Below are positions 1-28,721 of a DNA stretch of 28,721 bases, piece after piece. The position numbers and the translations under genes were made by a program. The notes under the pieces are model-generated. The model searched no databases. It saw only the letters and a program-made list of their open reading frames with translations, and was not told the origin of the DNA. The DNA lies in the IMG/VR virus record IMGVR_UViG_3300014656_000100, positions 1 through 28,721 of that record. One strand, given 5' to 3'. Positions within the stretch are counted from its first letter, which is position 1. Every line of letters begins with the position of its first letter. The DNA is from a virus (Duplodnaviria; Caudoviricetes).

Positions 1-29
1 ATGCGGAAAAAGGATAGGAGGTAAATAAA

Positions 30-335
30 ATGGAGCAATCAGATATAAGGGCGTGGATTGAGGATAATGCTAGGTATAATGAAGTGCTACTCAGGCTAAC
101 CTCTGAGGAACTAGACCACGTAGCTATGTGTATGCATCATATATATCGGTGGTATCACGAAGGTTATCCTCTCGGCAACTTCCTTACCGCAATAGTTCAG
201 GATAAGTTTACCGAGGCTTGCTTTAGAGCAGATGACATAAACAGGAAGGCACTATACCTTTATGCCTTATTCCTGGCTAACAAGATAGGCTATGATTACA
301 GAAAGAAAGCTAATCCTGCTGGGGTAATGAAGTAG
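30..335 (+). CDS. hypothetical phage protein (cassette cargo 1)
   Basis: 101-aa ORF with GGAGG RBS upstream; its stop codon lies inside repeat copy 1. Confidence 0.75.
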   Translation: MEQSDIRAWIEDNARYNEVLLRLTSEELDHVAMCMHHIYRWYHEGYPLGNFLTAIVQDKFTEACFRADDINRKALYLYALFLANKIGYDYRKKANPAGVMK

Positions 336-380
336 AGAGTGATATAGAGCTATGAAGAAGTATCAGATAAGGGGGGGATT

Positions 381-545
381 ATGACAAAGCAGGAATTGAT
401 AGATAAGATAGCAAGGGAGATATTTGTAACTCCTGACCAAGTTATGCGAATGATTGAGATTCTTGAGAGAAACGGATGGAAATCTCCAGAAGAAGTTATG
501 CAAGGGAAAGAGATAATAAGAAAGGCATTTCGTTTCCCAAAGTAG
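381..545 (+). CDS. small hypothetical protein, 54 aa (MTKQELIDKIAREIF...RFPK), cassette cargo 2
   Basis: Translated by hand (below the track cutoff); G-rich RBS; fills the gap between repeats 1 and 2 exactly, with its stop inside repeat 2. Confidence 0.65.
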   Translation: MTKQELIDKIAREIFVTPDQVMRMIEILERNGWKSPEEVMQGKEIIRKAFRFPK

Positions 546-555
546 AGAGTGAACT

Positions 556-1017
556 ATGAAGAAGTATCAGATATATGCTGACCTGCCCTGGATAGGGATA
601 TTAGATGGCGACCCAAGAGCAGTTGCCTTGTATAGACGACATTATAGCTGTCGCAATCCTGAAATAGACTATGTGAGATATGGCTTCTCTGGCAAAGGGG
701 AGTCCATGGTATTGCTTACATCGGATTGTCTTGCTTTGTGGTGTTGGCGGAAAGTAGCAAGTGAAGGAATATATTGTTCAGTGTTCCATAATGAGAGTAG
801 TTTACTTTCAAGTGAATTGATAAGAGAGGCAGACAAATTAGCTTGGCAAAGATGGGAAGATAACCGTCATTTTACTCACGTTAATCCCAGAGAAGTCAAG
901 GGCGATGGCAAATGCTTTAAGGCAGCTGGTTGGCATAAGCTGAAAGAACGCACTAAGAAATCACACCTGATAATACTTGAGATATTTCGGGGCAATGAAG
1001 TAGAGAGTGAGCTATGA
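556..1017 (+). CDS. conserved phage protein, possibly Mom-like/GNAT-fold DNA-modifying enzyme (cassette cargo 3)
   Basis: Motifs DGDPRAVALYRRHYS, CSVFHNE, SSELIREA and GKCFKAAGW resemble Mom-related phage proteins; both termini (MKKYQIYAD, GNEVESEL) come from the repeats. Function is inferred. Confidence 0.55.
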   Translation: MKKYQIYADLPWIGILDGDPRAVALYRRHYSCRNPEIDYVRYGFSGKGESMVLLTSDCLALWCWRKVASEGIYCSVFHNESSLLSSELIREADKLAWQRWEDNRHFTHVNPREVKGDGKCFKAAGWHKLKERTKKSHLIILEIFRGNEVESEL

Positions 1018-1056
1018 AGAAGTACCAGATATATGCTGACCAAGTAAGGAGAAGTA

Positions 1057-1401
1057 ATGCTACACATTTATCGATGTGAAAATCCCGTTCGTACTCGTGC
1101 TATGTGCCCATATCATAAGCATCAATGCTATGGTGAGCGTCAAGCCTTTTATGACACAACTCGTATTTTCTTTGATTGCGGAACATTTGTTGATTATGGT
1201 TACGGCTACTATGAACCACCAAAGTTGTATAAGAATATCACCATTTTCAAGGACGAAATCGGCTATACTGTATGGGTTCCTCGTGCAGGTTGGGAAATGC
1301 TTGCTCAGGAGGTGCCACTAAAACAGGCACGTAAGATCGCCAAAAGACGATTAAGGCAAGGCGGTTTGATTACTGATAAATCTGTTGGGGCAATGAAGTA
1401 G
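1057..1401 (+). CDS. hypothetical protein (cassette cargo 4)
   Basis: 114-aa ORF with AAGGAG RBS directly after repeat 3; stop inside repeat 4. Confidence 0.65.
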   Translation: MLHIYRCENPVRTRAMCPYHKHQCYGERQAFYDTTRIFFDCGTFVDYGYGYYEPPKLYKNITIFKDEIGYTVWVPRAGWEMLAQEVPLKQARKIAKRRLRQGGLITDKSVGAMK

Positions 1402-1445
1402 ACTCGGATATAGAACTATGAAGAAGTATCAGATAAGGAGGGAAT

Positions 1446-1634
1446 ATGGATTTCTTGGAATTACTAGAGTTAGAGCAAATGTCACCAGATAAATTAGTAG
1501 AATATTGGCGTTGCATAGACGAGGTTGAAGATGATAATGGTGACCCTAGTATTTATAGAACTTGTGAGATTTGTGGTGGCGAGTTCTGGGATGGTGGAAC
1601 ATCTTGCACTTGTGAAGTAGAGAGTGAACTATGA
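1446..1634 (+). CDS. small acidic protein with Cys cluster (cassette cargo 5)
   Basis: AAGGAGG RBS at the end of repeat 4; CEICGG...CTC motif; ends EVESEL from repeat 5. Confidence 0.65.
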   Translation: MDFLELLELEQMSPDKLVEYWRCIDEVEDDNGDPSIYRTCEICGGEFWDGGTSCTCEVESEL

Positions 1635-1816
1635 AGAAGTATCAAATATATGCTGACCGAATAATCCTAGACCTATGCGGTGGCACTGGGGCTTGGAGTT
1701 TGCCTTACAAAGAAGCAGGATATGATGTAAGAAATACTTGGGATAGGATTAAGATGGTAAAGATTGAACGACTTAATGAACTACTCAGGGGAAATGAAAC
1801 CAATGTTGTGAAGTAG
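1631..1816 (+). pseudogene. truncated/chimeric DNA methyltransferase fragment (cassette cargo 6)
   Basis: ILDLCGGTGAWS..Y..AGYDV is a SAM-binding motif-I N-terminus of C5-methyltransferase-like proteins, but the ORF is only 61 aa and lacks catalytic motifs; starts with repeat-derived MKKYQIYAD. Confidence 0.6.
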
Positions 1817-1832
1817 AGCCGGATATAGAGCT

Positions 1833-2126
1833 ATGAAGATAACCGAAAAGCAGTTTGAGGCTCAGGTTAAGGAAGTAGCCAAGATTCGTCAAGTAGACGC
1901 ATACTATCATCCTTTCCTGTCAAAGTGGAGTCCGAAAGGCTACCCAGATATTACTATCGTTAAAGTGCCCCGGCTCATTTTTGCAGAATTAAAATCTGAG
2001 AAGGGCAAAATCTCACCGGAGCAAGCGGAGTGGCTTGAGTTACTGAGGCAATGCAAGACAGTGGAGGCTTATCTTTGGCGAGTTAATGAGGTATCTCTGG
2101 AAGATATAGCGGAGATTTTACATTGA
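1833..2126 (+). CDS. VRR-NUC domain nuclease (putative Holliday junction resolvase)
   Basis: TEKQFEAQV...GYPDITIV...FAELKSEKGKISPEQAEWL matches the PD-(D/E)xK VRR-NUC pattern. Confidence 0.85.
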   Translation: MKITEKQFEAQVKEVAKIRQVDAYYHPFLSKWSPKGYPDITIVKVPRLIFAELKSEKGKISPEQAEWLELLRQCKTVEAYLWRVNEVSLEDIAEILH

Positions 2127-2140
2127 ACTGGAGGTAGAGA

Positions 2141-2320
2141 ATGTCAGGATTCGTGTGTGAAAGGTGCAAGAGAGAGTCGCAGGTTTCATTTGTGTGCAGA
2201 GAGTGTCATCGGTCGGTCTGCAATAGGTGCATTGTGTTGAGAGATATGACACAGCTTTGTAAAGACTGCAACAACAGGCTTAAAGACGGAGTAGAGGTGA
2301 ACGAGCCAGCTATGGCGTGA
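2141..2320 (+). CDS. 59-aa Cys-rich protein with four CxxC pairs (putative double zinc finger)
   Basis: Hand translation MSGFVCERCKRESQVSFVCRECHRSVCNRCIVLRDMTQLCKDCNNRL...; GGAGG RBS. Confidence 0.7.
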   Translation: MSGFVCERCKRESQVSFVCRECHRSVCNRCIVLRDMTQLCKDCNNRLKDGVEVNEPAMA

Positions 2321-2322
2321 TA

Positions 2323-2445
2323 TTATGAAAACAGCCGGCCGCATTTAATACACCGATAACGCTGGATCTTGTTTCTCTTCTTCCAGGAGAACCCGGCTTT
2401 AGTTATCTTATCAGACTTACATTCAGGACAGTGGTTATTTTTCAT
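2323..2445 (-). CDS. 40-aa stand-alone zinc ribbon resembling the IS1 InsA N-terminal finger
   Basis: Hand translation MKNNHCPECKSDKITKAGFSWKKRNKIQRYRCIKCGRLFS; CP.C.S....K.G......QRYRC..CGR.F pattern. Confidence 0.65.
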   Translation of the reverse strand: MKNNHCPECKSDKITKAGFSWKKRNKIQRYRCIKCGRLFS

Positions 2446-2516
2446 ATTCTTTATTCCCTTTATCATCGTCTTACCTTGCCTTCTATCTGATTGCGGTCCT
2501 TACTACTGTTAAGGTG

Positions 2517-2729
2517 CTACCTAATAAGTTTTAGAGAGTCTTTAAGTGTAGGACAAGGTATAAATGAGGTTCTATCTCCCCACTCCTGAGACCCGTCATC
2601 ATCCCATTGTATAAAAGCAGTTCCATCTCCATCATAACCTTCTGGCAAAAATCCTTCTCTGGGATAACCATTCGAGTATTGCCATTTCGATATAACGTGC
2701 ATACCTCGTTTCAGTTTTCTACTTTTCAT
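2517..2729 (-). CDS. hypothetical protein, ~70 aa
   Basis: Track ORF 2517-2825; the ATG at 2729 (MKSRKLKRG) has a GGAG RBS and avoids overlap with the upstream gene. Confidence 0.55.
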   Translation of the reverse strand: MKSRKLKRGMHVISKWQYSNGYPREGFLPEGYDGDGTAFIQWDDDGSQEWGDRTSFIPCPTLKDSLKLIR

Positions 2730-2787
2730 CTTACTACTCCGCTCACTACTACCCGCCACGGCGACTGACGGGCAGTTGGTCAATGGA

Positions 2788-3207
2788 TTAGCTTGCTTTA
2801 ACAAAGGGTTTATCCCATCTCCCAATTTCTAAATGTAACCAGTAATTAACATCAAAATAATCTGCCTGAGGGTCTGAGTTATTCCAGTTGTCACGGCTAG
2901 CTATTTTATAAGCGTTTGCCATACACTCCCAAGCTTCTTTAGTGAGATATGCTCCATTGTTTACGTTCTCATCATTTGGCCTTTGAAATCGATATTGATT
3001 GAGCTGTGCATATCCCCTGATAGGATTCCCATTGCAATCCTTATCCTTAGCAAATGCCTCAAAAGGTGCTGTCATTAGAGTAACGTTTAATGCTTGTCCC
3101 CCAGAGAATCGCTCAATTCTAGTTGACCATTGGCAATCAGGATATTGCCTTGTTAATTCTTGTTTAACCTCTTTCGCTATTAGTTTTATATCCTTGTATT
3201 CTCTCAT
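2788..3207 (-). CDS. LPD29-like protein (large polyvalent protein-associated domain)
   Basis: AKEVKQEL...YPDCQWS.R..RFSGGQAL.V N-terminus and NSDPQADYFDVNYW C-terminal motif; AGGAG RBS. Confidence 0.7.
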   Translation of the reverse strand: MREYKDIKLIAKEVKQELTRQYPDCQWSTRIERFSGGQALNVTLMTAPFEAFAKDKDCNGNPIRGYAQLNQYRFQRPNDENVNNGAYLTKEAWECMANAYKIASRDNWNNSDPQADYFDVNYWLHLEIGRWDKPFVKAS

Positions 3208-3319
3208 TCCCTTTTCTCCTATCCCTCAGCCTGGCTTACTAGCTCAGGTCTTATGAGTTTACCTGCTAATCCCTTGCGTTTGCCGAGGCTTGCTATTCCC
3301 CGGCAAGTAGCTAGGGCGT

Positions 3320-3571
3320 TTAGCTTTGTTCCTTACTCATTTCGTATAGGATAGCCCGTAACATTGACCTCATACCCTCTTCATAAGCCTTTGTCTTTAA
3401 TTCTCCGTGAAAGTGTCTTTGTTCGGCGTCTATTGTTCGAGTAAATTTGAAGTCCTCCTCTTCCCCTATGAAGTCTACATTGTCCATGAGTGCCTTAGCC
3501 GATGGGCTTTCTGTATGTGATTGAATCTCGGCATTTCCCTTTTCCTCTATCTTCCTCATAAGTTCTAACAT
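3320..3571 (-). CDS. hypothetical protein
   Basis: 83-aa ORF with AAGGAG/AAGG RBS; first gene of the minus-strand operon. Confidence 0.65.
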   Translation of the reverse strand: MLELMRKIEEKGNAEIQSHTESPSAKALMDNVDFIGEEEDFKFTRTIDAEQRHFHGELKTKAYEEGMRSMLRAILYEMSKEQS

Positions 3572-3605
3572 CTTTCCTTCTCCTTTTTATTCTTTACCTG
3601 CATAC

Positions 3606-3635
3606 ATACTAACATACTCATAATACACACTGCAA
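3606..3635 (-). promoter_or_regulatory. putative sigma70-type promoter for the minus-strand operon
   Basis: Minus strand TTGCAG-18 nt-TAGTAT with extended -10 TG; about 35 nt upstream of the 3571 start. Confidence 0.4.
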
Positions 3636-3744
3636 TAGCTCAAGTGTTCTAGTTTACATGTTATCGCCCACTTTTACACGGAATGAGGTGAATCTTGAGA
3701 CTAAATAAATATTTTGAGGCTAGTATTAGTGCGAACCACCCCGC

Positions 3745-3773
3745 TTGACACAAACCCTTATCTGTGCTATCTA
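3745..3773 (+). promoter_or_regulatory. putative sigma70-type promoter upstream of the terminase small subunit
   Basis: TTGACA (3745-3750), 17 nt, TATCTA with extended TG; divergent from the minus-strand promoter. Confidence 0.5.
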
Positions 3774-3788
3774 TTATATATTATATAT

Positions 3789-4259
3789 ATGAATAATACC
3801 AAAAGACCCATCCCTAGAAAACTGAACAACGGTATGATTACTGCCCTTTCAGAATATATCCGCAAGGGCAACTACGCTGTCACGGCCTGTAATCTGGTGG
3901 GAATTGATGAGAAAACACTCTGGAATTGGGTTCAACAAGGTGAGGCTGACAATTTATTAGGCGTGGATTCTTTGTATTCTCATCTAATCCAATCTATAAA
4001 AAAAGCTGAGGCTGAGGCTGAGGCTAAATTGGTAGAGGTTGTGCGTGAGTCGGCAGAGATTAAAAGGGAATGGATACCGGCTATCACATTCTTAGAGCGC
4101 AGGCATCCAGACAGGTGGGGACGCAAGGACAGGACGAGGGTAGACATAACTGAGACCAAGCGGATACAGATAACACACGTAGATGTGGTATTGAACGAGG
4201 CAGGCCAAACTCCGATGATAGAGGGTCACGCAGTAGAATTATTAGAGGAAGGTAAATGA
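3789..4259 (+). CDS. terS: probable terminase small subunit (HTH DNA-packaging protein)
   Basis: N-terminal HTH (IRKGNYAVTACNLVGIDEKTLWNW), helical AEAEAEA stretch and W...FLERRHPDRWGRKD motif typical of TerS-like proteins. ATG 3789 preferred over TTG 3714, which would run through the promoter. Confidence 0.65.
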   Translation: MNNTKRPIPRKLNNGMITALSEYIRKGNYAVTACNLVGIDEKTLWNWVQQGEADNLLGVDSLYSHLIQSIKKAEAEAEAKLVEVVRESAEIKREWIPAITFLERRHPDRWGRKDRTRVDITETKRIQITHVDVVLNEAGQTPMIEGHAVELLEEGK

Positions 4260-4309
4260 CATATATATGTGAGGTTAAGGAAGATGCCGAGAATTGAGGA
4301 TTTGATATT

Positions 4310-4353
4310 TCTGGCTATTATCTTATTGATATCTGGCTATTATCTTATTGATA
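4310..4353 (+). repeat. perfect 22-bp tandem duplication TCTGGCTATTATCTTATTGATA x2
   Basis: Units at 4310-4331 and 4332-4353 read directly. Confidence 0.9.
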
Positions 4354-4501
4354 GGGGAGCAAGGTATTGACTGGGAATATTATGTATCCTGTGACCGCTA
4401 TTGGAGAGTATGGGTCAAGCTAAACAGAAATTGATAGATAAGAATAAGGGGAGGGGAAGGGTTTTGATACCTATCTTTTCTTTCTATATGAACCTACTCA
4501 G

Positions 4502-4532
4502 TGTCCAACCTAATTAGCTTTGTCCAACCTAA
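4502..4532 (+). repeat. 12-bp direct repeat TGTCCAACCTAA x2
   Basis: Copies at 4502-4513 and 4521-4532, immediately before the RBS of the 4544 ORF. Confidence 0.8.
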
Positions 4533-4543
4533 AGGAGTAAAAC

Positions 4544-4843
4544 ATGCCGTTAAGTAAGGAAAGGGATAAGGAACGAAAGAGGTTAGAGCGTTCCCTAAAG
4601 AGGAGAGCTTTGGAGCTAAAGGTTGGGGCTATCATGTCCTCGGCCAATGTCCGAGCTATGCGAGCAGCCGGGATAACTCCTGGATATGTGGAGGATGAGT
4701 CAGGCTCGGTAGCATCTCGTGTATTTTATGCTTTACTTCGAGACAGGGACGCTATCAAGGCTCACTTGTCTTGGCTTCAGAACGATTTGAGGATGGGGAG
4801 GATTATCTTAAATGGACAATATGGAAAGCAGAACAAGGAATAG
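4544..4843 (+). CDS. hypothetical protein with basic N-terminus
   Basis: 99-aa ORF with AAGGAG RBS. Confidence 0.7.
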   Translation: MPLSKERDKERKRLERSLKRRALELKVGAIMSSANVRAMRAAGITPGYVEDESGSVASRVFYALLRDRDAIKAHLSWLQNDLRMGRIILNGQYGKQNKE

Positions 4844-5059
4844 TTTGACATAACAAATATAGTTCGAAGCATACCAGGCACGAATGAGGAATATGGACAG
4901 TAAGGCACTTTATATAGAGGGGTTGAAAGTAGACAACTGTCATAGCGATAAACGTAATATGATTGCCAGCTGTCCAAGGGGTAGGTGCGTAAATCGGATT
5001 GTGACTGTGGTATGTATATGTAGGTAAACTTTTTATAATATAGAAAAAGGGGGTAAAGT

Positions 5060-5248
5060 ATGGACATAATGAATGTAGCGAAGGATGATGTAGCAATAGA
5101 GCAACTTTGCACCATCATACAGCAGCTTGAAAAACTTCTTGATATTGCGAGAGAGAACAAAGGAAAGGTTAGACCAATCATATCTAGTGGTGAGATAGAG
5201 TTGCTTAAAGACCATCTTGACTTAGTAATCAAATACAGCAAAGTCTAG
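5060..5248 (+). CDS. hypothetical protein
   Basis: 62-aa ORF with AAGGGGG RBS; bracketed by a 15-bp repeat TAATATAGAAAAAGG (5036-5050, 5267-5281). Confidence 0.6.
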   Translation: MDIMNVAKDDVAIEQLCTIIQQLEKLLDIARENKGKVRPIISSGEIELLKDHLDLVIKYSKV

Positions 5249-5288
5249 TCTCCGTAATTTTTTAATTAATATAGAAAAAGGAAGGTTT

Positions 5289-5954
5289 ATGAAAACTGAG
5301 CACATTGTCAAGAGAGTCTTAAGGTACGCAATAAACAATTCTCCTATTAGGTTTGATTACAGGATAAATAAATATTGGGTCAATCCTGCTCAGGATGATG
5401 CCAAGTTATGGTATAAGTTCATAGGTTTCATTCCAGATGGTAAGGTATTAGACATTGGTTGTGGTGATAGGCCATTTCCATCCGCCACTTTTTTAGTTGA
5501 CAAGAAAGTAATAAAAACTACAAAGCCTTTTTGTCTGGCAGATATTGAGGCATTGCCATTTGCAGACAAGGAGTTTGACTTTGTTTTTTGCTCTCATGTT
5601 TTGGAGCATACTCTTAACCCATTGAAAGCGTGCAGGGAATTGATGAGAGTTGGTAAGAGGGGTTATATTGAGACTCCGAGGATTAGCATTGATGCTCTAT
5701 TTGCGTGGGATGATAGTAACCACAATTGGTTAGTTCACAATTCAGGTAATACATTATTCTTCTTCCCGTTGACTGATAGTTTAAGAGAGGGTATCAATAG
5801 TACTGCTTGGCGAGATGTGTTATCCAGTTTCTGGAGGCATCCGTTAGCTGAGGCTTTTTATAAGAATCCTGAAGTTTTCAATGTTATGTTCAACTGGGAA
5901 GGCAAGTTCAATGCGTTTGTATTTTATAAAGATGGCAGATGCCTGAGCAATTAA
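5289..5954 (+). CDS. class I SAM-dependent methyltransferase (Methyltransf_11-like)
   Basis: VLDIGCG motif I, ADIEALPFADKEFDFVFCSHVLEH and ELMRVGKRGYIETP. Confidence 0.9.
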   Translation: MKTEHIVKRVLRYAINNSPIRFDYRINKYWVNPAQDDAKLWYKFIGFIPDGKVLDIGCGDRPFPSATFLVDKKVIKTTKPFCLADIEALPFADKEFDFVFCSHVLEHTLNPLKACRELMRVGKRGYIETPRISIDALFAWDDSNHNWLVHNSGNTLFFFPLTDSLREGINSTAWRDVLSSFWRHPLAEAFYKNPEVFNVMFNWEGKFNAFVFYKDGRCLSN

Positions 5955-5964
5955 AGGAGGGTGA

Positions 5965-6189
5965 ATGGCAACTAGAGAAGAGATAATGAAGTTCCTCAAA
6001 GATGGGCTTGGTAATGTTTGGGCAGATGGCAGGGATGGTAGACATATCAACCTTGACGATTGTGCTACGGCAATTATGAAGTATCTCCATGCTCAAGGCG
6101 TAGGTATAAGAGGTTTACCATTAGGTGTATCTCACCCTCACTTATCTGCTTATTATACATTTGAGCCATTGATAGAGGAGGGAGAATGA
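5965..6189 (+). CDS. hypothetical protein, MATREEI...EPLIE family copy 1
   Basis: AAGGAGG RBS; shares termini and the YL..QG motif with 7984-8190. Confidence 0.7.
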   Translation: MATREEIMKFLKDGLGNVWADGRDGRHINLDDCATAIMKYLHAQGVGIRGLPLGVSHPHLSAYYTFEPLIEEGE

Positions 6190-6239
6190 AAGGTTGGTGG
6201 GTTAAGAGGAGTGGTTGGGTTTTATTATTGTAGGGTGAT

Positions 6240-6449
6240 ATGATAGAAGTTAAAAAGGTAGAAAGTTGTCCTGAGTGTGGAGGGGATTGTGGGTTAGACG
6301 GCATATGGAGTGGTGATTTTGGGTTCATAATGGGTGGATTTTATAACTGTCTGGGATGTAGGGTAATATTCCCTATGATTGGTCAAGTAAAAGCGGAGGA
6401 GTTAGAGGACGATACCATAATACTGCCAGACAGGTATATATTAGTATAG
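6240..6449 (+). CDS. small zinc-ribbon protein
   Basis: CPECGG...CLGC; GGGTG RBS. Confidence 0.55.
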   Translation: MIEVKKVESCPECGGDCGLDGIWSGDFGFIMGGFYNCLGCRVIFPMIGQVKAEELEDDTIILPDRYILV

Positions 6450-6468
6450 TTTTTCAGGAGAAAGGGGA

Positions 6469-6702
6469 ATGAACGGGAATCATAATGAAGAGGAAAAAGT
6501 CAAGTATTGTCAGATAGTAAAGGATTATTGCATAAAGGAAAGGTGTAATTTTTATGTAGAGATGGTGCAGCATGTAGCGGGGATGCAGAAGAAGATGGGG
6601 ATGTGTTGGTTCAATGCCATTTTGATGGTGCTATCTGAGATGAACGCAAAAACAGTGATGCCTCAACAGAAGATACCATTACCTAATTTATATAGGGGAT
6701 GA
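6469..6702 (+). CDS. small Cys-containing hypothetical protein
   Basis: 77-aa ORF with AGGAG/AAGGGG RBS; four spaced Cys. Confidence 0.65.
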   Translation: MNGNHNEEEKVKYCQIVKDYCIKERCNFYVEMVQHVAGMQKKMGMCWFNAILMVLSEMNAKTVMPQQKIPLPNLYRG

Positions 6703-6743
6703 TTTAGAGAAGGTAAGTTAAAATTTGATGGAGGTGTTTATTT

Positions 6744-7127
6744 ATGGATGTAAGTCCAGAATACATAAAGATGTGTGAGAAGGCAGAGGAGATACAGCAA
6801 CAAATACCAATGGAGAGCAATAGGGAACCTCCCAATCTTTATTATTGTCCAGATGATGATTACTTATCTTGCGCTTATACTGTAACTAAGGTTTTTACAA
6901 ACCCAGTTTATTGGCTACCCTATCAAGACCAGTTGCAGGAGATGGTAAATGACAAACCTTTATGCTTTGTCTTGCTCAGACTACTTTATAATTGGTCTTT
7001 TACACATTATGCAGATAAAGCAGCAAAACTTTACCCGTCTACAATGGAGCAACTCTGGTTGGCTTTCGTGATGAAGGAACGCTTTGGGAAGATATGGTCA
7101 GGAGAGGAATGGAAGTCGATGAGTTAA
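6744..7127 (+). CDS. hypothetical phage protein
   Basis: 127-aa ORF with GGAGG RBS; motifs YIKMCEKAEEIQ, WLPYQDQLQEM and MEQLWLAFVMKE. Confidence 0.75.
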   Translation: MDVSPEYIKMCEKAEEIQQQIPMESNREPPNLYYCPDDDYLSCAYTVTKVFTNPVYWLPYQDQLQEMVNDKPLCFVLLRLLYNWSFTHYADKAAKLYPSTMEQLWLAFVMKERFGKIWSGEEWKSMS

Positions 7128-7158
7128 TGGAGGATAAGGAGGTTCAAGTTGAGGGAGA

Positions 7159-7674
7159 ATGGTTATCAAGAATAGGGAGTACAGGAAACCAGAGATGCAG
7201 AGTTTTATAATAGATAAAATTAAGACTCCCTTAGTAAAGATTCAAAAACCTGTGAGTTTGTTGGGTGTGGTAAGGGTTGTCTTTCAAATGGCTGTGATTC
7301 TTGACAGGATTCGTAGATTACCTGAACCAACCAAAGAAAATACGATATATGAGAACACCAAGACCCTGATTGATATACGGGATATGTTTTCGGTTTATTA
7401 CACCAATCCCAGTCGGAAGATGGTGATGTTGGCACTCTGGAAGTGGGTGATAATAATGTATGACTGGGGACACGAGTATTCGAGTTTAGGTGACTGGGTA
7501 ATAGAGCAGATTATAAGAAGAGGTTGGGATAGGAGACCATATCAGCACCCCAGCCCTGATTTTTGGAAAGAACCAGAGCCTTATGGGGGCGGGTATAATC
7601 TTACAGATAAAGTTGAGGGGTATAAACTTTTCAATGATGTTAGGGATATAGGAAAGTATGAAAAGGGCGATTAA
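7159..7674 (+). CDS. hypothetical protein
   Basis: 171-aa ORF with GAGGGAG RBS. Confidence 0.7.
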   Translation: MVIKNREYRKPEMQSFIIDKIKTPLVKIQKPVSLLGVVRVVFQMAVILDRIRRLPEPTKENTIYENTKTLIDIRDMFSVYYTNPSRKMVMLALWKWVIIMYDWGHEYSSLGDWVIEQIIRRGWDRRPYQHPSPDFWKEPEPYGGGYNLTDKVEGYKLFNDVRDIGKYEKGD

Positions 7675-7810
7675 ATGGCTGATGATGCCGTTTTATATAT
7701 TTGGATTACTAATACTGGAAGGAGATAAGTTTATTCGTGTTAAAGCCAGAACAGCTAAAACGCCAGAAGACATGGATGCTTTAAGATATTTATTGGAACT
7801 TTGGAGGTAA
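7658..7810 (+). CDS. possible 50-aa protein with hydrophobic N-terminus
   Basis: Hand translation MKRAIKWLMMPFYIFGLLILEGDK...; fills the gap between neighbouring ORFs; AGGA RBS. Confidence 0.4.
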   Translation: MKRAIKWLMMPFYIFGLLILEGDKFIRVKARTAKTPEDMDALRYLLELWR

Positions 7811-7811
7811 A

Positions 7812-7994
7812 ATGACAGCGGAAGAGAAATTACAGGAACTATATAAACAACAAGAGCCTGTTGTGCTAGAGTCTAAGATTAGAAGTGGGGAGGCTAGTTT
7901 ACACGTTACTAACTCTGGTAGTGTTTATCTGGCAGCCGAACACATAGACCTGATAGCCAATCTAGTAATAGAGAGGTTGAATAATGGCAACTAG
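7812..7994 (+). CDS. hypothetical protein
   Basis: 60-aa ORF with GGAGG RBS. Confidence 0.6.
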   Translation: MTAEEKLQELYKQQEPVVLESKIRSGEASLHVTNSGSVYLAAEHIDLIANLVIERLNNGN

Positions 7995-8190
7995 AGAAGA
8001 GATAAAAGACCCTAAAGTAAGAGAGGAGTATGATAAGTTACAGCCAAAGTATGACTTAATTCAAAAGCGACTTAAAATTAGGAAAGAGATAGAGGATTTC
8101 ACTGACCATCCAGCTGCTTTATGGGCATATCTCGACTCTCAAGGCTTAAAATTACCTAATGGGGAGCCATTGATAGAGGTGAAGGAATGA
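7984..8190 (+). CDS. hypothetical protein, MATREEI...EPLIE family copy 2
   Basis: GAGG RBS; termini identical in DNA to those of 5965-6189. Confidence 0.7.
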   Translation: MATREEIKDPKVREEYDKLQPKYDLIQKRLKIRKEIEDFTDHPAALWAYLDSQGLKLPNGEPLIEVKE

Positions 8191-8378
8191 ATAGTAACAA
8201 TATTGAGATGTATTTTTCTGATACGACTGATTTAGATGCGGTGAGGTGTACTGAATGTGGAAGTATTGACTTTGATTACACAGAAACAAGGAAGTTTTGT
8301 GTACGCTGTGGTTTGGTTGCTAAGAAATCACTGTATAGTACAGCAGGTACAGAGGTAGAGTATGACAACTGGAACTAA
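8187..8378 (+). CDS. small zinc-ribbon protein (TFIIB-type ribbon pattern)
   Basis: CTECGS...FCVRCGLV; ATGA-coupled to the upstream gene and overlaps the terL start. Confidence 0.6.
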   Translation: MNSNNIEMYFSDTTDLDAVRCTECGSIDFDYTETRKFCVRCGLVAKKSLYSTAGTEVEYDNWN

Positions 8379-10647
8379 AGTAAAGCCTTTCAGGGAAATA
8401 ACTCCTGATGGGAAGCTGACACTAAATATGCACCCTGGACAGTCAAGGGTATGGAAGTCTCGCAAAAGATATATTGATATGCAGGCTGGTTCACAGGGTG
8501 GCAAGACGTGTTTCGGGCCTCACTGGTTGGATAGAGAAATAAGAACCTGCGGGCCTGGCGATTATCTGATAGGCACGGCTACCTTTCCTTTACTTGATAG
8601 GAAGTTACTTCCAGAGTTTCTGTATGTATTTGAATATCTATTACGCTATGGGACTTATAACGATAACAAGAAGGTCTTTACTTTCTTTAATGAGAAAACA
8701 GTCAAGAATAAGAGCGATTATATTCTGTTCCCCAACGCAGATGTAGATACCAAGATATTTATTGGCTCTGCTCAGAATCCAGAATCTATGGAATCCGCTA
8801 CTGTTAAGGCTATATGGCTAGACGAGTGTGGAATGAAAATGTTCAAGAGAGAAACATGGGAAGCTGTTGAACGGCGTGGTCTGATAAACAAAGCAAGGAT
8901 TCTTTTTACAACTACACTTTATTGCTTAGGTTGGTTCAAGACAGAAATATATGACCGCTGGGTTAATGGCGACCCTGATATAGATGTTATCCAGTTTGAC
9001 TCTATTGAGAATCCTGCCTTTCCTCTTGATGAATACCAGAGGATGCAAAAGAGTATGCCTGGCTGGAAGTTTAATATGATGCACAGGGGGCGATTTGACA
9101 AACCTACTGGGCTTATCTATGATGCCTTTGACTCGGCAAACGATGTGGTTGAGCCGTTTGAAATACCCTCTAGTTGGCCGAGATATGTAGGACACGACTT
9201 CGGGCCAGTTAATACTGTTGCCTTATGGAAGGCTTATGACCCTATGTCGAGTACAATTTATACTTATCGAGAATATTCAATGGGTCAGTTATCTACATTT
9301 GAACACGTTACGAATTGGATTGAATTATCAAAAAATGAAAGGATAGCAACACGAATGGGTGGTTCACTCACTGAGGATGGTTGGAGGGGTGATTTTACTC
9401 AGGCTGGATGGAGAATTGATAAGCCTTTAGATGGGAATGTATGGTCTGGGATAAACAGGGTTTATGGCTTTGAAAAGCTCCATAAGCACAAGGTATTCAG
9501 GACTTGCAAGAATTATTTAGCTGAGAAGCAAACATTTAGTAGAGAACTTGATGCCAACTATAATCCCATTGAGGATAAAATAGAGGACGCACAAATATAT
9601 CACCTTATGGCTTGTCTGGTGGGTGAGACATTGGTAACTACGGAAGATGGCTTGAAACCGATTAGAGATGTCAGAGTCGGCGATAAAGTCTTAACTAGGC
9701 AGGGATATTACCCTGTTAGAGATAAAATTGAGAAAGTGGCTGATACCATTGAAGCTAAGTTCTCCAATGGTCAAATCTTACAGGGGACTCCAGAACATAA
9801 TGTTTTTGTAAAAGAAAAAGGTTTTCTTCCATTGACAGCCCTGCGATATTATGATACAGTAGAGACATGGAACGAGAAACAGTTATTTACAGGGGCGTCA
9901 AATATCATCGGTATCCGCAAGCAAAGAGGCGGTCTGATAGGATCTACTTCAGGTCTAGCAGGGGTTATCTCCACAGGATTATCTGGCAGGATAACTTTGG
10001 CGCAATACCTAGGGGGTGTTGTATCCACCATAGGGACAATAATTCTGCGAATAATGAACTCTCTAATCTTGAATGTAAAGGACTTGGATTACACATATCA
10101 GAACATCTTGAAAATGGTGCGAGAATATATGACCTTGAACACCTTGCCCGAATACGTCCACTCGCAATTGAGCGATGGAAGCAATGGGCTTCTACTCCAG
10201 AGGGCAAAGCCCACCTTAGTCAGAGAGCAAAGCAAGAATGGGCAGATAAACAACCAATTACCAAGATGTGCCAATTCTGCGGGAAAGAATACCAAACCCT
10301 TGAACCCTCCCACAGTAAGTTCTGTTCACCAGCTTGCAAAACAGCCAACCGGTATGCTTCCCATAAAGATGATGAACAGCGTCAATGCGGAATCTGTGGC
10401 AAATCTTTTCTCATTAACAGATACGCACTTACCAGAACTTGCTCAAGAAAATGCGGTGCGATTTATAAACACAACATGCAAAGACAAAACAACTGTCTAT
10501 GACCTCAATATAGATACAGTCCACGAATACTACGCTAACGGTATCCTCGTTCATAATTCTGAGCGGTATATGATGACTCAGTTCAGACCGTTATCGGTAT
10601 TATCAGATGATGCCGATATAGCACTAGTAGGCACAATTAAGGGATAG
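8362..10647 (+). CDS. terL: terminase large subunit, intein-containing (761-aa precursor, ~446 aa after splicing)
   Basis: Q-motif HPGQ, Walker A AGSQGGKT, Walker B IWLDE, coupling motif TTT, RNase H-like GHDFG; the spliced C-terminus YHLMA|SERY corresponds to the DH..DA.RY motif; directly upstream of the portal. Confidence 0.92.
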   Translation: MTTGTKVKPFREITPDGKLTLNMHPGQSRVWKSRKRYIDMQAGSQGGKTCFGPHWLDREIRTCGPGDYLIGTATFPLLDRKLLPEFLYVFEYLLRYGTYNDNKKVFTFFNEKTVKNKSDYILFPNADVDTKIFIGSAQNPESMESATVKAIWLDECGMKMFKRETWEAVERRGLINKARILFTTTLYCLGWFKTEIYDRWVNGDPDIDVIQFDSIENPAFPLDEYQRMQKSMPGWKFNMMHRGRFDKPTGLIYDAFDSANDVVEPFEIPSSWPRYVGHDFGPVNTVALWKAYDPMSSTIYTYREYSMGQLSTFEHVTNWIELSKNERIATRMGGSLTEDGWRGDFTQAGWRIDKPLDGNVWSGINRVYGFEKLHKHKVFRTCKNYLAEKQTFSRELDANYNPIEDKIEDAQIYHLMACLVGETLVTTEDGLKPIRDVRVGDKVLTRQGYYPVRDKIEKVADTIEAKFSNGQILQGTPEHNVFVKEKGFLPLTALRYYDTVETWNEKQLFTGASNIIGIRKQRGGLIGSTSGLAGVISTGLSGRITLAQYLGGVVSTIGTIILRIMNSLILNVKDLDYTYQNILKMVREYMTLNTLPEYVHSQLSDGSNGLLLQRAKPTLVREQSKNGQINNQLPRCANSAGKNTKPLNPPTVSSVHQLAKQPTGMLPIKMMNSVNAESVANLFSLTDTHLPELAQENAVRFINTTCKDKTTVYDLNIDTVHEYYANGILVHNSERYMMTQFRPLSVLSDDADIALVGTIKG
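9613..10557 (+). mobile_element. intein (315 aa, residues 418-732 of TerL)
   Basis: Block A CLVGETLVTTEDG, block B GTPEHNVF, block F TVYDLNIDTVHEYYANG, block G ILVHN followed by Ser+1. Confidence 0.93.
9867..10502 (+). CDS. HNH homing endonuclease with C-terminal zinc-finger repeats, nested in an alternative frame within the intein
   Basis: YLHRIIW...G.IP.G..IHHRDNNSANNELSNLEC.....H...H HNH motif; CQFCGKEY...FCSPACK and CGICGKSF...TCSRKC fingers; offset from the terL frame is 1505 nt (not a multiple of 3). Confidence 0.88.
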   Translation: MERETVIYRGVKYHRYPQAKRRSDRIYFRSSRGYLHRIIWQDNFGAIPRGCCIHHRDNNSANNELSNLECKGLGLHISEHLENGARIYDLEHLARIRPLAIERWKQWASTPEGKAHLSQRAKQEWADKQPITKMCQFCGKEYQTLEPSHSKFCSPACKTANRYASHKDDEQRQCGICGKSFLINRYALTRTCSRKCGAIYKHNMQRQNNCL

Positions 10648-10656
10648 GAGAGTTTA

Positions 10657-12444
10657 ATGACAAAAATAGCTGACCTTAGAGGTAGTAAAGCCGTTCCGCA
10701 GTCAAATTCAATAGCTGCTCAAGCACCGGGTTCTGCCATTACAGATGATGAAATAATGAGTTGGATAAACTCAGTGGATATGGAATGGCGGAAACACATT
10801 TTTCAGCGTATGGATGAGGATGAAAAACTGTGGACGCTAGACCCTTATACTCTCAAAGACCCAGATGGTGAGACATTAGAGCGTGTAGTAAACGTTAATA
10901 TGAATGATGCCAGGGTTTTTGGAGAGCGTGTTTTAGCTGTTCTAAATGAATCTCAAGAGATTATTGAAATAAATGGGCAGCGTGATGGTAAGCCATTAGA
11001 CGGACACCAATCGGCAGTTATTGAAGATTGGTGGAGAGACCTGATGTATTTGGCAAATGAAAACCTTAACAGCATCTTGATGCCTGACTTTGATGTCTAT
11101 GAATGGGAACAAAATGCAATCAGAGGTGGGCAGATAGCGAGAATCCTTTTGTCTCAGGATAGAGATGGTTTTGATATTGACCTTTTACCAGTGGATAGAC
11201 GTAAATGCGTTTATTCTGTTGGTAGATGGGGGTTATCCAGGGTAGCCTTCTGGGATATTCTTGATAAAGATATGTGTAGAGAGGAATATCCCGATTATAA
11301 ACCGCTTGGAGAAGCAACAATAAGGTGGGATTTTTGGGATAGCAGGGAAGAAGTAGTCTTTTTAGATGGTAAATTTTATGAAGCTACATCGAATAAATTA
11401 GGATATCCTCCTTTTGTTATTCAATTATGCCAGCAAGGCACATTTCTTGATACTACAAATAGAGCATTAAGGATGCACGGTGAGTCTATATACTCTGCTA
11501 ATAGAGAACTTTATCCTGAGTTAAACAGGATAGCCTCAATCCTTCAAACAATGAATCAATTGGCTCTATCTCCCCCGCAAGTTCTGGGGAGTAAAAGTGG
11601 CAAAAAGTTACCAGATAAACCTATTTATAGGGCTGGCAATGTCTTGGCATTAGAAACTGAGGACTGGTTAAAAAGAATAGAGAGTCCAGATATACAGGGG
11701 TCACTCAGATTCTTTACGGCATCATTAGGGGGGGCAATACAGCGAGGTTCAATTTCTCATATAGACTGGGGTAATTTACAGTTTCAGTTATCTCAGGTAG
11801 CTATTGCCACACTAGCTGGAGCATCGAGACAGGTATTCACGCCAAGATTAAAGACTATGGATAGATTTAAGAGGATGCTATTTAAGGAAGCTAGATGGCA
11901 GTTTGAAACTTTTAATATGACAGCCGATATTGGCAGGGTTGGCAGAAAGAGAATTTATACTCCTGCTGACCTTGCTGGCAATTATACTGTAGACTTTGAG
12001 TATCTAACTGCTCTACCAGAAGAAACGGCTGCTACTTATGGGTTGGCACAGATGGCAGAGAGGTGGATGGATGACAGGAGTATTAGAAAGACAATCCTTA
12101 AATATCGGGATTACGATGACATTGACGAGAAATTCCTTGTTCAGACAGCTAAGAAGGTTAGCAGAGCATTAGCTTTATTTGAGATGGCTCAGGCTTTGGA
12201 TAAGCAGGGTAATCCAGACGAGGCTAGAATATTACTCATTGAAGTAGGTCAGACGCTTGAAGGAACTGCTCAGGGAGAAGTGAGTAAATTAACAGGTGTA
12301 GAGATACCGCAGGCTTCACCTCAACAGGAAGCACAGGCTTTACAGGTAGGTCAAGGTGGTCCAGTTGAAGGTGCGGTTAGAACAACCAGGAAATCAGAAC
12401 CGCCTGGTGCAGGAGAATTTATGGAAGAGGAGGTTGCGGTCTGA
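10657..12444 (+). CDS. portal protein (head-tail connector)
   Basis: 595 aa directly after terL; AGGAG RBS; portal-like segments (NKLGYPPFV, GESIY...RELY..LN...S) and a low-complexity C-terminus. Assigned from position and partial motifs. Confidence 0.75.
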   Translation: MTKIADLRGSKAVPQSNSIAAQAPGSAITDDEIMSWINSVDMEWRKHIFQRMDEDEKLWTLDPYTLKDPDGETLERVVNVNMNDARVFGERVLAVLNESQEIIEINGQRDGKPLDGHQSAVIEDWWRDLMYLANENLNSILMPDFDVYEWEQNAIRGGQIARILLSQDRDGFDIDLLPVDRRKCVYSVGRWGLSRVAFWDILDKDMCREEYPDYKPLGEATIRWDFWDSREEVVFLDGKFYEATSNKLGYPPFVIQLCQQGTFLDTTNRALRMHGESIYSANRELYPELNRIASILQTMNQLALSPPQVLGSKSGKKLPDKPIYRAGNVLALETEDWLKRIESPDIQGSLRFFTASLGGAIQRGSISHIDWGNLQFQLSQVAIATLAGASRQVFTPRLKTMDRFKRMLFKEARWQFETFNMTADIGRVGRKRIYTPADLAGNYTVDFEYLTALPEETAATYGLAQMAERWMDDRSIRKTILKYRDYDDIDEKFLVQTAKKVSRALALFEMAQALDKQGNPDEARILLIEVGQTLEGTAQGEVSKLTGVEIPQASPQQEAQALQVGQGGPVEGAVRTTRKSEPPGAGEFMEEEVAV

Positions 12445-12626
12445 TGAAAGTAATAATTAGTTCAGGTGAACAATATCCAGTTTTTACCATTGAAAGGACG
12501 TGGAGAAAAGGATATAACGGGAAACTGATAGTGGATATAGAAAAAGAATGGTTAGAAAGATATGAAAAATGTATGGTGGAGTGGGATTTAATCCAAGAAT
12601 ATCTCACAGATAAATACCCGTTCTAG
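12444..12626 (+). CDS. hypothetical protein
   Basis: 60-aa ORF coupled to the portal stop (TGATG); GGAGG RBS. Confidence 0.6.
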   Translation: MKVIISSGEQYPVFTIERTWRKGYNGKLIVDIEKEWLERYEKCMVEWDLIQEYLTDKYPF

Positions 12627-12714
12627 TAAATTATTATGAGAATAACCTGATGGATTATGTAGAAGATGAGAGTTTAAGAGCATTTTATATTGGAGTTAAT
12701 TAGAGGAGGTATAG

Positions 12715-12969
12715 GTGTATCGACCGAAAGACTGGCCGAAGTTTGAAGTGAAATATAATCCATTACATTGCTTTGCTCCAGAAGAGTGTACAAACTTCGC
12801 TTATGAAGAGGGGGCTGATGCTATGCTGGAGGGGCTAAAAGAGGATGGTAAGTATATTGATGCCTCAAAATATCCATATGGTATGGTTCTGAATGAGATT
12901 CCACCAATTGAAAAACTTACTAGGGAATTTAAGGGATGGATAATTATTATTCCAGAGGAGGTGACTTAA
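12715..12969 (+). CDS. hypothetical protein
   Basis: GTG start with GAGGAGG RBS; 84 aa. Confidence 0.65.
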   Translation: MYRPKDWPKFEVKYNPLHCFAPEECTNFAYEEGADAMLEGLKEDGKYIDASKYPYGMVLNEIPPIEKLTREFKGWIIIIPEEVT

Positions 12970-13121
12970 TGCCGTTTGTGAGTTCAGAGTTAAAGAAGTT
13001 ATCTAAAGATATTATTAACAGAGCACTTCAAAAACAAACATTTCAGCCGAGGTCTAATCTTTTAGTAGAAAGGTTGAGGCAGACTTTAAGAACTCAAAAA
13101 CCAAGAGCACCGAGGTTTTAA
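12969..13121 (+). CDS. small basic protein (50 aa)
   Basis: ATG 12969 has a GGAGG RBS and TAATG coupling on both sides; the track start at 12936 is probably too long. Confidence 0.6.
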   Translation: MPFVSSELKKLSKDIINRALQKQTFQPRSNLLVERLRQTLRTQKPRAPRF

Positions 13122-16100
13122 TGGTAGAGACTGTAATAAGAGATTTAACTGGTCAGATTATTGGGAACAGGAGAATTGTTACTAAATCACCTGTTAGTGG
13201 ACGTTATCTTATAAGAGAGACTGACACCGATGAAGTGTATTGGATGGAGCCAGAGGAATTAGAGAAACCTAAAGCCCCTCCAGTAGTAGAACCAGAAGCC
13301 CCCTTTAGATTACCACCAACTGTTCCAGAAGCCAGAGCACTTGAATTCCAAACAATGCCTGCTGGTGGTGGTAGTCGTGGGGTTGAAGGTGGCGAGATAT
13401 ATTATTCTCCCACAGGTGAATCATATTTTGTGCCTACAGGAACACCTTTCAGAACTGGTATTCCCATAACCAGTGAAGCTGACATATCAGGGATAAGAGA
13501 AAGACTGGCAACTATTCCAAGGCGACCTTCTGGAGTGCCAAAAGCTCCAGAGTTTAACCTTCCTGATATTCTAAGGAATGTCTATCCAGAGATGGGTGAA
13601 TCACCAGAAGAAGTTTTTAATGCTGCTCTGACTCTGGCGAGAGACGATCCTGAAGCCTTTGTTGAAGATTTAAGGGCGAAGGGTAGAAACGAATATACGG
13701 AATCTCTGCTGAAGGCTTTAGGGGCTGATGACCAGATGATAGACGATTTATATTCACAACAGGTTTCCATCCCGCAGCAGGCTGTTGTTGAAATTGAAGG
13801 CGTTAGAAAACTGATAATTTATGATACAGCAACTAACAGAGCCTACGATTCAACGGGTAAATGGATTGGTTCATATAATCCTAATAAAAAAGAGTTTACC
13901 CTAAAAGAACAACACAAATTGATAAGTCGTGGCTTGTATGAAAGATTGGGTTATGCCCCTGCTCCTCCAGTAAAGAGTTCTGAGGAAAGAAAAGAAAGGG
14001 TTAAGGCATTTCAATCGTATCGTAAGGCAGGGGGCAAGATGTTTTATGATAAGTGGGAAGCAATGGGTATGCCGGTTAGCCCAGAGGTAGAACCTCCCCC
14101 TATTTCAGATGAAGAGCGTCAGCGAATTATTGATGAGGAAGTTCGCAAGCATATGAATTTGCTCAAAGTATTGGGGGAAGGTTTAACTAAGGTACTACCC
14201 CAGGTAGCAGCTGCTTTTCTTAGTGGTATTCAAGGAGGACAAGGGGCAGTAGATATAGGCTGGGCTGATAGATTTATTGAGGATGCCAAGAAAGATTTAG
14301 ACCAGTTTGCTCAAGAGACATTTGATAAATATGGGGAAACAGGCTTGCCGTTTACAGTTTCAGATATAGCTTATTTACCCCAGAATATAGCTTATTCATT
14401 AATTACAATGGGAGCATTTGCAACTACAGCTGTCCCGATAGGAATGGTTCCATTGCCAGGGGCTAGAGTAGCTGCTTGGTTTCTTGGTTCAGCAGTTTCG
14501 GGAGTGGTGGCTTACCAAATAACTACTTACCAGATAACTAAGGAATACCTTGACCTTAAAGACGAAGAGAATATGAAGGAAACTGGCAGGCACTTAACTC
14601 TGGCTGAGAGACAACAATTATATGATGACTTTGAATCTAAGGCTAGGGCTTATGGGTTATGGGAAGCTTTGCCTGAAGCAATAAGTAATCTTGCTTTTGC
14701 TAGAATATTAACTCTACCGCTAGGTAGAGTAGTGGGCAGAAGTATAGCAACTAAGATTTTAAGTAAATTCGTTGGTATATATGGTGAGGAGTTCTTGACG
14801 GAAACAATAACCCAAAAGGGTCAATCGGCAATAGAAGTTCAGGCAGGACTTAGGGAAGGTAACATAACTTGGGTAGAAGCCTTCAAGGAAGTAGCCCCGC
14901 AGACCTTCCTTCTAACGACAGTGATGGGAGGTCTTGGGCAGAGTGGTATTTCTACTATTAACCGAATTAAGAAGTCCTTAAAAACTGAGATTACAGAAAC
15001 TCATCCTCTTTATAATGAGATTGTCAGCGAATTAGATAAAAGTCAAGGATTACTAGACAGGATAGTTGAGGGAGCGAAAGGGGTAAGAGAACGAGTAAGG
15101 GAAGCACCTGAGCGTGGTGCGATAGAAGGAGTACCTAAAAAACCTTGGCAGATGATAAATAATGAATATATGACAAATAAGGTACGGCAATCTAACCCTG
15201 CTGCTAGTGAATCTGAAATAAGAAGGATAGTAAATACCATTCCCGATAGATTGAGGGAAACTGAACACAAACAACTTGTGCAGGATGCTCTCTCTGAAGG
15301 TAAACCTGTCCCTGCTGAAGTATTAGCAGAATATCCTGATTTAGTTAAAGGAGTACCAGAGGGTAGACCAGAGGTTACAAGAGAGATTAAGATTATTGGT
15401 GAAGATAAAACACTATTAGATAATATCAGACCTGAAATATCCGATTTCTTGAAGGGTATGTCTGATTCAACTGTTTATATTGTGCCTCGTGGAATGAAAG
15501 GATATGGATATGTAGGCAGGGGTATGGAGGATAGACCCTATGATTTATACATAGGCGAAAAGAAGGGGAAGCAAGAATTAAATGAAACTATCCTTCACGA
15601 AGCGATACATCAAATTGAAAGCGGAAGATGGAATACCCCATTAGCCAAACAGATGAGAGAAGAATGGAGAAGTCTGAACTTTGAGGACAAAACTCCGCAG
15701 GAATTAAAAGAATTAGGATTTTTTGACACACTATTTATGTTCAGGAAGTCTACTGCAGATGCAAGGAAGAGGGGTGAATTTCTATCGGAGATGGCGGAGG
15801 AATATATTGTCAGACCCCAAGAATTGGAGAAATCCGCTAAACCCTTGTATGACTTTTTCAATAAATATATTAAAGCCGTTCCTGAAGTTACAATAGAGAA
15901 TATAGCATATCACGGAACATCATCAGTTCATTTAGAGCAAATAAAAAGAGAGGGATTAAAGCCTTGGCGATTAACAAAACAACAATTACCGAAAACTTTA
16001 ACGGAAGTAGGTGATTATGTCTATCTATCGTTGAATCCTGAAACTGCGAAATCTTTTGCATCTGAAATGACAAACCGTTTGAAGATGTCATCTGAATATC

Positions 16101-19100
16101 GTGGTGCTACTGCGGAAGTAGTGCCAATAGATATTTCTACATTGAGGTTGAAGAATGTGGAGAATATCCGCAATTCGCTTCAAGCTAGAGAAGCAATGGA
16201 CTTGGCTCTTAAAGAAGGATATGATGGCATTTCATTTGGTGGGACGAAGGAATTTCCTACGCAGGAGGTTGTAGTAGCAAATTATGAAAAACTAAAAATT
16301 GGTAAACCAGCAATCCCCAAAGAGGTTATACCCCCTGTTACTGAAGCAGTTGAAGCACCTCCAGTAAAACCTGCTGTTGAGATTCCTGGGGTTACTCCTA
16401 TGACTGAGGTTACTCCCACTGGCGAAACAATATCAAGCTCATATATTGAAGCCCCAACTCCAACTGAAGGGGCTACTGCTAGAGTGTTCAGTAGAATACA
16501 AATTGAACCTGCAGAGTCTAATATCAGGGAGAAAATAAGGCGTGGCTGGCACAAGTTCAATTCTAAAATGGTTGATGATTTATTCCCATTAAAGAGGATA
16601 ACCGACCAATTGCGGAAAGGCGGGGTTGATTTATCTATTCAGGAGAATCCTTATCTTTTGGCTAGACTTCTCAGGGGTGTTACCAGCAAAGCTACCACAT
16701 TCCTTGAGTATGGCACATTTGGTAAGCAATTCTGGAAGATGGAGAAGGGCAAAGCAGTTCCCAATTATACAGGGGAGTCACTTGAGAATATTCTCAATGA
16801 AGTAAGAGCCCCTGTTAAATGGCGGGATTTCTCTACTTATCTAACAGCTAGAAGGGCTTTTGAATTAGCTCAACGTGATATAGAAACAGGTATTACACAA
16901 GATGATGCCCTATCAAGTGTTGGCGAGTTAAACGCTAAGTATCCAGAGTTTGATGCGTTGGCTAAAAGAGTCTATAAGTATCAGGATAGCCTTCTGGTCT
17001 ACGCTAATGAGATGGGGCTTATCAGTGGAGACCTTTTAGGAAAACTACGCCAATATGGGAACTATGTTCCATTCTATCGAGTGTTCAATGAACTTGAATC
17101 CAAAGGTGTATTCGGCAAAAAGATGGCTAATATAGCCTCTCCTATCAAGAGAATAAAAGGCTCTGAAAGGGAGATAATCAACCCCTTAGAAAGTATAGTC
17201 AAGAATACTTATGTCTTAATCAGTGCTGCCGACAGGAATCAGGTGGGTATTGCTCTGGCTAATCTAGTTGACCAGAATCCTGAGCTGGCAGATGTATTTG
17301 AGAGAGTAAAAACACCAATGGCAAGAGTAGCTCAGGTTTCAGCCAAAGAGCTTGGTGTTGATATAGAGGGTTTATCAGAAGCTGAAGAAGAGCAGATGGT
17401 TGATATATTCAGACCCTCTTTCTTTGTTAGTGGTGATGAGGTTACTGTTTTAATTGATGGCAAGAAAAATTATTATAGGATTGATGCTGACCTCCGTGAT
17501 GCTTTATTGGCTCTTAACAGAGAATCATTGGGTATGATAGGGAAGATACTTGGTGCTCCTGCCAGATGGTTAAGAGCTGGCGCTACATTAAGTCCTGATT
17601 TTATGTTCCGAAATCCTGCCAGAGACCAAATGACTGCCTTTGCCTATTCCAATTATGGATTTATGCCTGGGATAGATTTTATCAGAGGTATTGCCAGTAT
17701 GATAGGTAAGGGTAATGATTACCAGTTATTCAGGATGTCTGGAGCAGAACATTCTATGTTGGTCTCAATGGACAGGAGTTATTTACGAAAGAGTTTTAAG
17801 GAAATAGTTGAGGGTAGGGATTTCACGGAGTATGTGAAACATCCCTTAGAATTATTCAGAATTATAAGTGAACTTGGTGAAAAGGCAACAAGATTGGGTG
17901 AGTTTAAGAAGGGTATTCAAAGCGGAGCAGTGCCTCTTGAAGCTGGTTATTCAGCAAGGTCTGTAACTCTTGATTTCTCTCAGGCTGGCACGACTGCTCA
18001 GGCTATCAATACCCTTATCGCCTTCTTCAATGCCACTATTCGTGGTTGGGGCAAGATGATTAGTTCATTCAAAGAACATCCCATTAGAACCTCAGCCAAA
18101 GTTTTCGCAGGTATCACACTCCCAAGTTTATTATTATGGGCAGTTAATCACGATGATGAAAGGTGGAGGGAAATACCCCAATGGCAGAAGGATTTATTCT
18201 GGATTGTCTTTGTTGGCGATACCATCTATCGTATCCCCAAGCCATTTGAGCTTGGTATTATCTTCGGCTCAGTCCCCGAAAGATTCCTTGACTGGTTGGT
18301 GGATAAAGACCCAGAACTGATGAAGGATGTTGCCCAAACGCTAATAGAATCGGGTAGTCCTGGTTTTATTCCAACAGCAGGATTACCGATTTTAGAATGG
18401 ATGACCAATTACTCATTCTTTAGAGGAAGCAAGATAGTTCCTGCAAGTCGAGAAGCAATGCCTGCCGAACTCCAATATACTGCCTGGACTAGTGAAGTCT
18501 CCAAAAAACTTGGTGAGCTTCTTAAACTACCTCCAGCAAAAATAGATAATCTTATTTTTGCTTGGACAGGTGGGTTGGGAAGATATGCTACGGATATTAT
18601 GGACGGTATTCTCAAAGGAACTGGTGTCAGCCCTGATATTCCAGAGCCATCTGCCACACTGGCGGATACTCCCGTAATCAAAGCCTTTGTAGTTCGTAAT
18701 CCTTATGGTTCTGCTGGTGAGACAGTTAATGATTTTTATGACATCCTTGAGAAGTATGAGTCTGGTGAGAAGTATCTCAAGGAAATGTTACTCCAAGATA
18801 ACATAGAAAAATTCAATGAGTTCAAAGCATCGCATCCCGAACTCTTATTCTTTGCCGATTTTGACATTAAAGAGTATCAAGAAGCGATTGAAAAGGGGGA
18901 GACACCCAAAGAAGTATTCTATTCCGCATCAGCCAGATACTTACGCAGGGTAGCCAGAGACTTAACTGAAATCCGCAAGAAGCAGGATTTAATCTATCAG
19001 GATGAGAAGATGAGTCCTGAAGAAAAACGTAGGCTGATTGACGAGATGGATTTTCTAAAGACTGATGTAGCCCGCAAGGCTCTGGATTTACTTCTGGGAG

Positions 19101-20791
19101 CAGACCCTCAAGTATTACAGAATGAACTTAATACTGCCATAGGTCAACTGGGTGAGGTCATTGACGAAGCCCCTGTTTTATCTGTTGAGGAATCTGATAT
19201 TTATGATATGCCGAAATTGAACCAGAAATTCAATACATTGCTTGAAGGCGTAACCTCCGAGGAATTAAAAACTATGGAGGGAGTTCATCCCCTAGCCTTT
19301 GCTTATCTTGAAAAGGAAGATATAGAGACTACTATGGAGCCTATGCTCAATAAGCAACTAAGGAATTTTGAGGTTGATTTGAAGGAAGGCTATACCTTTG
19401 CCGATTATTACAAGCAGTGGCAGTTGGGATTGGTGAAGGATTCTCCATTGGAAAATCTATCACCAGAACAAAGAGTTTTGCTCCGCAAATACCACGCTGC
19501 TGATGACGAGACCAAGAAGAAGCTACTTGAAAAACACCCTGAGTTAAGGGAGAATCCAAGACAGGAATGGATAAAGTCACATCCAAAAGAAAACGCTATG
19601 CTTGCTCTATGGAAAGGCACTGAAATATATTCTAAAGAGGCTTATCAAGAATATAAGAAGCTGCTCAGTAAATTTAATGTGCCTGAAGATGCAATCCCAG
19701 AATTGACTTTACCCCCTGAGACATCTATCAATATTCACTTCCAATGGCTGGATTATGTAGCGGATAAAAAACAAGGAACTTGGGAAGCAGATTTACTTCT
19801 ACTTAAAGATGCCGAGGCAGCCAAGATAGCAGGAGTCCAGTCATATACGGAGTGGAGAAAAGAGCAAGGCAATCCACTAACACTATCAGATATTCCAATT
19901 GATATACTGGAGGAGAAGATAAAGTTCAGACCGAATGACGAGGTTTATAATGCCATACCAGATGAGATAAATCCTGAAACTGGTATAAACCGAAGAACTG
20001 AATACTTGGATAAACCTGAGAATAAGGCTTATAAGCTATTCCGCCGGCAGTCTGAGTTCTACTCTCTGGATATTGATGATGTCTATAATCAGACTGAACT
20101 CCGTGATGAGTATGTATATTACTATAATGACCTATCTGCATCTGGTTATAGGCGAGACCGCCTATTGTATGACACTAGAGGTAATCTTACTCCATTTGGT
20201 GAGTTAATGCGAGATGTTAAGGGTATTACGATAACGCCATTCAACGAAATTCCTGATGTTAGATATGATGAGTTGCTTGAAATTGAGGATAGAACTCAGG
20301 CGGAAGAATGGGAAATGAATGCCTATAAACTCTTCATCGGGAAGGAACAGTATGTTGATATTTATATGGGTTATAAGGATATTAAAGAAAAGGGCAAACC
20401 TGCTGGTCAGACTTACTGGTTTGATGATGACTGGTATCTTATGGATAACCCTGAGTTCTATAAAGAAATGGTCAGGATAAAGGCAATGACACCTAAAGAC
20501 TTCAGTAAAGTCCCTCCGAGGGATGTATTCAAGTTATATTTGATGTATGACAGTATTATTGCTACTCCCGGGATTACTAAGGCTGAAGGTCGGAGGGATG
20601 TGCGGAGACGCTATCCAAAGTTAGATGCCTGGTTATTCTTGATAGGTGCTGTCAATGAAACAATAGAGGAGTATGATGTAAGTGCTGGCTTGACTCCAAC
20701 TGAAAGGCAAGCTAGAAATATTGCAGAGAAAGAAGGACTGATAGCTGACCTTCAGGAAGAAACAAGGCGAAGATTAAAGGCGATGCAGTGA
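13121..20791 (+). CDS. giant polyvalent protein (2556 aa), probable internal virion/ejection protein with peptidase-like, ART-like and LPD38-like domains
   Basis: HEAIH zincin motif (15596-15610); AYHGTS...VYLS...GYDGI...EVVV ART-like module (~15905-16290); LPD38-like region (RNPARD, PQWQKDLFW, RIPKPFELG) at ~17560-18800; lies within the head gene block. Confidence 0.75.
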   Translation: MVETVIRDLTGQIIGNRRIVTKSPVSGRYLIRETDTDEVYWMEPEELEKPKAPPVVEPEAPFRLPPTVPEARALEFQTMPAGGGSRGVEGGEIYYSPTGESYFVPTGTPFRTGIPITSEADISGIRERLATIPRRPSGVPKAPEFNLPDILRNVYPEMGESPEEVFNAALTLARDDPEAFVEDLRAKGRNEYTESLLKALGADDQMIDDLYSQQVSIPQQAVVEIEGVRKLIIYDTATNRAYDSTGKWIGSYNPNKKEFTLKEQHKLISRGLYERLGYAPAPPVKSSEERKERVKAFQSYRKAGGKMFYDKWEAMGMPVSPEVEPPPISDEERQRIIDEEVRKHMNLLKVLGEGLTKVLPQVAAAFLSGIQGGQGAVDIGWADRFIEDAKKDLDQFAQETFDKYGETGLPFTVSDIAYLPQNIAYSLITMGAFATTAVPIGMVPLPGARVAAWFLGSAVSGVVAYQITTYQITKEYLDLKDEENMKETGRHLTLAERQQLYDDFESKARAYGLWEALPEAISNLAFARILTLPLGRVVGRSIATKILSKFVGIYGEEFLTETITQKGQSAIEVQAGLREGNITWVEAFKEVAPQTFLLTTVMGGLGQSGISTINRIKKSLKTEITETHPLYNEIVSELDKSQGLLDRIVEGAKGVRERVREAPERGAIEGVPKKPWQMINNEYMTNKVRQSNPAASESEIRRIVNTIPDRLRETEHKQLVQDALSEGKPVPAEVLAEYPDLVKGVPEGRPEVTREIKIIGEDKTLLDNIRPEISDFLKGMSDSTVYIVPRGMKGYGYVGRGMEDRPYDLYIGEKKGKQELNETILHEAIHQIESGRWNTPLAKQMREEWRSLNFEDKTPQELKELGFFDTLFMFRKSTADARKRGEFLSEMAEEYIVRPQELEKSAKPLYDFFNKYIKAVPEVTIENIAYHGTSSVHLEQIKREGLKPWRLTKQQLPKTLTEVGDYVYLSLNPETAKSFASEMTNRLKMSSEYRGATAEVVPIDISTLRLKNVENIRNSLQAREAMDLALKEGYDGISFGGTKEFPTQEVVVANYEKLKIGKPAIPKEVIPPVTEAVEAPPVKPAVEIPGVTPMTEVTPTGETISSSYIEAPTPTEGATARVFSRIQIEPAESNIREKIRRGWHKFNSKMVDDLFPLKRITDQLRKGGVDLSIQENPYLLARLLRGVTSKATTFLEYGTFGKQFWKMEKGKAVPNYTGESLENILNEVRAPVKWRDFSTYLTARRAFELAQRDIETGITQDDALSSVGELNAKYPEFDALAKRVYKYQDSLLVYANEMGLISGDLLGKLRQYGNYVPFYRVFNELESKGVFGKKMANIASPIKRIKGSEREIINPLESIVKNTYVLISAADRNQVGIALANLVDQNPELADVFERVKTPMARVAQVSAKELGVDIEGLSEAEEEQMVDIFRPSFFVSGDEVTVLIDGKKNYYRIDADLRDALLALNRESLGMIGKILGAPARWLRAGATLSPDFMFRNPARDQMTAFAYSNYGFMPGIDFIRGIASMIGKGNDYQLFRMSGAEHSMLVSMDRSYLRKSFKEIVEGRDFTEYVKHPLELFRIISELGEKATRLGEFKKGIQSGAVPLEAGYSARSVTLDFSQAGTTAQAINTLIAFFNATIRGWGKMISSFKEHPIRTSAKVFAGITLPSLLLWAVNHDDERWREIPQWQKDLFWIVFVGDTIYRIPKPFELGIIFGSVPERFLDWLVDKDPELMKDVAQTLIESGSPGFIPTAGLPILEWMTNYSFFRGSKIVPASREAMPAELQYTAWTSEVSKKLGELLKLPPAKIDNLIFAWTGGLGRYATDIMDGILKGTGVSPDIPEPSATLADTPVIKAFVVRNPYGSAGETVNDFYDILEKYESGEKYLKEMLLQDNIEKFNEFKASHPELLFFADFDIKEYQEAIEKGETPKEVFYSASARYLRRVARDLTEIRKKQDLIYQDEKMSPEEKRRLIDEMDFLKTDVARKALDLLLGADPQVLQNELNTAIGQLGEVIDEAPVLSVEESDIYDMPKLNQKFNTLLEGVTSEELKTMEGVHPLAFAYLEKEDIETTMEPMLNKQLRNFEVDLKEGYTFADYYKQWQLGLVKDSPLENLSPEQRVLLRKYHAADDETKKKLLEKHPELRENPRQEWIKSHPKENAMLALWKGTEIYSKEAYQEYKKLLSKFNVPEDAIPELTLPPETSINIHFQWLDYVADKKQGTWEADLLLLKDAEAAKIAGVQSYTEWRKEQGNPLTLSDIPIDILEEKIKFRPNDEVYNAIPDEINPETGINRRTEYLDKPENKAYKLFRRQSEFYSLDIDDVYNQTELRDEYVYYYNDLSASGYRRDRLLYDTRGNLTPFGELMRDVKGITITPFNEIPDVRYDELLEIEDRTQAEEWEMNAYKLFIGKEQYVDIYMGYKDIKEKGKPAGQTYWFDDDWYLMDNPEFYKEMVRIKAMTPKDFSKVPPRDVFKLYLMYDSIIATPGITKAEGRRDVRRRYPKLDAWLFLIGAVNETIEEYDVSAGLTPTERQARNIAEKEGLIADLQEETRRRLKAMQ

Positions 20792-20961
20792 TAGATAAAG
20801 ACCAGAATCTTAGATGTGATGGATGCAATAAAAAGTTAGGATTACACCTTCAAGGATATGTGGAGATGGTCTGTCCTCGGTGTAAAAAGTTTAACATCTT
20901 TGATACTAATAAACTCCCGAAGGAATATAGTAACCTTGACAATTTTGAAAAAGTAGTATAA
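20788..20961 (+). CDS. Mu Com-like zinc-finger regulator (57 aa)
   Basis: Hand translation from GTG overlapping the upstream stop: MIDKDQNLRCDGCNKKLGLHLQGYVEMVCPRCKKFN...; matches the Com pattern RC..C.K.L...G..E..CPRCK..N. Confidence 0.7.
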   Translation: MIDKDQNLRCDGCNKKLGLHLQGYVEMVCPRCKKFNIFDTNKLPKEYSNLDNFEKVV

Positions 20962-20964
20962 GGT
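20936..20964 (+). promoter_or_regulatory. putative sigma70-type promoter for the scaffold-capsid operon
   Basis: TTGACA (20936-20941), 17 nt, TAAGGT (20959-20964). Confidence 0.5.
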
Positions 20965-20980
20965 TTAATATAGTGCTGCA

Positions 20981-20992
20981 CGCTCTTTAACA
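20981..20992 (+). promoter_or_regulatory. boxA antitermination element (NusB/NusE site)
   Basis: CGCTCTTTAACA matches the consensus boxA of rrn/lambdoid nut sites; lies between a promoter and a terminator. Confidence 0.65.
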
Positions 20993-21038
20993 ATTAAATA
21001 ATTAGTGCTCATTAGAAGCCCGTTTTTATGTGACCTAG

Positions 21039-21061
21039 AGTCCGTGAAAGCGGACTTTTTT
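21039..21061 (+). terminator. intrinsic terminator/attenuator in the leader of the scaffold gene
   Basis: AGTCCG-TGAAAG-CGGACT hairpin followed by a T-run. Confidence 0.6.
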
Positions 21062-21083
21062 ATTTATCTAAAAGGAGGGAAGT

Positions 21084-21878
21084 ATGCCTAAGAAAAAGGA
21101 CGAACTCGGCGAGGCTGCTGTGGACAATCCAGAAATGGAGACTCCAGAGAGCGTACCCGAAATTACTCCAGAGCCACCAGAGGAAGTGGTTAATTTATCC
21201 TCAAGGGAACATCAGGAATTAGTCAAGCAGGCGAAATCTGCTAGTAGCCTTGGCAGGACTCTGCAACTTACTCTTGAAGCTCAGCAAAAACTACAGCAAA
21301 GTTACGATGCTAGGAACAAGGAGTACACAAGCCTTGGAGAAACTGTCAGGTCTCTAAAGCAGAGAGAAAGAGAAAGGGAACTTAAATCTGTTGAAGGGCA
21401 ACCTGATGTTATAGATTCAATACGCTTGAAACATCAGGCAGAAGATGAGTGGGAGAAAGTTACCAAAGCACGCTCAGAACACGAAAGCAGGGAGGCTCAG
21501 TTCAAAGCCAAAATAGAGGCTATGGAAAAACTAGAGGCAGAAACTCTGGCTAATAACCTGGCTAAAGAAAGTGGATTGAAAGCTGACCTTCTCCTCCAGA
21601 TAGGTTCTGACACGTCTGATGGAAGTATAACCTACAATCTTGAACGGATGAAGTCAATCGCTAAGTCCGTCCCGAAAGGGGAAGAAGAAGAGGAAGAAGA
21701 GGGGGAAGAAGAACCTACTGCTGTTAAAGGACAGAGGTCTAGAGCAGCGGGTACTGGTAGCCGAACTGCACAAAGGGGATACCGAACCTTTGCCGATTAT
21801 GAAGAGGCATTTACTAAAGGTGAAATTTCCTATGAGCAGTATGTAGAGGCTGCTAGAAGGTTCAATGTTCAAATCTAG
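21084..21878 (+). CDS. capsid scaffolding protein
   Basis: Acidic Pro-rich N-terminus, long coiled coil, poly-Glu linker and short helical C-terminus; immediately upstream of the capsid gene; AAGGAGG RBS. Confidence 0.7.
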   Translation: MPKKKDELGEAAVDNPEMETPESVPEITPEPPEEVVNLSSREHQELVKQAKSASSLGRTLQLTLEAQQKLQQSYDARNKEYTSLGETVRSLKQRERERELKSVEGQPDVIDSIRLKHQAEDEWEKVTKARSEHESREAQFKAKIEAMEKLEAETLANNLAKESGLKADLLLQIGSDTSDGSITYNLERMKSIAKSVPKGEEEEEEEGEEEPTAVKGQRSRAAGTGSRTAQRGYRTFADYEEAFTKGEISYEQYVEAARRFNVQI

Positions 21879-21893
21879 TTAAGGAGGTTAAAT

Positions 21894-23478
<1,585 letters not shown>

Positions 23479-23508
23479 TGTAGGGAAAATAAAGGAAGGT
23501 GATAAGAA

Positions 23509-23862
23509 GTGACACAACAGACTATACCAAGGGTCAACATAGAAAACATACATGACCCTAACGAGATTATTTCTGGACAGTCTCAGGAAACACGAATCTA
23601 TTATCGTCCCGTTAAAGACAAAGAAGGGAATCCGATATGGATTCCAACTACTCCTCTGCCAGCAGATGCTTGGCATATGAATTACTACAGCAGAAAGGGG
23701 TTTAGGACATCGCCTCCAAGTCAAGAACAGGAATCTAACCAACCTACCAATCTTCAGGCTTCTGAAAAGGCTATCTCTTGTCCAGTGGAGGGTTGTCATT
23801 TCATTGCTAAGACTTACATCGGTTTGGCAAGACACATGAGGAGTAAACACGATACTAAATAA
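23509..23862 (+). CDS. hypothetical protein with C-terminal C2H2 zinc finger
   Basis: CPVEGCHFIAKTYIGLARHMRSKH; GTG start with AAGGTG RBS. Confidence 0.7.
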   Translation: MTQQTIPRVNIENIHDPNEIISGQSQETRIYYRPVKDKEGNPIWIPTTPLPADAWHMNYYSRKGFRTSPPSQEQESNQPTNLQASEKAISCPVEGCHFIAKTYIGLARHMRSKHDTK

Positions 23863-23874
23863 GGAGGTTAAAAT

Positions 23875-24651
23875 ATGAGTTATCCTACTCGGATTTATGG
23901 CAATTCTGGAGACCATCTAAGAGTTACATCTACTCTGAGATGTCCTCTTGGGACACCAATGGAATTTGAAGATGGTCGTGTATTCCATTATTCGGAAGGT
24001 GGAGCCAGTGACCTTGCGATAGCCAAACTTATGCAGCAAGCAGTAGTCCAGTCAAATCACGATGTAGACATTACTGTGACTACTGATGCTACGTCAGGTT
24101 TATATCCTGCTATTGGAGACAAAGCTATCACCATAACCACTCAGGCTGTGCTCACTAAAGACCAGTATAAGGATGGTTATATATTCGTGGATAGTGGCAC
24201 TGGTCTAGGGCAGATGGCTCAAATCAAGTCGCACCCTGCTGAGTCTACTGGTGCTGCTTCCTGTAAGATTACCCTGTATGACCACGATGCACTGGTGACA
24301 GCATTAGATGCTACAAGTGATGTTGGGTTGAGGTTAAATCTATACGATGGAGTAATAATTAATCCGCAAGCTGCTGCTACTGGTGTACCGATTGGTGTAA
24401 CCCCACGAGCAGTTGATGTCAGTGTGGCAAAATACTTCTGGCTACAGACTTGGGGCCCTTGTCTAGTGCTAACAAATGGCAGCCTGCTTGTGGGTAAGGC
24501 AGTATGTCCCAGTGCTACAACTGATGGTGCGATAGATGTCTATCCGTTAAACAGCGCAGACGCTTCTGGTCAACAGCCAGTGGTCGGTTGGGTAATGACT
24601 GTTGCATCCAGTACCGAATACAGTCTCGTATATCTGACAATCGCCCCATAA
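23875..24651 (+). CDS. virion structural protein, probable capsid decoration/cement protein
   Basis: AAGGAGG RBS; beta-rich, Gly/Ala/Thr-rich; PLGT.M...DGRVFHY and YFWLQTWGP motifs seen in decoration-type genes next to capsid genes. Confidence 0.6.
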   Translation: MSYPTRIYGNSGDHLRVTSTLRCPLGTPMEFEDGRVFHYSEGGASDLAIAKLMQQAVVQSNHDVDITVTTDATSGLYPAIGDKAITITTQAVLTKDQYKDGYIFVDSGTGLGQMAQIKSHPAESTGAASCKITLYDHDALVTALDATSDVGLRLNLYDGVIINPQAAATGVPIGVTPRAVDVSVAKYFWLQTWGPCLVLTNGSLLVGKAVCPSATTDGAIDVYPLNSADASGQQPVVGWVMTVASSTEYSLVYLTIAP

Positions 24652-24678
24652 GGGCAAAAATATAAAAGGAGGTTTAAT

Positions 24679-25338
24679 ATGTCCGAAGTTGATGTGATGG
24701 TGAGAGTAGGTCAAGACTCCCCTCAAGCAGTTGGTGATGACAACTGGGTTGATTGGAAGGGTTCAAAGCGTGGAGAGGGTTGTGTAATTGATTTCTACAC
24801 AGCAATGCTTCTCGAAGGTAGGGGCTATCAGGTAAAGGCTGGAGACCTTACTACCCCTCTAGTCGGTGATGTTGTTATGACCACAACGGCTGCTGAGATG
24901 GCTGTGGACGCTGCACAAGGGTATTTAGACTTGATAGTGTTCGCCAATATCAGTATCCGCCTTGCTACAGGCACCTTGCATGAATACTGTATCAAGACTG
25001 TAGATACGGCATCCTCATCTGGCACTTCTTTCGTCCCATTAAGACTGCTAGGTGATACTAATGGTGCTCGCTGTAGTTCCACTGCTAGAGTTCAAGCTGC
25101 TGGCAGTGTAACTGTGCAGGCAGATGCAGTAACAACTACTAGAGTGTTATGGTCAGTAAGTAATCCATTGGTTGTGGGAGCGGGACATGAGTTCACGACT
25201 CATAACTACGAACCGAGGATGCCTGGCTCTATAGCTAACAATGCTTGCTGTTATGTGTGTGTAGCTGCCACAGGTACTGGGCCAAGTTATTATGCTAATC
25301 TTGATTTCCTAGAGTTAGCTTGGGCTGCAGTATCTTAA
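24679..25338 (+). CDS. putative virion structural protein, paralog A
   Basis: AAGGAGG RBS; colinear similarity to 25366-26022. Confidence 0.65.
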   Translation: MSEVDVMVRVGQDSPQAVGDDNWVDWKGSKRGEGCVIDFYTAMLLEGRGYQVKAGDLTTPLVGDVVMTTTAAEMAVDAAQGYLDLIVFANISIRLATGTLHEYCIKTVDTASSSGTSFVPLRLLGDTNGARCSSTARVQAAGSVTVQADAVTTTRVLWSVSNPLVVGAGHEFTTHNYEPRMPGSIANNACCYVCVAATGTGPSYYANLDFLELAWAAVS

Positions 25339-25365
25339 CAAACAAAATATAAAAGGAGGTTAAAA

Positions 25366-26022
25366 ATGTCGGAATATAATATGAGGTTGTGGGTAAACCA
25401 AGATACTCCCCGCTCAGCAAGTGAGGGTACATGGGTTGGACTAAAGGGTACTAAACGTGGTGAAGCCTGCGTCATTGACTTCTTTACGGAGATGATGCTT
25501 GAGGGCAGAGCGTTTCAGATTCGTGCTGGCTCGCTTACTACTCCCCTAGTCGGTGATGTGGTAATCACTACTACGGCTGCCGAATATGCCTTAAATGCAC
25601 CTCAAGGTGTATGTGCCTTATGCTGTACGCTGGATATAAGCATCAATCTTGGTACTGGTACTCTACATGAGTACGCTCTGAAGTCACTGGATGGAACAGC
25701 AACGGGTACTGCGTTTGTTCCATTGAACTTGATGATGGATTCAGATGCACCAGCATCAAGGTGTACCGCTTTAGTAGATGGAACTGGGGGAACTGTTGTT
25801 GGCACAGAGGCTGCCACTACCACAAGGCGACACTGGTCTGCTTCTAACCCAGTAGCCGTAGGTGCTGGTCATTCATTTACCAGTTATCACTTTGAGCCAC
25901 GCACCCCGCCTGCGATAGCCAATGTAGCTTATTTCTTTGTGCAGATAGCTGCTACTACAACTGGGCCGAGCTACTTCTCAAGCATGGACTACATTGAGTT
26001 ACCTTGGGTAAACGTTAGCTAG
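25366..26022 (+). CDS. putative virion structural protein, paralog B
   Basis: Shared blocks KG.KRGE.CVIDF, LTTPLVGDVV.TTTAAE, TGTLHEY, GAGH.FT and TGPSY. Confidence 0.65.
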   Translation: MSEYNMRLWVNQDTPRSASEGTWVGLKGTKRGEACVIDFFTEMMLEGRAFQIRAGSLTTPLVGDVVITTTAAEYALNAPQGVCALCCTLDISINLGTGTLHEYALKSLDGTATGTAFVPLNLMMDSDAPASRCTALVDGTGGTVVGTEAATTTRRHWSASNPVAVGAGHSFTSYHFEPRTPPAIANVAYFFVQIAATTTGPSYFSSMDYIELPWVNVS

Positions 26023-26035
26023 AAAGGAGTTTTTT

Positions 26036-26401
26036 ATGCCATTCTACGATTACACTTGTGGAAATGGGCATACCACAGAGAAGAGGGCAGGGATGGATGT
26101 CGTGTCCATCCTCTGCCCCGACTGTGGGGGACTTGCCCATAGAGAATCTGTTTATTTGCCTTATCTTGTTACAGAGACAGGCACTAAAGACTTTCGGAAA
26201 GCTGAAGTTCCGAGAGACGAAAGAAGGCACGACAAAGACTACAAGAGGTTTCAAGAAGCAGGTGCTGAGTTAGATTATCAGCACACAAAGAGAGAGAGTG
26301 AGGCGGGAGTTGAGATACCCCAACCATCTCTCTGGAAAGAAAGTATCAGGAGAGCCAAGAGAATAAAGGCGGGTTTGGAAGCTCCGCTAAAGGTAAGTTG
26401 A
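26036..26401 (+). CDS. FmdB-like zinc-ribbon protein
   Basis: MPFYDYTCGNGH...CPDCGG matches the FmdB-family N-terminal ribbon; AAGGAG RBS. Confidence 0.7.
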   Translation: MPFYDYTCGNGHTTEKRAGMDVVSILCPDCGGLAHRESVYLPYLVTETGTKDFRKAEVPRDERRHDKDYKRFQEAGAELDYQHTKRESEAGVEIPQPSLWKESIRRAKRIKAGLEAPLKVS

Positions 26402-26736
26402 TGTCAGACCGGGAATACATTGAGAAGATAAAGACGATTGGTATTTGTGTCAAGAATACAGAGAGACTACCCCTTGGCAATAAATCGAGAGGTAGATATT
26501 TAACATCAGAAGAAACAGGTGGATTACCTATACTCATTCCCAGTTTTGGAGCATTGGAGAAAGAGGAGATTGATTATGTAGCTGAGGCTGCTATTGAAAA
26601 AGAAAAGGAAAGGGTAAAGGTTACTCCACCTAGAGATAGTCAAGTAGCGATTAGTAATGTAGTAAATGAAAGCAAGAAAGCCCCGAAAGGTAAACGGAAG
26701 GGAACTATGGACTTAATCCGTAAGGAGGGTATGTAA
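26398..26736 (+). CDS. hypothetical protein
   Basis: 112-aa ORF coupled to the upstream stop (start may be ATG 26401). Confidence 0.65.
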   Translation: MMSDREYIEKIKTIGICVKNTERLPLGNKSRGRYLTSEETGGLPILIPSFGALEKEEIDYVAEAAIEKEKERVKVTPPRDSQVAISNVVNESKKAPKGKRKGTMDLIRKEGM

Positions 26737-26737
26737 A

Positions 26738-26908
26738 GTGCCTTATAGTGAGTTGCAAAGGAAGACAGCAAGGGTAGCTCTGGGAATGAAGAGGGGGACG
26801 ACACCCAAGACACCTGGAACTCCTGCTTACGAGATGATGCGTAGTATGTCTGAAGAAGAATTGAGGGATATGGCAAGTGGGCCAATCAAAAAGAAAGGAG
26901 GCAAATAA
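26738..26908 (+). CDS. small basic protein, DUF3008-like (56 aa)
   Basis: Hand translation MPYSELQRKTARVALGMKRG...MMRSMSEEELRDMAS...; AAGGAGG RBS; fills the gap exactly. Confidence 0.65.
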   Translation: MPYSELQRKTARVALGMKRGTTPKTPGTPAYEMMRSMSEEELRDMASGPIKKKGGK

Positions 26909-27397
26909 ATGAGAAGAACATTCGGTCATCCAGACCAAATTAGAGATGGAGTTATACTTTATGGAGATGATGGAGAGCATTTCAGACCCATAAAGGTTGA
27001 TGCTGATGGCAAGATTCTACTTCCTCCAGTATCCATAACAAACTTACAATTCTTCAGAAAGAGGAGACCCCTTCACTGGAAAGATACAGGGGTAGGAACT
27101 ACCTTTCATACTTTTGACCCTAAAGCTCCTCACAAACTATTGGAGATAAGATTTAAGACCACTGCACTTGCTGCTGGTGAAGATTTCACTATCACCAAGA
27201 CAGCTACTTCGGGTCCTAATTACCATGATGTCATCCTTTTCTTCGAAGAGTTAGGGGATTTAGGTACACTTGACCTGACTATCCCATTTGGTGCTGATGA
27301 GGGGTTTATGACGGAGGCTGATTCCCTTGTCTTTGCCCTCAGTGCCAATACAGGTGCTGATAGGTGGGGATTAGAAGTAGTCTATGAATTAGTCTGA
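26909..27397 (+). CDS. putative virion structural protein
   Basis: 162 aa, AAGGAGG RBS, beta-rich, in the late operon. Confidence 0.6.
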   Translation: MRRTFGHPDQIRDGVILYGDDGEHFRPIKVDADGKILLPPVSITNLQFFRKRRPLHWKDTGVGTTFHTFDPKAPHKLLEIRFKTTALAAGEDFTITKTATSGPNYHDVILFFEELGDLGTLDLTIPFGADEGFMTEADSLVFALSANTGADRWGLEVVYELV

Positions 27398-27409
27398 TAA
27401 GGGGCAATA

Positions 27410-28168
27410 ATGAAAACACTTATAAGAAATGGTCAGAGCATAGACAGGTTCATACCTAGAGAATTACGGGATATGTTCTATCGTAATCCCAATCCTGAAC
27501 ATAAGTTTGCCAGGCGTAATGGATACACACCTCATAGTTTCATAACTAATGGGCTTGTGCTGTATTTACCTTTATGGGCTTTGAAAGGCGATAAAATAAG
27601 GTCGGTAGATGCTTATCGGCATATAGGTGATATTACAGGTGCTTTGTGGAGAGATAATGGCAGATGGTTTGATGGCGTTAATGACGCGATAGATTTTGCA
27701 ACATCAACTATTCTCCAAACAAGAGACAATATCACCGTAGAAGCGTGGTTCAATACAAGTGATGTTACCAGACTTCAAGCTCCTGTCGGAAGGTGGAATG
27801 GAGTAGACCAATGGGTCTTGAAGATGAGTGCCTCTAAAATGAATGTAGCAGTAAACACCGCAGGGGGCAAGTATGAACAAACTGGTAATGGAGCTTTAAC
27901 TAATGATACGTGGCATCATGCTGCTCTTACCTATCTAGCTTCAGATGGTCTCTTTTCAGTTTATTTGGATGGAGTATTGGATGAAGAGATGGCAACAGAT
28001 GGTAATGTGCTTTCAGCTTCAACAGGTTACTTGTCAGTAGGTTCATCAGGAGAAAGTAGTCAATGGTATCTTGGCTTAATTGGAGAGGTAAGATATTATA
28101 CCAGGAAACTAAGTCTTGCTGAACTCCAACATAATAGAAATTGCACAAAAGGGGGTACACATAATTGA
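27410..28168 (+). CDS. LamG/concanavalin A-like lectin domain protein (virion-associated)
   Basis: GLVLYLPL, FDGVNDAI, ITVEAWF, WHHAALTY, VYLDGVL and GLIGEVRYYTRKLS motifs. Confidence 0.85.
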   Translation: MKTLIRNGQSIDRFIPRELRDMFYRNPNPEHKFARRNGYTPHSFITNGLVLYLPLWALKGDKIRSVDAYRHIGDITGALWRDNGRWFDGVNDAIDFATSTILQTRDNITVEAWFNTSDVTRLQAPVGRWNGVDQWVLKMSASKMNVAVNTAGGKYEQTGNGALTNDTWHHAALTYLASDGLFSVYLDGVLDEEMATDGNVLSASTGYLSVGSSGESSQWYLGLIGEVRYYTRKLSLAELQHNRNCTKGGTHN

Positions 28169-28386
28169 GCGGTACACGTGTTCAGATAGATTTGTTCTTC
28201 CAAGATAAAACACCCAGACAGGTAAATGAGGCTTTCCCTCAGCTTCTACCTGCTATCAAAGCAGCTAAGGCTAAGGCTTCCTTGATAAATGCAGGTAAAG
28301 TTAATGAGGAGATGACGGTCAGGGCTATTTATTACATTTGCAGGCATGACGAAGGAAAACCTTGCGACCCTGAGACTGAAATATAG
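28165..28386 (+). CDS. hypothetical protein
   Basis: 73-aa ORF, TTG start overlapping the upstream stop, AAGGGGG RBS. Confidence 0.6.
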   Translation: MSGTRVQIDLFFQDKTPRQVNEAFPQLLPAIKAAKAKASLINAGKVNEEMTVRAIYYICRHDEGKPCDPETEI

Positions 28387-28395
28387 GAGATAAAA

Positions 28396-28721
28396 ATGCC
28401 ATACCCCGAAGACTATGCCTCAATGATTGATTTAGTTTCTCAGAAATTGCAGGATACTGGTAACGCTGTCTGGACTGATGCTGAACTTCTTTTATATATG
28501 ACTGAGGAACTCCGTGAAGTTTCTCAATACTCCCCTCATATCTATATGGTGGAATACACCCTTGAAACCAGAAGGGGAACGGCAACTTCAGGAACTACGA
28601 CAAACACATTGGATGATGACGTTAATGACCAATTCGTTAGTGGCAATGCACCTTATGGAGATGTGGGTAAGATTGTCTTTAATACCACTGATAGAACTTG
28701 GGCTTATATCACCGCTGTAAC
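28396..28721 (+). CDS. probable head-tail adaptor-like protein, 3'-partial
   Basis: Hand translation MPYPEDYASMIDLVSQKLQDTGNAVWTDAELLLYMTEELREV...; AGGAG RBS; open to the end of the window; L.D.....W.D.EL..Y pattern typical of adaptor proteins. Confidence 0.6.
   Translation, partial: MPYPEDYASMIDLVSQKLQDTGNAVWTDAELLLYMTEELREVSQYSPHIYMVEYTLETRRGTATSGTTTNTLDDDVNDQFVSGNAPYGDVGKIVFNTTDRTWAYITAV

Follow-up and report, generated by a model that had tools for sequence, protein, structure and literature searches.

Linkers assembled from the two ends of an MT-A70 methyltransferase gene separate single-gene cassettes in groundwater phages

In the phage genome analysed here, an array of unrelated small genes is divided by a repeat in which the two ends of an MT-A70 methyltransferase gene meet, and in distinct phage lineages this linker is found beside many other unrelated genes, whose neighbours differ from one lineage to the next. 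The end-to-end repeat probably provides a homology arm of 25-55 bp for the RecT-type replacement, addition or deletion of single-gene cassettes. This bears on the long-standing question of how phages gain and reshuffle small accessory genes, for which homologous "linkers" have been set against random illegitimate joins followed by selection. The locus presents an unusually explicit linker with a readable origin in the two ends of a single conserved gene. This linker is common to unrelated phages of one habitat, where it flanks at least 67 gene families. In the open-access literature searched, no prior description of MT-A70-derived linkers was found.

Within the window (the whole stretch of DNA analysed, 28,721 nt), six junction repeats lie at positions 316-1839 between seven unrelated small genes. 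The sequence CTATGAAGAAGTAYCARATA occurs five times (at 350, 554, 1012, 1416 and 1629, all on the plus strand) against 0.04 occurrences expected from shuffles, and the sixth copy (1809-1839) holds only the tail and ATGAAG; no further copies were found outside the array in the whole 28.7 kb. Start-to-start distances between copies are 204, 458, 404, 213 and 202 nt. A long variant, extended by GATATA, is represented by copies 1, 4 and 6, and a short variant by copies 2, 3 and 5. Exactly one ORF occupies each interval (381-545, 556-1017, 1057-1401, 1446-1634 and 1631-1816), with outer ORFs preceding (30-335) and following (1833-2126) the array; the ORFs that were checked fall into separate similarity families. 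In one frame the tail reads (S/I)CWGNEV(E/D)S(DI)EL up to a stop and overlaps by ATGA with the head, MKKYQI(YAD), which in copy 2 runs on to DLPW. Each copy retains about 6-12 N-terminal and 8-13 C-terminal MT-A70 codons, and the head holds a 9-nt palindrome, TATCAGATA. The number of repeats and genes, the single gene per interval, the two length variants and the reading frames are all as the first-pass annotation had described them. The features of the array are listed below.

30..335, plus strand: cargo ORF1, 101 aa, no family; stops at the TAG within tail 1
316..369, plus strand: junction 1; long tail SCWGNEVESDIEL up to the stop (316-354) and 18-nt head ATGAAGAAGTATCAGATA (352-369), then SD GGGGGGG
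352..384, plus strand: mini-ORF MKKYQIRGGL, read from the sequence; its TGA overlaps the ATG of ORF2 (ATGA)
381..545, plus strand: cargo ORF2, 54 aa; stops at the TAG of tail 2
539..591, plus strand: junction 2; short tail and a head reaching MKKYQIYADLPW (degenerate DPPW)
556..1017, plus strand: cargo ORF3, 153 aa; N-terminally fused MT-A70 head, phrog_24928 body (residues 11-145) and C-terminal MT-A70 tail (RGNEVESEL, stop)
988..1041, plus strand: junction 3; short tail and 28-nt head (MKKYQIYAD), then SD AAGGAG
1057..1401, plus strand: cargo ORF4, 114 aa, no family; stops at the TAG of tail 4
1380..1435, plus strand: junction 4; long tail of another allele, ICWGNEVDSDIEL up to the stop (Ser as TCG, not AGT), and 18-nt head, then SD AGGAGGG
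1446..1634, plus strand: cargo ORF5, 62 aa, Cys-rich; C-terminus in the MT-A70 frame (CEVESEL, stop)
1613..1658, plus strand: junction 5; short tail and 28-nt head, CAA variant
1631..1816, plus strand: cargo ORF6, 61 aa; MT-A70 head fused to the N-terminal ~25 residues of a DNA methyltransferase of the phrog_757 type, then divergent (truncated remnant)
1809..1838, plus strand: junction 6; long tail only (CCEVEPDIEL, stop), its TGA overlapping the ATGAAG that starts the VRR-NUC gene; right end of the array
1833..2126, plus strand: VRR-NUC nuclease gene, 97 aa, conserved right flank (PF08774, E 5.4e-5; phrog_5702/93)

An independent record (G001) is 100% identical to the window over positions 1-5641 and adds 4163 nt upstream. 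On this twin contig the upstream look for more copies proposed by the first-pass annotation turned up one more, the seventh, which follows a replication ATPase gene and consists of a head only; the array spans this head-only copy on the left and the tail-only copy on the right. Because a head-only copy begins the array and a tail-only copy ends it, the array looks as if one former MT-A70 slot had been filled. Contig L015, a relative by its ATPase gene (58% identity to the upstream one), was uninformative, carrying no repeat and other downstream genes.

Several cargo genes recur elsewhere. Homologues of ORF1 are found in other contexts (G004/G006, 53% at the amino acid level; L157, 85% at the nucleotide level), and ORF2 has a protein-level homologue in contig L129 with the same linkers on each side and other neighbours. 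ORF6 is, judging by its homology, a truncated methyltransferase remnant: 31 of 35 residues are identical to those of a 204-aa protein in L149, which matches phrog_757 at 1.5e-27 and has motif I and ASPPC in common with a PF00145-positive protein. Pfam recognized neither ORF6 nor its 204-aa homologue, and the methyltransferase call is based on PHROGs and pairwise motifs. The earlier claim that the cargo includes DNA-modification-related genes thus stands for this one remnant, and nothing else among the window's own cargo supports it.

The ancestry of the repeat can be read from intact genes. In the window record and its twin, a six-frame search with PF05063 gave no match even at E<=1, and the MT-A70 core is absent from the window, as had been noted. 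In G005, an intact gene of 176 aa is covered by the Pfam MT-A70 model (PF05063) from YHTIYADPPW to WGNE, with 98.8 bits; this gene ends in GWDCWGNEVESGIEL and a stop, its TGA overlaps the next ATGAAG, and its 3′ nucleotides match the tail. More generally, intact MT-A70 genes of related viral and metagenome contigs begin with MKKYQIIYADPPW (for example, in L072) and end in GWDCWGNEVES(D/G)IEL, with a TGA that overlaps the following ATG and with nearly the same nucleotides as the repeat. The WGNEVES(D/G)IEL terminus was seen at 6 MT-A70 loci (44 inspected of 80 kept), and the exact head nucleotides open 16 intact or open MT-A70 genes. The two tail alleles of the window match two different intact genes; in L133, an intact MT-A70 gene closes with the GAC TCG allele seen at junction 4. 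Intact genes bearing the tail and head nucleotides are plentiful among co-occurring phages. Tandem MT-A70 pairs occur in L055 and L044, one of them with an ATGA overlap. These comparisons demonstrate that tail and head are genuine MT-A70 termini, as the first-pass annotation had proposed, and that in the repeat the 3′ end of one MT-A70 gene meets the 5′ end of another at an ATGA stop/start overlap.

The variation of the tail is protein-coding in the MT-A70 frame, although most tails no longer read there. A codon-position test over all seven tail codons was not significant (32/23/19, p=0.17). As the left-most codons are contaminated by the variable tail boundary, codons 3-7 were counted per codon instead, and 34 non-MT-A70 long tails showed 20 synonymous against 13 non-synonymous changes, including five AGT/TCG serine switches. 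Tail indels are in frame.

The linker is widespread. From 145 head occurrences, 101 credible junctions were obtained in 79 contigs, the other 44 pattern matches being ambiguous or due to chance. Non-MT-A70 ORFs of 67 families follow 76 of the 101 junctions, and junctions with both tail and head come from 12 assembly prefixes; an IMG/VR search with the short-tail junction pattern returned the twin contig only. Families, including the 67 above, and neighbours were counted with simple ORF calling and BLAST clustering at E<1e-5. On this basis 14 cargo families could be compared on one side, and nine of these had different neighbours; a single gene was present in 18 of 23 inter-junction intervals. 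The carrier phages have 0-4 proteins in common with the phage of the window. In run X1, summed contig depth was 13877 over linkers against 10-70 over cargo. When G001 was compared with L129, alignment was confined to the linkers (91.5% over 71 nt and 100% over 35 nt), and the homologous cargo between them remained unaligned. In another instance, L124, L162 and L227 carry the same cassette at 96.5-97% identity, but the linker upstream of it is a different one in each of the three, and the downstream joints differ as well. This case emerged from HSPs of at least 150 nt at 93% identity or more among the fetched contigs, of which there were only eight, too few for breakpoint statistics. The different cargo content and order between near-identical repeats that the first-pass annotation would expect was seen in other contigs, as were intact MT-A70 genes in the role of cassettes (L133, L122 and G005); the neighbours differ between relatives, rather than following one invariant order.

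About 2 kb upstream of the array, on the twin contig and outside the window, lies a 418-aa gene (L013:893-2149) that is a candidate recombinase of the RecT family. Its product scores 23.6 bits against RecT PF03837 (E 4.2e-5), just below the Pfam cut-off of 24, and 26.8 bits against bet_lambda (E 4.2e-6), far below that model's cut-off. The protein matches PHROG SSAP families, and PF03837 is found in 89 of its 120 listed homologues (42-76% identity); a PDB sequence search with it gave no match. The recombinase that had been sought upstream may be represented by this gene. Rad52-like phage recombinases have been shown to recombine short, diverged homology (De Paepe et al., 2014; PMC3945230).

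These observations suggest a route by which the arrays could arise. The junction would have originated where two MT-A70 genes abut, as in the ATGA-overlapping tandems that exist. A head-cargo-tail fragment could then recombine with any intact MT-A70 gene or linker, in the manner of lambda-Red recombineering, so that the methyltransferase core would be replaced or the cargo inserted beside the gene. Unequal exchange between linkers would allow arrays to grow, shrink and be reordered. The tail stops translation in all three frames and is followed by a restart ATG, a short leader ORF and, in most copies, an SD; these built-in signals would render almost any insertion expressible, which may be why the scars persist. 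Recombination at the linkers is what we infer from the sequences compared, and the MT-A70 junction may in this sense have been kept as a recombination adaptor. On the best reading, phages would exchange cassettes by using the linkers as natural recombineering arms, in a role comparable to that of the PeSLs of T4-type phages. A broader scenario is tentative, and we would give it somewhat less than an even chance: groundwater phages would capture genes without an integrase, MT-A70 ends would serve as universal arms, and a head-cargo-tail fragment or a one-junction mini-circle would enter any MT-A70 gene or linker of a co-infecting phage, the newcomer being expressible at once. For habitat claims, runs with a share <0.2 (X4-X10) were left out.

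Signals beyond translation were also sought. Rfam gave no match in window positions 1-2600 at E<=1, and a scan with a sigma-70-type consensus, which may not be the promoter type of the host, found neither promoter nor terminator wholly within the repeat. Promoter-like sites number 7 in 2.5 kb against 5.4 expected, and one of these, at 387-359 on the minus strand, reaches into the end of junction 1. The linkers are far better conserved than the cargo, a difference that could also reflect selection on an expression function.

The linker might instead be mainly an expression device that ends translation of the preceding ORF whatever its frame, loads ribosomes anew on the leader ORF MKKYQI... and hands them to an SD and start codon, with recombination as a by-product; we consider this rather unlikely. 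The tail does contain stops in all three frames, followed by the ATGA restart, the mini-ORF and, in most copies, an SD after the head, and all three frames are used, by 21, 19 and 13 of 53 upstream ORFs. Folding of the six junctions showed less structure than in shuffles (z +0.17 to +1.40), as initiation regions should, and conservation is seen in the linkers but not in the cargo. In 18 of 70 junctions the stop of the mini-ORF coincides with the cargo ATG (ATGA), and in 41 of 70 it lies within 8 nt of it, both as raw counts. Many boundaries in the same arrays, moreover, have no linker (G001 4180/4193; L133 4902-7037), and functional-looking junctions exist with a tail only or a head only (L124, G004 and G005). 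Breakpoint positions vary as well, and the sequence varies as the codons of an MT-A70 gene would, not as a fixed motif of RNA or DNA. Passive debris would be another source of such repeats: a tandem methyltransferase island would have decayed by insertions and deletions, leaving neutral scars whose neighbours differ by ordinary mosaicism. The arrays sit in methyltransferase-rich regions between replication and packaging genes, the window contains the truncated methyltransferase remnant ORF6, and the remnants vary in length, all as decay would predict. Neutral scars should themselves decay, however, whereas the linkers are 90-100% identical where cargo is unaligned, in phages with so few proteins in common; together with the near-identical cassette in three linker contexts and the prevalence of single genes between junctions, this makes the debris explanation quite improbable.

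Short-read assemblers might also have fused unrelated fragments at an abundant repeat of 45-75 nt, creating false arrays and false shuffling. The run data consist of k=31 contigs that are broken at every repeat copy, and within a run the depth of the linker exceeds that of the cargo 100-1000 times. Cargo unitig depth is uneven, at 10.3 (ORF3/ORF4) against 17.5-17.8 (ORF2 and ORF7) in X1 and at 5.3-5.9 against 10.2 in X2; the X1 depths may hint at a variant without ORF3 and ORF4. An artefact is nevertheless very improbable, as the 5641-nt stretch with the entire array is identical in two separate records, junction contexts recur across assembly prefixes (G005/G007/L196/L210; G004/G006), and the repeat is shorter than typical reads. 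Many contigs also end right after a junction, which suggests that assemblers break there and do not bridge. It is extremely improbable that the junction is recognized by a dedicated enzyme that moves the cassettes, whether an integrase of the integron type or a nuclease (homing or structure-specific), for which the neighbouring VRR-NUC and the HNH genes would be candidates. The VRR-NUC gene does adjoin the array, HNH genes are cargo or neighbours in G003, L133 and L149, and the head contains the short palindrome described above. Against this, neither an integrase nor a tyrosine or serine recombinase was found by Pfam and PHROGs in 30 window and 7 upstream ORFs; the record is about 75% complete, so this absence holds for the ORFs scanned rather than for the whole genome. 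No hairpin comparable to attC was found at the junctions, and the outer boundaries of the linker vary, unlike those of a fixed recombination site.

In the run data, some stretches of the window (e.g., 1521-1600) had no contig cover in some runs. Contig "joints" between repeat copies were given no weight, as their sides measure 18-36 nt and are probably linkers of other genomes. With a repeat of 45-75 nt so abundant in the sample, some of the contigs that cross it may be chimeras.

Taken as natural recombineering arms, the linkers can be compared with several known systems. In recombineering, arms of tens of bases around a cassette suffice to replace a target gene. Phage SSAPs tolerate short, diverged homology. 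The MT-A70 arrays resemble lambda-Red/RecT recombineering in the short arms that would flank a cassette and in the RecT-family candidate gene upstream. Unlike lambda-Red recombineering, a laboratory method, and Rad52-like recombination, a general mechanism of mosaicism, the MT-A70 linker would be a natural, reusable arm pair made from the termini of one gene. PeSLs, the "mobile regulatory cassettes" of T4-type phages, are reportedly also a subject of Comeau and coworkers (2014; PMC4122927). They are short, conserved intergenic elements with an SD and a start codon at their end, and they border non-essential ORFs, one at a time, in hyperplastic regions; they are ~100 bp long, with an early promoter and a stem-loop terminator (Arbiol et al., 2010; PMC2839356). 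Inverse PCR there shows that ORFs are inserted, deleted and replaced through homologous recombination, with no integrase involved, and those authors too drew the comparison with integrons (PMC2839356). Like a PeSL, the MT-A70 linker is conserved, has an SD and start at its end, and flanks variable single ORFs that differ between relatives. Unlike PeSLs, it yielded no sigma-70-type promoter, terminator or stable fold, and it is a relic of a coding gene, made of its 3′ and 5′ ends, that carries stops in all three frames and a leader ORF; whereas PeSLs belong to one phage genus, it is common to unrelated lineages of a groundwater community.

The first-pass annotation had likened the locus to an integron array, and the tandem, one-orientation, single-gene cassettes with a repeated bounding site, diverse cargo and variable content bear this out. 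In the ORFs scanned, however, the MT-A70 array is without IntI, attI, a folded attC or any sign of site-specific recombination, and its repeat boundaries vary as homology-driven exchange predicts; with neither an integrase nor a folded attC-like site, the likeness is an analogy only. The orphan tips of Rhs and CDI systems are arrays of orphan modules formed by displacement. In T6SS effector-immunity arrays, likewise, orphan modules are formed by displacement at conserved gene ends (PMC5361080). Like these systems, the MT-A70 array would grow by recombination anchored in a conserved gene, with gene-end remnants repeated before displaced modules. Their conserved gene is tied functionally to the cargo (toxin, immunity), whereas the cargo here is unrelated to the methyltransferase; the MT-A70 array also keeps remnants of both gene ends and is carried by a phage.

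If the exchange is real, matching methyltransferase carriage would predict which phages can trade genes, the cargo, consisting mostly of ORFans, would be a place to look for genes of host interaction or counter-defence, and the arrays would offer a ready-made design for gene insertion into such phages. The linkers would then be a community-wide currency of "natural recombineering" for accessory genes and a concrete case of the linker model of phage modular evolution. The head breakpoints cluster at few positions (after CAGATA, GCTGA and GCTGACC), a pattern that points to a small number of founder events and not to numerous independent ones.

The window record (IMG/VR) is linear, 28,721 nt long and about 75% complete, and the phage proteins it encodes include a capsid protein and both terminase subunits, small and large. 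Six copies of the junction repeat, in which the 3' end (tail) of an MT-A70 adenine methyltransferase gene precedes the 5' end (head), lie at 316-1839, and no further copies were found outside these coordinates in the whole record. The sequence CTATGAAGAAGTAYCARATA occurs five times versus 0.04 expected; the sixth copy (1809-1839) consists of the left half alone. Start-to-start distances are 204, 458, 404, 213, and 202 nt, each inter-repeat interval holds one ORF, and the array ORFs examined fall into different similarity families. Six additional bases (GATATA) are present in copies 1, 4, and 6 and absent from copies 2, 3, and 5. Read in one frame, the left half gives (S/I)CWGNEV(E/D)S(DI)EL*, its TGA overlapping the ATG of MKKYQI(YAD), and in copy 2 the head reading continues to DLPW. 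Repeat and ORF mapping and translation of the repeats bore out the first-pass annotation, which had described six repeats, one gene per interval, long and short (+GATATA) variants, these reading frames, the ATGA overlap, and the LPW extension of copy 2; its claim that an MT-A70 core is absent likewise held, as a six-frame PF05063 search of the record was empty even at E<=1.

The repeat peptides had also been read as MT-A70 termini, and two other contigs (G005 and G007) support this. Both carry an intact MT-A70 gene (PF05063, 98.8 bits), reading MEPMTDYHTIYADPPW...GWDCWGNEVESGIEL*, which the Pfam model spans from Y-H-T-I-Y-A-D-P-P-W to W-G-N-E; the nucleotides at its 3' end, TGCTGGGGCAACGAAGTAGAGAGTGGTATAGAACTATGAAGG, agree with the tail in the window, and its TGA overlaps the ATGAAG of the next gene. 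The head pattern was found in six more viral contigs, G005 and G007 among them, each time as a mini-ORF of 11-13 codons (MKKYQIYAE...) followed by a Shine-Dalgarno (SD) site and then an unrelated gene. Among the 80 MT-A70 loci kept from the relatives search, 44 were inspected, six of which end in WGNEVES(D/G)IEL; as for starts, L072 has MKKYQIIYADPPW and L051 KKYQIIYADP. Since more distant family members retain KKY.(I/T)IYADPPW and GWDCWGNEV*, the linker derives from the gene and not the gene from the linker. In the metagenome scan, the exact head nucleotides open 16 intact or open MT-A70 genes. Abutting tandem MT-A70 genes occur in L055 and L044, one pair with an ATGA overlap, and such tandems would give a natural source of the tail-to-head junction.

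Across codons 3-7 of 34 long non-MT-A70 tails, the MT-A70 frame shows 20 synonymous versus 13 non-synonymous changes, including five AGT<->TCG serine switches, and the GATATA and ATA indels in tails are in frame. Because this variation is patterned by codon although the frame is no longer translated in most of the 34 tails, it is best explained if various functional MT-A70 alleles repeatedly gave rise to such tails or converted them. The window tails comprise two alleles, GAG AGT and GAC TCG, in which the intact genes of L122 and L133 also end.

A second record, G001 (18,851 nt; also L013), matches window 1-5641 at 100% identity and reaches 4163 nt further upstream. The possibility of more copies upstream had been raised, and a seventh is present there, among the following features.

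G001, upstream of the array: RecT-like gene
G001, upstream of the array: Zn-ribbon gene
G001, upstream of the array: 326-aa ATPase-like gene
L013:2860-2990, before the ATPase-like gene: iteron-like direct repeats, CGTTGT(T/A)AGCGTTGA-like units
G001: seventh repeat copy, head only (ATGAAGAAGTATCAGATAAGGGGGGG)
G001: 56-aa Cys-rich ORF, continuing into window ORF1, no repeat separating the two

The direct-repeat cluster looks like an iteron-type replication origin. The RecT-family gene lies about 2 kb upstream; its product scores 23.6 bits with PF03837 (cut-off 24) and has weak bet_lambda and PHROG single-strand annealing protein matches over the same residues, and PF03837 was found in 89 of 120 homologues among those listed. 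In the window's last copy, only the tail is present, overlapping the start of the VRR-NUC gene (ORF7). With a head-only first copy and a tail-only last copy, the array therefore runs head ... tail, as if filling the slot of one former MT-A70 gene.

The metagenome scan yielded 123 stretches of an estimated total of about 250; after merging with viral records and removal of contained duplicates, 123 sequences held 145 head occurrences, the window itself excluded.

56/145: tail+head junctions
29/145: head-only with MT-A70 extension or SD
16/145: starts of intact/open MT-A70 genes
44/145: ambiguous or chance occurrences

The 101 credible cases are spread over 79 contigs, and the tail+head junctions represent 12 contig-name prefixes. 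A non-MT-A70 ORF follows in 76 of the 101 (67 families). Pfam matches were obtained for 20 of 138 representative flanking ORFs, including MT-A70, N6_N4_Mtase, HNH, DUF1643, DUF5131, DUF4326, PAPS reductase, and HTH. Between successive junctions, 18 of 23 intervals hold a single gene. Different cargo between like repeats, which the first-pass annotation had named as expected support, was seen in other contigs: neighbors differ in nine of the 14 cargo families comparable on the same side, and the remaining five, with the same neighbors, are near-identical contig pairs. For example, the ORF2 family has other genes on its two sides in L129, a different gene comes after the Cys-rich ORF in L159, and in G004 a DnaC-like gene stands ahead of the ORF1 family. 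G001 and L129 align in nucleotides at linkers only (91.5% over 71 nt; 100% over 35 nt), their homologous cargo giving no nucleotide-level alignment. One cassette is 96.5-97% identical across L124, L162, and L227; its upstream linkers are tail+SD, a degenerate tail+head, and tail+26-nt head+SD, and its 3' joints are the tail in two and the gene's own C-terminus in one. The window's phage and other carrier phages have 0-4 proteins in common. In four groundwater runs, summed contig depth in linker bins greatly exceeds that in cargo (13,877 vs 10-70 in run X1), and loose ends left of the tail read ...FAR.K.EGWD, i.e., intact MT-A70.

Two further ORFs adjoin linker halves.

L142:3999-4991 (+): radical-SAM ORF (phrog_9298), in-frame upstream stretch ...DCWGNEVESDM
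L149:4440-5054 (-): 204-aa full-length phrog_757-type DNA methyltransferase, MT-A70 head at its start

In L142, the tail directly precedes the ORF's likely true start, and a further linker and a phrog_757 methyltransferase follow. The L149 N-terminus, MKKYQIIYAD fused to RVILDLCGGTG..., shows that the head can be translated within a foreign gene that looks functional.

The tail holds stops in all three frames (GAA GTA ... CTA TGA; AAG TAG; AGT AGA GAG TGA), used by 21, 19, and 13 of the upstream ORFs stopping in it (n=53). Its final TGA overlaps the ATG opening a short ORF, whose own stop forms an ATGA overlap with the cargo start codon in 18/70 cases and is <=8 nt away in 41/70; an SD usually comes next after the head. 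No sigma-70-type promoter or terminator was found wholly inside the repeat, no Rfam family matched it, and the junctions showed no excess of RNA structure.

Beside the observed MT-A70 origin and anatomy of the linker, the abundant matching intact genes, the variable cargo and neighbors, the recently shared cassette, and the upstream RecT-family gene, we place the following mechanism. A head-cargo-tail segment would be homologous, over 18-36 nt on the left and 9-45 nt on the right, to every linker and likewise to the two ends of every intact MT-A70 gene. During co-infection, annealing-type recombination could replace a methyltransferase core or insert cargo beside it and, between linkers, could swap cassettes, remove them, or duplicate them. 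Thanks to the three-frame stop and the restart, most products would be viable. Recombination of short, diverged homology by Rad52-like phage recombinases is reported (PMC3945230).

The linker might instead serve as an expression or translational-coupling element, in keeping with its stop/restart anatomy and conservation, but gene boundaries without a linker, junctions with a tail or a head alone, and variation patterned by codon weaken this reading. A reading of the linkers as neutral remnants left by the decay of a methyltransferase island would suit the genomic context and the truncated ORF6 in the window, yet does not fit conservation of the linker across unrelated phages. Cassettes could also be moved by a dedicated recombinase or nuclease, but no such enzyme was found among the 30 window ORFs and seven upstream ORFs scanned, and the outer boundaries of the linker vary.

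A further rival holds that the arrays are assembly chimeras formed at a hyper-abundant repeat; against it, two independent records are identical, the same junction contexts recur in different assemblies, and contigs tend to end at junctions. The depth of Logan unitigs exactly matching window cargo is 10.3 (ORF3/ORF4) vs 17.5-17.8 (ORF2/ORF7) in X1 and 5.3-5.9 vs 10.2 in a second run, X2; depth at window 556-1411 is about 55-58% of that at 386-569 and 1729-2400 in the two runs. This inequality either means that cassette content varies within the population or is a warning sign for the assembly, and it hints that part of the population has no ORF3 and ORF4 cassettes or carries replacements.

In function, the PeSL cassette of T4-type phages comes closest. 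PeSLs are described as conserved intergenic elements with an SD and ATG at the end and flanking ORFans, recombining without an integrase and forming mini-circles (PMC2839356). PeSLs consist of a promoter and a stem-loop, whereas the MT-A70 linker, in which neither feature was seen, is what remains of a coding gene's two ends. The earlier comparison with integrons stands for array form only; the likeness goes no further, no dedicated recombinase having been found. Rhs/CDI arrays arise through displacement at the ends of conserved genes. The MT-A70 linker array also resembles other displacement arrays of this kind (PMC5361080). No earlier description of MT-A70-derived linkers was found in the open-access literature searched, and we rate the linker as a case of homology-linker-mediated modular shuffling, a principle already known.

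Elsewhere in the window, the following features were observed.

2323-3571 (-): small opposite-strand block, after the array and before the terminase genes, with a 47-aa InsA-like Zn-ribbon ORF (2323-2466) and an LPD29-domain protein (2788-3207)
8362-10647 (+): large terminase ORF, 761 aa
13121-20791 (+): 2556-aa giant ORF between packaging and capsid genes, LPD38 'large polyvalent protein' domain (E 2e-47), phrog_9854 match
22025-22555 (+): free-standing LAGLIDADG_3 / phrog_5046 'HNH endonuclease' ORF, directly upstream of the capsid gene (22666-23478)

In the large terminase ORF, terminase profiles match residues 19-406 and are followed by Hint/intein profiles at ~408-732, which suggests an inserted intein. 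The ORF at 22025-22555 is likely a homing endonuclease.

Follow-up and report, generated by a model that had tools for sequence, protein, structure and literature searches.

A terminase large subunit gene (terL) in the window, as we call the whole 28,721-nt stretch of viral DNA analysed here, is interrupted by an insert that is open in two frames, one encoding an intein and the other an HNH endonuclease. The nesting is genuine and is found again in dozens of phages. We put the probability at roughly 0.8 that the locus is a terL intein with an intact out-of-frame HNH gene, likely expressed from its own promoter and likely homing into empty terL alleles. The general architecture has already been described, with other enzymes, and its presence in print limits the surprise.

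An HNH gene overprinted on a terL intein

The source of the intein is a groundwater phage, and the features of the locus are as follows.

8362..10647, + strand: terL precursor ORF, 761 aa, made up of an N-extein of 417 aa (a match to terminase large subunit PHROGs 2, 5653 and 10250), an intein of 315 aa and a C-extein of 29 aa; splicing is predicted to leave 446 aa
9613..10557, + strand: intein with class-1 signature (C1, TxxH, block F Asp, HN, +1 Ser); it splits TerL's C-terminal nuclease motif between H-L-M-A and S-E-R-Y
9613..9867, + strand: N-terminal splicing region (residues 1-85), with T59-P-E-H62 of block B at 9787-9798
9832..9860, + strand: predicted sigma-70 promoter for HNH, 10/12 consensus matches, TG present (-35 TTGACA 9832-9837; 17-nt spacer; extended TG 9852-9853; -10 TACAGT 9855-9860)
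9867..10502, + strand: HNH endonuclease ORF, 211 aa, ATG start, frame +2 relative to terL
9966..10106, + strand: HNH_3 nuclease core (H36, W40, H54-H55, D57, N63, N67, H76, H80)
10269..10454, + strand: two predicted Cys4 zinc fingers (C135/C138/C153/C157; C174/C177/C192/C196)
9868..10473, + strand: filler peptide read in the intein frame (approximately residues 86-287), free of constraint except for openness
10474..10557, + strand: C-terminal splicing region, with V-Y-D-L of block F at 10495-10506
10558..10647, + strand: C-extein, 29 aa, first residue Ser, matching the C-terminus of intein-free alleles

An earlier note on this DNA had claimed a complete TerL intein and, within it, an intact 211-aa HNH gene with zinc fingers, shifted by 2 nt, with its own ATG behind an in-frame stop and an end inside intein block F, both frames being stop-free. 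Each of these elements was located as described. The terL and HNH ORFs are open at an offset of +2 nt, and the third frame is full of stops. Upstream, the HNH frame is blocked by an in-frame TGA at 9852-9854, 13 nt ahead of the ATG. The HNH stop codon, TGA 10500-10502, comes from the block F codons TAT GAC, and block F supplies the HNH stop likewise in 28 of the 68 clusters of homologs described below.

The insert is predicted to be a self-splicing class-1-type intein, on the evidence of its residues and a structural model. The splicing residues are C1, T59-P-E-H62, V295-Y-D-L (D297), H314-N315 and the +1 Ser; T59, H62 and N315 are invariant across the 68 family inteins. Pfam Intein_splicing matches the insert with an E value of 9e-7, below the curated cut-off. 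AF2 gives a confident Hint fold (block pLDDT 84-98 in residues 1-90 and 97 in 291-315) around a middle of low confidence (43-71), and the top Foldseek matches of the model are inteins (best E 2e-6). The exact insertion site is uninterrupted in all seven relatives that cover it, which fixes the intein boundaries. Class-1 residues, a Hint fold and an insertion that homologs lack at the exact site are all found. A canonical full intein carries an in-frame endonuclease; here the nuclease sits in frame +2 and, in agreement with the earlier note, no in-frame nuclease family was detected in any of the 68 family inteins (Pfam, E ≤ 0.01). Identity in the filler is 27-38% where the HNH frame shows 46-64%. 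RNA-level splicing of the insert was considered and dropped, the window being without any Rfam family.

The +2 ORF matches Pfam HNH_3 (PF13392, residues 34-70) with an E value of 1e-10, above cut-off, and PHROG 15471 HNH (E 2e-32), and its AF2 model has a mean pLDDT of 90.7. Core residues are 94-100% conserved over the 68 clusters (H54, H55, N63, N67 and H76 are invariant), the zinc-finger cysteines are 99-100% conserved in filled columns, and all of these residues are intact in the window. The fingers, which weakly match FCS-type fingers, are likely DNA-binding. By both sequence and fold, the best solved relative is I-HmuI (PDB 1u3e), a homing endonuclease of phage SPO1 in which, too, the HNH core is N-terminal and a long helix comes next, although the profile (E 0.02) and Foldseek (E 0.018) scores are weak and no zinc fingers were matched. 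I-HmuI is intron-encoded.

Is the double coding more than chance? With the HNH protein held fixed under phage codon usage, the intein frame should contain 8.0 stops and none of 20,000 simulated sequences was stop-free; shuffling the gene's own codons lowers the expectation to 2.7 stops (P = 0.013). Conversely, holding the filler fixed leads to 17.4 expected stops in the HNH frame, again with 0/20,000 stop-free. Stops are naturally few in the +1 frame of this HNH family, where five free-standing homologs show 2-9 and two others (L047 and L069) none over the HNH. Selection differs between the frames in the way that the earlier note had predicted, with purifying selection on the HNH frame only. 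For that frame dN/dS is 0.08-0.27 in 12 of 13 computable pairs and 0.47 in the remaining one, compared to >1 in 15 of 16 informative pairs for the intein frame, dS being near saturation for pairs that include the window's own sequence. Close pairs elsewhere in the HNH family give about 0.1. Columns at least 90% conserved number 34 in the HNH frame versus 2 in the intein frame.

Over 9515-10670, contigs (not raw reads) of runs X3 and X4, whose study carries no flag marking it as source of the window, jointly cover the DNA without a substitution or gap; at this level, the check for compensating indels that the earlier note had proposed finds two other runs in agreement. A joint in run X2 that skips 9530-10555 was rejected as an empty allele, one of its sides being only 30 nt long. 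Run X6 covers merely 158 nt. Contigs of the RNA-labelled run X5 cover 9380-9764 and 10311-10464; they show no transcript start, strand or level, may derive from DNA, and are left out of account here.

Recurrence of the layout and its precedents

Homologous loci were drawn from the best 80 of 518 viral matches, a sampling that favours intact HNHs. The resulting 89 loci from viral contigs, the window's own record among them, form 68 clusters at 90% HNH identity. Nesting in frame +2 is seen in 81 of the 89 and an intein end in the HNH's own frame in none. The dual-open arrangement is conserved in homologs, and no outcome that the earlier note named as refuting its reading was seen. The HNH is also nested in 6 of 13 loci from prokaryotic genome contigs and in 4 of 7 cultured-phage regions examined. 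Among 80 scanned N-exteins, 66 match phrog_2 alone, and every named PHROG match is a terminase. A fused, in-frame HNH was sought beyond these loci as well, in a weak search of longer proteins that gave one unrelated zinc-finger/HNH protein. The best 150 of 1,285 representatives (E ≤ 1e-30) are almost all 186-395 aa long and include two long zinc-finger repeat proteins. A 16-sequence alignment was too diverse for locus search, and smaller alignments were used instead. Intein remnants beside free-standing HNHs gave no significant match.

In all four cultured phages with nesting, the locus is annotated as terL only, which bears out the expectation that annotation misses the nested HNH. For TJE1, a cultured phage whose host is Tetrasphaera, and for phiCDHM19, the literature searched gave no report with an intein.

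The earlier note also suspected the architecture to be novel, which the literature does not support. Brucella phage terL inteins with an out-of-frame HNH, as in GenBank JN939331, have been in print since 2015 (PMC4422536, in the portion available). Like the window, phage Tb/Pr (JN939331 ORF7/ORF8) combines a large terminase intein with a same-strand, out-of-frame HNH and zinc motifs, and in Tb both frames are open. However, the Tb HNH lies in frame +1, belongs to PF01844, has its nuclease at the C-terminus with the zinc motifs in front, and starts at a GTG with a Shine-Dalgarno-like sequence, and the Tb intein interrupts the ATPase half. In the window the frame is +2, the HNH_3 comes first and the zinc fingers last, and the intein sits in the nuclease motif; the two HNH proteins share only 14/50 identities.

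Two bioRxiv preprints, as far as their accessible text goes, describe frame-3 and +2 nucleases in inteins together with the model in which a free gene invades a mini-intein. Gosselin, Arsenault and Gogarten (10.1101/2025.01.02.630785) report inteins of actinobacteriophages whose endonuclease VII-like nuclease lies 'in reading frame 3'. These share with the window the strand, the frame offset, an unstructured filler and terminase among the hosts, and the preprint shares the origin model and the warning about missed annotation. In its available portion, though, the enzyme found out of frame resembles endonuclease VII, HNHs occur in frame and no promoter is proposed. For the window's nuclease, HNH_3 is the only Pfam family matched, and no endonuclease VII is among the PDB matches listed. 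Phillips, DeSimone and Gogarten (10.64898/2026.09.14.751524), who credit Gorbalenya 1998 in the text at hand, present a cyanobacterial dnaX intein with a +2 LAGLIDADG ORF. The frame-dependent dN/dS pattern is the same and a secondary invasion of a mini-intein is proposed, but the enzyme is a LAGLIDADG protein, the host gene is cellular dnaX and the start is Shine-Dalgarno-led. The ShiLan insertion, an out-of-frame HNH in a phage methylase (PMC11855218), again hides an HNH behind an open host frame, with leaderless initiation guessed; as described in the part available, it differs in having no splicing domain, a non-essential host gene and no identified promoter. The window has what is general to such systems: a separate nuclease ORF in another frame, an open host frame and purifying selection on the nuclease frame. 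This HNH family, the TerL nuclease-motif site and the promoter were not found in the literature searched.

The start of the HNH gene

A sequence reading TTGACA-17-TACAGT ends 6 nt before the HNH ATG, where no Shine-Dalgarno match is seen. It overlaps the intein codons L-T-A-L-R-Y-Y-D-T-V, and its TG is shared with the TGA that closes the HNH frame upstream. Given the window's amino acids, the chance of such a promoter is about 0.012. Across the family, TAnnnT follows intein Asp81 in 43 of 63 sequences against 30.8 expected (maximum 41 in 2,000 draws) under a stricter synonymous-codon null, and 23 full promoters match at least 9 of 12 positions against 12.4 expected (maximum 20). At a control motif, Asp24, the same null gives 14 versus 13.0, with 0 versus 0.7 full matches. 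We rely on this null because the first one, with extein-dominated codon usage, also flagged the control site on one measure. Several caveats apply to these counts: the 63 sequences are related by descent, an Asp-x-hydrophobic protein motif accounts for part of the -10 box, the core box is absent in 20 of the 63, and a scan of the region alone showed no promoter excess (2 found, 2.6 expected).

A start codon stands at the expected place in 64 of 68 clusters (56 ATG). The start lies exactly 6 nt past the box in 27 of 57 cases, 26 of them with the core and none with a Shine-Dalgarno match. Of 24 long-leader cases 13 have a Shine-Dalgarno sequence, but of 33 short-leader cases only 2 do (Fisher p = 1e-4). 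Together, the sequence patterns suggest that the HNH likely has its own internal sigma-70-like promoter and predict a leaderless mRNA. An embedded promoter would be a concrete, easily tested answer to a question that section 4.3 of PMC11855218 leaves open, namely how hidden HNH genes are translated.

Probable homing and its alternatives

In the mechanism that we favour, terL would be translated as a 761-aa precursor from which the intein excises itself along with the roughly 200-aa filler, leaving a 446-aa TerL. The HNH transcript would start at or beside the A of ATG 9867 (TTGACA-17 nt-TACAGT-6 nt-ATG); being leaderless, it would need no ribosome-binding site inside coding DNA, whereas relatives with longer leaders more often have a Shine-Dalgarno sequence. 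By its likeness to I-HmuI the enzyme is probably a nickase, and its helix and zinc fingers would read out the target. During co-infection it would cut intein-free terL near the nuclease motif, and repair would copy the element. The TerL frame would be kept open only because TerL is essential.

Intein-free terL alleles exist at 75-82% extein identity, and the closest HNHs (60-64%) sit in exteins just 31-36% identical over short local matches, a combination that fits homing. At one locus (L006) the extein is 68% identical yet the HNH 54%. The window's TerL groups with the intein-free L091 and L095, and an AU test rejects joining it to L006 (p = 0.013). Patchy presence could also arise through loss. 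Four of the five closest intein-free alleles have Ala at +1, which would leave them unable to host a splicing intein at the present register. Ala stands there in L091, L093, L095 and L096, and Ser in the intein-free L094.

The alternative that survives best, if still an unlikely one, is that the HNH is a terminase packaging cofactor kept for the benefit of the phage, a role described for HK97 gp74-type HNH proteins. Of the eight homologs in viral contigs that are not nested, seven immediately follow a terL that has no intein, two cultured phages have an HNH homolog beside their terminase genes, and the HNH is under strong long-term purifying selection. Adjacency to terL is equally expected, however, of a homing gene that targets terL. 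No HNH homolog was found in the flanks of eight close terL relatives, and the gene is absent from 5/5 of the close relatives' records (fragments, 15-83% complete). The present family is HNH_3, about 210 aa, with C-terminal zinc fingers; proteins of the gp74 type belong to PF01844 and are shorter. A cofactor role has been raised for the Brucella phage HNH too (PMC4422536).

It is also improbable, and a little more so, that the HNH is a relic, once homing and now silent or inactive in a vertically inherited intein. Decay does occur in the family, where the HNH frame of L080 is cut short by a premature stop and phage BL3, with a split form, keeps only a remnant; a near-identical intein in a divergent extein, the sign of recent homing, was not found among the homolog loci compared. 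Against this stand the intact HNH and zinc residues of the window, its near-consensus promoter and the low dN/dS of close pairs elsewhere in the family.

Very unlikely is a -1 ribosomal frameshift from terL that would yield an N-extein/intein-N/HNH fusion. Frame +2 equals -1, the window's ATG is without a Shine-Dalgarno match and in 4 of 68 clusters the expected position lacks a start codon, but the TGA 13 nt before the ATG closes the HNH frame with no X XXY YYZ heptamer there, slippery heptamers occur at background level (9/68, against 20 of 272 45-nt windows), and both ATG and promoter spacing are conserved. Two compensating sequencing or assembly indels displacing an in-frame HNH are conceivable in a metagenome assembly checked on contigs, but are refuted for practical purposes by identical contigs in independent runs and by the same nesting in 68 clusters and four cultured phage genomes, with no in-frame form among the 89 loci or, in the weak search, among longer proteins.

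How the intein and its nuclease came together can be read in more than one way. In an HNH tree built by a quick method, which leaves 34 of 74 inner branches unresolved, free-standing and nested relatives are intermingled with weak support. Nine free rows need nine changes, equal to shuffled labels, and the starred branches force only two. Judged from these sequences, an escape of the HNH from inteins is as good a fit as one invasion. We tentatively entertain a broader possibility, to which we give somewhat worse than even odds: a large unnamed family of terL-targeting HNH_3/zinc-finger nucleases may shuttle between standing alone behind terL and being overprinted in a terL intein. Its expression cassette would lie in intein codons (a promoter where the N-terminal splicing region ends, a leaderless start and a stop from block F), and the intein would slide among four neighbouring TerL nuclease-motif registers wherever a Cys or Ser is available.

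Standard annotation labels the nested gene 'terminase' and overlooks a full nuclease gene, so that such inteins would score as nuclease-less or decayed. The free-standing, nested and BL3 split forms offer natural stages for the gain and loss of homing enzymes by inteins. If the shuttling family exists, it would show intein and nuclease repeatedly joining and parting, and it would supply a testable answer to how hidden nucleases are expressed.

Two overlapping frames in terL

At 28,721 bases, the window is a linear record of viral DNA, ~75% complete, and its sequence is present in groundwater metagenome runs. Its large terminase gene (terL) contains two further coding features.

Reading frames at the terL locus
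8362–10647: terL, stop-free ORF
9613–10557: intein, with a class 1 intein signature in the encoded residues
9867–10502: HNH ORF, ATG start, two bases out of register with terL, stop-free

These coordinates and open frames bear out the description, in the earlier note, of a TerL intein overlapped by a separate HNH ORF with its own ATG. The PHROG matches of the N-extein are to the terminase large subunit. Against intein models the intein scores under the curated cut-offs; its AF2 model has a confident Hint domain enclosing a low-confidence middle, and the top matches in a structural search are inteins. By profile match, the ORF in frame +2 encodes an HNH_3 nuclease. Its structure is modelled confidently (mean pLDDT 90.7), and its best solved relative is I-HmuI, a weak match. 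Variant alleles of the intein, ~85–93% identical, occur on low-depth contigs (9607–9887, 10440–10585) in groundwater runs X2, X3 and X4.

Elsewhere the window encodes a free-standing LAGLIDADG_3-like ORF of 176 aa (22025–22555; no Rfam intron match), just upstream of a capsid-like gene (22666–23478). Two products carry polyvalent-protein domains, a 2,556-aa protein with LPD38 (13121–20791) and a small LPD29 protein (2788–3207).

Our preferred reading, to which we give a probability of about 0.8, is that a TerL precursor would be made and then spliced, with the filler (the intein-frame peptide over the HNH bases) discarded. The HNH would be produced separately from a promoter embedded in the intein and would nick empty terL alleles, whose repair would copy the element in.

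Nesting across the family

Three locus searches, one giving the best 80 of 518, yielded 89 homologous loci. Of these, 81 (the window's record among them) carry the HNH in frame +2 within an open-frame intein, and at none of the 89 is there an intein end in the HNH's own frame; the dual-open nesting is thus kept in homologs, and the in-frame homologs that would have refuted the earlier note's reading did not turn up. The nested loci form 68 clusters at 90% identity, and a single one (L080) has a premature stop in the HNH frame. The non-nested loci number 8, 7 of them directly behind an intein-free terL. The host genes are terminases: of 80 that were scanned, 66 match phrog_2, and every named hit is a terminase. 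That the HNH serves as a packaging cofactor is unlikely; we favor a nuclease that nicks empty alleles.

Prokaryotic genome contigs contributed 13 loci, of which 6 are nested as well. Among cultured phages (7 regions looked at among 21 records), Highwayman, TJE1, phiCDHM19 and LS06-2018-MD07 show nesting with terL alone annotated, and BP10 and CL2 have a free HNH adjoining terminase genes. In Brochothrix phage BL3 (L105, NC_015254, 714–2594), stops break up the terL intein, which the annotation divides between gp2 and gp3; gp3 starts with filler and ends in the C-terminal splicing region and C-extein; the HNH remnant, in frame +2, is the zinc-finger end only. This locus looks like a split intein descended from a nested terL intein/HNH element.

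The intein occupies four adjacent registers within five codons of the terminase nuclease motif H-x-x-D-A-x-R-Y (29, 19, 6 and 5 clusters, with 9 unassigned), the window's being the third. Among the 68 family inteins, that of L029 has Ser, not Cys, as first residue, and several replace the penultimate His with Ser, Lys, Leu or Gly. The Asp of the motif, a metal ligand in the SPP1 terminase, is Ala in the window (9601–9612 and 10558–10569), with Glu two residues on, and some intein-free relatives share this replacement; the loci concerned, besides the window, are L091, L094, L002, L005 and L084. At L051 (2–2440), terL lies 5′ of a free-standing family HNH, and its N-terminal stretch matches phrog_26446. 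Because the window intein matches this PHROG too, the L051 terL may carry a different intein.

Selection and expression signals

Compared with the four closest relatives, the window shows 54–64% identity in the HNH frame and 32–38% in the filler encoded by those bases. Substitutions concentrate at the HNH third position (e.g. 66/42/118). HNH-frame dN/dS is 0.08–0.27 in 12 of 13 computable pairs and 0.47 in the remaining one (of 18 pairs, 3 were saturated and 2 near-identical), versus >1 in the intein frame in 15 of 16 pairs; the overlap itself produces these high values, which do not indicate positive selection. Columns at least 90% conserved number 34 in the HNH frame versus 2 in the intein frame. 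Purifying selection in the HNH frame, with only openness maintained in the other, is what had been anticipated, and we consider it improbable that the element is a relic.

Under phage codon usage, 8.0 stops are expected in the intein frame and 0 of 20,000 draws were stop-free; under the gene's own codons, 2.7 are expected and openness is only modestly unlikely (P = 0.013). In free-standing homologs, the overlapping frame has 2–9 stops in five and none in two. Keeping the intein frame open therefore costs little, and this goes some way to explaining how such an overlap can come about.

Candidate promoter of the HNH ORF
9832–9837: −35 element TTGACA, followed by a 17-nt spacer
9855–9860: −10 element TACAGT, preceded by TG, ending 6 nt before the HNH ATG

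A plain promoter scan of the region gave no excess (2 found, 2.6 expected), so the case for this promoter is one of position and conservation. Compared with synonymous re-draws using intein codon usage, a TAnnnT core anchored on intein residue Asp81 is present in 43 of 63 clusters versus 30.8 expected (maximum 41 in 2,000 draws), the extended TG in 36 (21.3) and full promoter matches in 23 (12.4). A control anchored on an earlier Gly-Asp motif (Asp24) showed no excess. Part of the signal is due to shared ancestry and the protein motif. HNH starts fall exactly 6 nt past the box in 27 of 57 cases, the distance being restricted to multiples of three. No start in this group has a Shine-Dalgarno match, while 13 of 24 longer leaders do. 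The same spacing is found in 4 of 7 free-standing HNH genes. Transcription from sigma-70 promoters usually starts 7 nt past the −10 box, and this geometry, with the box 6 nt before the ATG, predicts a leaderless HNH mRNA.

In 28 of 68 clusters, Tyr-Asp/Asn codons of block F provide the HNH stop. Access to the HNH as a frameshift fusion is very unlikely, and we favor separate expression from the candidate embedded promoter. Sequencing or assembly artefact is practically ruled out as the source of the layout: X3 and X4 contigs jointly tile 9515–10670 with zero differences and zero gaps.

Precedents, mobility and origin

The layout was suspected to be novel, a view that does not survive three sources describing out-of-frame nucleases in inteins. 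The HNH in the Brucella phage Tb terL intein (PMC4422536) belongs to another family, in frame +1 and at another insertion site. An endonuclease VII-like gene lies in reading frame 3 of inteins in bioRxiv 10.1101/2025.01.02.630785, whose origin model is the one proposed in the earlier note. A +2 LAGLIDADG ORF in bioRxiv 10.64898/2026.09.14.751524 has our family's dN/dS pattern. PMC11855218 describes an HNH out of frame with no intein and guesses at leaderless initiation. In literature with thin coverage of subscription papers and preprint supplements, we found no paper that deals with this HNH_3/zinc-finger family at the nuclease motif of TerL or with an intein-embedded promoter.

At L069, a free-standing HNH is flanked on either side by diverged copies of the last ~26 terL codons (2355–2432, ~3195–3272), and the +1 frame has no stop across the HNH and on into the downstream copy. 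The locus may represent an intermediate in which the gene inserted into terL with no intein involved. In the HNH tree, which is weakly resolved, free and nested forms are interspersed, a pattern as compatible with escape from inteins as with one invasion.

In 7 of 7 terL relatives spanning the site, the insert is missing at precisely the junction of Ala417 with the residue that follows (one more relative stops short of the site, and one distant partial match was left out). Intein-free alleles are 75–82% identical to the window extein, and the nearest HNHs lie in exteins about one-third identical to it, over short matches. The +1 residue in the five closest empty alleles is Ala in four and Ser in one (L094). 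In the extein tree, the window groups with intein-free L091 and L095, and an AU test rejects a clade with intein-bearing L006 (p = 0.013). No recent-transfer pair was found. Judged from these sequences, the allele pattern and tree conflict fit homing, to which loss could contribute. The nested arrangement itself is real, under selection and widespread.
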